A DNA stretch of 64,000 nt, from contig JAQOWU010000008.1 in assembly GCA_030867685.1 (NCBI GenBank), positions 310,001-374,000 of the forward strand, written 5' to 3'. The position numbers and the translations under genes are program-made. Positions 1 through 64,000 of this stretch are shown here, in pieces. The notes under the pieces are model-generated. The model saw only the letters and a program-made list of their open reading frames with translations. It searched no databases and was not told where the DNA came from. The DNA comes from Wickerhamiella versatilis (lineage: Eukaryota). The number at the start of each line of letters is the position of its first letter. The first letter of the stretch is position 1.

Positions 1-6
1 GGCAAG

Positions 7-1515
7 ATGTTCGCCGCCTTATTTGCCTGGGTTGCGCTAGTTAATGCGGGTGCTGTCCAGTTTGACCTTAAGCGTGATTCGGCGAGCCCACTCCAGAAAC
101 GATTGGCGCATAGTTTAGCACGGAGGGCAGCCGGAGAACCAGCCGCTCCGGGAAGTATATTTGCCAAGCGGGATTCTGACAATACTGACGACGTTGCACT
201 TGTTAATGAAAAATCGTATTATAGTACTGACATTTTGGTAGGTACTCCGGGCCAGAATATAACAGTTTTGATAGATACGGGCTCGAGCGACCTTTGGGTT
301 ATGTCGTCAAGCAACCCCTACTGCTCGTCTGGCTTGGCTCAGGATAAAAGCTGCGGTGATAACTTGATTTTTGACCAATCTAAATCTAGCACCTTTAGTG
401 CTAATGAGAGTGACCCATTCGAGATTCAGTACGGGGATGGAACGTACGCAAATGGAACGTACGCCCAGGATGTGGTGGTCGTTGGAAGCATCAATATCAC
501 GAACGCAAACTTCGCTTTAGCATCGGAGGCTAACTCTTCAAGTGTGGTTTGGGGAATTGGACTACGTGGCACGGAGGCCGAGGCCGACACGTTGAGCGGT
601 GGCAGTTTGACTCCTTCATATTCTAACCTACCAATACAAATGAAGGAGCAAGGTTATATTGATTCTGTAGCATACAGCCTTTGGCTGGATCGTATTAGCG
701 AATCCTCAGGGTCTCTTTTGTTTGGAGGTGTTGATCACAGTAAATACACGGGCTCGTTGCAAGTGATCCCGATGCTTAAGACGGTTAGCGCTCTTAATAG
801 TCCATCACGTTTCGAGGTAGTTCTCGATAGTATTGGATACTATGACTCTAACGGCAAGTCTTCAACCGTTGTTGACAGTAGTTTACCAGTACTGCTTGAT
901 TCGGGCACCACTATGATGATGCTCCCAGCGAATATATTGAGTCCTCTAATGGACTCCATTGGAGCCCGATATGATCACTCAGAAGGAGTATATGTAATCG
1001 AATGTGATGCTAGTGGCGGCCTGACGTTTGATTTTAGTGGAGCGGTAATTGCCGCATCTATTGAAGACATAACCATTCCTATTGGAGGCGTAGGCGGAAA
1101 AGATTACTGTCTTGTTGGGATTTATCCAACATCTGGCGACTATATTCTAGGTGACACTTTCTTGCGCAGTGCATACGTGGTTTTTGATCTTGAAAATTAT
1201 GAAGTTGGCATCGCGAATGCCTCGCGAACTACATCAAAATCGGAGAATGTTGAAGCAATCTCCTCTGGTATTCCCTCAGCTTCAAGGGCATCGGGGTACT
1301 CGAATACTGCTGTTGCATCAGGTGTCTCCGTGGCCGGTGGTGGCGGCACTGCTGTTGGAGGCCAAGGCGGTGATCCCACAGCTTCCCTAAGCTCATTATT
1401 ATTGGGAAGTGGTACTATGGAGGGTTCGTCAGGGGCCTCTAGTGATGGTGGAAACTCAATTACAGGATCTGGATGGTCCTTGACGCTAGCAGGCTGCATT
1501 CTATTTCTTATTTAG
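7..1515 (+). CDS. YPS: Yapsin-like GPI-anchored aspartyl protease (pepsin A1 family)
   Basis: Signal peptide, KR propeptide sites, both catalytic motifs DTGSSDLW and LLDSGTT, ILGDTFLR, Ser/Gly-rich stalk and hydrophobic C-terminus. Confidence 0.9.
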   Translation: MFAALFAWVALVNAGAVQFDLKRDSASPLQKRLAHSLARRAAGEPAAPGSIFAKRDSDNTDDVALVNEKSYYSTDILVGTPGQNITVLIDTGSSDLWVMSSSNPYCSSGLAQDKSCGDNLIFDQSKSSTFSANESDPFEIQYGDGTYANGTYAQDVVVVGSINITNANFALASEANSSSVVWGIGLRGTEAEADTLSGGSLTPSYSNLPIQMKEQGYIDSVAYSLWLDRISESSGSLLFGGVDHSKYTGSLQVIPMLKTVSALNSPSRFEVVLDSIGYYDSNGKSSTVVDSSLPVLLDSGTTMMMLPANILSPLMDSIGARYDHSEGVYVIECDASGGLTFDFSGAVIAASIEDITIPIGGVGGKDYCLVGIYPTSGDYILGDTFLRSAYVVFDLENYEVGIANASRTTSKSENVEAISSGIPSASRASGYSNTAVASGVSVAGGGGTAVGGQGGDPTASLSSLLLGSGTMEGSSGASSDGGNSITGSGWSLTLAGCILFLI

Positions 1516-1555
1516 TGTCATTGTGTACATTTTGTCAATAGTACTCAGTATTAAC

Positions 1556-3052
1556 CTATTCAATAAATAAGCGAGAGTTCAATTCCCGGTAAAGCTCATA
1601 ATCATGACTAGTTTTTAGTGCATACCCAGATCGTTGTGCAGCACGCCTGGCTACGTCGCTCCAAAGCAGGGCCTCATCGTGAGAACGAGAGGTTTCTCGA
1701 TAATGGCCATTTCGGTATTGTGTTGCAGCTAAAATAGCATCAAACCTAGCAACAGGCAAGCCACAGGCCTCCTCCAAGTATCTCAAAACTGAGGCTAAGG
1801 CCAGAAAATTCTGTGAGGCTGTCAACGCTTTGACGACCCAAACGGCAATACCTCGCTCCAGCACGGGGCACTCCTTTACCGTGACCTCAAGTAGGCGCCG
1901 GATATCGGGGAAAAATGGATCAGTCTCGAGCTTCCTATGGTTTCGCAAAAGAACATAAACAAGCCGCCACACTAAAACCAAGCTTTGCGAGTCTAAAAGT
2001 TTAGGATGGGTGATGAGGTGATTCATAAATCGTAATAAGGTGGAATATCTCCGCCGACTGAATAAATATTGTATCAGAATCTGAACAATGCGACCTTGTT
2101 GCAACTGCCATAGAGGAGCATGGCTAGCCACCCAGTCCATCAGCTTTACATTTCTTGTGCGAGAAGCGTAGCGAAGTATTAGTTGATATCGCCTCAAACT
2201 TGCACGGGTTAGCTTTTTGGCGCTTTCTACTTTTCCTTCGCACAAAAGCGAAGCAACGTGTTCATTCGGCGTGCAAGCGAGTTCAGATCTAGGGGCTGAG
2301 CGTGCCAATACCCGAGGAAACACAGATGTAGTTACTATGGTTGGGTCACGGCTAAGGGCCATAGCCAACTGAAGCGGCGAGCTTTGAAAAGAAAGCATCA
2401 ATCTATTAACCAATCGTTGCGGTAACGTTTCTCTCAAGAGCTCGAGGCGACCGACTATCAGAGACACTTGAGGCCAGCAATGAAAGCGCACGAGTGCATC
2501 CAGAACCGGCATCCAAACTTGTTTGGTTTTAGGCTTTAAACGCTCGATAAGCAAACTTGTCCAATATTCAAGACGTGGGGAGTCTGGAATCCGACTGTAT
2601 CCAACAACGAACCAGCCACACATGTTCAACGAAGGTGAAGATACTGCTTTGGCAAGTTGTTCTGCTTTCGGGAGCCTCAGTGCATAGCAAAAGCAATATA
2701 TGCCTAATTGATTCCATTTAGCACTGTTCTCAATGCGATTACGCGATTTCCAGAGTTGAATCGCTTCGTTTACACGTCCAACCTGCATCAAAGCACGAAT
2801 GTAGTGCGATTCCAAATGAAGGGGGAGCCTCAGACCTTGTTCAAACATCAGTGATCCCAGTAATGCCCGTTGTTTTGGTCTTTTTGCAAGTCGAAATAAA
2901 TTAACAAGCTCCTTCTCCGGATGTCTAGCATCCAACCTAGTTGGAAGTTTACATATAGATTTCCACAAATCATCAGAAACTTCCCAATTATCACTAAGTC
3001 TTCGTCGATTAGCCATAACCTGGACCAACGTCCTTAATTTTTGGGTTGTCAT
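1556..3052 (-). CDS. Uncharacterised basic helical-repeat (PPR-like) protein, possibly mitochondrial
   Basis: 498-aa ORF filling the gap; segments such as YIRALMQVGRVNEAIQLWK resemble PPR repeats; family not recognised with certainty. Confidence 0.5.
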   Translation of the reverse strand: MTTQKLRTLVQVMANRRRLSDNWEVSDDLWKSICKLPTRLDARHPEKELVNLFRLAKRPKQRALLGSLMFEQGLRLPLHLESHYIRALMQVGRVNEAIQLWKSRNRIENSAKWNQLGIYCFCYALRLPKAEQLAKAVSSPSLNMCGWFVVGYSRIPDSPRLEYWTSLLIERLKPKTKQVWMPVLDALVRFHCWPQVSLIVGRLELLRETLPQRLVNRLMLSFQSSPLQLAMALSRDPTIVTTSVFPRVLARSAPRSELACTPNEHVASLLCEGKVESAKKLTRASLRRYQLILRYASRTRNVKLMDWVASHAPLWQLQQGRIVQILIQYLFSRRRYSTLLRFMNHLITHPKLLDSQSLVLVWRLVYVLLRNHRKLETDPFFPDIRRLLEVTVKECPVLERGIAVWVVKALTASQNFLALASVLRYLEEACGLPVARFDAILAATQYRNGHYRETSRSHDEALLWSDVARRAAQRSGYALKTSHDYELYRELNSRLFIE

Positions 3053-3091
3053 GGTTTTCTTATTGAATATTACTCAGCATAATATTCAATA

Positions 3092-4138
3092 ATGGCGAAG
3101 GACAGTATCAAGTTGCTGTGTCTTGGAAATCCCCTGCTGGACATCCAGGCCAACACGACACCGGAATACTTGGAAAAATATGGGTTGAAACCCAATGACG
3201 CTATACTTACTGATGAGAAGCACATGTCTATTTTCCCAGAGGCTCTCGCAACTGATGGCGTGGTCCTTATAGCAGGAGGAGCGGCACAAAATGCTGCACG
3301 TGGTGCGGCATATATGCTAGCACCTGAGACGGTCGCTTATGTTGGTAGTGTTGGCCGCGATGTATACAGTGAAAAACTTCTTCAGGCTAATGAAAAAGCG
3401 GGTGTTTTGACATATTACATGTTCCAAGATGACATTCCCACTGGTAAGTGTGCCGCATTGATAACTGGGAAAAATCGTTCTTTGTGCACAGATCTGGCAG
3501 CAGCAAATCATTACAAACTTGAACATTTGAAGCAAAATTGGGATTTGGTGGAACAGGCGAAAGTCTTCTATGTTGGTGGTTTCCACTTTACAGTGAGCCC
3601 TCCAGCTATACGAGAACTGGGATCCCATGCTGCCAAGAATGACAAAATATTTGCTGTAAACCTCAGTGCTCCGTTTATTCCTCTAGCTTTCAAGGACGCG
3701 TTGGATTCTACGGAGCAATACTGGGACTATTTAATTGGAAATGAGAGTGAAGCCTCCGCGTATGCAGAAGCACATGATCTTCCAACACGTGATATTGCAG
3801 AGATAGCCAAGCATATCGCAGCTCTTCCTAAGGCGAATTTGAACCGTCCACGCACGGTTGTGCTGACCCAAGGATTGGATCCCACGGTAGTGGCTATTGG
3901 TGATGCTAAGGGAGGTAACGTCACAGTCCAAGAGTTCCCAGTTCATCTGTTGGATCAGAATCTTGTCAAGGACACAAATGGTGCGGGTGATGCTTTCGCC
4001 GGTGGCTTTGTGGCAGGTTTGGTAGAGAATTCGGATCTTGCAAAGTGTATTGACATGGGACAATGGCTCGCGAAGGAGTCACTGCAGTTAGTCGGTCCAT
4101 CATTCCCGACGGATGGCAGGAAGTACATCAGCAAATAA
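3092..4138 (+). CDS. ADO1: Adenosine kinase
   Basis: LGNPLLDI, GGAAQN, TGKCAALIT and the PfkB signature DTNGAGDAFAGGF. Confidence 0.96.
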   Translation: MAKDSIKLLCLGNPLLDIQANTTPEYLEKYGLKPNDAILTDEKHMSIFPEALATDGVVLIAGGAAQNAARGAAYMLAPETVAYVGSVGRDVYSEKLLQANEKAGVLTYYMFQDDIPTGKCAALITGKNRSLCTDLAAANHYKLEHLKQNWDLVEQAKVFYVGGFHFTVSPPAIRELGSHAAKNDKIFAVNLSAPFIPLAFKDALDSTEQYWDYLIGNESEASAYAEAHDLPTRDIAEIAKHIAALPKANLNRPRTVVLTQGLDPTVVAIGDAKGGNVTVQEFPVHLLDQNLVKDTNGAGDAFAGGFVAGLVENSDLAKCIDMGQWLAKESLQLVGPSFPTDGRKYISK

Positions 4139-4687
4139 GTGTATTAAGAACGCGTGATGTGAAGACTAGTTATACTCACGATTGAGGAGCCTCAACGCTT
4201 TTCTACCGTAAAAATAATCAAGTATGTATTAGAAAATTTTTATCTCAGGGAGTTTTTCATCGATCTGTTATAGTGTGAAGTTTCGCGTGAAGACGGTTAG
4301 TTCATGATTACGCAACAGAGAAAATAATGTGAATCCTAAACAACATGTATAATTTGACATATGGTAACGGTGAAACGTGCTGTGTCAAACTATTGAAAAT
4401 TTACATTACCAACCAGTTATTCCAAACCTCAGAAACTGGTTAGACAATGCAGGATAGCCCACTAATAGATTTAATTAACTTTTGTATTAATTACTATGTG
4501 AGCAGACTCGTCGTATACAATAGCTTTTAGTGGATTACATTGACTATTTTTACCACTATCCCTACTTAACGTCAGAAAAAAAATTTTAGATTCTTAAAAA
4601 ATTATAGTAAATCGTTGAGTTTGTGTGAGCTTCGATACCAAGAAAACATAGCTGATCTTCAATGACTTGGTGTGACTTCTCAATACA

Positions 4688-5377
4688 CTAAGGAGACTCA
4701 CTCTCAATAGGCGCAGCTGGATCAAGTCCAAACTGCTTCATTCTGATGGCTATATCAAAGAGGTATTCAAGTGATTCATTAATGATCTTGGCCTTCCATA
4801 TGGTCGACCCCCAAGTGAAGAGCCCATGTCGCCTCACTAAAACCGCAGGAGCAGCTGGATAATCATTGAGGGTAGCTACCAATGACGGTTCTAATTCTTC
4901 CTCGTGCGCAGTGTTATCAATTATAGGTATATGAAGCGTATCAAAGAAACTCAGATTTCCTTCCATGTAGCCTTTCGGGATAGCTTTGATTTGCTCAATA
5001 TTTGCAATCTTGAATTCCTTCCCATATAACAAAGTAATCATAACTGCGTTGGCGGAATGTGTGTGTATACATGCTCCCACATCACGATGTCGGAAAGTCG
5101 TAAAGAAAAGTGGGGTACAGGCAGACAATTTGAATAACGGAGGGCTATAGATATATTTTTTGTCTTCCGAATCGTAAATGAATATATCCTCAGGTCGCAT
5201 CCGCTCTTTTTGTACACCGCTGGGGGTGAAATAAATCAACTTGCCATCTCTCAGGCTAGCTCCACCTCCAGTGCCAATACATCCACCTAGATGATAAAGT
5301 ATGAGACATATTTCTACCAGGATCTTGGCAGGGTCCGTCTCATCTGATACATAGTGCGCATTCGTGTCAGAGCCCAT
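4688..5377 (-). CDS. MDE1: Methylthioribulose-1-phosphate dehydratase (methionine salvage)
   Basis: GTGGG, PSGVQKERM, SACTPLF, ACIHTHS, VLVRRHG (class II aldolase/MtnB). Confidence 0.93.
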   Translation of the reverse strand: MGSDTNAHYVSDETDPAKILVEICLILYHLGGCIGTGGGASLRDGKLIYFTPSGVQKERMRPEDIFIYDSEDKKYIYSPPLFKLSACTPLFFTTFRHRDVGACIHTHSANAVMITLLYGKEFKIANIEQIKAIPKGYMEGNLSFFDTLHIPIIDNTAHEEELEPSLVATLNDYPAAPAVLVRRHGLFTWGSTIWKAKIINESLEYLFDIAIRMKQFGLDPAAPIESESP

Positions 5378-5630
5378 ATAGACTGATTAAGCCGCAACTC
5401 CACGCGACCAATATATATTATCTGATTACAATAAAGTATCAGAGATTTCGCGACCACACATAAAATATTCGCTTCTTTGATGATAATTCTGTCTCTCCAC
5501 ATAGTCGTCTACTACATATGACTATTGCTAACGGAATAGTTAACAAAGAGGAAGCTAATTAGCTAGCACGACTAAATAGGGGCGTAGTGATTTTATATTC
5601 GACAATATTTTATTTTAAGGCTCGATACGA

Positions 5631-6098
5631 TTATTTGCCCTTGCGAACAACGCCGTTAACACCACCACGACGGCCAGTACTGTTTGTGTGCTGACCACGC
5701 ACACGGTAACCCCAGTAGTGTCGGAGACCACGGTGCAAACGCATACGCTTCATACGCTCAATGTCATCACGAAGCTTGGTATCAAGCTGGTTAACAAGCA
5801 AATGCTGATCCTTACCATCGGTGGTGTCGCGTTGCCTATTAAGGAACCATCCAGGGATTTTGAAGTCACCAGGGCTCTGCACGATGGTGATAATGCGCTC
5901 AAGTTCTTCGACAGTAAGCTCACCGGCACGCTTCGCCATGTCGACATCGGCCTTCTTGCAGACCAAGTTGGCGTAACGAGGGCCAATACCACGAATAGTG
6001 GTGAGAGCATACATAATCTTAATGTTACCGTCGACGTTAGTCGACAGAAGACGCAGAATGTGCTGGAAGTTCCCCTTTTCCGTGACCACCAAACTCAT
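5631..6098 (-). CDS. RPS18: 40S ribosomal protein S18 (uS13), intronless
   Basis: [38 protein letters not shown]; strong codon bias. Confidence 0.97.
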
Positions 6099-6221
6099 TG
6101 TTCAATGTAATCACTAATGCCCACTGCCAGAATGAGAGTGCGTCAAGATGCTGACAACATCAAATCCGAGGCCCTATACCCTATATTACATCACATCATT
6201 ATATAATAAAGAAATGGTAAT

Positions 6222-6626
6222 ATGAAGGTGCTGGGCACTGAGGGTCTACTGTGCAATATAGAAATTTTGGATCACTTACAAGAAAGTAAGGCCTCAAATA
6301 GTTTCACTAATCTGCAGACTATCGTTGTCGAGATACAGGCTTATCTCCGTGAGCGCCCTGCTGGTAATCCAGAGGCACCACAATCTTTGGACAATGTCGC
6401 TGCTTTTGTGCGCGAGTTGTCTAATCACAAGCTATTTCTAGAAAAAGCTGAAATTATACAAATTGTGAATTCAGCTCCGACAAGCATGCCTGTCTTGTTC
6501 TGTCTGATAGAGGAGGCAGACATACGTTTCGACGAGAGCCAGCTTGAGACTATATTATCGCTGAGCGAAAGATACTTGGGTTTTGAACCTCTACCCGGTG
6601 CAGAGCAAGACACAGGTTTAGATTAA
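6222..6626 (+). CDS. RPC17: RNA polymerase III subunit C17 (Rpb4-like)
   Basis: MKVL...LLCNIEILDHL, LEKAEIIQIVNSAP, LIEEADIRF. Confidence 0.8.
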   Translation: MKVLGTEGLLCNIEILDHLQESKASNSFTNLQTIVVEIQAYLRERPAGNPEAPQSLDNVAAFVRELSNHKLFLEKAEIIQIVNSAPTSMPVLFCLIEEADIRFDESQLETILSLSERYLGFEPLPGAEQDTGLD

Positions 6627-6663
6627 TGATTGAAGATAAGGGCTTAAGTATGCATATATCTAA

Positions 6664-8346
6664 CTATCCCATCATTGGCATTCCACCAGGCATACCACCA
6701 GGCATACCACCAGGCATACCACCAGGCATTCCACCAGGCATACCACCGGGCATACCTCCACCATCTTTTCTTCGCGCGCTCACAATATCGTCTACACGCA
6801 AGAGCAGGGTAGCGCTCTCGATTGCCGTTTTAATGGTTTGCAATTTGACAGTCTCAGGCTCCCATACTCCGAATTCCTTCATATCGACAATCTCACCACT
6901 TGTACCATCAATACCCGCAGTGGTATTACCTTCTGCATGTTTTGCACGCAAGCTGGTTACGGTACGAAGTATGTTACCCCCTGCGTTTTGAATAAGGGTT
7001 CGTGGGATTACTTCAAGACTATCAGCGACCGCACGATATGGCCATTGCTGTACGCCTTCGACTTCTTTGGCTTTAGCCGAAAGTCTAACACTTACTTCCA
7101 TCTCTGTAGCTCCACCACCAGGCGCAAGCTGTGGTTCCAAACACACATTTCGGGTAACTGCTAGAGCATCTTGAAGATTACGCTCGATCTCATTGAGAAT
7201 ATCTTTCGACGCACCACGCAACAGCACCGTACATGCACCACCAGTCTCAAAGTCTGTCAAAAATGAGTAGTATTCATCGCCAATAAGCTCAACTTTGAAC
7301 TCTCCCGGATTTGTTCCAATGTCACTTTCTTTGATGTCATCTATTCGATTCACAATAGTTGCACCTGTCACACGGGCTATGCGATTGTTGTCTGATTTTC
7401 GGACACGACGCAATACCGTAGCTCCAGCTTTCAGCAAGTAGTGTTGTGCCAAATCAGAAACACCCTTTTCTGTGATAATCAAATCAGGACGGAACTTTTC
7501 TATAGTTTGGCAAATAGCTTTTACCTGCTCCTCTTCGATTTGAAGAACACGGGACCATTCATCTTCACGCGTTATCTCAATATTTGTTTGCGATTCTCCT
7601 TTTTTGTATTCAAGTGGACAGTCCAAAAGCAATACCCGAGGATTTGAAATCTGACGTCGCATACGAGGATGCGTGATGTCCTTATTGAGAATGACTCCTT
7701 TGATCACACGACTCTCCTCAATATCATCACCTGGAATTTTTTCGATACGGACGTAATGCTTCAAATCAATATCGAGAGCCTGAGTTACTGGATCACGGCG
7801 AATAACAGTTCGAACTGCGTCAAGAGCAAGTTTTGTCATGAGGTTAGACCATCTTGAGACGTATTTAGTACCTATTGAGGCTCCAATGATTTTAAGCATC
7901 TGCTCATCATTTTCAGGATCAACAGGCTTTGACAGCTCATGAACCACATCAAGTGCATCCTTGAGTGCTCTCTTGAGCGCCTGTATGATTATCACCGGAT
8001 GTGTGCCACGTTCCAAATAAGGAAAAGCTTGCGCCAAGACCTCACCTGCCAGAATAATAACCGACGTAGTGCCATCACCCACTTCTTCATCCTGAGATCT
8101 GGAGAGCTCTATCATGGATTTTGCCGCAGGGTGAGTGACTTCAATCTCCCTTAGAATTGCATGACCGTCATTTGTGAGAACGATACCACCGAGAGGATCA
8201 AGTAACATCTTGAGCATAGCTTTGGGGCCCAGGCATGTACGTACAATATCAGCAACGGCTTTTGCTGCTGTGATATTGGAGACTTGTGCCTTTCTCCCCG
8301 TCTCACGCTCCTTGCCAGTGTTCAATACTACCACAGGGGCCTGCAT
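6664..8346 (-). CDS. CCT3: Chaperonin CCT/TRiC gamma subunit with C-terminal (GGMP)x7 tail
   Basis: MQAPVVVLNT, GRKAQVSNITAAKAVAD, GDGTTSV, LEYKKGESQTNIEI. Confidence 0.97.
   Translation of the reverse strand: MQAPVVVLNTGKERETGRKAQVSNITAAKAVADIVRTCLGPKAMLKMLLDPLGGIVLTNDGHAILREIEVTHPAAKSMIELSRSQDEEVGDGTTSVIILAGEVLAQAFPYLERGTHPVIIIQALKRALKDALDVVHELSKPVDPENDEQMLKIIGASIGTKYVSRWSNLMTKLALDAVRTVIRRDPVTQALDIDLKHYVRIEKIPGDDIEESRVIKGVILNKDITHPRMRRQISNPRVLLLDCPLEYKKGESQTNIEITREDEWSRVLQIEEEQVKAICQTIEKFRPDLIITEKGVSDLAQHYLLKAGATVLRRVRKSDNNRIARVTGATIVNRIDDIKESDIGTNPGEFKVELIGDEYYSFLTDFETGGACTVLLRGASKDILNEIERNLQDALAVTRNVCLEPQLAPGGGATEMEVSVRLSAKAKEVEGVQQWPYRAVADSLEVIPRTLIQNAGGNILRTVTSLRAKHAEGNTTAGIDGTSGEIVDMKEFGVWEPETVKLQTIKTAIESATLLLRVDDIVSARRKDGGGMPGGMPGGMPGGMPGGMPGGMPGGMPMMG
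6676..6759 (-). repeat. 12-bp coding tandem repeat x7 (GGMP)
   Basis: Seven units of about AGGCATACCACC on the + strand, differing only at synonymous positions. Confidence 0.95.
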
Positions 8347-8832
8347 GAGTGCTTATGTAACACACACAGCTACTAGAATATTAGTGCTGTCTGGAAGGAG
8401 TGATTTAACGTCTTGCTCCAAGATAGTGTGCATTTTAGTATTATAAACGTATACAAGTGCTGCCTGTTCTTTGAGGTTATTTTGTTTTCGCCTGCTTTGG
8501 CTTGTTACTCATTAATGGATATCTTATAAGAGTGCTACTAAAATAGCACAATTAGAACCAGCGTATAGACACACTACGATGGTGTTCGATGGGTTCAGGC
8601 TACTACTGCTAGTAGTGAGAAAGCATCATTAAAAACAAAAAAAACATATTAGAATTTTTCACAATTCGTGCTATTATTTAACCAAAGAGGAAGTTGGTAG
8701 CTCATTATGGTCCACAGCTTTAGGATATATAATTGCACCTTGGTGGTTTTATCCTTTCTTGCAACTTGACTTACTTTTTTTACTGACAAGCATGCCTAAC
8801 TAAGACGCCTAACCCGTGCCCTTTAAGTAAGG

Positions 8833-9981
8833 ATGCCAACTAGTGCGGCGTTTAGCCCCGCACATGCGCCTTTGCAAACATCGCCTTCATTGTCAGAAAC
8901 ACCTATAGTCATCGCTAGTGCATTGAGCCGGGCGTATCCTCTAATTGCTGCAGTCGATACTGTTCTTGGATTGATCACATGGCAGTCAGATGATACATGG
9001 CAGTCAGTATTATTGGTATTATTGTGGGTGCTTTTCGTCGAGAAATTTGAGATTGTAGCTATATATATGCTACCAATAATCATTGCACTGTTTATATCGG
9101 CCTTTTCAGCTTGGAGCATAACTTTGCGGCCGCCATCGCTTGATATCGTAGTTCGGCGTCTGGATTCAGCTGCATACAGATGGAAAGTAGCAACAGATCC
9201 TATAACTTCGCTAAATTTTGACACGAGCGATGTTATGCGGCTGTTAGCAACATCTATTCTGACGTCGCCCATAACTATTGTCATTTGTTATGTTTTTTTA
9301 ACCCCCACCCGCGTCATACTATATGGAGGTATCGTGCTATTCACATGGCATTCTCTTGGATTTCGTGTTGCTAGATCAGTACTGTGGAAAATACGAGCTA
9401 CTCATTTTCTGGTCTTTTTCCTCACGGGATATGATGCGGATAATGAATCCCAAGAACATCGGAGAGATAATTTATCAGACAAAGAAACGCAAACAGTAAC
9501 AGAAAACATAGCGAGACCGTCAAAATCTGACGTTCGATATACCTTCGTACTCTACGAGAACCAACGACGATGGCTTGGAATTGGATGGACAGCAAATATG
9601 CTTAGCTACGAGCGTTCTGCATGGACAGACGAGCTTTTGAATGAAGCAAATGAGCCTGACCAATTTGAGCTTCCCGATTCGGAGGGGACAGGCATGTCAT
9701 GGAGCTGGTCTGATCCTGCATGGCTGTTAGATTTAACTAACGGCGGAATTCTTTCCCATGACAAGCGGGCTTCGACAAAGGATCCTGGCCCAGAAGATGG
9801 ATATGTATATTATGATTCGGTTTGGAAAGTTCCATCACCAGAAGATGGGTGGTTCAAATACACGCGACGGCGAAGATGGCTTCGCACTGCCGTACTAGAA
9901 CCCACAACATCTAGTGATCAAGATAGCGCTTTTGGCCAAGATGATCATACGATCACAGGTCTAAGAAGGCGAAAGCCATAG
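8833..9981 (+). CDS. PEX30: Pex23/Pex30-family ER-peroxisome membrane protein (reticulon-like plus dysferlin domain)
   Basis: TM region followed by YENQRRWLGIGWT and KYTRRRRWLR; paralog identity (PEX30/31/23) uncertain. Confidence 0.8.
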   Translation: MPTSAAFSPAHAPLQTSPSLSETPIVIASALSRAYPLIAAVDTVLGLITWQSDDTWQSVLLVLLWVLFVEKFEIVAIYMLPIIIALFISAFSAWSITLRPPSLDIVVRRLDSAAYRWKVATDPITSLNFDTSDVMRLLATSILTSPITIVICYVFLTPTRVILYGGIVLFTWHSLGFRVARSVLWKIRATHFLVFFLTGYDADNESQEHRRDNLSDKETQTVTENIARPSKSDVRYTFVLYENQRRWLGIGWTANMLSYERSAWTDELLNEANEPDQFELPDSEGTGMSWSWSDPAWLLDLTNGGILSHDKRASTKDPGPEDGYVYYDSVWKVPSPEDGWFKYTRRRRWLRTAVLEPTTSSDQDSAFGQDDHTITGLRRRKP

Positions 9982-10003
9982 ATGAATTCTAATGTTTAAT
10001 ATC

Positions 10004-11070
10004 TTATAGTGCTAAAATTCCGGCAGCAGCTAGTACTATGGAAATTGGAAACTCTAATTTGCCAGCCCAATTGGCGGATTGCGGATTGCTGCCGGTCACG
10101 TCGCCAGAACCAGAACCAGTACCAAACGACGGCGTAGAGTTTCCACTGGGGAGAGGGTGCATGGACAGTCTGTAATAGTGAGTGTTGTGGCCTCAGATAC
10201 AGCGTATGTCTGCGAATTGAATATCAGAGTAGTAGGTGAAGCAAAAAAAGTAGTTAAACTCGAGACTACTATTGGACTCGCGCCTCCGGACTTGTGAGAG
10301 AATGTCACTGTTGCATTACTATTAACGGATATTTTTGGAGAGCTTGTTATTGTACATGGACAATCAGTGATAGTCAAGGTTGTAGGGTCAGTAATAGTAT
10401 AGGTACTACTACCTTGAATGAAAGTGGTTGGAAAAGGGAAATAAGAAGTGTAAGACCTAACTACATCAATAGTCGCTTGTAGTGCATTGCTACTTTTCCT
10501 GAGTACTGTCTCCCCAGTCCCACCAGCGGTGGGACCACCCTCAGTATTTGATGCGCTAACATTACTATGACTATCACCATTTGTAGAATTGAGAGAGGAG
10601 CTGGCAGATACTGTCTCATTTCCGCTACCATTCGGATTGGAACTACCAGTGGCCTTGGGTTGACACTGGATAGCTCACTTGAACTGTCTGCGACATCAGT
10701 AGTAGCACTATCATAATCTGATGGGGATAGTGATGTACCGTTTCCTTCTATGCGGGTTAGAGTGCAAGGACAATCTGTAATAGTAATTGTCGAGGGCTTA
10801 GTGACAATAGTGGTCTGGGAGCCCCATATCAATGTAATTAGTGAAGGACAATATGTAGTGTAAGTTTTTTGCGTGACAATCGTGGTGGAAATGGAGCCTG
10901 ATTTACCTTCCGTTCCATTACTTGTCGTGGCGGCTGTCGTAATGAAATCTCCGGAGGGGCCAAGGGGAAGCGTGTTCGAATTAGGGGTGAGCTTTTGGTG
11001 TATGGATTGGTGACGAGGAGTTTGTCAGAGCCGAAGAGATCCCAAGAATGAAAATATAATTGAAATGCAT
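10004..11070 (-). pseudogene. Frameshifted Sed1/Ccw12-like GPI cell-wall protein gene with three TITDCPCT repeats
   Basis: Signal-like start [16 protein letters not shown] at 11070; Ser/Thr-rich body with three TTYCP...TITDCPCT-type units split across frames (shifts near 11000, 10655 and 10150); GPI-signal-like end. Confidence 0.75.
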
Positions 11071-11444
11071 GATAGTTTAAAAAATCCAAGACGAAACACA
11101 GGCTTTTTATACTGGGAATGAGCAATCTAAAGGACTAATTATAGATGCCGATTTTAAATGCGAACTATGCTGCTTATGTACCGCACTGCTCGAATTATCA
11201 ACAATTCAAATTAGAGGGAGGTTGATCCTCGCCCCACAACAACTACGAATTTACTACCAGCCTTACTTATAGATTTCTCTTGCGACTATATGAATGGCTT
11301 GTCTCAAGCATTAATTAGCTTTCAAGATCGATCTTCTCTTGCCCCTTAACACCCACCTGCAAGTGCAGTAAGCCGGGAGAAAATTATGTGACCCTTCTTC
11401 AATCCGAAACTCTCTAATCTCTTCAATTATATGTGAAGCTAGAC

Positions 11445-13472
11445 TTATTTTTCCGAGGTAGCGGAAATTAGACCTTCTATAACACCGGGATTACTGAGAG
11501 TTGAGAGCTCTCCGAGCTCATCTTGCTTTCCTTGAACAATCTTACGTAGAACACGCCGCATTATCTTACCAGAACGAGTTTTTGGCAAATCATCGACGAC
11601 AAAAACTTTTCGTGGAGATGCGAATGGACCAATCTCTTTACGAACAAGTTGCACCGCAAGACCGCTTGCCTCAGTATTAGAATGGTTACCTGCGGCAATA
11701 CTCTCCTTAAGCCATGGTTCAAGCACGACGAAGGCCATGATTGCTTGGCCTGTGATCTCATCCTCAATACCAACCACTGCAGCTTCAACAACTATAGGCT
11801 TGTTATCCAAGGTGCCTTCGAGGAAGCAAGCTTCTACTTCCGCAGTGGACAGACGATGCCCCGAAACATTAACGACGTCATCCATACGTCCACTTACAAA
11901 AATGAAACCATCTTTATCGATCGCTCCACCATCACCAGGGAAAAAGTGGCCAGGATATGGCTTAAGATAAGTATCTTGGAAGCGGCCGTAGTCGCCCGCG
12001 ATCGTACGAGCCATCGAGGGCCATGGTTGTGAGATAGCTAGTACACCCTCTGCAGGACGTTGAGTTTCGACCACACCAGTAACCGGATCAATAATCTCCA
12101 TCTTGATACCGAAGAAAGGGAACCCGGCAGCTCCAGGCTTCATTGGAGTAACACCAGGGAAACTTGATGCCAGAATTGAACCAGACTCAGTAAGCCAATA
12201 AGTATCACAGAGCGAACATTTACCACGGCCGACATTCTCATAATACCATTCCCAAACTTCTTCAGCTATAGGCTCACCGACACTGCCCAGCGTTCGTAGG
12301 CTAGAAAACTTATAGGGCTTGATGATGTCTTCTCCATACTTGCGCAGTAGACGCAATGCAGTAGGGGCAGTATAGAACTGCGTAACATCGTATTTATCTA
12401 TAATATCCCAGTAGCGAGTTGGGGTAGGATAGACGGGAGTAGACTCAAAAATAACCGTGGTGGCACCATTCAGAAGAGGACCATAGACGGCATATGTGTG
12501 CCCAGTGATCCAACCAATGTCACCACTAGTGAACATAACGTCCTCAGAGCTCACACCGAATATGTGCTTTGTCGTCAGCAAGGCACCCAAGAGATATCCA
12601 GCTGTGCTGTGTTGCATACCTTTTGGCTTCCCTGTTGAGCCCGAGGTATATAGCAAAAACAGAGGGTGTTCAGAGTCAACGGGAGTAGGTGGTACATATG
12701 GTTTATACTTCGAAATTGTAGTGTCGTAGTCAATGTCGCGGCCTTCAACCCATGCACATTTACCAGGCGAACGTTGGACCAGGATGACATTACGGACATC
12801 TGGACACTCCTTTAAGGCTGTGTCAACAATCTCTTTGGTCTTTACTACCTTTGTTGCGCGGAACCCGAAATCGGTACTTATAACCACTTTTGATTTGGCA
12901 TTAAGAACACGATCCCTGAGAGCGCCTGGACTAAAACCGGCAAATACACATGAATGTACAGCACCGATACGCAATATCGCCATTATGGAGATAATAGCCT
13001 CAGGGATCATCGGCAAGTAAATGGTAACGACATCACCAGCTTTTACTCCTAGGTCTAGCAAAGCTTGTGATAGTTTGCAAACACGCTCGAGTAGTTGGCC
13101 ATAAGTGAGTTGGTATCCCTGATCAGGTTCATCGCCTTCATATATTATCGCAGGTTTGGATGGGTTTTTAAAGGCATGTCGATCAACACAGTTGTAACAC
13201 GCGTTTAGCCAACCATTTATAAACCAGGTAGGTGAATTCGCTAGATTTCCTCCACTGCCTGGATAAAGGGCTTGGTCGAAAGGACGAATCCAATCCAGCT
13301 GCTCTCTAGCGATATCTCCGAAAAAGCCTGCTGGGTCATCGATGCTGCGCTGATACAGAGCTTTGTACTGCTCCATTGACCGAACATGGTCTGGTTTGTC
13401 CGCTGGCAACGCGGATGCCGGGGGTTCTACCGTTTTGACATGCAAAAGCTTCTCGTTATCCAACTGACCCAT
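11445..13472 (-). CDS. ACS: Acetyl-CoA synthetase (ACS2-like, no obvious PTS1)
   Basis: LYTSGSTGKPKG, DIGWITGHTY, SGHRLSTAEVE, LPKTRSGKIMRR. Confidence 0.95.
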   Translation of the reverse strand: MGQLDNEKLLHVKTVEPPASALPADKPDHVRSMEQYKALYQRSIDDPAGFFGDIAREQLDWIRPFDQALYPGSGGNLANSPTWFINGWLNACYNCVDRHAFKNPSKPAIIYEGDEPDQGYQLTYGQLLERVCKLSQALLDLGVKAGDVVTIYLPMIPEAIISIMAILRIGAVHSCVFAGFSPGALRDRVLNAKSKVVISTDFGFRATKVVKTKEIVDTALKECPDVRNVILVQRSPGKCAWVEGRDIDYDTTISKYKPYVPPTPVDSEHPLFLLYTSGSTGKPKGMQHSTAGYLLGALLTTKHIFGVSSEDVMFTSGDIGWITGHTYAVYGPLLNGATTVIFESTPVYPTPTRYWDIIDKYDVTQFYTAPTALRLLRKYGEDIIKPYKFSSLRTLGSVGEPIAEEVWEWYYENVGRGKCSLCDTYWLTESGSILASSFPGVTPMKPGAAGFPFFGIKMEIIDPVTGVVETQRPAEGVLAISQPWPSMARTIAGDYGRFQDTYLKPYPGHFFPGDGGAIDKDGFIFVSGRMDDVVNVSGHRLSTAEVEACFLEGTLDNKPIVVEAAVVGIEDEITGQAIMAFVVLEPWLKESIAAGNHSNTEASGLAVQLVRKEIGPFASPRKVFVVDDLPKTRSGKIMRRVLRKIVQGKQDELGELSTLSNPGVIEGLISATSEK

Positions 13473-14234
13473 GATAGAGAGCGGTACGGTTGGGGGCTAA
13501 GTGTGTCAGCGGTGTTGAGTTAATCACATAGCCGAGTGAGGATTTGATAGTTACTATTATATGGGTATGTACTAGGTAAATTGTGGGAATTTCGACTGAA
13601 ATCGGGTTCGGAGATCACACGCACACTACAGTGCCCCTTTTTTTTCCAAGAAGAGTGGAAAAAATACACTGGTCGGCCGAGAACGGTAATCCTCAACAGT
13701 GTCTTCGTCAGCAGCTCACAAGCTTCATTTAGGCAGAGCGAAAAAATTATTTACCTACCGAGAGCTTAGATACATGACTATCATCAGTGCATGAATTTAG
13801 TATCTAGCCGACCAACCCTCCAGCTCGTAAAGCTCGAGGAGCTAGTAGCCAGGTAAGCATAAACCTAGACCCGGTGGAGATAGGGTAACGCGTATTAGAA
13901 TACACGTAATTGGGTACGCGATACTGGATGATGAAAATCTCTCTATAGGTGACAGCGAATACTGAGTTCACACGCTGTTAAAAGGGATTCATGTGGTCGT
14001 TCATTCCGAGCATTGCGGCTTTCACTCGTCAATGCTGTCTTTAGAAAATAAATCACACTCTAGTTGATATAGCCATAATCGTGTGGTGGAACTATCCATA
14101 CGTATATAATGTTATCGAGTAAAAGAAACACGATACGCGAAGCCCCAAAACTCAACGAGACCCAAGTGTCCAACTGCTTATTTCAGATTTGCTTTAGCAG
14201 GGACATTCTATTGTAGTCAGCATATTCGGTTGAG

Positions 14235-15044
14235 ATGTACGCCGATCCACTAGCAGCCTGGAAACCGCAGTGGCCAGAGTGGGTTACGGCTCCAATATTG
14301 TCGTTGGGATTGACAAAGCTCCCAGATCATCTTCATGAAGTGATATTGTTTGCAGTGTTCTATGAATTGATATTTTGTGTGTCTAGTCTGGTTTCACCCC
14401 ACCTAGTGCCTGAGTACCGCAATCTTAGTCCTCGAACCAAGTACAATTTTGATATGCATGTTGCATCGCATGTAAATGCGATACTTTTGTGCGCCCTTTC
14501 TTTCCCTATGCTAGGCGGTGACCCAAATCTTACGACTCTAACGAGCTACACACCATGGGCAGGGTTGTTATGTGCTTCTGCTGTTGGATATTTTATTTGG
14601 GATACTTGGGTTTCCTCCAAGCATTGTTCACTATTTGGAATGGGCTTCGTTCTTCATGCCGTCGCGGCGCTGATCACATTTTTGCAAGCATTTTATCCAT
14701 TCATGCTTAACTATGCTGCTCCATTTGTTTGGTTCGAGGCATCAACTCCATTCGTGAACATTCACTGGTTTGCAACTCATGTTAAGGGCCTCGTGAGTGA
14801 GCGATACTACAAAATTAACGGATTGGGACTTTTAACAGTGTTTTTCCTCTGTCGTATTCTGTCAGGGCCTATCAACGGGATTAAGATGTTTCGAGAGGCT
14901 TTTACTACTGAGCTTCCTGGCGTGCCAACTTGGGCGATTATCGTCGTGCTAACTTGTTACCTAAGTTTGGTATTTCTAAATTTCTTCTGGTTTTCCAAGA
15001 TGATTCGAATCGCCTTAAAATCGGTTTCTAAAAAAAGAGAATAA
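14235..15044 (+). CDS. TLC-domain (TRAM/LAG1/CLN8) membrane protein, Tda4-like
   Basis: Multi-TM; GYFIWD, FVLHA, FEASTPFVNIHWF, LNFFWFSKMI; C-terminal KKxx. Confidence 0.85.
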   Translation: MYADPLAAWKPQWPEWVTAPILSLGLTKLPDHLHEVILFAVFYELIFCVSSLVSPHLVPEYRNLSPRTKYNFDMHVASHVNAILLCALSFPMLGGDPNLTTLTSYTPWAGLLCASAVGYFIWDTWVSSKHCSLFGMGFVLHAVAALITFLQAFYPFMLNYAAPFVWFEASTPFVNIHWFATHVKGLVSERYYKINGLGLLTVFFLCRILSGPINGIKMFREAFTTELPGVPTWAIIVVLTCYLSLVFLNFFWFSKMIRIALKSVSKKRE

Positions 15045-15049
15045 TGCGT

Positions 15050-15604
15050 TTAAAATTCGACACTCTTTTTAGCATTGAGGTATGCTGGGCGATCAATACT
15101 GCGCTTAGCAACTTCGATGTCTGTTCGAATATCTTGAATTAGATCATCCAGTGAATTATAGGATTGTTCTGGCCGGATGAAGCCAAGAACAGCTACTTTA
15201 ATTGCACAGCCATAGAAATTTTCGGTAAATCTATGAAGTATGTGTACCTCTGCACTCTTTTCCTTGTTCCCATAGTACGGGTTCCAGCCAATACTCATGA
15301 CCATGGGGAATGGGATTCCATCCTCACTAGACAGTAACTCACTTCCGAAATTGAATTCAATATTACGGCCTCGTGTCGATATCGTGTCAGACTCCAATTT
15401 AGGATTATGACGATGAACGGCCGCCCAGCCAAAGTACACGCCGGCGTCCAAATTGGCTAGCGTACCAGGTGGTATATTTGCGGTCGGTATACCTAATTCT
15501 GAGCTTCCCCTCCCAAATCCTGCTGTCACAGACGTATCCACCACAATTGGATAAGGCGGGGCTGGCTCATCTCCACCAACGATCTGAGGTCTCTGAGCCG
15601 ACAT
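15050..15604 (-). CDS. FMN1: Riboflavin kinase
   Basis: GFGRGSSELGIPTAN, GVYFGWA, MVMSIGWNPYY, EVHILH, GFIRPE; first ATG at 15604. Confidence 0.95.
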   Translation of the reverse strand: MSAQRPQIVGGDEPAPPYPIVVDTSVTAGFGRGSSELGIPTANIPPGTLANLDAGVYFGWAAVHRHNPKLESDTISTRGRNIEFNFGSELLSSEDGIPFPMVMSIGWNPYYGNKEKSAEVHILHRFTENFYGCAIKVAVLGFIRPEQSYNSLDDLIQDIRTDIEVAKRSIDRPAYLNAKKSVEF

Positions 15605-16038
15605 CAATCCAGATTCGATCCCTTGATGACGTAATGTGACGTCACTCTAACCTCTAGACATACGCGCGCTTATGAACCTTCGTAAAACCTCTTAGATTCA
15701 CTAACTATATACTTTTTCATTCGGGTCTTTGTTCTGCAGAACTTCGTGGCAGTGTATACCCTAACCTGTAAGTATTACTTCAGATAGTCTCATCTGAGAC
15801 TTGCTAGACCTATAATCTACAAGTAATCGTGTGCAGAATGTGCCATTTCTGGGAAACTTTTCCATAACTGGAATCTGCTGGACTAGCCCTAATCGTCCCC
15901 CACGGCAAATTTGGTCACACGATTGTGTATATGGGTAAGGGTTGGAGGCGGTGTCCCAATGCCCAAACTTGTTACCTCCGAGGATTTACCTAAGTCTGAC
16001 CGGAGCTCCCATCTAACCCACACGACCAACACGAACCA

Positions 16039-16839
16039 ATGTTAGGAGTTTTTCATCACTGGTGGCTCCCTATTCTTTCTGGTGTTATATGGTGGGCAAT
16101 GCTTATCTCCTTGCTTTCTATATGGGGGAATGAAGGTAGACCTAACTACTCGTGGATGAACAAGCCACAACAGAAGATTCTGTATATTTCGGATATTGCG
16201 GGCAATTCCTGGAAAGCACAATCTGTTTTTATCGGATGCGCAGCTACACAGGGTGCATTTTTTGTTTTGTCCCTTGCGTCGGAGCGATGGCTCCGACACC
16301 TGGGGCGTTTGCGTCCCAATCACAGGACTGCTGGAAAAGTTTTAAGTGGTTTTTCAATTGGATGGGCTGTAATTGGAGAACTAGGAATTTTATTTGTATC
16401 AATTTTTAATACCAGAAAGTATCATGAACAGCATGCACATCTACTAGTTGTGTTCATTGTCTTTTTGGGACTCAGCGCTTTGTCAAGCGTAGCTGAGTAC
16501 TTCTACTTGGATATTGATCATCAACATAAAAGGCACATCATCGTATCGCTTTCTGCCAAGATTTGCTGGTTCCTCATGGAATTGGTAATTGCTATTGCCT
16601 TTGTATGCACGATTCATACGAACATAAACGCTAGCGCTGTTCTCGAGTGGATGATATCTTTTGTTTATCCGTTTTATTCGCTCGTGCTTGCATATGATCT
16701 CTGGCCAGCATACAATAAGAAGAAGGGTCATTATCCGAAATACAATGAATTTTCTAAGTATCCGGCAGATCCGGATCAGGTGACTCTTGAAAATTTTAGT
16801 GACTCCACTACCCTTGATACTTATCATGAGAAGCTCTAA
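16039..16839 (+). CDS. SFK1: Sfk1 / Frag1-DRAM family membrane protein
   Basis: Six TM segments, YISDIAG, ERWLRHLGRL, SAVLEW. Confidence 0.8.
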   Translation: MLGVFHHWWLPILSGVIWWAMLISLLSIWGNEGRPNYSWMNKPQQKILYISDIAGNSWKAQSVFIGCAATQGAFFVLSLASERWLRHLGRLRPNHRTAGKVLSGFSIGWAVIGELGILFVSIFNTRKYHEQHAHLLVVFIVFLGLSALSSVAEYFYLDIDHQHKRHIIVSLSAKICWFLMELVIAIAFVCTIHTNINASAVLEWMISFVYPFYSLVLAYDLWPAYNKKKGHYPKYNEFSKYPADPDQVTLENFSDSTTLDTYHEKL

Positions 16840-17104
16840 TCGCTCATTAAAGCACAAGTAAGTAACTATTTATCTGTTAGTCGGTAGCAGTTATAAATGA
16901 TATTATTTTGATCTGTTGAGTTATTTCTTTATTATTTCGCGTTTAAATTTTAGGAAAAGAGTATTGGGTGCAGTAGTGACGGCCATAAAACTTTCTGGTT
17001 GAAGAAAGAAAGTGGTTAAAATAGGACTAACTTTAATGATCATTGCTAGATTCTTAAATGTTTAGGAAGCTCTTTGAATACCATCTAGTCGAATCTTGAA
17101 TTCC

Positions 17105-18565
17105 TCAATGAAACTTGTACTCTACAAAGCAAGCACCGCTTCCTGGCCGAGACTCGATGAGAGCTTCTGCGGGAGCATTAGGATATTTCACTGCATAATA
17201 CTCCTTAAGGATAGCTTCCTTCACAGCAGCTACTCTCGAGCGAGGTACCAGATGCACAACACATCCACCCCAACCGGCACCAGTCACACGCGACCCCAAA
17301 GAGCCAGCTCTACGAGCAATCTTTACAAGTTCATCAACATCTGGATGCGAATTTTCATATTGATATTGCGCACTCCAATGTGACGCATTTATTAATGCCG
17401 CAAGTTGGCTTGCGCAATCCTTATTACCCGATTTCAAGATATTGATAAACTCGTATACTCTTGCTGCTTCTTCAAACACATGCTTGGCCCTAAGCCACAG
17501 TTTCAACTTTTCGAAACGTACTGGGAACTGGGTCATATACTTTTGTCGGAATTCAGAATCACTAAGTCCAAGAACTTCGGCAACTTCTTGTGCTGTCCAG
17601 TCTCCAGGACGCTTTAGAATCGGGAGAGCATCATTAACTGCCTGTATGCACTTATCGATTGTAATTCCTTTTCCATAGGCAGCTTCAACCAAGCCATGCA
17701 GAGTTCCAGCCTGAAGATTACCATCTTGAGGAATCTCAACTCCCATTTTCTTCGCGAGTACGTTCGCAGCCAGAGTATCCTCAACAACTCTTAGGTTATA
17801 GTGGACAGGCCCGGATTCAAACTTATTCACAACAACAAGCGAGTTGGATACAAGGAACACTAGCGGATCATCAAGCGCGGGGAATGCGAAAGGCTCCACA
17901 CCGAAGGTAGGACGAAAATTGACTAGCATACCATGGTCCTTCTCACCAAATATTGATGCAGCCTGATCCATACCACCGCTATTCACACCGACTAACTGTT
18001 CACAGGTAGTCGAGAGAGCCTGCAACGTTTCCGGTTCAACATCAACCCCATTAGCCCTCAAAACAGCGGCTGTACCAGAAACAACGAATGCTGCGCTAGA
18101 GCTAAGACCACCTCCTGATGGCACATTACCGTCAAGAGCCAACTTTAACCCAACGGGCTTGAATGAAGGGTTCTGTTTGACAAGATATTTGGAGGCGGCG
18201 ATTACGCAGGTTTTAAAATAGTCACCCCATGTAACATTGTCACTATCAATAGAAATATCTGTTCCATTGCCAACTAAATCAAAATTTTTGTCTGGAAAGT
18301 CTTTTGAGTCCAGGTTTGTCAAATGAACTTGAGGCTCAGTCACTGCCTTGACAGCCATAACCATATCGTTACTTAGAGCTGCCGGAAATACCGAAAATAG
18401 TTCGTAGTCAATATGCTCACCAATCACGTTAACACGTCCTGGTGCTCTCACATAGAAATCTGGTTCGTCGCCAAATTTCTCAATGAATCTTTTCGTGAGA
18501 CGCTCATAACGTTCCTCCGCCGCGGGGGCATCAAAATATGTTCTTTGAATTGTCTGATGTTTCAT
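17105..18565 (-). CDS. GAL1: Galactokinase
   Basis: APGRVNVIGEHIDY, PSGGGLSSSAA, SGGMDQAAS, GSRVTGAGWGGC. Confidence 0.95.
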   Translation of the reverse strand: MKHQTIQRTYFDAPAAEERYERLTKRFIEKFGDEPDFYVRAPGRVNVIGEHIDYELFSVFPAALSNDMVMAVKAVTEPQVHLTNLDSKDFPDKNFDLVGNGTDISIDSDNVTWGDYFKTCVIAASKYLVKQNPSFKPVGLKLALDGNVPSGGGLSSSAAFVVSGTAAVLRANGVDVEPETLQALSTTCEQLVGVNSGGMDQAASIFGEKDHGMLVNFRPTFGVEPFAFPALDDPLVFLVSNSLVVVNKFESGPVHYNLRVVEDTLAANVLAKKMGVEIPQDGNLQAGTLHGLVEAAYGKGITIDKCIQAVNDALPILKRPGDWTAQEVAEVLGLSDSEFRQKYMTQFPVRFEKLKLWLRAKHVFEEAARVYEFINILKSGNKDCASQLAALINASHWSAQYQYENSHPDVDELVKIARRAGSLGSRVTGAGWGGCVVHLVPRSRVAAVKEAILKEYYAVKYPNAPAEALIESRPGSGACFVEYKFH

Positions 18566-18661
18566 CACGTAAATTTATTGAAACTATTCAATATCGGTGA
18601 AACAGAAAAAGGAGGGGGGGATGATATATCTCACTATGGGTAAGGGTTTACTAGTGCGGCA

Positions 18662-20423
18662 CTACGAGGAGCACGAGCAAAGGTTTCCACGCCGATACTT
18701 AGGTGATTCCTCAAAATACTGAGACCATCCTTCAATATTTTTAGGTTTATCAAATGGGTTCAAAACAAAATCAGCCACAGTGTAAAACTTACTCCAGTCG
18801 TCGTGGTCAATGCCTTCAAGCAAATCCTCAAATATCCAATTTTCTGGCACAAATGCTGGATTTATTGACGACATCTGATTCCGCCGTGCCTCATCTTCAG
18901 TCACGCCGTTTGCCTCGAGTGCTTTTTTATAATCCCCCACAAATCCCCGCATTTTTTCAATCGCCGCATCTTGCCCGATTGAAGGTGGATCCTTAGAAAG
19001 TAACGCTTCAACAGGAGTTTCTTGATCACAAAAGAGGGAAAACTCACTTAATTTGCGGAAGAAATGGTTATAATCGACTTCGCAATGTGCCATAGTGTCC
19101 AGGGTTAGGGACAGCAGATTTTCGTCTACCCGAGGTAAACCCAACCGCAGGCACATTAGACGATTATACTCGCTTGCATAAGTCTCTTGAAACTCCTGCG
19201 ATAAATTCATGATTAACGATACGGCATGATCAGCCACTCGTTTTCGATCGTCTATTGGTGTTGTATTGGTCTTCTTAAATTCTGTAGAATCGACGTTTTC
19301 CCCTTGGCCCATAAGCTCGCCTAAGGCCTCGCCCAGACGTACGCAGTTCCACCACATGACCTTTGGAACATTTTCAAATCCATAGCGTCTTATTATATCG
19401 TCATGATTCGGGGTATATTTAGGATCAAATGTCTCCATAAAAGCGAAAGGCCCATAGTCCATACTTAGACCCAGAATAGATATATTGTCAGTGTTCAGTA
19501 CACCATTTAAGAATCCATATGCCTGGCATTTCGCTATCATGCGAATGTTAGCTAGGCTGGCAGCCCGCCAGAGGTGGTAGTATCTATTTTTTTCTGTCGT
19601 ACTCTCCGGCAAATCTGTGAAGTGTTCTGTGATGCAATAATCGGCAAGCTTTCGCAATTCGTTTGACTCTTGTCGGGAATGATATAAGTCAAAAGTGCCA
19701 AATCGCACCCACGAGGGGGCGAACCGAGCAACTATTGCAGCTGGCTCAATATGGCTACGGGTTGCCTCGGTACCAGGAAGCTCTATGAGGGCTAAGGCCC
19801 GAGTAGTGGGTATTCCGATTGCATTAAGATACTCAGATATTAATGCCTCTCGTACACTCGCCTTAAGAATGGCTTTACCATCGGCGAAACGTGAGTAAGG
19901 AGTTAAGCCAGCACCCTTGAGCTGTATTTCTTGTCCATTGATGTTAAATAGTGTGACAGCACGCCCATCACCTAATTGACCTGCCCAACTACCAAATTGA
20001 TAACCCGCATAATTCATAGCCCACGGATAGAGGCCTTTGGAGGAGTTCTTCAACACCTCTGTACCGGACAGAACTGCAGCAAATTGTGGATCATCAACTA
20101 GATCTTGTGGCAGATCTAGATCTATCAACGCTTTTGGCGACACCCAGCGCATATGATAGTCAGGCCGAATTTCTGGTGCTACCCAAGTAAATGATCCCTG
20201 AACCCTACGCATTTTTCTCAGTCCACTCTCTGGTGCGGTCTCAGACAAGTCAATTGAGGGAATCATGCTATCAGGAGTCATCCAGCGGGTAAAACTGGAT
20301 GGTTTCGCCAATTTTGCTAGCATTCTATAAAACAACAATATTAGTAATCACCGGGGTCCAGAAAGAGTTAAGAAGAACTTACTCAACGGTTTGTAAATAT
20401 ATCCAATCGCCACATAAAGTCAT
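18662..20423 (-). CDS. FMP40: SelO-family protein AMPylase (mitochondrial); probable short first exon 20383-20423, otherwise starts at ATG 20323
   Basis: YAGYQFGSWAGQLGDGRA, QLKGAGLTPYSRFADG, GVLNTDN, DYGPFAF, C-terminal CSCSS. Confidence 0.92.
20325..20382 (-). other. Spliceosomal intron (58 nt) at the 5' end of FMP40
   Basis: GTAAGT donor, TACTAAT branch, TTTTATAG acceptor; splicing joins ATG 20423 in frame. Confidence 0.7.
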
Positions 20424-20524
20424 GTGAATTTTAATTTACATCTCAACTTGTGTTATATATTAAAGCAAACAAAAAATATCTCTATCATTAATGCTCAGCG
20501 CAATATTAGATCTAAAACGTTTAA

Positions 20525-23500
20525 TTATGCATATGTTTCAAGAACTGAGCGGAGTTGCCTCAAACCGAAGTGAGCGGCCACATGGCGAAAAATCGAAATA
20601 CTTTTCTCGAGATGGGAAGGTGTAGCCACACATTCATAAGTACCGGAGCACGAACAGTAAGTCGACATATTGTCAGGTCTCACGCGATGACACTTTGAAC
20701 ATCGTAGATCCTGAAGCTGATAAGAAGTTAATGCTGCTAAGAGCTGTTGAACAATACGATCCTCAAGCAGAACATGATCCAGCTCATGATGGCAACTGCG
20801 GCAGCTCCACGCAAAGACATGAGGCTCTGGTGGGTCACAGAGGTCGATATCTACGACATCTTGACACCATTGGCAAACAACATCAGGAAGTACCAGACTT
20901 GCTGTATTCGCTGGTGCTTCGGCATTGGGATCAAACTCGCCAACATGAATTACACCCAACATCTTGCGGCGGAGACTTCTGAAGTTGTCATTAGAGGTAT
21001 CGTACTGAAAGACGGCACAGAGCGTCGATACAAATACCAGTAATGATGATTGATTTCTGTCTCCCGAGATTGTTTCGCGTAATTTCCATTCGTTTTCAGT
21101 CCCTGCCATCTGTGCTTGAGCATAACGTACTGCGAGCTGCTTGATTCGGCCCACCAGTGGCTTCTCCAAATACTCGAGTGCTCCTGAGTCCCCATTGTCA
21201 AGCCGAAGCATGTATTGATGAATCCATTCAGCTAGCTCCTCAGATAAAAATGGCGGCAGCGATGCACCAAGATGCCATTGTGCAGAATGCTCCATATTTC
21301 CTGGAGTAACTCGGACATTTCCACAGAAGTTTTTGGGATCACGCCACACTAGGTATTGCCAATGATTACTGACTGCAAAATCGGCATGTGCAAAAAGTGG
21401 ATTTGTACGTAGTCGTTTAACGATGAAAGCACCATACTCAAGGGAGTTTTCGACCTGTCGTTTTGGTGTTACCGCAATCAGTCGACTAGGGGACGCATAT
21501 GCCACAGATTCGCACCCTAAGCGCTTGATCCCAGAAACTAGCTGATTGAGTGACTTGGTGGTGAGGAGATGTACTAGCTGTTTTAGCTCTGTGCTATACA
21601 GAAACGCTTGTGGAGAGGCAATCCAGGGACTAAGTGCAGCGAACAAAAGCTCGGCATTAGTATTCTCACCAAGTGCGGATTTCCAGAAGTCTTTGGCCAT
21701 GGCAGCTAGAGTAGACCAAGCAACAGCAGAAAAATTTCCTTGTGCCAGACCACCAACATCAGTATCGGGATCAACGCCCTCGGCAGACAGAAGTTGAGAA
21801 GCAGTCAAAATCGTGTTAATTATGAGCTCACGGACCTCAATATCTAAACAGACATTGGTATACAAGCCTGGGTTTATTTTGGCGGGTACTGGCAATTCGT
21901 CAGTTTCCTGAGGGGGTGGAACAGGGTTCCACCATAAAAGATGTCTCCCCTCCATCAAACGCCGAGCAAGAAGCACGTCGATGCTGAAAACAGGTTCTGC
22001 CTTGGCCAGCGGAACATTTGCGAATGCTGCTAAAGAAAGGCGCTGTTTCAAAAATGCAGGAATACTTGCTGCCGCTCGAGCCATGCGACGCTCCAGCGTC
22101 ACATGCCAGTTGAGTGTTGGTAAGCCTGCGGCATCTACTTTGGGCGCTGGAAGACTGACAAAAGAAGAAAGAGCAGCTTGGAAGCGAATAGGTTGAACAC
22201 TATCAACAAGAGCCAAAGCAGATGGCTTTTCTGAGCGGAGATCATTGAGTACAGCGCAAGTTTTTGATGCCAGACGTCGAGCCTCAACTACCTCTGCATT
22301 GTTGAGAAAAGGTGGACCACCAGACTGAAACATAACAGTTGGGCTCCAACTGCTAGTTATTGCTACAACGGAAACCTTGTGAACCTGATAATGTTGAAGC
22401 AATACCCAGGGAGGATCAAAGTCTGGACGTTCAGAACTGAGCATCGGTTTAAGCCATCCAATGTCAAAACCTTGATCCAATCCTCTCGCCATACGACCGG
22501 GTGAAGGAACTAACGTGCAGCTCTGGCCCAATTTGATAATTGCGTGGTGCCATGGTTCAATGGCAGATTCGAAGACAGAATGTACCTCTGGCATATCTTC
22601 TGCTTCCAGCGCCTCAACGCCTTCAACAACATAAAGATGATCACTTGGTCTACCGTTAGGAAGTAACCAGTCGGTAGCCTTTATCCAATGTGGCCGGGGA
22701 TGCAAAGTTTCTATAAAGACTTTTGGCATCACATTGACTATAATTTTTTGCAGGTTTTGCTGGTGTGTCCATATTGCAAGTTGCGTCTTGGTTGCTGATA
22801 ACGGTTGAGCGTCCAGAATGAGCCAGGATGTAGGTTCACTATCGCCACTAATAGTTCGTAACCCCATTTGTCGGCGGTAAATACGTTGTGACTGGGCTCT
22901 TTGAACGGTACGTTTGCGCCAGAGGGGCTTCATATGGGCTAAATACGCACTATAATCGACATCAGGATCAGGAGGTTGTGAATCCGGGACTGATAATATT
23001 TCAGCCAAAGTTTCATCATCGTTCACTGTCCGATTCCCTCGTTGTCGTTTCGTAATTCGGACTACACCAGAGCCAACATTACCATTTGAAACAATGTCCT
23101 CAACATCGCGCTCCATTCTTTCAAGATGATCTTTTTTGCTAGTCTTAGCAAAACCTAGCTTGGCTTGCTTGGCGGATTCAGCCTCTCTTAGAATACGCTT
23201 TTCCAGCCAAACTGGGTTGGTTACTCGTGTACAAGGATTAGGAATGCGCTGGCGGACTGCGGGGATTGTTATGATTTTTTGAATAGTAGCAGCAAGACGC
23301 TCCCTATAATAACCCCAATCTATAATAGTCCGGGGGTCAAAGTTATCTAGTCCAGGCTGCTTAAGCCATTTGCGGAGGAAGAAGCCTTTGACAGAGGCTT
23401 CGGCATTAAAAATAGCAACTGGTATAGCTCTGCTTGCGACAGGCTCATGAATAGGCTCGCTACTTATAATATAACGACATACCAATCCTTTGTCCTGTAC

Positions 23501-26500
23501 CATTTGTGAACCCAGGAATTCACCTAACCGTTTGGCAGTGCAGATTGCTGTTGATTTTTGCCCACCATATTCACTCAAGGCTTTTGACATACTTTTGTTT
23601 TCACTAAGAAGTTGCATGAGATCAGCATCTTCGACAGTGCTACCTTGTGTGTCACAGATATCCAACCACGCATTTGCAACTTTTGCAACTGCTGCATAAC
23701 ATTCCTCAAGTGTATTGCCTTCCAAAAATCGTCCAAAAACTTGGGATTGGAAGCTTTTGATAAGACTGAGCTCACCTCGACGTTTCAGCTCAAAACCTTT
23801 GAGTTCAGCCAGCGAGCCATCGAAATTGAAGACAGCATACCGTTTTTTGAGCCCTTTGCCCTCCTCTCGACTAGATGGCATGACCATAGCACGGTAAGGG
23901 CCGTCAACTTCGAACCATATGGTATTGTCGCGCGTAATTTCGAATGAGCCATCTTCATGAACAACATGATATTGCTCATTTGTAAACTTTTTGTGAACAA
24001 GATAATTCAACATTGCGCAAGGATAAGCCATTGGAACTTTTTTCCCATTTCGAAGTTCAAACATATAGTCGCCAGGAAAGCTTTCGGGTAAAATACACCA
24101 TATTCCATCTGTATCAAGCTCAAGTGGACGACCAAGTCTTTCGACCATGCTTCTTGCAAGCTGAATTATTGTAGCCCCTGTTAAACAAGTGACCCCTGCC
24201 ATTTCCATTGAATACCATCGCGAACCCTTTCGCATGACATAGCCATAAAAGGAATTTAAGATAACCTTGTGGGCAAGCTGCATAGAATCGTAGAGAACAA
24301 CCATTTTGCCAGCAGCTTCGCGTTCAGCAGTATTACTTCTAGGAATATCAGACAGCTTGCGTTTCCAGACCTTATTGAGACCTTTGAATTCATAACGCCT
24401 ATCACGAAATGCACGAACAGTATTTACATAAAATGGGTTTTCGCGTTGGCAGACAATTGCCTCACGCTCCACAGTCTCTGAGTCACGAAGCTTGTGATAA
24501 ATTTTCCTGCTGTAATCACCGAGCCGTTTTTTCATAGCTGCAGATTGCTCAGAGAGAGATAAATCGTCCCAGGTTTTGTTTTTGAATCGTTCCTGCTTGA
24601 GCTGTCTTTCAATCATTAAGTATTCATCACGCTTTGGTGGGAAAAACTCGCCACGCCACGCCCATGGAAGACGTCGATCGCACTGCTTCCCAGGGACGTT
24701 GAAGTCACACAAGGCACAATCCTCTTCAGTGATCATAGAATCTGGTTGCAGCCGATTGGTTGTCATTATATTGGGGTACATTGAAGCAACATCAACATGG
24801 TAAATCAATGGTTTTTCTTTACGTTTCGGAGATTCTTTCAACGAAAGGAGACTAGTTCTGATATTCTCCTTTACCTGATCGTAATTAAGTACATCATCAA
24901 GTGACAATTCATTTTCCACCGTGATAGTAAATTTCAGGGCTGAATCCAACTGCTCGAGTAGCTCGTCAACAGCAGATGTTCCAACGTTGAAAGAAGTTGG
25001 AATATCAGCGCGAAAAACGCCTGCCTCAAGCGATTCGACATGACCACCAACATAGGTTTCCGATTCTATGAGGTGACCATCATAAAACCTGAAGAGAGGA
25101 TCTGAATGCTTATGAGGCAGTAGAATGTTTTTCTCATAAGCTTGAACGGTTAAGAGCATTTCACATAAGGTACCAGTACCCTTCCGCAGTACTTCATCAG
25201 GTCTAAGTGGTAGAATAGTGCAAAGAGAGAAAATGAATGGATGTACGTATTTCATGTACAAATAATAAGTTGCAACAGCATCAGACACAGAATACTCTGA
25301 AAGGACTTGTGGGAGCTCTTGAGCGTAAGGAGTCATCAACTCTGGATCCAATTCTAATGGGTTGTAACCCAATTTGGCAGTTGTAACAGCTTTAAGACCT
25401 TGTGATCCCTGAGGCAAATATGAATCGCGCTTAACCCAACGATAACAGTCCATGTGAACACAATAGCTTGATTTATATTCTTCTTCTTGATCAGGTCTGA
25501 ACCCGATTTCGTCATACATGCTAATTCCCCAGACAGATGCACGGGCATCTACGAATGGCCAATCAAAGAAGTCTCCGTTAAATGTAGCAATTACCGTAGG
25601 CCTCTCCTCCCGAACGTGATCAAAAAACCTTTGAATGACACTTCGCTCATTGGGCTCATTAAAAATGGTGAAGTATCCAGGAAATTCTGGTTTGGGAGTA
25701 TATTCAAAATCTTCAATATCAGCTGAAACAAGTTCACGATTTGTGATAAGATAGCCAACACCATCAATCATATATGATATCATCATAATTTGGTCAGTGG
25801 CTTTATCAGGAAACTTCAAGGGCTGCTTGGTAGTTTCAATATCAAAGGCAAGTACCACTGGGTCCGCACGTTCGATACGATCCGGTAATTCTGAAAGTTC
25901 CACGTCTGAATTCCCATTAGCTCGAACAGTGTACCACTTTCCAACCCGAATATTTAGGTCTACCGTTACACGTACGTGGTAGGGTACATCCTGCTCCTTA
26001 ATGTCCAGAATACAGTTTGCGGGATTTGATGGCATAGATTCTTCTCGAAACTTATCTTCTTCAAGTCGTTTTTGATTTTGTTCCACGTAACTGTACAACT
26101 TTTTTCGAGCACCGAGCAGATCCTGAACATTCCAAAAACTTAGTTTAAGTAGGGGTTGACGGATCCCTGTGAGGTGGTTAGGAAGATTAAGGTCTTCTTT
26201 CTCAATATAATGCACGTCTTTTAGCAGGAAAAGCTCCAAGTCTTTCCGTAAGAACTCTTCAACTGCTGTTTCAGATCCAGGAGAGCACTTCAACAAGAAG
26301 TAAGGGTCATACTTGATTGTCGTCTTGAAGTACCCACCTTCATCGTCTATAAAATAAAAATCAACACAACTGCGACCATTTGGTACTTGTGATACTTCCT
26401 GACTCGTGGGCTGAAAGTTCACAAGCCAACCAACGCGTGAAGAACCCGCATCATACCTTTCGAATCCCATAACCTCATCGATGGCATCTACAATAGCATT

Positions 26501-26593
26501 TCTTTTACGAAACCTTGATTCAGACGTAGCTTCTTCATTGAAAAGCTGCGCCGACATGGCTTTCCCATCCCTACGTGGTCGGTAACGAGCCAT
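20525..26593 (-). CDS. POL2: DNA polymerase epsilon catalytic subunit
   Basis: Exo motif AFDIETTK, DVASMYPNI, KVILNSFYGY, LELDTDG, CysX and C-terminal CysA/CysB clusters. Confidence 0.98.
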   Translation of the reverse strand: MARYRPRRDGKAMSAQLFNEEATSESRFRKRNAIVDAIDEVMGFERYDAGSSRVGWLVNFQPTSQEVSQVPNGRSCVDFYFIDDEGGYFKTTIKYDPYFLLKCSPGSETAVEEFLRKDLELFLLKDVHYIEKEDLNLPNHLTGIRQPLLKLSFWNVQDLLGARKKLYSYVEQNQKRLEEDKFREESMPSNPANCILDIKEQDVPYHVRVTVDLNIRVGKWYTVRANGNSDVELSELPDRIERADPVVLAFDIETTKQPLKFPDKATDQIMMISYMIDGVGYLITNRELVSADIEDFEYTPKPEFPGYFTIFNEPNERSVIQRFFDHVREERPTVIATFNGDFFDWPFVDARASVWGISMYDEIGFRPDQEEEYKSSYCVHMDCYRWVKRDSYLPQGSQGLKAVTTAKLGYNPLELDPELMTPYAQELPQVLSEYSVSDAVATYYLYMKYVHPFIFSLCTILPLRPDEVLRKGTGTLCEMLLTVQAYEKNILLPHKHSDPLFRFYDGHLIESETYVGGHVESLEAGVFRADIPTSFNVGTSAVDELLEQLDSALKFTITVENELSLDDVLNYDQVKENIRTSLLSLKESPKRKEKPLIYHVDVASMYPNIMTTNRLQPDSMITEEDCALCDFNVPGKQCDRRLPWAWRGEFFPPKRDEYLMIERQLKQERFKNKTWDDLSLSEQSAAMKKRLGDYSRKIYHKLRDSETVEREAIVCQRENPFYVNTVRAFRDRRYEFKGLNKVWKRKLSDIPRSNTAEREAAGKMVVLYDSMQLAHKVILNSFYGYVMRKGSRWYSMEMAGVTCLTGATIIQLARSMVERLGRPLELDTDGIWCILPESFPGDYMFELRNGKKVPMAYPCAMLNYLVHKKFTNEQYHVVHEDGSFEITRDNTIWFEVDGPYRAMVMPSSREEGKGLKKRYAVFNFDGSLAELKGFELKRRGELSLIKSFQSQVFGRFLEGNTLEECYAAVAKVANAWLDICDTQGSTVEDADLMQLLSENKSMSKALSEYGGQKSTAICTAKRLGEFLGSQMVQDKGLVCRYIISSEPIHEPVASRAIPVAIFNAEASVKGFFLRKWLKQPGLDNFDPRTIIDWGYYRERLAATIQKIITIPAVRQRIPNPCTRVTNPVWLEKRILREAESAKQAKLGFAKTSKKDHLERMERDVEDIVSNGNVGSGVVRITKRQRGNRTVNDDETLAEILSVPDSQPPDPDVDYSAYLAHMKPLWRKRTVQRAQSQRIYRRQMGLRTISGDSEPTSWLILDAQPLSATKTQLAIWTHQQNLQKIIVNVMPKVFIETLHPRPHWIKATDWLLPNGRPSDHLYVVEGVEALEAEDMPEVHSVFESAIEPWHHAIIKLGQSCTLVPSPGRMARGLDQGFDIGWLKPMLSSERPDFDPPWVLLQHYQVHKVSVVAITSSWSPTVMFQSGGPPFLNNAEVVEARRLASKTCAVLNDLRSEKPSALALVDSVQPIRFQAALSSFVSLPAPKVDAAGLPTLNWHVTLERRMARAAASIPAFLKQRLSLAAFANVPLAKAEPVFSIDVLLARRLMEGRHLLWWNPVPPPQETDELPVPAKINPGLYTNVCLDIEVRELIINTILTASQLLSAEGVDPDTDVGGLAQGNFSAVAWSTLAAMAKDFWKSALGENTNAELLFAALSPWIASPQAFLYSTELKQLVHLLTTKSLNQLVSGIKRLGCESVAYASPSRLIAVTPKRQVENSLEYGAFIVKRLRTNPLFAHADFAVSNHWQYLVWRDPKNFCGNVRVTPGNMEHSAQWHLGASLPPFLSEELAEWIHQYMLRLDNGDSGALEYLEKPLVGRIKQLAVRYAQAQMAGTENEWKLRETISGDRNQSSLLVFVSTLCAVFQYDTSNDNFRSLRRKMLGVIHVGEFDPNAEAPANTASLVLPDVVCQWCQDVVDIDLCDPPEPHVFAWSCRSCHHELDHVLLEDRIVQQLLAALTSYQLQDLRCSKCHRVRPDNMSTYCSCSGTYECVATPSHLEKSISIFRHVAAHFGLRQLRSVLETYA

Positions 26594-26659
26594 CGTGTGA
26601 GAAGGTGCCTCGCGATTACCCTAACCCGCGTATATATATCTATTAAGAATATATTAGAT

Positions 26660-27598
26660 CTATAAAGAGTCGTCCTTTATCTGCTGTTTACGCGTATCAC
26701 GAACTGTTTCCAATAATTCGGTGAAATCTTTTTTAGGCATATCAACGAAGTCATGCGGTATATGGTTTACCGAGTGCGGGCGAGATGAAAAGCCTCTAGT
26801 GGCGTCTTGTCGCTCCAAAATTCTAAAGTCCAGCGGTCCTTTCCAATTCTTTAGTTCATCCCAATCAAAAAGCAAAGAATCTGTTGTTTCCAACCAGGGA
26901 TCAATATCGATTAGCCAGGCCCGTCTTTTGTTTTTAGGAACGTAAAGGTCGGCCACAAATGATGCATCTGGAAATTTCGCAATAACATGATGACAACTTT
27001 CAAGCAAAAGCTTCTCCAACTGTGCTTTCAACGGAAGCAAAAAGTCATAGTAGTTCATATCTCTCTGAGTGATGCCAATTACCGTACCATTTCGCACGAA
27101 GCAACGAAACTCAAACGAAGGGTTAAGTTCAAGCCACTCTCTTAATATTAATGTGATTTTTCCAGCACCTTCGCCATTACCAAATGCCTGTGTGAGATCG
27201 TGTGTTACATAGTCCGATGATTTCAATAACGAATAGATATCATTCGCTGAGATGCATTTCATGTCATTTGTAGGGTTGATCCAACAAGCATCCTTAGGGG
27301 CAGACCAATTCAGCTTGGGAGCGACGGCACCGCCAAGGTCAGCAATAGCTCTGGTGACACTTGCATGGAAGTCTTCAGGTGGTCTTGTAACCGTAACCTG
27401 GTCATCGTCGTCAGGTTGACTGTCTGTACCGTCGTCATCAGATGCAGATTCATGTAAATAGATTCCATCTGCTAGTAAGTAATCCTTAAAGCTTTGAGGG
27501 GCCTCTAAAATGATTGTGTGAGGGCATATTTTTTTCAGTTCAGGATACCATCTTGCATACTGACAGTTCTCGATGTGCCTCTTCAGGTCCGAGTCCAT
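26660..27598 (-). CDS. CDC123: Cdc123/D123 ATP-grasp eIF2 assembly factor
   Basis: GGAVAPKLNWSAPKDACW, LLKSSD, EFRCFV, WLIDIDPW, SLLFDW. Confidence 0.93.
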   Translation of the reverse strand: MDSDLKRHIENCQYARWYPELKKICPHTIILEAPQSFKDYLLADGIYLHESASDDDGTDSQPDDDDQVTVTRPPEDFHASVTRAIADLGGAVAPKLNWSAPKDACWINPTNDMKCISANDIYSLLKSSDYVTHDLTQAFGNGEGAGKITLILREWLELNPSFEFRCFVRNGTVIGITQRDMNYYDFLLPLKAQLEKLLLESCHHVIAKFPDASFVADLYVPKNKRRAWLIDIDPWLETTDSLLFDWDELKNWKGPLDFRILERQDATRGFSSRPHSVNHIPHDFVDMPKKDFTELLETVRDTRKQQIKDDSL

Positions 27599-27696
27599 CG
27601 ATGTCGCAACTTAGTCAGATACACAATCAGGTTCGTTCAATCTCAGGATTAAATGCTAATGGCTTCTTGGAATAGTATAGAGAAGCAATGGACTAT

Positions 27697-28497
27697 TTAG
27701 CTTGGATAATATTTAGAGTCTTCGTTGACTTCCTTTGCTGGATCAGAATTAAATCTGGCATTGGATCTCATTTGAGGTATTTGCATATGTGGCTGGGTGG
27801 GCACGTTACCAGGCATATAATTCCGGGGGTGTGCTGGCGGCATACGCATTTGACCTTGTGCTTGTGCTTGTGCTTGCGCTTGTGCCTGTGCCTGTGCATG
27901 CAATTGTGCCTGTACCTGAGATTCTGCCCGCATTCGGCGTACGGCTTCAGCCTGCATTCGCTGCACCGTCTGTGGGTCTGGAATGAAATAGTCTGGGGCT
28001 CTAGGTGACTCAAATCTTCCCACATTTGGCTGCATATAAGGCACCACGACCTGTTTGGTCCGGCGTGACAATGAACCCTCGTCACTAGAGTAGTCCATAT
28101 CAGAGGCCATATTTTGAGCATCACGGAATGCTTCATCTTCTGCTCGAAGGATATCTTTGTTAAGACGGGTACGTCTGGGCCAATATTCCTTCCATAGGTC
28201 TAGACGATTTTTTCTTGTGGAATTAAGGAATTTATTGAACCCAGCAGCTGAATGTCTCGCCGAAAGCTCATCCTTAATTTCCTGGAAATCATCATATATG
28301 ATATCACCAACAATATCACCTCCAGGGGTATAAGGCATACCCACTTTTGCCATCAATGGCGAATACTTGGGTACCGGCTGCGGTGGGGGAAGTTGATGTC
28401 TTTCTATGGTAGAAAGGGCAGCAACCGCACTTGGGGGAAGATCATTTCGAGCATAAATGAAGTCATGGGGGGCCCCATTACGAGGAACTTGTTGCAT
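27697..28497 (-). CDS. Uncharacterised protein with (QA)n and Q/P/M-rich C-terminus; start uncertain (ATG 28497 or 28551)
   Basis: Long ORF filling the CDC123-YIF1 gap; the longer ORF-track start overlaps YIF1 and is unlikely. Confidence 0.6.
   Translation of the reverse strand: MQQVPRNGAPHDFIYARNDLPPSAVAALSTIERHQLPPPQPVPKYSPLMAKVGMPYTPGGDIVGDIIYDDFQEIKDELSARHSAAGFNKFLNSTRKNRLDLWKEYWPRRTRLNKDILRAEDEAFRDAQNMASDMDYSSDEGSLSRRTKQVVVPYMQPNVGRFESPRAPDYFIPDPQTVQRMQAEAVRRMRAESQVQAQLHAQAQAQAQAQAQAQGQMRMPPAHPRNYMPGNVPTQPHMQIPQMRSNARFNSDPAKEVNEDSKYYPS
27856..27920 (-). repeat. Coding hexamer repeat (Gln-Ala)n
   Basis: TTGTGC/CTGTGC tandem units on the + strand encoding QAQAQAQAQAQAQ. Confidence 0.85.
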
Positions 28498-28559
28498 TGC
28501 CTGACGGTATAGACCGCTGACAGATTGCTTAGTCACCGTTGACTTTCGCATATCGAGGA

Positions 28560-29420
28560 ATGCAGTCGCAGTCCCCACCACTGCATCACCCGGTGCCTCA
28601 GCATCCGATACATCCTGCATATCAGGCAAATGCGTATGGAGTACCACCAGTTTCAGCTGCGGTCCCTGAGGCGCCAGCTGGCTTTCCTGTGGATCAGCAG
28701 TTTGGGATTGACATGGGCCGCCACGCGTTCCAGTACGGTCAGCGCTATTTAGGAGAGAATATGGAACGCTATGCATCGAATCTTCCCGTTTTTCGACACT
28801 ATTTCCAAGTCTCTAACAGTTATGTGGTACGAAAAATCGCGTTGATTTTGTTTCCCTGGAGGCATCGCAGATGGACTCGCGATCTTCTACGCAGTGATGC
28901 AACGGGTGCTGTGGAAAGTTACGCTCTTCCCCGGGATGATATTAACAGTCCGGATATGTATATTCCTGTTATGGCCTTCACGACGTTTTTGGTGGTGAGC
29001 GGTTTTGCTCAAGGCCTCAGTGGTGTGTTCCATCCTGAGCAACTGGGTCTTGTTGCATCGAAAAGCTTAGCAGTCATTATATGTGAGATAATATTCCTCA
29101 AAGTTTTTCTGTATTTACTTGGAGCTGGCTCCTCGTCTCTTCTGGACTTCATTGCCTACTCGGGATATAAGTTCATCGGAATCACCCTCGATACATTTGC
29201 GAATGAGATGCCCTCAAAACTTGTAAAGTGGAGTGTTTTCTTTTATACTAGTGCTGCCACATCATTTTTCCTGTTACGAAGCCTGCGGTATGTGGTACTC
29301 CCAGAGATTTCAATCTCCACGGCCACTTTGAATTCCAGCCAGCGTCAGCACCGAATACAATTTTTGTTTGTGTACAGCTTCGTTGTTCAGTTCTTCCTTA
29401 TGTGGTTGCTTCAAACTTGA
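28560..29420 (+). CDS. YIF1: Yif1 ER-Golgi membrane protein
   Basis: HYFQVSNSYVVRKIALILFPW, PRDDINSPDMYIPVMAF, AYSGYKF, FFLLRSLR; first ATG at 28560. Confidence 0.93.
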   Translation: MQSQSPPLHHPVPQHPIHPAYQANAYGVPPVSAAVPEAPAGFPVDQQFGIDMGRHAFQYGQRYLGENMERYASNLPVFRHYFQVSNSYVVRKIALILFPWRHRRWTRDLLRSDATGAVESYALPRDDINSPDMYIPVMAFTTFLVVSGFAQGLSGVFHPEQLGLVASKSLAVIICEIIFLKVFLYLLGAGSSSLLDFIAYSGYKFIGITLDTFANEMPSKLVKWSVFFYTSAATSFFLLRSLRYVVLPEISISTATLNSSQRQHRIQFLFVYSFVVQFFLMWLLQT

Positions 29421-29829
29421 AGTGAGACATGTCAATGCTTAGAGTTCTGGATCATTGATAGTATCAAGATTGCTAATGCGTTTTTTATATGATGTTCCTT
29501 CAGTGATCTTTTGGAACAGTAATATAATGATATGGCAAATATGGGCTTTAGAAAACACTACTCTTCAAAAAAAGTGAAGAACAGAACAGGCCTAATAATT
29601 CACAAGTCTTGAGGGAGATGTGAGGACTTTAGAGGGTGGGCCTATTGCTTGTCGGGAAATTAGTGCTCTTATATATTATCCATACAATGAGGACAATATT
29701 TAGATGGTGACTAGCATAGAATTTAGTCTGCTTGAGGAAAAAGAGTTTGAGATATGATTACTCCTATACAAAGTGTGTTCAGTGCAATGGAAAGATGACT
29801 TCTTGATACTCCTAACCCTAAGACAATAC

Positions 29830-30435
29830 ATGGCATCAGATTGGTATGCCTTGCTTGGGGTGTCGCCAGATGCAGATGATGCTGCCATAAGGAGGGCATA
29901 TCGTCGAGCTGCGCTTAGGTTTCATCCCGACAAGAACAGTGAAGAAGACGCAAGAGAAAACTTTCATGCAATTAGTGAAGCATTTACGGTTCTCACGTCG
30001 CCTGACCTTCGTGGCAAATATGACATTCTGCAGGAACAGGGACAAAGTGCTGAGGTGGATGAAAGAAACGATTTAACTAATTATTTCAGAGCGGATTTAC
30101 AGGAAAGAATGTCTAGGACTCGACACGAGGAGTCCTCATTGAAGAAAGACATTCTTGAGAATTTGAAGCGGGAAGGTTATGAACAACGACGGACCCTTGA
30201 TGCTATGAGAAAGCACAGTATAACTACTAAACCCGATTCTAAGAGTATAAGGACTGTCCGATACGGAAATGGGTCCACGAAAACCTTTACTAGCCTGAAA
30301 GAGGCGAGAGACAATCTTGACGGCTCTAATGATGACTTCGCACGCGTGTTACAATTCTTTCCAGCTCAAAGTTATTCTGAAATTTACGAAGCTGAAACAT
30401 TATCTCGCTTAAAAAAGCGGGCAACTCACCGTTAA
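29830..30435 (+). CDS. CWC23: J-domain protein, Cwc23/DNAJC17-like
   Basis: N-terminal J domain with HPDKN; C-terminal YEAETLSRLKK resembles the Cwc23 C-terminal motif. Confidence 0.65.
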   Translation: MASDWYALLGVSPDADDAAIRRAYRRAALRFHPDKNSEEDARENFHAISEAFTVLTSPDLRGKYDILQEQGQSAEVDERNDLTNYFRADLQERMSRTRHEESSLKKDILENLKREGYEQRRTLDAMRKHSITTKPDSKSIRTVRYGNGSTKTFTSLKEARDNLDGSNDDFARVLQFFPAQSYSEIYEAETLSRLKKRATHR

Positions 30436-30502
30436 AGTACAATTATGGTTTACTCTACATAATGATTTTGCATCTAGTCCTCCTATTAACACGCATAATA
30501 TT

Positions 30503-31372
30503 CTAACTTCCGAGTTTTCGTTTACGAGTTCTTAATACATTACCTTCTCCTTTGAATTTCGATGGTTCCGCGCTATCGATAAGTGGTACCACAGGGAATC
30601 CGAAGAAGAGTTCACCATCAGGCAACTCCAATGCTGGCGCATCTCGTTGGCTGTAGATTGACGTATCGACCTGCGAAACATCAACCTCAACCTTTTTGCC
30701 GCTAAGCTTCACGCCAGTTATGGGCTTTGTGGCAACTTTGTTATATTCCTGCGCCACGCTGGATGCCGGCCCAACAGATGGCTTATTTTCCTTTTTCGGC
30801 TCTGTATATCCAACAGGCGGAGCAAAATCGACCTCAAGGTCTGTTTCAACCACGCAAATACTTTGCCTATCATTTTCTGGTTTCACCTCAAGAACTTTAA
30901 TTTCATAAACTCTGTCGTTGTAACTGATTTGGAAGACGTCACCAACGGTCAACGTGGAAAACTGCCGGAGCGCAGTTTCTAGGACAGCCTTAGGATCAGT
31001 GATTTCCAAAAAAGCGACGCTTTGCGGCTGTATTTTTACAAAAGACCCCAATTCAAGGGTAACACTCGAGATACGGACAAGGCCGCCAAGGCGGTTGCCG
31101 AGAGTTCCGAACATCCAATCCGGAAGATACACACGACCTTCTTCTGCAGTAAATTCCAGGACACCACCATGTGTTTTCTTCTTTGTATCTTCACTACGAA
31201 TCTCAAATAGCATCGGATAAGATATACGCATCATCGTAAGTTTGTAAAGGGCTGAGTGAGGGACATATATTTTACCTCCATGAATGGCTGTGGCTTTCGT
31301 TCCACCGGAACGCATCTGCGAAACCGGATAGCAGCGAAAGTACTGCTTGTAAGACTCCGGGAACAGGTCCAT
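30503..31372 (-). CDS. UFD1: Ubiquitin fusion degradation protein 1 (Cdc48 cofactor)
   Basis: YPMLFE, THGGVLEFTAEEG, FLEITDPKAVLE, ETDLEVDFAPPVGY, SHP-like FKGEGNVL. Confidence 0.95.
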   Translation of the reverse strand: MDLFPESYKQYFRCYPVSQMRSGGTKATAIHGGKIYVPHSALYKLTMMRISYPMLFEIRSEDTKKKTHGGVLEFTAEEGRVYLPDWMFGTLGNRLGGLVRISSVTLELGSFVKIQPQSVAFLEITDPKAVLETALRQFSTLTVGDVFQISYNDRVYEIKVLEVKPENDRQSICVVETDLEVDFAPPVGYTEPKKENKPSVGPASSVAQEYNKVATKPITGVKLSGKKVEVDVSQVDTSIYSQRDAPALELPDGELFFGFPVVPLIDSAEPSKFKGEGNVLRTRKRKLGS

Positions 31373-31460
31373 GTCACAACACCAGAATAAGTCAGCAGAC
31401 TCAGGTCGCCACTTTAGTTAGATGATAAATTCGTTACTGGATATATCATAAATAATATCA

Positions 31461-31880
31461 CTAAATTTCTTCAATGGCGGCATCATCCCTTTGAGAGCGA
31501 ACCTGCATTTCCTCAGCATTGACAGCTGGGGACTGATTGGCCATCGCGATGATTCGAGACTTGTTCTTTGCAAGCTTAATTCGTCTTTCAAAATCAGTAA
31601 ATGTGTTTTGTTCATTATCAATGGTAGGTGGTGACACCAGTGTCGCTAGCGAATCTACCGCTTTTTGCTGTTTTTCGGGGAGATTGTCATTACGCCAAGC
31701 CGCTACCCGGCCTTGCAATACTCCCAAAGCTCGGTAGCGTTCGAATCCTGTCTCCAAGCCAGCCGTTCTTCCTTCAACTATTCCATCCGCTCTGCCCTTG
31801 ACAAGACCCTCATTGTATCCATCCCTTCGACATTCCTGTTCATAATTCAAAATTTCAGAAAATATCCCACTATCACTCAT
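31461..31880 (-). CDS. LTO1: Lto1/ORAOV1 (Yae1-N deca-GX3) protein
   Basis: Gly every fourth residue: DGYNEGLVKGRADGIVEGRTAGLETGFER; assignment versus YAE1 moderately uncertain. Confidence 0.7.
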   Translation of the reverse strand: MSDSGIFSEILNYEQECRRDGYNEGLVKGRADGIVEGRTAGLETGFERYRALGVLQGRVAAWRNDNLPEKQQKAVDSLATLVSPPTIDNEQNTFTDFERRIKLAKNKSRIIAMANQSPAVNAEEMQVRSQRDDAAIEEI

Positions 31881-31973
31881 TACGTAAAATATAACGCTTC
31901 GTAGACCTTTAACTGTCTAAAAAAATATTCAAGAAAAGCTTGTGCGACAATAAAATAATATTGCTAGATTAAC

Positions 31974-32405
31974 TTAGTTAGCATCCTTGAGAGACAGAAC
32001 CTCACCACGGAGACGACGGGCGAGCTCGATGTCCTTCTCCTGGATAGTGACACGCTTGGCGTGAGTGGCGCAAGCATTGGTGTCCTCAAACAGAGAGACG
32101 AGGTAAGCCTCAACAGCTTCCTGGAGAGCACCAATGGCAGAAGACTGGAAACGGAGCTCAGCCTTGAACTCTTGAGAGATCTCACGAACAAGACGCTGGA
32201 AGGGCAACTTGCGGATAAGCAATTCAGTCGACTTCTGGTAACGACGGATTTCCTGAAGGGCGACGGTACCAGGCTTATAACGGTGGGGCTTCTTGACACC
32301 AGAGGTGCCAGGGGTTGACTTGCGAGCAGCCTTGGAAGCAACCTGCTTACGGGGGGCCTTACCACCAGTAGACTTCTTGGCGCGGACGTTCTTTGTACGA
32401 GCCAT
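31974..32405 (-). CDS. Divergent histone H3 (143 aa), not paired with H4
   Basis: [46 protein letters not shown]; altered tail and 6-aa C-terminal extension. Confidence 0.97.
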
Positions 32406-32916
32406 TGTGAGTTAAACTAATTTCCAATGCGATAGTGCCAGTAATTTATATCCCAGTCACTCTGACGTGATCATCTAAAAGTCGACCTAACCCTCATCAT
32501 GAATCATGACCACAGCTACTAATCGGAGAATGCATAGCTCACATCATGATTGACTTGGGCTTCGACACAGTGTGGACATTTCTCATGCTATTGGAATTGA
32601 AGAATGTGCAATATTGTTTTGTCGTTTCTTATTTATTCAATTAACTATTTTCATCATGTATTATTTTATTTAATTTAGTTGATCTGCCAGGAATTTGTTT
32701 GGAGATACTAGTGCAAGTTTAGCCGATGGATATGGCGGCCAAATATGGGCCAAACAAGAGAGGCTGGAAATATAAAAATCTTTAAAAAATGTTGTTGTAC
32801 ATTGTGAACCTCACTTGATCCCATTATGACGCGAACCTGAAGGAGCTGTCGGGTGGGTTTTCCATGGAGTTCATAACAAAGACATATTTCAGGGGAGTTC
32901 TGCCAGGGCAATATGG

Positions 32917-33738
32917 TTACAGGGCTGTCATAGTGAAGTCATGTTCAATAGTTGGGGTAACACTAGCGATAAACTTGAGGAAGACGACAAGATATTGATC
33001 AACTCGCGGCGCAGTTGGTACCTCCTCCCATTCATTGTTGGATTCAGCTGCTTCGTCTATAGCACGCTGTTCTGCTCGGTCCAGAAGCAAGCGCATCACA
33101 CTGGCATGACGGCAAGGATGAATACTTATAAGAGTTAAATTATCTTGGAAGGGTGAGGACTCGATCGTGACGGTTTTATCCTTGTAATCGCCTACAATGT
33201 CATCGAACATACTCTTCGGTGGCAGTGGAGCACCGTCAGCATCGTATCCGGACAAATATATTTTAGGAACTCGATAGGACGTTGAATAAGTAATGTAAAC
33301 ATTGTAGGTCCGCTCGTCCGTATCAACGACAGAATTTTCCGGTATTGCACCCTCTTCCTCAATACCTAGTCCCTCTAATTCTACGTCTGGAACATCAATT
33401 GCCTGCTGCGCGGAGCCTTCGTTATTAGAACTATCTTCAGCGGAAATAATCCAGCCATCTTCACCCTCACCCTCTTTCATCAGGGCATTGTCAACACCCG
33501 TAGCTCTTTGTCGACATGGCACATGTCTGGTTAGAAGCACTTGTTTATCGTGTGGCAAAAAGTCCCGGTTTTTCGATGATGATGCACCTTCCCAGGACCA
33601 AGTGGGGAACTTATCCACAAGATAATCACCTGCGGCAACAAACTCTTCTGGCGTTATCTGTCCCGTTTTTGTGAACGAGCTTGTATGGCTCACTGGCGTT
33701 AGATACTCGCGCAAGTTCCTAATACGCCTGCTCAACAT
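32917..33738 (-). CDS. ATG3: Autophagy E2-like enzyme
   Basis: REYLTPV, GQITPEEFVAAGDYLV, catalytic HPCRHA, RVDQYLVVFLKF. Confidence 0.96.
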   Translation of the reverse strand: MLSRRIRNLREYLTPVSHTSSFTKTGQITPEEFVAAGDYLVDKFPTWSWEGASSSKNRDFLPHDKQVLLTRHVPCRQRATGVDNALMKEGEGEDGWIISAEDSSNNEGSAQQAIDVPDVELEGLGIEEEGAIPENSVVDTDERTYNVYITYSTSYRVPKIYLSGYDADGAPLPPKSMFDDIVGDYKDKTVTIESSPFQDNLTLISIHPCRHASVMRLLLDRAEQRAIDEAAESNNEWEEVPTAPRVDQYLVVFLKFIASVTPTIEHDFTMTAL

Positions 33739-33841
33739 GACCCGAATATATATTACTAATTAAGAGCGTAATGAGGCTTTAATATTATTACATGCAAGTG
33801 AAGGAAGGAAAAAAGAAGGGAAGAAAGGAGGAAGTGCCTAT

Positions 33842-36178
33842 CTAGTTTTGAAATAGGAATTCCATATCACCTTGCGACAACCTATTGAGTGCAGAATCAT
33901 CCATTCCAATTGTCGCGTTGATCATGTTCGCTTTCTTTGCCTGTAGTTCAATAATACGGGATTCAATACTGTCTTCAATAATAAGTCGCGTGATCGTGAC
34001 AGGCCTGTGCTGTCCAATACGGTGTACACGGTCACCACTTTGCCATTCCACGCTTGGATTCCACCATGGATCTAATAAAAATACTTGTGACGCTTCGCAA
34101 AGGTTGAGTGCAACACCTCCAGCCTTTAAGCTAACCAAGAATACCTCAACGCTTGGCGTTTCCATGAAGTGTCGGATTATGGAGTCACGTTGAATGGGGC
34201 TCATGGAGCCCTGAAGTTTTACTGTGGAAAACCCCGCGCGGGCCAGTCTCCATTCTACTAGGTCAAGCATGGACGTGAATTGAGAGAATACGATGGACTT
34301 AATGGTTTGCCGATCACTACGCATCCGGAAAAGTTCCTCGACCAGTGCTTCAATTTTAGTCGACGAGCGCCATGTGTTGTCCATTGTAATCCGATTCACA
34401 ATAGAACCTTTATTCTTGTCTGATGAATTAATCTCAACAGAGGGGGCTGTGAGGTCAATGGTAAGAATAATATGGCATACAGGGCATTCTAGATCCTCCG
34501 GTGAGCCATCCCAACCTTCTACGTATTCCTTAATACACATTCGGCAAAAGGTATGGTTACACTTTGATTTAATTGGATCTTCCGCCTCATCGTCACAGAG
34601 CTTACACACAAGGCTCTCATCTAATTCCGAGGAAGCAATTGCACGACGAAGCACTAAATCAGGATGGTCAGCAATCTGTCTCATTCTAGTAATGAGTGAA
34701 AATATATTAGCATAGTTGTTGAGAACTACACCTTGATTGACATAGGTAGAAAACTGTCGCCTTGAATCGCTGAAAATGCTCGTGTAGAGGTCTTTTTCCT
34801 CTTGATTAAAGTAGTCACGACGGACGGTAACCACCCTCGGGGGCAATCCCAGGTCGTCCGCACGTTCCATCTTCGTCCGGCGAAGCATGATTTGCCTAAG
34901 AAGTAAACGCATACGACGCATGGCAAAGTCTGTTTCCCCCTGAATCCTTTGAATATGTTTTAGGAGGGAATGATTGAAGTAATTTACGTGTTGCATAGCA
35001 ACATGTCCACAGAACAGACATTTCTGACGCTCAACACGCCACTCATGGGACGTACAGCTACATTTCGTGCAGAAGTACTGACAGAACGGATCTATTCGCA
35101 AAAATCTTAGAAGGGAATAAAGCTCCCCTATCCTGTTCTGGAGAGGAGTACCACTAAGACAGAGGCGGTAACTCGAATCCAACAGAAACACAGCCCTGCT
35201 TGTCCCGGCCTGTCTATCCTTGATATTATGAGCTTCATCGAGGATGACGCGATGAAAATGTATCGTGTGAAGAGGAGAGGGTAGACGGACTTTTTCACCT
35301 TTCCGGGTAAATCCAGAAGACTGCCGCCTATAAACAGACTCGACAACAGCATAAGTGGTCAAAACCACATCATATTCACGTATTTCGTCTGTAGACTCGG
35401 TACGGTTAGAGCCATGGTAGACTAATATTTTAAGAGCATCTCCAGCAAATTCTTCGATCTCATTACGCCATTGCATGACAGCCACTGTAGGTGCTACCAC
35501 CAGTATTGGACCACTACGTGGGAGTTCATCGCTCAAAAACAATGCAATGGTTTGAATAGTTTTGCCCATTCCCATCTCATCAGCAAGGATACCACCATGA
35601 TATTTAGACTTTTCCTGCTCAACTAGCCAATGGAGCCCTTCTTTTTGAAAAGGAAGTAAATTGCACTTTAATCCCGGTGGCTGCGCCATTTGTTCAAATT
35701 TATGAGGGGGCTCGTTTTCCAAGTCCTCGAACACTGAACGAAGTTCTGGATGATTTTTACGTAGCCCATCTTCCATAGCATTGAAACGTTTTACAACATT
35801 AGGGGTGGGATCTTTCTCTTTCTTCGGCTTGCGCTGGCGGCGACGAGGTCTCTCGGCAGGCGGTTCGGGCTCCTCTTTGGGTTCTTCCTGGGGCCCTTCC
35901 TGGGGCCCTTCCTGAGGCTCCTCTTCCATCTTATTTGGGGATGAATCCTTAATTTCTGCATCCGAGCTGTTTTCCTCTGTTTTGGTCAAATCAATTTCTT
36001 CAATGGGAGATTCAGTGGAAGAATGCGAGGCAACAAATTCGGAGTCTGACTCGGAAGTGGAATTCGACTCCGAATCAGAGTTAATTGCCACAACACGTCG
36101 TCTTCTTTTAGGTTTGGGTGATTTCTCCGATGGACTTGGCCGGATAAATCCTCCCTCTTCTGTCTCAGAAGAACTCAT
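33842..36178 (-). CDS. RAD16: Rad16 SNF2-family ATPase with RING finger (global-genome NER)
   Basis: [65 protein letters not shown]; first ATG at 36178. Confidence 0.95.
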
Positions 36179-36462
36179 CCCTAACAAGACGAGAGGTTTA
36201 GACTATTACAAATGATCTAATTAGATGAATTCGATCTTTCGACTGCACTGTGCAAACTGCTCTAGCTTGTATTAAAACTGACCTATAAGAAATGTAGTTC
36301 CGTATCTGTCACGCAGCTGTAGATCGTTGGATTCATATGTTTAACTTAATCCCTTTCTTTTTATCTCACCACCCTTGACAAGCTACGCAAAGGATAATCT
36401 GTTAGTTTTGCTAGAAATAAAAGTGTTAATGTACATCAACGACTTTAATGCGAAAATTTCCT

Positions 36463-36548
36463 GTGAGCAACGCTATAGAGGAAAAGACGTCAAGTGCCAT
36501 GCTTCGTTGTGATTCGCTCTTCTTACTAACTGGCGACATATATTCTAG
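36463..36548 (+). other. Probable intron directly before ATG 36549
   Basis: TACTAAC at 36524-36530, TAG acceptor at 36546-36548, candidate donor GTGAGC after ATG-CGA-AAA-TTT-CCT (in frame). Confidence 0.55.
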
Positions 36549-36821
36549 ATGATCGCTCGCCGAATGATCCATACCAGCGCACCGCGTTTCCAGGGTATCG
36601 CGTCTCGTCCACGAAGAGTAGGTGCCCTTAGAGGTGGGTTTACTGGATTTTTACTTGGTGTGACTGCAGCAGGGGCTGGCGCATACTACTACTTATTTGC
36701 TGAGTACACCGCTGGGCAGCAGGCTATTCTGGCTGATGTTATTGGACTACGCACATCTATACAGGAACTACAGGGACAAGTCAAGAAACTTAAGGATGAA
36801 GCCGCGGAGCCCTCGAAATAG
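36549..36821 (+). CDS. Small single-TM coiled-coil protein, probably mitochondrial
   Basis: Arg-rich presequence-like start, RGGFTGFLLG...GAYYYL TM segment, then coiled coil. Confidence 0.7.
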   Translation: MIARRMIHTSAPRFQGIASRPRRVGALRGGFTGFLLGVTAAGAGAYYYLFAEYTAGQQAILADVIGLRTSIQELQGQVKKLKDEAAEPSK

Positions 36822-36962
36822 AATAGTGGTAAAGGCTTGTATTGACTAGTATATGGACTGTGCTATATGGAACCAAGTGTCATTTTCAAGTAAAAAAGAA
36901 TCTTTTTTGGACTCTAGGTATCTAAAAATTTCAAGATATTAAATTTAGTGTGTACTTTCAAT

Positions 36963-39266
36963 TCACGGTTGCCATGCCCACACCCGCTTTATCTCACCAT
37001 GCTGCTCTGCCTGATTCACTTGTACATGTGAATGGTTTTCCACTGCGCGTATCAAAGGAGTATTCGTTCGATCACATAGTGTATCTGTGAATACATAAAT
37101 AGACAGATTTGGGTCGCTATCTGCAGCCTGGCGTCGCATTCTCAATGCGTCCAATATTCTATTAACTGCCTCTTGGCGATGTTTGCGGCGTCGGTACAAT
37201 TGCTTTATAGCTAAGAATACTAGGCCCACGCCAGCAAATCCTGCCATTATCTTAGCCAATTCAAGTATATGATACTTGATCCATGACACCACATGAAGTC
37301 GGAGTCGACATGACAGAGGGATGAGATCTAGAGAGTGCGATATGAATTCGACTTCCCAATCTTCTTCGTCTTCTTGCGAGTCCTCGTCTTCGGTTGAGCT
37401 GGTGGCAATGATGCCGTGATTACTGAAGCGTCTCTGCGATGTTAGCGTCTTGTCACTTGACCTTATAGATGTCACAAACCTTACCATTTCGATGTCTGGA
37501 GCGGTAGAGACAGCCGCCACAACCTGGCGCCACATATCGCTGAACTCTTCATCACTGATTCGGGTTGACTTATCATCATAGACGGCCGTACGCAGTTCCG
37601 GTTCAGTGTAACCTTCGGTTACCTTGTGGCTAGACGGGCCTTTAGGAGTACCACAGGCTATGCTGGCCGCTCGTTTTCTCAGGTACCAAAGCGCCTTCTC
37701 CACAAAAACAGCAACGGCACGTTCGCGCTCCCAATCCTTTGCACAAGTTGGAGGCAAGGAAAGAATTCCAGCTTGTGAGAGCAAATTCTCATTCAACTTA
37801 TAGCCGTCGTCACAAAACAGTCTACGGCCTTCCCAACAGGTACCATGTTCGGGACACGATACACACTGAGGCCAAACGTAATCCATAGTATGTCTGCTAG
37901 CCTGTTGTAAATGCAAAATTGTCGGATTTTCCACTGGATAAGTTAAGAATTTTGGATATGGTGGTTCGCGATGTTGAACAGTGCCGCAAAAGTCTGCTTG
38001 TGCAAGTTCACTTCTGTACCACAGAAATCCCCAAACAACTGTGGATACTAGAGCCAACCTCAATAGGAGCCAAAACGCGCGCAATGTCATTTTCACGATA
38101 TTTACCCCAGAAATCTTAGTTTCTGTTGATTTAGTATCTCTTGACAGTTCAGTATTTTCTGATGGGTCAGATGGTTTAGTGTCTTTTGGCTTAACTGGCA
38201 CAGCTTCTTCAGCTTGTGGCTCGGGTACATCTACCCCATCTGAAGCTGGCTCAATTCTAACTTCGTCGAGGGTCTCCGGAATTGGAGTAGCCGCAACCGA
38301 TGGTGGTTCAATCTGTTTGGCAAATTCCTCTGACATACGAAGAGCAGAGAGCGAGGGCATGAAGCCTGGCTTTCTTTGAGATGATTGAGATGATGGGGGG
38401 TTAAGCGGTAATTTTTCCTCCACGATTGGCTCTTCTTGCTTTGGCGGCGCCTCGGAAGGTTCCTCATCGAGCTTCTCTACAACGGGACTCGATGAGGGGA
38501 CTTGTCCAATAGGCGATGGTGGCACACCAAGAGGCTCATTCAACGGTTCAGGTGAATCCTCCTTGGTAGCGATAGGAGGCTCCGGTTTGGACTCAACCTT
38601 AACGTGCTTATCAGACGCAACGCGCTTCCTTGGCTCGTCATTATCATTGTGTGGTCGTTTACGTTGTGGTGTCTGAAATACATTGTCATTAGAAAATGAC
38701 GTTTCCTCAACTATCGCCTGATGACTCTCTGGTCGCAGCACTACACGCTTTTCATTTTCACTAATGTCTGCATCTTCGTCATTGGCATTAGTTCTACGTT
38801 GCAGGCGCCTCCGTCTCGGGCTTGGTGTGGCACTAGCTGGCGTGGCCGACTTAGGTGGAGGTGATCGAGGTTCCGACGGCTTCAGTTCGGGTAACTCCTC
38901 CAGTTCAGGCTTAGCTTGAGCCTGTCTAGTCCTAGAACGCGTATTGCGCGGTTTTGCAGGGCTAGCTGAGCGAGCACGAGACCTCGACGGGCTTTTAGAC
39001 GCCGACCTGCTGACAGAACGTGCTTCAGACCTCGATGACCTCGAGTCAACAATATTTTCTGAACTTGGCTGTGCATAGACATATTGGGCGCGAAGTTCTG
39101 CCCGGCGCGGAACGATGTTTTCATTAAACGTCTCGATCAGTTGCTTTTTGAGTACCCTATTACTGAAATCAATTCCATGGAGAGTCAGGATATATCGAAG
39201 CTGGGCCACACGCAACTTATTTGGATCAAAGTTGTCCTCAAGATATTGAAAATCGTCCTCATTCAT
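36963..39266 (-). CDS. SRC1: Src1/Heh1 inner nuclear membrane LEM (HeH) / MSC protein
   Basis: N-terminal YLEDNFDPNKLRVAQLRYIL (HeH), TM1, lumenal CVSCPEHGTC...FCDDGY, TM2, GEIKRVWAW. Confidence 0.9.
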   Translation of the reverse strand: MNEDDFQYLEDNFDPNKLRVAQLRYILTLHGIDFSNRVLKKQLIETFNENIVPRRAELRAQYVYAQPSSENIVDSRSSRSEARSVSRSASKSPSRSRARSASPAKPRNTRSRTRQAQAKPELEELPELKPSEPRSPPPKSATPASATPSPRRRRLQRRTNANDEDADISENEKRVVLRPESHQAIVEETSFSNDNVFQTPQRKRPHNDNDEPRKRVASDKHVKVESKPEPPIATKEDSPEPLNEPLGVPPSPIGQVPSSSPVVEKLDEEPSEAPPKQEEPIVEEKLPLNPPSSQSSQRKPGFMPSLSALRMSEEFAKQIEPPSVAATPIPETLDEVRIEPASDGVDVPEPQAEEAVPVKPKDTKPSDPSENTELSRDTKSTETKISGVNIVKMTLRAFWLLLRLALVSTVVWGFLWYRSELAQADFCGTVQHREPPYPKFLTYPVENPTILHLQQASRHTMDYVWPQCVSCPEHGTCWEGRRLFCDDGYKLNENLLSQAGILSLPPTCAKDWERERAVAVFVEKALWYLRKRAASIACGTPKGPSSHKVTEGYTEPELRTAVYDDKSTRISDEEFSDMWRQVVAAVSTAPDIEMVRFVTSIRSSDKTLTSQRRFSNHGIIATSSTEDEDSQEDEEDWEVEFISHSLDLIPLSCRLRLHVVSWIKYHILELAKIMAGFAGVGLVFLAIKQLYRRRKHRQEAVNRILDALRMRRQAADSDPNLSIYVFTDTLCDRTNTPLIRAVENHSHVQVNQAEQHGEIKRVWAWQP
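37434..37484 (-). other. In-frame 51-nt intron in SRC1 (alternative acceptor at 37423 gives a 62-nt intron)
   Basis: GTAAGG donor, GCTAAC branch, CAG acceptors 7 and 18 nt after the branch motif. Confidence 0.7.
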
Positions 39267-39940
39267 CGCCTACAATGTGGTGATGATGACAAATAGTATG
39301 CGTTGATCCTAACCCCATGCAACAACACTTCTCAGCGTTGAAGACGAATAGTGTTTATACGTTCACCACAAATAAATGAGCATGTGCGGAATCATTTCTT
39401 TTGTAGTTCAAAGTCTTGGCTATTTGTCATGTTTTCTATAGAAATTACTTTCAAGCCATTTTGTGAAAAAAAACAGAAAAAATTCAAGTCAACGTGAAAA
39501 CCTTATAATCTAAACAACATTATATGGATGTGTGTGTAGAGAAGTTCCACCTTCAGAAATCCCTGGAATATGCCCTACTCGAAGCTTACCCGGCTTCCCC
39601 ACATGACGCGGCACACTCAGATGCTGATACATGATTTTATATACGCCTACGTGCTGCATAAATATTAGAAAACTACTTTTTTGTTCACATGCTCATATGC
39701 TAGTGTTCCATAGATGTTAGTCTACATAAAAAAAGACTTGGATAAATCATTGCAGTTAGCCTCCGAGACATAGATAGTTATTGATTTTTCGTATGATATG
39801 CCAAAATTCTAAAATTATTATGAAGGCCATTTTAAACTCTCGCCAGGTTGTAATGTAATTCGGTGCCGGTGCCGGTGGGTTGGTCCTTGACACTCCTCTT
39901 TTTGCTGACGAATCAACAGGACCTTTTCCGTCTATTCACC

Positions 39941-42514
39941 ATGTCAGTCACTGGCGAGTTCATTGTTGGCCAGAATATCGACTTTCAGTATGATAAAGGT
40001 CGTGATGCCGCTGAGACGGCAGCAAAGAGAAAGCGACGGAAGTCAAAGAAAAAGAAGCCTGCTCGTAGGGTTAGCAAAGCTGATGAGGATATTTGGAACA
40101 CCTCTAGTGAGGAGGAACGCACAAGAATAATGGAGTTTTGGGCAAATTTAAGTGATGATCGCCGAAAGGAACTCGTGAAGCTTGACAAGGATGTCCTGCT
40201 AGAAAAAGTTCGTCGTCAAAAAGGGCATGACTGCGCCTGCTCTGTCTGTGGCCGGAAACGCGAGGCAGCCGAACAGGAACTTGATGCTCTTTACGAGGCC
40301 TATTTCCATGAACTAGAGTTGTATTCCGCACGATTATTGAATGATAGTAGTGCATTAATGTTCCAGCCTTTGGACTCTGAAAGTGAAATTAGAAATATTT
40401 CAGATGAAAGCTCCAGCAGAGGTACACAAGATAGTCATAGTGCACTTACGCCAGATACCACTGTTACAAGCAGGCTTTCCGGAAAGAATAATGAAGACGA
40501 TTGGGACTTACAATGGAGTAGGCCGGGTTCAAGAAATTCCGAACGATCTCTTGACTCGAAAGATAAGCAGGACTCCTCTCACGAGGCATATACACGTTCT
40601 ATTGGGCCAGTTAATGTAACGACCAGTCCTGCAAAGTCATCTGAGAACGTAGACCCTTCGATAGAGTCGGAGTCTGGCTTTGCTGGAGGCATACTTAGTG
40701 TTGCAGACGACATTATAAGAAATGACGGACGAAGATTCATGGATGTAATGGACCATTTAGACAACAGCCGGCTGTTGCAGGAAGGTCAGTTTCAGTCCAT
40801 GTATGAGCAACTTTACAATAGCTACAACCAAGTACGGGAAGGCATGGCCCGAGATGTGGGTCAAAGTATACATGCAACAGAAAATGGGCTATCCCAACTC
40901 ACGTTGCGAGACACAATGAAATATACCAGTTCGCAAAATAGAGTATCAGAAGTGACGGAGCCTGAGTCTCCCAAACCGTCACCGGAAACGTTGCCCCCGC
41001 CCCCACCACCGCATCATTCAGCCTCCTCTGAAAGACCAGCATTGCCACTAGACACAATAGGGCACGATACCTCACATCTGACAGATGAAGAATTTGATGA
41101 TGAAGAATTTGATGAAGAGGACTACGATGACTACGATGATGAGCTTAATTCAGTCCCCTCCGAGGCTGATGAAGTGGACGAGCGCCATCTTTCAGAGAAA
41201 AGATCTCGTGAAGGTCGCAAAATGCTTCAAACGTTCGCCGCGCGGATGTTTGAACAAAGAGTTTTCCAGGCTTATCGCGAACATGTTGCCCAAGAGAGAC
41301 AGCGGAAACTGCTTGAAGAGATTGAACTTGAGTCTCGTGCAGCCGAAGAGCGCGAGGCTAAAAAGTTGAAAGACAAAACAAGAAAGAAGAACAAAAAGCT
41401 GGCTCAGAAGCAACAACGCGAGGAGGAACTGCGAAAACGTGAACGAGAGGAACGAGAGCGTGAAGAAATACAAAGATCTAAGGAAGAGGCTCAGCGTGCA
41501 GCTCAACGTGAACAGGAAAGGCTCAGGGCTGAAGCCCACAGAGCTGAGATAGCTGCAAGAGTAGCCGAAATGGAACGTGAGCAGCGTCAAAGAGAATCTC
41601 GTGAAATGCTTGAGCGGCAAAGGAAAAAGCAAGAGGAAGAGCGACATGCTGCACGGGAGCAAGGTCGACAAAAGCGCGAGCGCGAGCTTCGTGAAAAGCG
41701 AGTGGAACGTGAACGCCAGGAGCGGATGCGCCAGGAGCTCCAACAGGAGCAACTTGAAAAGACTCGAGCTATAGAAAAACAATCTATGGCTAAGAAATTG
41801 GAAAATGCGACTTCTCAAACACAATCCACGCCGGTTTCGAAGGCCTCGACACCAGTAAGAGATAATGTTTCGTTGTCTGCATCACCAAGTCCACAAGTCA
41901 AAGGGTTTGCTTCTCCAAATATAGCCTTAGCACATCAGCACCAAAGTTCACCTCTAATTCAACCGCATGTGCCAAGTACTTCTCGCAACAGCTCAACACT
42001 GCCCTTCCCTTTGGGTCAGCAGGATGACAAGCCGGGGCTTTGGGGCAGGTACAACCCACTCATTGGTAATTCGGTTTTGAACAATGCGTGGAGTGGATGG
42101 TCTCGTTGGCATGGCCCTTCTACTGCTGGGGCAACGAACCATGTATCCTCTCATCCACTTGGTGGCCCTGCTATAGCCCCTAGCTCCGAATCAATTAGTT
42201 CAAAGACTGGTAGCTCCCCCTGGGCTCGCCAAAGCTCCATTTGGACGCCTCCGGTGCCCCTTGAGACAATCCGTTCTGCGGCAATATTAAGTTATGAGCG
42301 GATTTCGAGCCAAGGTCTTGCCGTTGATGGGTATGTACCTTCTCAAGTACTTTATCATGCTGTACTGAATTCTTTGAATGGGCCCAGGTTCAGTCAAAAC
42401 GACCTATATCAAGCTTGTGGTGTAGCCGGTCCCGCTGCACATCCTCTTATCTTTGAATGCTTACGGGATAACGTTGGTCTTGTGACCCATCTTCGCTATA
42501 TACCACACTCTTAG
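39941..42514 (+). CDS. NST1: Nst1 stress-response protein
   Basis: IWNTSSEEERTRIMEFW, CACSVCGRKR, LSVADDIIRNDGRRFMDVM, EGRKMLQTFAARMFEQRV, long E/R coiled coil. Confidence 0.9.
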   Translation: MSVTGEFIVGQNIDFQYDKGRDAAETAAKRKRRKSKKKKPARRVSKADEDIWNTSSEEERTRIMEFWANLSDDRRKELVKLDKDVLLEKVRRQKGHDCACSVCGRKREAAEQELDALYEAYFHELELYSARLLNDSSALMFQPLDSESEIRNISDESSSRGTQDSHSALTPDTTVTSRLSGKNNEDDWDLQWSRPGSRNSERSLDSKDKQDSSHEAYTRSIGPVNVTTSPAKSSENVDPSIESESGFAGGILSVADDIIRNDGRRFMDVMDHLDNSRLLQEGQFQSMYEQLYNSYNQVREGMARDVGQSIHATENGLSQLTLRDTMKYTSSQNRVSEVTEPESPKPSPETLPPPPPPHHSASSERPALPLDTIGHDTSHLTDEEFDDEEFDEEDYDDYDDELNSVPSEADEVDERHLSEKRSREGRKMLQTFAARMFEQRVFQAYREHVAQERQRKLLEEIELESRAAEEREAKKLKDKTRKKNKKLAQKQQREEELRKREREEREREEIQRSKEEAQRAAQREQERLRAEAHRAEIAARVAEMEREQRQRESREMLERQRKKQEEERHAAREQGRQKRERELREKRVERERQERMRQELQQEQLEKTRAIEKQSMAKKLENATSQTQSTPVSKASTPVRDNVSLSASPSPQVKGFASPNIALAHQHQSSPLIQPHVPSTSRNSSTLPFPLGQQDDKPGLWGRYNPLIGNSVLNNAWSGWSRWHGPSTAGATNHVSSHPLGGPAIAPSSESISSKTGSSPWARQSSIWTPPVPLETIRSAAILSYERISSQGLAVDGYVPSQVLYHAVLNSLNGPRFSQNDLYQACGVAGPAAHPLIFECLRDNVGLVTHLRYIPHS

Positions 42515-42606
42515 TTTTTTATTTCATCTCAATAAGTGATAATTATGCATTGTTGATAACTATCGGCCGTTATAGTTAGCTAAGGTTAAGCTTTTTAGGC
42601 AGTCTC

Positions 42607-44760
42607 ATGTCCGAGCTTGGATATCTGAATCAGCAGCTCTCCTGGCATCGTATGCAAAGCGCTCCCCCACAGCGTAGTATATCAGATAGTGGGAGCCAGC
42701 TTTACCTAGCTCGCACAAATACATGGGTTTCTCAACGTCCTGTAGATGTATCAAAGAGCCTCTATTTTCGCTGCTTGCATGCTATAGAAGCGCTAAAGGC
42801 ACAATCATTTCTTAAGCCTTACTTTGCATACTTGGAAAAGCAAGATGGAGAGCTTCCTGATTTTCTACAGGTTGACTTTGGTATTTCACCGCCGAACCAA
42901 CCTCTAGATGCCATTTCGTTGACCTCTCGCTTTCTCAGACTAGGTGGTCCCATGTGCCTCTTGTTTAACAAGCTTGGACGCGTTCAACTTGAGGTTCTCC
43001 CAGCAGAGGGGTATTCTAATATTAAGGTTGTCAAACGATCGCTCTATCGCTTCTTGGAGGCCTGTATGTTGGAGTTAAAATTGAATGCTGAGGAAGATCT
43101 CTTTACGATTTCTAATGTTTTTAGTTTGTCTACAACTGACCTGGCAAGAGCTTTCAGGACGCTTCAGCTTATAATCGATCGGCTAGATGAGAAAAATCTT
43201 CTGGAACCCTATACAGCTAGCAATGCGCATCGAGAGCCTCAGGATCAAAGAGATCGAGTCATGGATGAACTGGTGCGAACGGAGCAAAAGTATGTTCAAA
43301 ACCTTCAAATACTTCTGAATTATCATGATGTGTTATTGCATTCCAACTTCCCGCGGGAAACAGTTGCTACCATGCTGCCGTACCTTCCGAAGCTTGTCGA
43401 CATCCAAAGACGATTCCTAGCAGGTTTAGAATACCAGTCCTCTTTTGAGCCTGAGAATCAAAATATAGCTTGGATTTTTGAACGCTGGGTTCCAGATTTC
43501 AAGCAATTATACGAGGGATTCACCCTCAACCAGAAGAGTGCCTCGGAGGTTGCAAACCAGGAGATTCCCAATTTGTTGCAGTTTTCAAATATTCTTGAAC
43601 CGACGTGGGAACTTCAAGCAATGCTTCTGACACCTGTACAGCGTATATGCCGATATCCTTTGCTTTTGAAACAGCTTGAAAAGCATACACCACCGGATTG
43701 GCCCTATTATGAAAAGCTCTGTGACACACTAACGGTAATGCAGGGCATGATGATTGCTGTGAATGAGACACAGAGAAAGGTAGAAAACCGTTTTGTCCGA
43801 AGAGATCTTGAAGAACGCGTCAAAGACTGGAAAGGGTTAGATATCAACAGTATGGGAGAACTTCTCCTGAGCGGTGCATTCCCTGTTCTGAGCTTTGGTG
43901 AGGAATCAGAGTATAATCTGTATCTATTCGAAAAAATGCTTTTGTGCTGCAAGGATAAAGTACTCGCAAAAAGGACACCTTTGGGAAAAATTAGGCCCAC
44001 CCGAGCATCACATGGTAAAGGCACCACTCTTGAGCTTAAGGGAAGAATATATTTAAGTTATGTGACCTCAGTTCGTGTTACAAGACTACCAAATGGCTAC
44101 CTTCTAAGTCTTGGTTGGGGTCATGATGATGCAAGTGAGATCGGGGCATTTGAAGTTCGTCTGGCAAATGACGAGCAAGCGGCCTTTTGGGAGGCATCTA
44201 TATCGCGACTTTCAAATCTTTCACGAGAATTGCCACAAGATAATATCCCTCTCGGTTTTGATGATGATGACACCGATGGCGGTGCTAAATTTTGGGAGGA
44301 CGCTGGCAATTCTCCTGTAGAAGCTCTACGTAAGCTCAGTGTTAGCTCTGAGTCTAACAGGTCCCGCTGGTCTTTTGATACAAATGGCGGAGCACGAAAC
44401 TCGCGGCTTTCCGGATCTGTTACACCTATTGCAGGATCTCAATCTCACCTTCCAGGGCTCCGTGTACGTACACCAAGTTATTCGACCGAGACCCTGGAGC
44501 TTAATGGACGGCGCCGTGTGCGTGTTTATATCCAATCTGATACATTTTTATTATTGCTACCGCAGGATGTGACGTATTCGGCATTAGTATCTCGAGTCGA
44601 GCGCAAATTAAAGCTTTGTGGGAAGCCTGTGGTTTCTCCACTGCCATTACATTACCTCGATGAAGATAGAGACTACGTCCGTCTTGCCTCTGACGATGAT
44701 CTGGCTATAGCTCTGGAAGCCGTGCCAGAAAGTGAGGAACTGACGCTACGGATAAGTTAG
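42607..44760 (+). CDS. CDC24: Cdc42 GEF (CH-DH-PH-PB1)
   Basis: CH-like region (LFTISNVF), DH (ELVRTEQKYV, PVQRICRYPLLL), PH (YLFEKMLLCCK, LKGRIY), PB1 (YLDEDRDYV). Confidence 0.92.
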   Translation: MSELGYLNQQLSWHRMQSAPPQRSISDSGSQLYLARTNTWVSQRPVDVSKSLYFRCLHAIEALKAQSFLKPYFAYLEKQDGELPDFLQVDFGISPPNQPLDAISLTSRFLRLGGPMCLLFNKLGRVQLEVLPAEGYSNIKVVKRSLYRFLEACMLELKLNAEEDLFTISNVFSLSTTDLARAFRTLQLIIDRLDEKNLLEPYTASNAHREPQDQRDRVMDELVRTEQKYVQNLQILLNYHDVLLHSNFPRETVATMLPYLPKLVDIQRRFLAGLEYQSSFEPENQNIAWIFERWVPDFKQLYEGFTLNQKSASEVANQEIPNLLQFSNILEPTWELQAMLLTPVQRICRYPLLLKQLEKHTPPDWPYYEKLCDTLTVMQGMMIAVNETQRKVENRFVRRDLEERVKDWKGLDINSMGELLLSGAFPVLSFGEESEYNLYLFEKMLLCCKDKVLAKRTPLGKIRPTRASHGKGTTLELKGRIYLSYVTSVRVTRLPNGYLLSLGWGHDDASEIGAFEVRLANDEQAAFWEASISRLSNLSRELPQDNIPLGFDDDDTDGGAKFWEDAGNSPVEALRKLSVSSESNRSRWSFDTNGGARNSRLSGSVTPIAGSQSHLPGLRVRTPSYSTETLELNGRRRVRVYIQSDTFLLLLPQDVTYSALVSRVERKLKLCGKPVVSPLPLHYLDEDRDYVRLASDDDLAIALEAVPESEELTLRIS

Positions 44761-44830
44761 TTAAGTATGTTGTAAAGTGTGTATTTATTAGGATTCGTGA
44801 AGTATCTAAGAGTTAGTCATCCGCCCGCTA

Positions 44831-47185
44831 ATGGGTGCGCCGGCTATTCCCCATGTGACCCAGAACTATGTCGGACTTCAGCATCTTGTTACTGAGTTGG
44901 CTCAACGAAGTAACAAGGAGCTTATAGAGACTCTTGGTACACTGGATGGTGCACCTAGTGATGCGGCAAAGAAGCGACAGTTCCTTACATTTTTAGTAGG
45001 TTGTCGCCAGGAGTTCGTAAAATTATATGTTCTTTGCAAGTGGGCAGTTGTCTCACCAGATATATCGCGTTGTATTGATGTCGCCTCGTGGCTTCATGGT
45101 CAGCAGCAAGCGTTCAATAATGCTGTTGCAGCACTTTTCTATCTCCAACAGTCCTTGCAAGCAGCCCAAATGCCTTGGGCTGATATTGAGACAGCACTCG
45201 AAGTTGAGAAGTATAAAAGGCCACTAGGCACTATAATTCACTGGTTCCTCCCCCATAAACGACTCAGTCCTCAAAAAGTGCTAGGTGTCATGCGTCGTTT
45301 GAACATTCTTTTAGCGGTGCGGGTAGCTCTCAGTGAGCAGCTCCCTCAAAATTACCATGGATTCAATGTATTAAATGGTCGCGTGCATTTTTCCGTTCCA
45401 AATGCGGGGTACTGGGTAGAATTAGCTGTTGCTGATGACAGTACAGAAGGTCAGTTTTTTTTTGTTGATTTTGGACTTGAAAATGGTTTACAAATACCTT
45501 TTAGAGCCCGTGCGAAACTTGAGCAAGCTACAAATGATAGACTCAGCAAGCAACCGCTCCGAAATGTTTTGGATTGGCTCAGTAATGTTGCAGCTGTCTA
45601 TCGCCTGTCTAATTTAGCCACACAGTTGACTGAACTCGAAAAAGTTGGGGCATATGCCGGAGTACTCAACCATATTTATCGTGGGTGGTCCCTTTCGGTC
45701 CAGTATTGGGTTAACTCAGGTCAATCAGGAGAAATCATTGTTGGAATTCAGCCTTACGGTCACGTAACAACGAAATGGAGACCTAACATTAAATCCACTT
45801 GGAACTTAGTAACTTTGCAAAAAGGTGATGGTGCTTTGGAACTCTTGAAGCAGGTTACGGAGGCTCATACTTCTCAAATAATGTGCAGTTTTGATACATT
45901 GTCGTGGGTTCATGGACAATCACCAACAAGTGCGCAGGTCAAAATAGGGGCACAAAAAACATCTTCACTCATAATTGACCAAGCTAGTGGTAAAATGACA
46001 CTTGTTGGTGTCGGTAATGTTGATCCCACGCGTCCCATAGACTCTCTCGAGGTTCTGAGAATTGAAGTGCAGCAAGATATTATATTGAGATGTGCAAAGG
46101 CTTGTGGATGGCAAGTGCAAAGAAATTTGCGGTTTTATTCAGGGGAAATCTCGGGTCTCGAGGGTGTAAAAATGCTGTCAGCACTTCGCCGGCCGGAGTG
46201 GGCATCTGGATGGTATCTCTGTGTAGGCTTTGGCAACTATGAAGAACCAAAATGGGCAGCTACTCGTCTCCAGTCGGTTCAACGTCGTTGGAAATTGGAG
46301 TTCACCAAGAGTTTATCTTCACTCACGAGTAACGTTGACTATAACACATTCACCAAGTTAAGTGAAACCTACATGACTGAATTTGCACTCTATGAGCTAT
46401 GCCGTGAGCTTCATGCCACTGGTACTCATCATCAACGACGCGGAGATGTAGTTTTGGTCGACATCAGAACATTGTTGCCCACAGAAGTCTCTTGGGTACA
46501 ATCGGCTTTGCGTTTAACCGTACAACCCGACCGTACAATTTTGGCCCACGGGAAACTCTTTCCTAACGCTAAAGAGCTAGAATCGAGCACTGATGGTGAA
46601 TTCAAAATTACTGTGTCGTCTTTAAGCTGCCTTCGGCAAAAGCTTCGGAAATACGCTGATGCCGCCACATCACTCATTCTTGCACGTTCCTTGAAGCTTG
46701 AGGTTAGAAAAGCAACCCTCGAATCCATAGAATTGGCCTATGCTTCTGGTCAAGGTGTATTGACTATAAGTGGAGGCACGAACGTCGATATTCCTGATAC
46801 AAACCCCCAACGCATATTGGTCGCATTCCTCCCTTCGCTGCTCACTCAATCTGGCCTTGTATCAGTTGTTGCATACCTGGCAGAAGTGTTTCCTGTATTT
46901 GTTGCAATTTCAAAACTTCCAGGCTGTACTACACTAACACAGACAGCAAGCCAAGTCTATCTACTTCGTCAGTCGGCACCTCAAGGATCTAAATTATCCT
47001 TGGAGTTTCTAAAAAGGCGTAATAAGTCCGAAGTGTTTATCACATCTACTCAGCCGGTAGCTGGACTTGAGAAATATTTTAAACACTCCTCGCAGAAAGG
47101 CGTGGTACCTCTGCAAACTGGGGCAGCTGCAAGCATTGAGGCATGTGCAATGCTATTACCGCAGCTATTCAACTGCTTGCAGTGA
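44831..47185 (+). CDS. RGR1: Mediator subunit Med14, C-terminally divergent
   Basis: PAIPHVTQNYVGL, RQEFVKLYVLCKW, NGRVHFSV, FFFVDF. Confidence 0.85.
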   Translation: MGAPAIPHVTQNYVGLQHLVTELAQRSNKELIETLGTLDGAPSDAAKKRQFLTFLVGCRQEFVKLYVLCKWAVVSPDISRCIDVASWLHGQQQAFNNAVAALFYLQQSLQAAQMPWADIETALEVEKYKRPLGTIIHWFLPHKRLSPQKVLGVMRRLNILLAVRVALSEQLPQNYHGFNVLNGRVHFSVPNAGYWVELAVADDSTEGQFFFVDFGLENGLQIPFRARAKLEQATNDRLSKQPLRNVLDWLSNVAAVYRLSNLATQLTELEKVGAYAGVLNHIYRGWSLSVQYWVNSGQSGEIIVGIQPYGHVTTKWRPNIKSTWNLVTLQKGDGALELLKQVTEAHTSQIMCSFDTLSWVHGQSPTSAQVKIGAQKTSSLIIDQASGKMTLVGVGNVDPTRPIDSLEVLRIEVQQDIILRCAKACGWQVQRNLRFYSGEISGLEGVKMLSALRRPEWASGWYLCVGFGNYEEPKWAATRLQSVQRRWKLEFTKSLSSLTSNVDYNTFTKLSETYMTEFALYELCRELHATGTHHQRRGDVVLVDIRTLLPTEVSWVQSALRLTVQPDRTILAHGKLFPNAKELESSTDGEFKITVSSLSCLRQKLRKYADAATSLILARSLKLEVRKATLESIELAYASGQGVLTISGGTNVDIPDTNPQRILVAFLPSLLTQSGLVSVVAYLAEVFPVFVAISKLPGCTTLTQTASQVYLLRQSAPQGSKLSLEFLKRRNKSEVFITSTQPVAGLEKYFKHSSQKGVVPLQTGAAASIEACAMLLPQLFNCLQ

Positions 47186-47319
47186 ATTGCATTTTTTGTA
47201 CAAAAGTACAAGATATGTCTATATATATATGCTAAAAAAATTAACTTTGCGGAGTTCCTTAAGCTAATAATTATATCTCAAAAAGATAATGTGAACTTGG
47301 CCATTGATGGCCATTAGCT

Positions 47320-48429
47320 CTATAGGTCAATGCGAACGATGCTTGAGTGCTCTGTATTCTGTGGGATGTTCCAAATATCCACAGGGGCCTTAAATATCGT
47401 TGACTGAGTGGGGTCTTCATCATACACGTCAAAATCACCTTCATGTTCTCTGTAGGGCTCAACATCAAGCATTTGCGTGAATTGAGGCAAAAGCGTTGAC
47501 CAATTATCACGAAGCTTGTTAGACCAGATATATATAGCACCACTAAACGCGCCAACACCAACAACTTTTGGCGCATTATGAAAAAATGCTACCGACCTCA
47601 TACTCTCCGGTGCAGGTGGATATTCTTTTAAACATGTTCCAAAAATGGTGGACCATAGGTAGGCCTTAGGAGCTTTTGCTTCCGCTATAGCAAATATGTG
47701 CGTTCCTCGAGGGGACAACGCCAATGAGGAGAATTGGGTACGCGATATTGCGTCCTCGAAACGTGAAAGCGTCTCTACGTCCCAGTTAGGAGGTCCTGGG
47801 TGTGTGGTCGCCCGCACCTTTCGGTCTCCAGCGTTGACAACAATCAATGTTTCTCCGGTAACAATCTGCCGTATGGCAGCATTCGATATCTTGATGGAGT
47901 TAACAAGCTGATTTTCCGAGAAAACATCGATATATCCCTTGGAGTTGCCACACAACAAATTGTGACAAGATCCAACCATCGACCATGCTAGAGACACCGC
48001 CCGAGCTGTTGGCTCGAGAATTAACGTTTCTGATTTTGCAAAGTTACCGATAACTATGTTTCCATCGAGTCTGATTGCAGCGAATAGGTTTTTATCAGCA
48101 CTTGCCAGCTGTTTAATTGGACTTCCAATATTGAGAAGACTACTGACCTCGAGTCCATATTCTTGCCATTGTGAACACCATCCATCCTCTCCTGCAGTGA
48201 CCAATGTACCATCTTTACACCAAAATAGAGCACTTATTGGTCCCTCATGCGCCCTTTTACTACGAATCACACAGAGCGTGTCCATATCGATGATCGCGAG
48301 CACTCCATTACAAAGGCCTGTTGCTAAATATTGACCATCTGGGCTAGCGCATACACTCGTTGACCCACCGACTTGGACTGTCATTGCGAGTCCTTCAGGT
48401 ACATCTGTATCTTCTGCTAGATCCGCCAT
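47320..48429 (-). CDS. SWD1: COMPASS WD40 subunit Swd1/RbBP5, divergent
   Basis: SPDGQYLATGLCNGVLAIIDMDT and post-propeller NWSTLLPQF...YREHEGDFD align by eye with Swd1 motifs. Confidence 0.75.
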   Translation of the reverse strand: MADLAEDTDVPEGLAMTVQVGGSTSVCASPDGQYLATGLCNGVLAIIDMDTLCVIRSKRAHEGPISALFWCKDGTLVTAGEDGWCSQWQEYGLEVSSLLNIGSPIKQLASADKNLFAAIRLDGNIVIGNFAKSETLILEPTARAVSLAWSMVGSCHNLLCGNSKGYIDVFSENQLVNSIKISNAAIRQIVTGETLIVVNAGDRKVRATTHPGPPNWDVETLSRFEDAISRTQFSSLALSPRGTHIFAIAEAKAPKAYLWSTIFGTCLKEYPPAPESMRSVAFFHNAPKVVGVGAFSGAIYIWSNKLRDNWSTLLPQFTQMLDVEPYREHEGDFDVYDEDPTQSTIFKAPVDIWNIPQNTEHSSIVRIDL

Positions 48430-48903
48430 GCTACGGCGTGAGCCAAAGGTTGTTGTGTTATGTCATAGTAACTGAGATCTTCTTTCACTGTTAACGAGTG
48501 TAAATAGCGAGAATGGCATCTAATCTCGCAAAATTTATGCAAGATACACACATATTTATTTATGTATTTATGTAAATGTACTTATATCTAATCAGTAGCA
48601 ATAGAAGGTAATTTTGTAAAATGGTGCCACAAGGAACTGGGAAAAAAGAAGTTATGAAACCCTCCTTGACTTACTTTTCTTGACTTAGCTATTCAAAAAA
48701 TCCTCAGCAGGCAGCGTCGAATATACAAATGGCAAATGATCTTCAGAAGCACCTGATGACAATCAATTCCAATGCTGTTCTGACTGCCCTCATAATAAAT
48801 TTTAAGAAATTTAAACAGATATGAAAGTCTACCTACATCCCGCTACCAAACTCAAAAAAAACCGAGCCCTATACTCATTTTAAGCATATTATATCACATC
48901 CCA

Positions 48904-49224
48904 TTAAAGAGTGTGGTCCCCCTCTCGGTATTTGTACAGAAGAGGTTCCGTTGGAATGTTACGCTCAAACTTGGTACCATCTGGTCGTTGAGGTGGGATA
49001 ATAGGGTCTGGATGCCTGTATTTCACTAGCATGTCCTTCATTTGGTTCACAAGTGAGTCGATTTGATATTTGTCTCTCACATTCCTATTTTCGTCGAAAC
49101 AAGCCCTGATCTCGAGCGCTTTGCCTCTCCATAGATCACGACGGTTAATCCAGGACTTTGTCAATCGCAATGAGTGGCGATACAAAGCCTGAATCATACG
49201 TGTGTGCTGCTCCTGCAACGACAT
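48904..49224 (-). CDS. Complex I accessory LYR subunit NDUFB9/B22 (NI2M)
   Basis: LYRHSLR, EIRACFDENRNV, YRHPDP..P..PDGTKFERN. Confidence 0.88.
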   Translation of the reverse strand: MSLQEQHTRMIQALYRHSLRLTKSWINRRDLWRGKALEIRACFDENRNVRDKYQIDSLVNQMKDMLVKYRHPDPIIPPQRPDGTKFERNIPTEPLLYKYREGDHTL

Positions 49225-49550
49225 CAGATGATTGGTCCTATGTTTAGTAAGCGTGTTTGTATGTGGTAGCTGCCGTTACTCAAACAACTAATGTAGTACC
49301 TATAATCTCCGACCAGCAGGGTAAATACATTCTTGTAGATGGTTCTAGAGGTGGCAAGTTCTTGGATACCTCTGTAGAAGTCGCATGCTGTAATTCTTAA
49401 ATATGTTTACCAAAACAACGAAAAGCATGGGTTATTTTGCGCTATCAGCTAACAATACCCCACAGGAGCATAAAAAATATACGCAGTGTCTACTAATTCA
49501 GCACATAGTAAATTCACACTTATTTCATGGGCTAGGGTAGTTGAGCACAG

Positions 49551-50624
49551 ATGCAAGCAGAGGATGACCCAGAGGTAGATGTATTTGGGCGTGCAGCCTC
49601 TGCTTTTGCAAAGTATCATTCGGATGCGATAGAACAACTCGTTCACAACCGTGAGATGCGTTTAGAGTCGCTTTCAGGAGAATACAAGGAGGAAGCAGTA
49701 AAAATACTTGGGAACCACTTAGAGAAGATTAAGGAGTGCATTCAACGTAATTCTGTTGTTACTTATCTTTTTTCTCTTTCTCTCGAAAATTTTGCACCTG
49801 GACACGATCCCGAGTCTTTTACGCCTACGGCTCTTGATGAAGACAAGGTTATGTCTATCCTACGCCAATTAGCTCGAGAATGGTCAGTAGATGGAGAACA
49901 CGAGAGGTCGACTTGTTTCGGAATGATTGAAGATGCTCTTCTCCGTGAGTTCCCGGATCCTTCTGGGATAACCGTTCTCGTACCTGGCTGTGGTTTAGGC
50001 AGATTGCCGTTCGACCTCTCCCGTCTGGGCTTTCAGGCTTTAGGTAGCGAAGTCAGTGCACATATGCTCTTGACCTCTAATATAATACTCAATGCTTCTT
50101 CGGGTGTGAACTGCTGGCATATTTACCCCTGGATACATAGTTTGAGTAATTGCAGAAAGATCGAAGACGCTGCACGCACTGTGACAATTCCTGATATCTG
50201 GCCAAGGTCCAGTCCTTTACAACCTGGTGGAGAAATTGGTATGAGCTGTGGAACATTTGAAGACTCTTTTGCCCAAGCTGAGGCAGAATTTGACGCTATT
50301 GCCACGGCGTTCTTCTTGGACACTAGTTCTAATATTTTGCTGACTTTGGATGTTCTCACAAAATGTGTGAAACCGGGTGGTATCTGGATCAATATGGGGC
50401 CTTTGCTCTGGCACTTTGAGGGTATCAATTCTGACCCTCAGAATTCAGAGTATTGTGGTGGGCTTGAAATCACATTGGATGACGTTATTGCTGCAGCAAA
50501 AAGCAGAGGATGGGTATTTGAACGACATGATTCGGGCATCCATACTACCTACTGCGATAATAGCTCCAGCATGAGCCACAGGAACTTTGACTGTGAGTTT
50601 TGGATTGCCAGAAAGCAGCAATGA
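49551..50624 (+). CDS. N2227-like / carnosine N-methyltransferase family SAM-dependent methyltransferase
   Basis: LRQLAREWSVDG, VLVPGCGLGRL, TAFFLDT, GGIWINMGPLLWHF. Confidence 0.9.
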   Translation: MQAEDDPEVDVFGRAASAFAKYHSDAIEQLVHNREMRLESLSGEYKEEAVKILGNHLEKIKECIQRNSVVTYLFSLSLENFAPGHDPESFTPTALDEDKVMSILRQLAREWSVDGEHERSTCFGMIEDALLREFPDPSGITVLVPGCGLGRLPFDLSRLGFQALGSEVSAHMLLTSNIILNASSGVNCWHIYPWIHSLSNCRKIEDAARTVTIPDIWPRSSPLQPGGEIGMSCGTFEDSFAQAEAEFDAIATAFFLDTSSNILLTLDVLTKCVKPGGIWINMGPLLWHFEGINSDPQNSEYCGGLEITLDDVIAAAKSRGWVFERHDSGIHTTYCDNSSSMSHRNFDCEFWIARKQQ

Positions 50625-50701
50625 GTCTGTTATATTTTCTATATCCAATTAAACATAACTTTTTAATTAATTTACTACAGTCTGTTCTAATTCTTTCTGA
50701 C

Positions 50702-51874
50702 TTAACATACTTGAGATGCACTAGTTATGTCGGAAGTTGAGGAGTCACCACCTTTTCCTAGGAGTCCTTGTTCGTAAACATGGGTTTTCGCCTGTTTGTA
50801 TACCTCTTTGTGATGCAATAATTCATTGGAACCTCGATGATGTCGGCCCAAAATAGGAATTTTGCCCGTGCGCTCTTTGTATAGCAAGAATGAAATGCAT
50901 GCCACTATGACGACCCAATATAAATTATATGAAATAATGCTTCCATATGTTGCAGTATTCTGCCACCCAAGAAGTACGTTAAACAACGAATATGGATTGT
51001 CTTGGAGCTTCGGGTTACAACAATCCACGTGCCAAACTACCTCCCTTGGATCATAGGAACCTGGGCCTGAGCCATTCTCTGCAACATCCCCAGCCCTTTG
51101 GGCAAATGAGTGGAATTGAACTTGCCACACCCCTCGCGAGAACAGTCCAGCTGCTACTAAGTAAAGAAGACATGTTGAGGCAATGAGAAAATATTTCAGC
51201 TTTAGGAATCTTCCGCCATAGTATAAACCTATTCCTGCGAATATTCCACACACTATCCCGCTTATCAAAGAGAGAGGATAACCACTTGCAGGTTTTCCTA
51301 TGGCTGTGCCAAAGATGAAAACAACAGCTTCGACGCCTTCCCGCAGTATGGTAACCAATGGCAGAAGAGTCATACTGTAGTTTCGTGCCCAAGAATTTAA
51401 TTTGTTGGAAAAGATATATATATTTTTGGTTGAGCTTAATTTGTGATTCTTTGTTGGTTTCTGAGTTTTTTGTGAGTCCTCCTCTCCAATAGAGAGAATT
51501 GCCAAGGAAATTTTATTTTCCAGCTTCTGCTTCATATCCTTCAAGCGCATCATTCCAAATCCCATGAATGTTATCATCACCGATGAAATTAGCGCTAATA
51601 TTCCTTCATACAGGTTTTCCGAGCTTGACCATAGGTCTTTTCCGGCAATTTTCCAGGTTGCAATAAATATTGCTGCAATGCACGCCGTGAGAAGGATTCC
51701 TACTCCACTCCCTATCCAGATTTGCTTGAAAAGACGTCTTTGAATCGACTTGCCAGGTTCAAATCCATCATAGGTCTGTGAAACGAATGACAAGAGAATG
51801 GCTATAATAATAGCAGTCTCCAGGCTTTCACGAAAGATTACAAGAAATATATCAAGATAAAAAATTCTTTGCAT
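50702..51874 (-). CDS. FTR1: High-affinity iron permease
   Basis: Two REXXE motifs (RESLE, REGVE), AAGLFSRGVW, GPGSYD, LGWQNTATYGS. Confidence 0.95.
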   Translation of the reverse strand: MQRIFYLDIFLVIFRESLETAIIIAILLSFVSQTYDGFEPGKSIQRRLFKQIWIGSGVGILLTACIAAIFIATWKIAGKDLWSSSENLYEGILALISSVMITFMGFGMMRLKDMKQKLENKISLAILSIGEEDSQKTQKPTKNHKLSSTKNIYIFSNKLNSWARNYSMTLLPLVTILREGVEAVVFIFGTAIGKPASGYPLSLISGIVCGIFAGIGLYYGGRFLKLKYFLIASTCLLYLVAAGLFSRGVWQVQFHSFAQRAGDVAENGSGPGSYDPREVVWHVDCCNPKLQDNPYSLFNVLLGWQNTATYGSIISYNLYWVVIVACISFLLYKERTGKIPILGRHHRGSNELLHHKEVYKQAKTHVYEQGLLGKGGDSSTSDITSASQVC

Positions 51875-52410
51875 ATAGAAATGGCGGAGAATCCATTCTT
51901 AATTGAGTTATCACCCTGCTCGCGTTATTACGCCATCGGGTTAAAAAGAATATTTGAGTAATAACATTCAGTTGGAGGTGCTACATCAAAAGCTTTACTT
52001 AGTGAGATAAAGGCTTGCATATTCTATATTTGATCATAATTATTGCAGAGACCCCTCTAGAATAATAACATGGGTCGATACGTACTGTTAAGAAGAAGTT
52101 TATATATAATATATTATATAAATTGTGCTGGGTGCTTACAATGAGATATCATCTTCATCAATGCATGGCAATCATGACAATCAAAATGACGAGAGGACGG
52201 AACCAGGCAGGAATACTTAAATATTGGGTAGATTAATGGAAAGCTAGGACTAATCTTGAAGCAATGTTAAGAGGATACCATCTGAAAGCCTAGATCGAAG
52301 ACAGGTTGGAGACAGTTTAAAACATATTCATATGCGATGAGTCATCGGTCCTCTGGTCTTTTTGCGAGAGTATCTCTTCTCTTAGGCGCAAAAGTGATCA
52401 CACAAAGTCC
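51875..52410. promoter_or_regulatory. Shared divergent FTR1-FET3 promoter
   Basis: Head-to-head genes; HGATAA at 51908-51913 (-) and 52005-52010 (+); palindrome CGATGAGTCATCG at 52335-52347. Confidence 0.6.
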
Positions 52411-54360
52411 ATGCTTTCCTTAGCGCTCTCACTTCTTCTAGCCGGAGAGGTTAATGCTGCAGTTCGTCAATATAACTGGACAGTCGGATGGACGACTATA
52501 AATCCCGATGGCCGAAAGGACCGTCTAGCTGTGGCGATCAACGATCAGTGGCCATTGCCTATCATTAGGGCAACAAAAGGAGATCGTGTAGAAATCTGGG
52601 TTGACAATCAGTTGAATGATCCGCCTCGCAATAACTCCATACATTTCCACGGCCTGTTTCAGAATGGCACAAATGACATGGACGGCCCTAGTTGGGTGAC
52701 TCAGTGCCCGATACCACCTGGCTCGTCCTTTTTATACAACTTTACTGTTGACCAGCCGGGTACATACTGGTACCATACTCATACCGACGCGTTGTATCCT
52801 GATGGATATCGACAACTTATCTTGATAGAGGATGATGATGCATGGTTCGCAGAGGAGGTGGACCGTGAAGTATCCTTTACTTTAACTGATTGGTATCATG
52901 AACTTACGCAGACTATAGTTGAGAATGACTTTATGAATCTCTACAATCCAAGTGGTGCTGAGCCTCGGCCCAATTCGAACCTATTCAATGACACACTCAA
53001 TCCGAAATGGGAGGTTGGGCCAAACGAAACTATACGTTTGAGGCTTGCAAATACCGCGGCCATGAGCCATTATTATTTCTACATCGAAGATGCGGAGTTT
53101 GACATCGTCGAAGTGGATGGTGTGTACACCGAACCAGCTCGTGCCAATTCTATCTTTATTACTCCAGCCCAACGTTACTCTTTGCTCTTCAATACCTCTG
53201 GAGATCCAAGTAAAGTCTATCGGATGGGAATGATCGTTGATAGTAGCATGTACGACGTGATCCCACCAGATACAAACTTGAATGCCACTGGTTTCTTGTG
53301 GCAAGGAGAGAAAGACAAGCTTGAGTTTCCTGAAATCACAAATGAGGATATCTATGAAAAAGGACCAGTCAAGGTTAAGTCAAGCCGCGAGGAGTTATCC
53401 AAAGACGATGTTGAATGGTTTGACGATATGAATCTAGTTCCGTACGACCATCAACCCATACTTCCTGCCCCTGATCGTGAAGTTACCCTTGAAGTGCAGT
53501 TGACCAACCTAAGAGATGGAATAAACTACGCTTTCTTCAACGATATTACGTGGACCCATGCAAAGGTCCCCTCTTTGTTTACTGCTTTGAGCGCTCCAGA
53601 TGATGATGCTTCCCTAAATGAAACTGTCTATGGGATTAACACACATTCTATGGTCCTTGATCATATGGATGTCGTACAACTAGTCCTGAATAATAACGAT
53701 GATAGCAGACATCCATTTCATCTGCACGGACATAATTTCCAATGTTTACTACGCGGGCCAGATATGGGGGATGATTTTACGCCTTATGATCCCTCTTCAG
53801 AATCCAACAAAGAGTTTCCAGACATCCCGATGCGCCGAGATACTCTTCATGTGGAAGCAAACAGCCACTTTGTCATTCGCTGGCGTGCAGACAATCCAGG
53901 GGCTTGGCTATTCCATTGCCATGTTGATTGGCATCTAACTCAAGGGTTAGCAGTGGAATTTATTGAAGCTCCAGTTCAGCTTCGTCAAAATTACAAAGTG
54001 CATCCTATCCCTGATATCAATCTAAAGACATGTAAGGCTGCAAATGTCAGCATTGTGGGCAATGCTGCTGGTAATTCTGGCTCAGATTTCTTCGATCTAT
54101 CTGGGATGAACAGACAGCAGCCTTTCTTGCCCGGTGGCTTCACTGCTAAAGGTGTAGTTGCAATGATCTTTTCGATCATCTCTGCGTTCATGGGAATGGG
54201 TTTTATTGTTTGGTATGGTCTTTCAGATACAAAGATCTCCGAGGCAAATGCTGCAGAGGATGTACTTTGTGAAGATGTTGATCCAGATGATGTAAGTGCT
54301 CATCTGTTCAATCAAGAACAAGAGGTACCAAGTCAGCCTGAGGAACCTCAAAATCATTGA
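52411..54360 (+). CDS. FET3: Multicopper ferroxidase
   Basis: Signal peptide, HFHG, YWYHTH, HPFHLHGH, WLFHCHVDWH, C-terminal TM. Confidence 0.95.
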   Translation: MLSLALSLLLAGEVNAAVRQYNWTVGWTTINPDGRKDRLAVAINDQWPLPIIRATKGDRVEIWVDNQLNDPPRNNSIHFHGLFQNGTNDMDGPSWVTQCPIPPGSSFLYNFTVDQPGTYWYHTHTDALYPDGYRQLILIEDDDAWFAEEVDREVSFTLTDWYHELTQTIVENDFMNLYNPSGAEPRPNSNLFNDTLNPKWEVGPNETIRLRLANTAAMSHYYFYIEDAEFDIVEVDGVYTEPARANSIFITPAQRYSLLFNTSGDPSKVYRMGMIVDSSMYDVIPPDTNLNATGFLWQGEKDKLEFPEITNEDIYEKGPVKVKSSREELSKDDVEWFDDMNLVPYDHQPILPAPDREVTLEVQLTNLRDGINYAFFNDITWTHAKVPSLFTALSAPDDDASLNETVYGINTHSMVLDHMDVVQLVLNNNDDSRHPFHLHGHNFQCLLRGPDMGDDFTPYDPSSESNKEFPDIPMRRDTLHVEANSHFVIRWRADNPGAWLFHCHVDWHLTQGLAVEFIEAPVQLRQNYKVHPIPDINLKTCKAANVSIVGNAAGNSGSDFFDLSGMNRQQPFLPGGFTAKGVVAMIFSIISAFMGMGFIVWYGLSDTKISEANAAEDVLCEDVDPDDVSAHLFNQEQEVPSQPEEPQNH

Positions 54361-54841
54361 AGCTATCAGCATGTTATAGCAGCGAGATGTAATAAAATTA
54401 TACTCATAATGAGAAGCCTCGCATCATTCAAAAAATTTTGATGTGTATGAAATGTAATGCCTTGTTCACGAAGTTCATTTCATGAGACCGATTTGAGTCT
54501 GTAAAAAAGAGGTTTGTTCTGTAAGGTGTTTGGGATATACATTCAATGCATGACTTTCTTTTTTTTTCCATTTTCGCCACTTGAAATTAAAAAAAGGTCC
54601 AATCAAGTGTGAAACCTATCTTTAACGATTGTTTGTGATTTCTGGGTACACTTCATAAACGAACCACAGATTGAATAACTTAGCAGATTACACATCGCTT
54701 CTAGACTAGAATAAATAACGACTCGATTAAGTGAATGTCCATTATATCAAGAATACATGCACTTTACAATCTAAGACTGGTTGAACAATCCAAGACAGTT
54801 CGACAAAGAGACGTGTTCACAGGTTGGTTAGTCATCCGAAA

Positions 54842-57076
54842 ATGCTTCGGAGGACTGCAAGTGTATTCTGCCGTCGGCTTTACTCTGCTATACCTCAGAC
54901 TTTCAATGAGGAGAAACAGGCTCTTGAATCAATACGTTCAAAGCTGAGTAGTGATGAAATTCAGCGTCTGGACCGCCTCCGTAATATTGGAATTGCCGCA
55001 CACATAGATTCTGGTAAAACAACGTTTACAGAGCGTGTCCTATTCTACACGGGCCGTATCAAAGCAATACATGAAGTTAGAGGCCGTGATAATGTTGGTG
55101 CAAAAATGGATTCGATGGTGCTTGAACGAGAGAAGGGTATCACAATCCAAAGTGCGGCTACTTTCTGCGACTGGACCAGAAAAGATCTTATAACAAACGA
55201 AGATCAGAACTATCACTTTAACTTGATCGATACCCCTGGCCATATTGACTTTACCATTGAAGTGGAGCGTGCGCTTCGAGTTTTAGATGGCGCCGTCCTC
55301 GTGGTGTGTGCAGTCAGTGGTGTTCAGAGCCAGACTGTCACTGTTGACAGACAAATGAGACGCTACAATGTCCCTAGGGTCACGTTTATTAACAAGATGG
55401 ATCGAATGGGAGCGAACCCCTGGCGTGCCATCAATCAAATAAGACAGAAATTACATATCGCTGCAGCTGCAGTGCAGGTTCCTATTGGTTCTGAAGACCA
55501 GCTTTCTGGTGTTGTTGATATAATTTGGCAGAAAGCTCTCTATAATAAGGGAGATAATGGTGAAGAAATTGAAGAGGGACCTGTCCCGGAAGATTTGAAA
55601 GAATTGGTAGCTGAGAAGCGTCAGGAACTAATAGAAATCCTTGCTGATGTGGATGAGGAGATAGCAACGATATTTATCGATGAGCAAGAGCCTACTCCAC
55701 AACAGATTTTGGCAGCTATCCGTCGTGCTACTATAGCGCGCCAGTTCACACCTGTTTTGATGGGCTCGGCTCTCGCCAACCGTGGTATTCAGCCCGTTTT
55801 GGATGCGGTGTGTGATTACCTTCCAGATCCTTCTCAGGTTCTTAATACTGGGTTGGACGTATCGGACCCCGCTAAAGAGGCTCCTATTGTCCTTGAATCT
55901 AACAGTGCATTGCCATTTGTTGGTTTGGCCTTCAAGTTAGAGGAGGGAAGGTATGGGCAGCTAACCTACATTCGGGTATATCAGGGTAAGATGAAAAAAG
56001 GTATGCAAATGGTCAATGTCCGGACTGGTAAGAAGATTAAGCTTGCACGTCTTGTGCGTATGCATTCCAATGAAATGGAAGATGTCAATGAGGCAGGAGC
56101 GGGTGAGATTTGTGCCACATTTGGCATAGACTGCTCTTCTGGTGATTCCTTCACTTCCGGTGAAAAACTTGCTATGAGCTCCATGTTCGTTCCAGAACCC
56201 GTAATTTCTTTGTCTATTGCACCTAAGTCACGGGACTCCCAAAATTTTTCCAAGGCAATTAATCGCTTCCAGAAAGAAGATCCGACATTCCGCGTACGCT
56301 ATGATGATGAATCCAAGGAGACTGTAGTCAGTGGAATGGGAGAGCTTCACCTCGAAATTTACGTTGAACGAATCCGTCGTGAATACAATGTTGAGTGCAC
56401 CACTGGTAAACCTCAAGTGGCCTACCGAGAAACAATCACAAGCCCTACTACTCCATTTGAATTCACCCATAAAAAACAAAGTGGTGGTGCTGGCCAATAT
56501 GCCAAGGTCATGGGTGAAATAAGCAAAGCATCGAAATCTGAAGCTAATGAGTTTGAAACCGCAATAGTTGGTGGTAAGATACCCGAGAAGTTTTTGACAG
56601 CTTGCGCCAAGGGTTTTGAAGAGGCTTTGGCAAAGGGACCTCTCACTGGACATCGTGTGCTAGGCGTCCACATGCTAATCAATGATGGTCAAGTTCATGT
56701 AGTAGATTCGTCTGAGCTGGCTTTCCGCACTGCCACAATTGGTGCGTTCAATGATGCCTTTATGCGCGCAAACCCTATTGTAATGGAGCCCGTTATGAAG
56801 GTTGCTGTGACAGCGCCAACAGAATTTCAATCAGCAATTATCGGGCTTCTGAATAAAAAGGAAGCTCTGATCAACGATACAGATGTTGGTACGGAGGAGT
56901 TCACTATATATGCTGAGTGTTCCCTCAATAACATGTTTGGCTTTGCTACCATTCTACGTGCGTCATCGCAGGGTAAAGGAGAATTCACCCTGGAATTTTC
57001 ACATTACGCGCCTGCTCCTGTGCCTCTTCAACGTGAGCTTATCACTGCTCATGAAAAGAAGATGGGAAAAAAATAA
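54842..57076 (+). CDS. MEF1: Mitochondrial elongation factor G1
   Basis: Presequence [47 protein letters not shown]. Confidence 0.96.
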
Positions 57077-57120
57077 ATTTGTACATACTTAGACGGTAAG
57101 GAATAAATTCCGATCCATTC

Positions 57121-57508
57121 TCATTTCTTATGCTCTCTTCTTTTTATTTTCTCTAATAGAACACCCGTTTGGAGCCCAAGCTTCGGCTGCCCTCTAGCGG
57201 ATCTCAATTGCATGACTGTCTTCTCGTTATCTCTCCTCTTAGAAGCTTCCTCCTTTGCTTTTCGGGAATTATCCCTTAATTGTTCTTTGGTTTCCTTAAC
57301 CTTATTGACATTGTCTTGTTTTGACGGCTTTGCAGCAGAGTGCTTCGCACCAGGGCTTGTCTTTGGAGTGTTCGTCATCTTAAAATAGGCACGACGTATT
57401 CGTGCCCGTCTAGCAAGACTTTTCTTAATTTCACGTGCTGAATGTTAGTATACGAGCCCATAACAATTCTTCGATAAACTTACTTTTGCGTTCATATGGA
57501 TTGACCAT
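57121..57508 (-). CDS. FYV7: Fyv7-like rRNA-processing protein, two exons (57484-57508, 57121-57437), 113 aa
   Basis: Spliced product MVNPYERKTREIKKSLARRARIRRAYFKM...RGQPKLGLQTGVLLEKIK matches Fyv7 N- and C-terminal motifs. Confidence 0.78.
57438..57483 (-). other. Spliceosomal intron (46 nt) in FYV7
   Basis: GTAAGT donor, TACTAAC branch, CAG acceptor; splicing restores the frame. Confidence 0.9.
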
Positions 57509-57541
57509 ATTTTTGCCAGATGAGTCAGCCGATCATATGGG

Positions 57542-60073
57542 ATGCTTCGCTGTGTACGACAGCGTCTCCGAATAACTAACAGGTCCTTCAGTACAAACGT
57601 ATTCAGCTCTTTGAGCGACGAGATAAATACTGGAAATGCCCAAAAAGTATGGCAGGATGCTGTCACCGCAAATGCGTCTGAGGCTATGTCGCATCGTGCG
57701 TCATTATTTCTGGCCATAGAAAAGGAACGCCCACTGTGGGCGTTGTCAATTTTAGAACGCTTGCCGACAAATTTGCGGACCATAGATGATTTTCGATTTG
57801 CGTTGAATATCTTGCTGCACAATGAACTTTTAGAAGAGGCACGTAATATGCTTCTGTCAGTTGCAAGACGACATCCGATATACTGGGAATCTCTGATGTA
57901 TGAATTGGCGGAATCTGAACCAATCCATTGGATTCTTCCCCTATTTTGCGAGAGTTTAGTGGCACAAGGAATGACTTATACGCTTTCGCATCCGGGTCCT
58001 CCGAGTGATAAGATCCTTCAAGTAATCGTCAAGCGAGTACTTGCATCTGGACAGGAATCAGATATTCTGACACAAATCCTTGATTCCATGGTTAATACAG
58101 TTCTATCTTCACGATTGGCAACCGCAATCCTTCGATCGTGTTATATTTTGCATATGAATCCTGAACATACTGGCATTCTTAGTTGGAAACTCCAGAGACA
58201 TGTTGCAACTTCAGAAGATTTGAAGTACTCTCTTCTAGGCCTCCTGCGAATTGGTGAGCCACTTCGTGCCCTGCAGTTATATGACACCAAGAAGCAAAGC
58301 GTGAACACAACTGCTTCTGGTTTGGATGAGGTGGTACTAGCCGCTGCCGCCTCTGCAAGTCAATGGGACAGGCTAGAGTCTATGTTTAACGCGATGGCTG
58401 CGGTTCCTGGTAAGTATAAAACGGTACTTTCGGTGCTGTCGGCCCTTGGTGGCACCCAAGCTCTCGAGGAAATATGGCATCAGCTTGTAGAGGTGGACAA
58501 GATTAAGCCTACATATGGCATATGTCATGCTATAATGTTCAGCATGCGTCAGCTTGGTGAAACAGCTCGTGTCCAGCATTACTTTTATGAGTTGGTGAAA
58601 TACTTACCACCATTGCGTAGTTCTTTTCGTCTCCTTTTAGGTGCTTACCGGGATGCTTCAGATATTCGAAGTGCTCTGGAACTAATGAGTGAAATGAGTG
58701 GCACACATCAATTACCGTTGACTGCTGCAGAATTTAGTATTTTACTCTCTCTGTGCGCGAAGCTACGAGATTTCCAAAGTTCTTCTACCGTATGGACCTG
58801 GGCGCGTACCGTACTTCATGATATCGATATACCATTAAAAAATTCGTACTTGAAGTGTCTTGTCGAAACGAATCGTCAAGAAGAAGCGCTTAAATTCTGG
58901 ACAGAGGAGTTCGACTCTGCAAGACAGGGAATTGATACTCTCACTATCATGCTAGGTCTTGCAGCTCGAAAGGGAAATGCTGAGCTTTTCAAAGCAATTG
59001 TCGATATTGCGGAGCAACAGGGTGTAAAAAAAGACGCAGCATGGTTTGTAGAGATTATGAGATTCTACGCACGTGTTGGAGACTACCCCAATGCTTGGAG
59101 ACAATTTTCGGAAATGAAAAAGCTTCACATACAGCCACATGGAGATCATTATAGTTTACTTGGCACTTTACAAAAGAAGTATCACCTCGCTGACGACTCG
59201 GCAAAGACTTACGAAAATGCGCGAAAAAATAATGCTCTGTCCTTCGGTTTTATGGGCCAACAATTAAGGCTTTTTGCCGGTAATAGTGAAGAAGATGTTC
59301 GTAGAATTGGCGAGCGTGTAGCGCTTGACCTGCTCAAAGGAGGCGGGAATGATCCATCATCCGACGTACTTGCAAGATCCAAGGTACCTGTTAGTACAGT
59401 TAAAGCGACTATACGTACCGCTCTTCGACCTGGTGGTGATCCTAGGATCGCTAGGAAAATCCTGGATAGACTTCATGAAAACCCTTCATTTACTCAGCCT
59501 TGGATGGTTTGGGGCCAAGAATTAATTTATTACAGTCGTTTAAACAATTGGAGGAGCTTTGACCGTGCGTGGAATAAATTTTTTGAGGTTGTAAGGCGTA
59601 ATGCGACGGTCTTGCAAGATGACAAGTCGTATAAACTCCCTCCAAGATATCGGCTTGTTTTCGAGCAGCAGGTCACCGCACGAATTCGACAGTTAGCTAC
59701 AGAAAAAAACCGTGTCTCGCTATTGAATCTTCAAAATGAACTAAATGCAATTGGCATAAAATTTACAAGACGAAATTGGAACTTGTGGGTTTGTGCTCTA
59801 GTCGAGGCAGGAGAAATAATTGAAGCATTTCGTATCGTGAAGCGCGAAGGGACATTTGGAAGGAGCCGCAGTGGCGACTCTAAACCAGTTGGAGTACGCC
59901 CAATGACAAGAGCTGTTCTCATAAAAAATTGGTTATCACTAGTACAACTTGTCTCGCCAGAATTACCTTATCCCCAGGCTGCGGAGGTTGCTGTTCAATC
60001 TCTCGGATACCCTGCTAGATATGTTCGTCAACGATATGAAAATCCGAAAAAGGTAGAAAACTCAAATAATTAA
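57542..60073 (+). CDS. Mitochondrial pentatricopeptide-repeat protein (Pet309-like)
   Basis: Presequence MLRCVRQRLR; tandem ~35-aa PPR-like units (e.g. WFVEIMRFYARVGDYPNAWRQFSEMKKLHIQPHGDHY). Confidence 0.75.
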   Translation: MLRCVRQRLRITNRSFSTNVFSSLSDEINTGNAQKVWQDAVTANASEAMSHRASLFLAIEKERPLWALSILERLPTNLRTIDDFRFALNILLHNELLEEARNMLLSVARRHPIYWESLMYELAESEPIHWILPLFCESLVAQGMTYTLSHPGPPSDKILQVIVKRVLASGQESDILTQILDSMVNTVLSSRLATAILRSCYILHMNPEHTGILSWKLQRHVATSEDLKYSLLGLLRIGEPLRALQLYDTKKQSVNTTASGLDEVVLAAAASASQWDRLESMFNAMAAVPGKYKTVLSVLSALGGTQALEEIWHQLVEVDKIKPTYGICHAIMFSMRQLGETARVQHYFYELVKYLPPLRSSFRLLLGAYRDASDIRSALELMSEMSGTHQLPLTAAEFSILLSLCAKLRDFQSSSTVWTWARTVLHDIDIPLKNSYLKCLVETNRQEEALKFWTEEFDSARQGIDTLTIMLGLAARKGNAELFKAIVDIAEQQGVKKDAAWFVEIMRFYARVGDYPNAWRQFSEMKKLHIQPHGDHYSLLGTLQKKYHLADDSAKTYENARKNNALSFGFMGQQLRLFAGNSEEDVRRIGERVALDLLKGGGNDPSSDVLARSKVPVSTVKATIRTALRPGGDPRIARKILDRLHENPSFTQPWMVWGQELIYYSRLNNWRSFDRAWNKFFEVVRRNATVLQDDKSYKLPPRYRLVFEQQVTARIRQLATEKNRVSLLNLQNELNAIGIKFTRRNWNLWVCALVEAGEIIEAFRIVKREGTFGRSRSGDSKPVGVRPMTRAVLIKNWLSLVQLVSPELPYPQAAEVAVQSLGYPARYVRQRYENPKKVENSNN

Positions 60074-60148
60074 GTGTACATAGTATATATCTAACTCTCA
60101 GTAATTCAGCCATCAGTTCTTCTTGTTCATTATTCATCATACAGTTTA

Positions 60149-60502
60149 ATGTCGAACTTACGGGTGGATACCCTCCCTACAGGGTTCCGCCAAGATATCC
60201 GTGCTGCCCAACGAACATTTGAAGGAGCATACCTACGCACAGCAATCACTAACTTGTCTTTTGGTCTCATTATCCTACGACTTTTCTCTAGTGATTTTCT
60301 TGCAGTGGGCACTGTCTATACTGTTCATTCCATTCTCATGCTTTGTCTGTCCTACTACGAAAGAAACCGGTTAGAGCGCTATTTTGAAGAGACTAACTAT
60401 TCTGTTTTCGTGACTGGTGGGTGGTCGGTACCTCTTTCAAGTTCAATCACACTTGCTGCACACTTCTCACTTCTGGTGATACTGTTCCGTATGAACGATT
60501 GA
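60149..60502 (+). CDS. DUF202-type small membrane protein
   Basis: RAAQRTFEGAYLRTA followed by three TM segments. Confidence 0.7.
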   Translation: MSNLRVDTLPTGFRQDIRAAQRTFEGAYLRTAITNLSFGLIILRLFSSDFLAVGTVYTVHSILMLCLSYYERNRLERYFEETNYSVFVTGGWSVPLSSSITLAAHFSLLVILFRMND

Positions 60503-60517
60503 AAAAGCATATTTATT

Positions 60518-61072
60518 TTATTCTTCTGGAGACGGGAGCTCTAAGCCTCCAGCTAGTGAGCTACCATGCGATAAGAATCCTACGTGGGGCTGTACGTTCC
60601 ACCTTAGAGTGATATTTGCATACCGGTTGTCAAATGTATCACTGACGTCCCAGACAGAATATTTAGACCGCGAATCCCTCATATTTATTTGTGCATGGTC
60701 CTGATCATGTATGATTGTATCCCAAATGACAACTGAATTGCTAATATCCGGTCGCTTTCCTCCATAATCAAGTGTGAGATATGCAAACACTTGCTTTGTG
60801 TTCCAGTTGAACAAAGGGCTTAAATCGGCCTCCAAGTCGAATTTCAATCTCACGTTTTCTTTTGGCTTCCCAGGAGCACCACCAAATCTACGTCCGGTTC
60901 TTAAGGCGGCACGAGCATCAACGTGGTCAGTTTTGGCTGAGACAGCTCCACTCCACGCGCCTGCTGACCATAGCTGGGCATGGGATATAACTGCGATCAC
61001 CACTGCAGCCACCATAAGAGCTGTGGAAAATGTCCCACTAGTCTTTTGAACCCGGGTCACCAACGAGAACAT
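60518..61072 (-). CDS. SPC3: Signal peptidase complex subunit
   Basis: FDLEADLSPLFNWNTKQVFAYL, VIWDTII, WNVQPHVG. Confidence 0.94.
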   Translation of the reverse strand: MFSLVTRVQKTSGTFSTALMVAAVVIAVISHAQLWSAGAWSGAVSAKTDHVDARAALRTGRRFGGAPGKPKENVRLKFDLEADLSPLFNWNTKQVFAYLTLDYGGKRPDISNSVVIWDTIIHDQDHAQINMRDSRSKYSVWDVSDTFDNRYANITLRWNVQPHVGFLSHGSSLAGGLELPSPEE

Positions 61073-61711
61073 CCACGGCTACTTTGCTGATTCAGCACCA
61101 TGCAACAGTGGATGCAGATAATATAAAGTAGTGAGTGGACGAATTTATTCCCTTTAATTTCTTTTGCAATGTGTTTATTGAAGTCACTTGTTTTTTTTTA
61201 TTTGTTTTGTACAATTTGCTGATTATAGTAGTTAGTCCACAAATTACGACACTAAATTAGGCACCGTGTAAGAGTCATCGTGATATTCTGACGACATGCG
61301 ACTTTCACAAACCATAGCATTAAAGAGACAGACGAGTAGCGATTTTACAAATTGTTTCTGACTCAAAAGCAATTAAAGATTTTGCCTATTTCACATGCGG
61401 ACCCTTGCTGACGTTGAAAAGCTCCTGCTACAGTAGCTACCCAATTCTACTTTGATTGCGCGGCCCTTATAAAAATGGAGTTGAATTACTATTATATCCT
61501 ATACATACTGAAGTGCGCGTATTTCAGCGAAATATTCAACATTGTTTATTCCCAAATCCAAGAAGAAAGTCTGAAAAGCCGGCATTGCGTTTAATAATGC
61601 CCTACCGCCTAGTAAAAGCCACTATTCATTTTCTTCAGTCATAAAATTCCTGCTTAATTCTCGATAGCAGGGAATGTACACTCTCCAGAAAAATAGTAAG
61701 TAAGGAATTTC

Positions 61712-63016
61712 TTACTGCCAATCCACAGTAGGTTCAACGACAAAATAATTTTCAAAAAATTTCTTGAAAAGCTCGATGGAATAGGATATATCTGATGTTC
61801 CAGCCATTTCACGAATAGAGTGCATACTCAGAATAGGATTTCCGACATCAAGACAGCGGACTCCGAGTCGTGACGCTATAATTGGACCGATTGTAGATCC
61901 GCATGGCGAGTCATTACGGACTACCACTTTCTGTAATGGAATATCTTGAGCTATATTCTGCAGAAATACAACTCCTGGAGCGGTGGTAGCATAACGTTGA
62001 TTCGCATTCACTTTTATGACAGGTCCATCATTGATCCTAGGTTTATGATTTCCCTCATGTTTAGCTGCATAGTTAGGATGAACGGCGTGAGAGACATCAG
62101 AGGATAGGAGGAATGACTTTGCCAGAGACTCATAAAAGTTTCCTGGTGCTAGTCGAGAAATTACAGCCTCCAAAAAGTTAGAAGCTGCGCCATGAGATGA
62201 AGCACTGCCAACCTCTTCGTGGTCGAACAGCGATACTATAGACCCAGATGTATCATCCGAATTCATTTGAGCCCCTACTAACGCCTCCACAGCACAGAAA
62301 CTTGAGTTAATATTGTCAAGTCGCCCCCCAAATACGAATTCATCATTGATACCTCCAATTTGGGCAGGCTGAGTATCATAAAGTACGAGCTCAAAGTCCT
62401 CAATAGATTCAGGCACTGTATTGAGTTCCGACGAGAGAAGTTTAAGAAGTTCTGGTGCATGATCCTCATCTGCTGTCATGTTTCCAAGCCCTAGTAATGG
62501 TTTTAGCTGGTCTTCTTTGTTGAATTCTAGTTTTGTCGATTGATCTCTTTGAAGATGTATGGCCAACGTTGGAATTCGCATCAATGGTTTCTCAATATGA
62601 ACCAATCTGGACTTGTGGCTATTTCCAGAGCGAACTATAACTTTTCCAGCTAAGCTTAAATCGCGATCAAACCATGTTGGCCAGAGACCACCCCCGTAAA
62701 TTTCAACACCGACTTGAAGGTAGCCGTTATTTCCGCAATTACTCTTAGGCTTCAATCTTAGTACAGGAGAGTCTGTATGTGCACCTAAGATACTGAATCC
62801 ATTCCCAGGGGTCCATTTAGGACCCAAGGCAAAAGCTATGATGCTTGAACCATTGCGCACGACATAATGTTTGGTACTTGGTTTTATTGCCCATTTGTCC
62901 CCCTCTTTGAGTTCCGTGAACCCATGCTTTTGTAAAATATCAACGACATTAGCAACTACATGGTAAGGTGAAGGTGAGGCATTAAGGAAGTCACGAAATT
63001 TCAGCACACTCTGCAT
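61712..63016 (-). CDS. APE4: Aspartyl aminopeptidase (M18)
   Basis: GAHTDSP, WFDRDL, RLDN, FDHEEVGS, HAVHPNY, CGSTIGP, SMHSIRE. Confidence 0.95.
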   Translation of the reverse strand: MQSVLKFRDFLNASPSPYHVVANVVDILQKHGFTELKEGDKWAIKPSTKHYVVRNGSSIIAFALGPKWTPGNGFSILGAHTDSPVLRLKPKSNCGNNGYLQVGVEIYGGGLWPTWFDRDLSLAGKVIVRSGNSHKSRLVHIEKPLMRIPTLAIHLQRDQSTKLEFNKEDQLKPLLGLGNMTADEDHAPELLKLLSSELNTVPESIEDFELVLYDTQPAQIGGINDEFVFGGRLDNINSSFCAVEALVGAQMNSDDTSGSIVSLFDHEEVGSASSHGAASNFLEAVISRLAPGNFYESLAKSFLLSSDVSHAVHPNYAAKHEGNHKPRINDGPVIKVNANQRYATTAPGVVFLQNIAQDIPLQKVVVRNDSPCGSTIGPIIASRLGVRCLDVGNPILSMHSIREMAGTSDISYSIELFKKFFENYFVVEPTVDWQ

Positions 63017-63510
63017 CTGCGATTACTCAATCAGCCTTTCATTCGACTGTTAACTTTTAATGTAAAATTAATCGCAAAAAATATAATTGAAATTTTCTAG
63101 TATTCAATATCTAGTCTTAAAGATGCATATTTGTAAAAACTCAGCCAGAACTGCATAAGCGATTTGGTTCAACTGATTTCAAGTGAGGTGTTGAAAGGCT
63201 CGCATTAGCGACTAGATGCAAGTAGTCTGATTGCTCATTCTTACTGTGACGAACCTAATAAAAAGATTTTTCAGATCATATGTTTATTTATCATGATCAA
63301 ATTAGAACGCCTCTGGTATAGTATTTATCATTAGGCTGTGACCCAACCGAGACAGAATTATGCTATATGCTTTACCTCAATTTCAAGCCAACCTATTTAC
63401 GTTAAATAGAGGATGATATGGCATTATACCTCAAAAATGACATTATCAGTGATCCTCACGCTCGTGTGACATGAACTTAGTTCCTGATCAAACTAACCGG
63501 AGTAGTAAGC

Positions 63511-64000
63511 ATGGCACTAATAAAAATATTTGTGAATGTTGTAACAGGGAATCAGGTTACAACATTCCAAGAACAATGTGCCGGTACTGGTGCAAATCGA
63601 GTGGTTCGTCCCTCACTGAGACAAGCTCGCTTTCTTCATCTGGTAAATCCAGAGGTCACCATTGCCAGTCTACATTCTGACCTCGAAAAACAGGCCAGTG
63701 TCACCAGTTCCCAGCTCATGGAAAAAAATTTTTGTCTAATACCAGGAGAATATTCAGTTGGTGATTGTGTCTCTAATGAATCAGAGGTATATCTGGTAAT
63801 TCCTACCAGTGCTCATCATAAAAGAGCTGAGAAACGTGTTCGAAGGAGGAAAAATCGGGTAACAGATGAAAATTCGGAAAACCAACCAGATTATGTTCCA
63901 GAAGAAAACTCCACAGAGGTATCTGAACCTCCTCTTAAGCGGGGCAAAAAAAACTCTTCTGCAACCACAACTCCTTTAAGTACTCCTAAAAAGGGAAATC
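63511..64000 (+). CDS. Partial ORF running off the window; Net1/Tof2/Dnt1-like N-terminal domain
   Basis: Open frame from ATG 63511 to the window end; RFLHLVNPEVTIASLHSDL...LMEKNFCLIPGEYSVGDCVSNESEVYLV resembles the Net1 N-terminal pattern; basic NLS-like runs follow. Confidence 0.55.
   Translation, partial: MALIKIFVNVVTGNQVTTFQEQCAGTGANRVVRPSLRQARFLHLVNPEVTIASLHSDLEKQASVTSSQLMEKNFCLIPGEYSVGDCVSNESEVYLVIPTSAHHKRAEKRVRRRKNRVTDENSENQPDYVPEENSTEVSEPPLKRGKKNSSATTTPLSTPKKGN

Follow-up and report, generated by a model that had tools for sequence, protein, structure and literature searches.

A strongly derived histone H3 encoded by an unpaired gene is probably the bulk H3 of a Wickerhamiella/Starmerella yeast

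We report a histone H3 gene of a Wickerhamiella/Starmerella yeast that lies outside any H3-H4 cluster in a stretch of 64,000 nucleotides (from here: the window). The gene is probably an unpaired copy of the bulk H3 of this species, which would belong to a strongly derived lineage, and not a special variant. At least three dispersed genes would encode the same H3 of 143 residues. In this derived lineage, the histone fold and every major modifiable lysine appear to be preserved. Its fixed changes would be R49Q in the helix at the DNA entry/exit site, L109A and I112T where helix alpha-2 ends, and acidic residues at positions 121 and 125, which flank K122 on either side. Moreover, the C-terminal ER(S/A) would have been swapped for a short hydrophobic-then-charged tail.

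Histone H3 is among the slowest-evolving proteins of eukaryotes and is treated as essentially invariant in budding yeasts. H3V-CTG is given as the only H3 variant described in ascomycete yeasts (PMC6703697). A 2025 study counted the Wickerhamiella/Starmerella yeasts among three lineages of yeasts that evolve faster and have fewer genome-stability genes, and it reported hypermutator-like biology for this clade (PMC12629084). A literature search yielded no description of the present H3 lineage in titles, abstract openings or relevant passages (supplements aside), and section 16 and three further passages of Haase et al. (PMC10917516) contain no mention of protein divergence.

The H3 reading frame is intact (Table 1). 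Its product matches the Pfam family Histone (PF00125) with an E value of 5.7e-45 over residues 9-133, and a search of solved structures returned 199 matches, of which the best 60 are all H3, with chains from yeast as well as animals. The top match is the yeast H3 4kud_A with 232 bits, aligned over residues 1-135, and the elements of the histone fold (alpha-N, alpha-1, L1, alpha-2, L2, alpha-3) fit the H3 models. Hence, the assignment of a real histone H3 ORF to this position, made initially from the letters of the DNA, is confirmed. A CTG codon of the ORF falls on a conserved leucine (VSLFED), so that the standard genetic code applies. An AlphaFold2 monomer of the window H3 computed from a 12-row alignment was poor (mean pLDDT 52.9) and uninformative as to the placement of the C-terminal extension.

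Substitutions were read from the alignment to 4kud_A and from an alignment of 12 sequences; all positions follow the canonical numbering. The tail is of the H3 type, contains ARTK and is aligned to H3 from residue 1, with the changes Q5N, T6V, R8K, L20V, A29T, S31G and G33S and one inserted residue. The core carries R49Q, A75S, D77E, T80A, D81E, L109A, I112T and glutamates at 121 and 125, and the C-terminus continues after R134V and S135L by 6 added residues. Thereby, the near-invariant residues R49, L109, I112 and R134 are replaced by Q49, A109, T112 and V134, while the lysines K4, K9, K14, K18, K23, K27, K36, K56, K79 and K122 are retained. Every substitution named in the sequence-only reading was found in these alignments, as were the lysines at 4, 9, 14, 27, 36, 56 and 79 for which it had claimed retention. 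The residue inserted between K4 and K9 is present as well, yet it is not peculiar to this gene: it also occurs in the canonical-type H3s P0108, P0105, P0111 and P0254, which indicates that the extra residue is, as judged from these proteins, inherited and not new to the window H3.

Table 1. Positions of the H3 gene, its promoter elements and selected codons within the window
Feature	Position	Strand	Description	Evidence
Histone H3 CDS	31974..32405	minus	143 codons plus TAA, intron-less	ORF/translation, PF00125, 4kud_A alignment, codon bias
C-terminal codons VLSLKDAN	31977..32000	minus	R134V, S135L and 6-residue extension	alignments; paralog contig ends; P0242-P0244
Codons 111-114 (A-C-A-T)	32064..32075	minus	canonical 109-112, with L109A and I112T; end of helix alpha-2	
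Codon 51 (CAG)	32253..32255	minus	Gln at canonical position 49, alpha-N helix	alignments
TATAAA	32445..32450	minus	-45 from the ATG	
Two copies of the octamer TCATGATG	32495-32502 and 32542-32549	minus	promoter; -97 and -144	
Minimum 3' UTR	31920..31973	minus	contig edge, so the true end may differ	contig of run X16

The codon usage of the gene is extreme. All 16 lysines are encoded by AAG and the 15 arginines by CGT (12) or CGC (3), and the effective number of codons is 35.5, against a range of 50.4-61 in the remaining 32 long ORFs of the window, so that the bias is the strongest among the 33 ORFs compared. The pattern resembles that of the ribosomal protein gene RPS18 (5631..6098, minus strand), in which AAG accounts for 9 of 11 lysine codons and CGT/CGC for 16 of 18 arginine codons. 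The earlier statement of a strong codon bias as in RPS18 is thus borne out.

Upstream of the start codon, the TATA-like element noted in the initial inspection was found as a TATAAA sequence (Table 1). Farther upstream, the two copies of TCATGATG may constitute a candidate factor site; a 14-mer related to this octamer is located at 32651-32664. No Spt10-type site was detected near the H3 promoter, and its 31 matches in the window against 28 expected are at chance level. The closest match, at 32831-32846, contains one mismatch.

The genes flanking H3 encode a Yae1_N protein and ATG3, and the neighbourhood also contains UFD1 and RAD16. A search in all six frames of the 64 kb window with motifs for H4, H2A, H2B and a second H3 returned nothing, and the divergent pairing with H4 is absent at this copy, in agreement with the earlier observation that no H4 gene is adjacent. 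In the same region, a 359-aa ORF without Pfam match (27697-28776, minus strand) overlaps the start of YIF1 (28560-29420, plus strand) by about 200 nt. The nearest named match of the RAD16 protein is from Wickerhamiella sorbophila (75% identity, with 87% of the query covered), and other RAD16 matches were obtained at 70-77% and one at 99%. The proximity to W. sorbophila places the organism in the Wickerhamiella/Starmerella clade.

The description of the gene as solo holds for the locus, the window containing no other histone motif, and fails for the genome, in which at least two further H3 copies were detected. Contigs of four sequencing runs were compared with positions 29500-36500 of the window at a threshold of 80% likeness, a comparison whose reach ends at DNA that is less than 80% alike. 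The genome run X1 contained 8 records on this region in total, 5 of them exact and 3 divergent with unlike flanks. The divergent records cover 31981-32232 with 34 other letters, 32064-32405 with 31 and 32214-32412 with 28; none of the three contains an indel, their nucleotide identity to the ORF is 86-91%, and 52 of the 73 changed places are transitions. Each of these matches occupies one end of its contig (7,309, 177,097 and 2,707 nt), and from there the sequence continues into unlike flanks. The depth of the three contigs (15.5-18.4) is to be compared with 12.7-14.4 for the window locus. The exact contigs break inside the ORF at short common pieces with a depth of 34-34.5, about 2.6 times that of the locus, which fits the existence of extra H3 copies. 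Together, the contigs suggest that the same organism has two or more additional H3 genes elsewhere in its genome.

The ends of the paralog contigs bear on the protein encoded by these copies. Read in frame past position 31981, a contig end in X1, X11 and X15 gives Ala-Asn-stop, and past position 31993 a contig end in X15, a close relative, gives Ser-Leu-Lys-Asp-Ala. Both repeat the extension of the window H3 with 6 synonymous codon changes and without any replacement, suggesting that the extension is carried by other copies and is under purifying selection. Moreover, the protein cluster of the window H3 at 90% consists of one member sequence that occurs on 15 contigs; since paralogs differing by few residues would add members, the single member fits an identical protein. 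From the difference counts, the two short contig ends and the size of the cluster we infer that the paralogs encode a protein identical to that of the window gene. The suggestion of homotypic tetramers as a trait specific to a variant is weakened accordingly, because, if all copies specify one protein, every tetramer would trivially be homotypic.

X15 differs from the window at 64 letters out of 2,536 and at 60 out of 3,510 on the flanking genes (29500-36130), and this close relative carries the same set of H3 paralogs. One X15 contig joins position 32069 to 32259 and thereby skips 189 nt of the H3 ORF; we discarded it as a likely chimera of paralogs arising during assembly.

None of the 24 runs is recorded as RNA, and our hints of expression come from the structure and depth of contigs, of which depth is a poor measure of expression. 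The runs containing the stretch include, among others, two genome-like runs of the same organism and several food-fermentation metagenomes. In X11, which is from the same sample as X1, the H3 piece specific to the window copy has a depth of 2388 compared to 138-244 for the neighbouring genes, and in X15 a near-identical H3 piece reaches 1032 compared to 30-50 for the neighbours. Among the matches listed (8 of 9 records for X11 and 8 of 46 for X15), these pieces end near the ATG and coverage resumes at 32624 and 32621, respectively, leaving about 32413-32620 uncovered, a stretch that is bridged in the genome run X1. Furthermore, X16, a run labelled as another organism, contains a contig of 337 nt corresponding to 31920-32249 with 2 other letters, with the flanking genes uncovered; in this run, the H3 message of the yeast seems to be a minor admixture. 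These contigs provide a reasonable hint that the window H3 gene is highly transcribed.

Two readings had been offered for the gene initially, a rewired core H3 and a lineage-specific variant. The copies, the protein cluster, the codon bias and, as no more than a hint, the contig depth favour the former and speak less for the latter. If it is a variant, several genes would encode a lineage-specific H3 beside a canonical H3-H4 pair, to be deposited in particular regions or at particular times like H3V-CTG in Candida. The position of the window copy outside an H3-H4 cluster, as for C. albicans HHT1 (PMC6703697), the lack of an Spt10-type site near its promoter and the canonical-type H3s of related Dipodascales (the four proteins that have the K4-K9 insertion) would suit such a variant, and a canonical copy with less than 80% likeness in its DNA would have escaped our comparison of contigs. 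Yet the extension is present on at least three copies, the codon bias is at the level of ribosomal protein genes, none of the 8 X1 records resembles a further, more distant H3, and two or three H3 genes in total are usual in yeasts (PMC10917516, PMC6703697). We therefore consider a variant of this kind unlikely. Counted against the assignment as bulk H3 is the report by Haase et al. (PMC10917516) that Starmerella, like Yarrowia, has one H3-H4 cluster, which makes the status of the extra copies less certain.

The relatives of this protein are few. A search with the whole protein gave no match above 89% identity among the best 120 of 8000 scored, those listed being canonical H3s or fused models. 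When the search was ranked on residues 96-143, it led to three proteins from public assemblies that cover the extension: P0242 (161 aa), P0243 (153 aa) and P0244 (153 aa). Common to these and the window H3 are Q49, the motif NACATH, the acidic residues at 121 and 125 and the C-terminal extension, which in the three proteins is of the type RG-x-hydrophobic-hydrophobic-x-x-K-[DE]. Their loop 1 contains 7-9 inserted residues, whereas that of the window H3 is canonical in length, and in their tails the A-R-K-S context of K9 is gone, with ARTK, GKxPRK, PRKS and one stretch of 12 residues kept. For P0243, too, the best 60 solved-structure matches are exclusively H3.

A maximum-likelihood tree of 17 H3s separates the window H3 and P0242-P0244 from the 13 canonical sequences (support 100/99). 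The window H3 is 76-79% identical to P0242-P0244 and the least derived of the four; to 12 ordinary H3s its identity is 82-86%, and to the divergent P0252 it is 79%. Among stored H3-like proteins, Q49 is found in 4 of the 186 having that motif (R49 in the other 182), NACATH in 4 of 212 (NLCAIH in 201), and the C-terminal extension is confined to the window H3 and P0242-P0244 among all 215.

A profile search of 1.84 billion representatives returned canonical H3 models and mis-modelled fusions only, with Q49, NACATH, the extension or a long loop 1 in none of its 139 new proteins, and a back-translated motif of 10 residues shared with the relatives had no match in JGI metagenome contigs. A metagenome scan for the alpha-N motif with Q49 gave three loci (L001, 65-529; L002, 3-443; L003, 7318-8079). 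These were rejected as kin of the yeast type, as they are divergent H3/CenH3-like proteins of a non-yeast-like kind without NACATH or this C-terminus. An odd C-terminus goes together with a long loop 1 in one of them, another resembles CenH3, and the reading frame of the remaining one continues beyond the fold, for which an intron may account. The H3 of W. sorbophila was absent among the matches ranked on the C-terminus, hence the derived H3 may be confined to a subclade.

More tentatively than the assignment as bulk H3 of the one species, we entertain the possibility that in a whole branch of these yeasts a derived, partly CenH3-like H3 lineage took the place of canonical H3 in every nucleosome. 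Its traits would be Q49, an altered H3-H3' region and a new C-terminal tail, joined in the more derived species by the insertion in loop 1 and the loss of the K9/S10 context. If so, few bulk H3s known from fungi would be as divergent as this one, and the replacement may have to do with the fast evolution of the clade and its smaller complement of genome-stability genes.

Centromeric H3s (CenH3s) are characterized by a tail that is not alignable to H3, a longer loop 1, replacement of the alpha-1 glutamine (LPFQRL), loss of R49 and an extended C-terminus. That the window H3 is itself a CenH3/Cse4 or a derivative of one is very improbable. Two of these traits, the loss of R49 and a hydrophobic extension after RG, are present; P0242-P0244 have 7-9 additional residues in loop 1, and the three metagenome genes with Q49 are all non-canonical and H3-like. 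Against this, the tail is H3 residue for residue, with ARTK, K9, K14, K18, K23, K27 and K36, the alpha-1 glutamine stands in an unchanged LPFQRLVRE, loop 1 has its canonical length, the structure matches of both the window H3 and P0243 are all H3 among the 60 shown, and the gene exists in several copies, has a strong codon bias and is abundant in RNA-like assemblies. On the H3-type tail, the intact alpha-1 glutamine and the canonical loop 1 we rejected a centromeric identity, and the earlier statement that this is not Cse4/CENP-A stands, supported also by the structure matches. The idea of a decaying or neutral extra copy, to which the unpaired position and the roughly 15% of residues differing from canonical H3 might have lent weight, is equally implausible and was rejected, given the intact frame, the strongest codon bias of 33 long ORFs, derived residues common to three relatives, retention of the extension in the paralogs through synonymous changes and coverage by RNA-like contigs.

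If the window gene represents the bulk H3 of the species, consequences for the nucleosome would be expected. In the alpha-N helix, T45, R49, R52 and K56 serve to organise the final 13 bp of DNA on the nucleosome; the first three also contact Set2, and both K36 methylation and the repression of cryptic transcription depend on them (PMC6706414, PMC7449698). With glutamine 49 in every H3, the DNA ends or last turns would be held less tightly, and Q49 nucleosomes would present a changed alpha-N surface for Set2 to read. The proposal of looser DNA ends and an altered K36 read-out resulting from R49Q, which had been put forward from the sequence, appears reasonable in view of the work on Set2 and the nucleosome (PMC6706414); an altered read-out of K4 and K79 may be considered as well. 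The glutamates at 121 and 125 flank K122 near the dyad and may weaken the DNA contact there. A109 and T112 would lie at the end of alpha-2, adjoining the H3-H3' four-helix bundle, and the new hydrophobic-then-charged C-terminal tail would be exposed on both faces of every nucleosome.

An everyday H3 with R49Q, a changed end of alpha-2 and an added tail would, if true, amount to a natural experiment on what the nucleosome core tolerates. It would also offer a test case for the read-out by Set2, Dot1 and Set1 co-evolving with the histone, and another for the question whether loosened DNA ends accompany the hypermutator-like biology of the clade (PMC12629084).

Comparison with known systems underlines both the conserved and the derived character of the protein. 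With the canonical fungal H3s, such as S. cerevisiae Hht1/Hht2 or P0108 of Trichomonascus vanleenenianus, the window H3 has in common the fold, the length class, the lysines and LPFQRLVRE. It differs from them by R49Q, L109A, I112T, E121, E125, R134V and the extension of 6 residues, and its changes also cluster around K4-K9, K27-K36 and K79. The likeness to CenH3 consists in the missing arginine at position 49 and the extra C-terminal residues, a long loop 1 being found only in the relatives, whereas the H3-type tail, the alpha-1 glutamine, the canonical loop 1 and the fold region, which is almost the same as in H3, set the window H3 apart from CenH3. H3V-CTG, encoded by C. albicans HHT1, is likewise a lineage-restricted yeast H3 located outside the divergent H3-H4 clusters; it differs from the co-resident canonical H3 at positions 31, 32 and 80 only and is the less abundant form (PMC6703697). 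In contrast, the window H3 differs from canonical H3 at about 20 positions and by its extension, and it seems to be the product of the further genomic copies as well.
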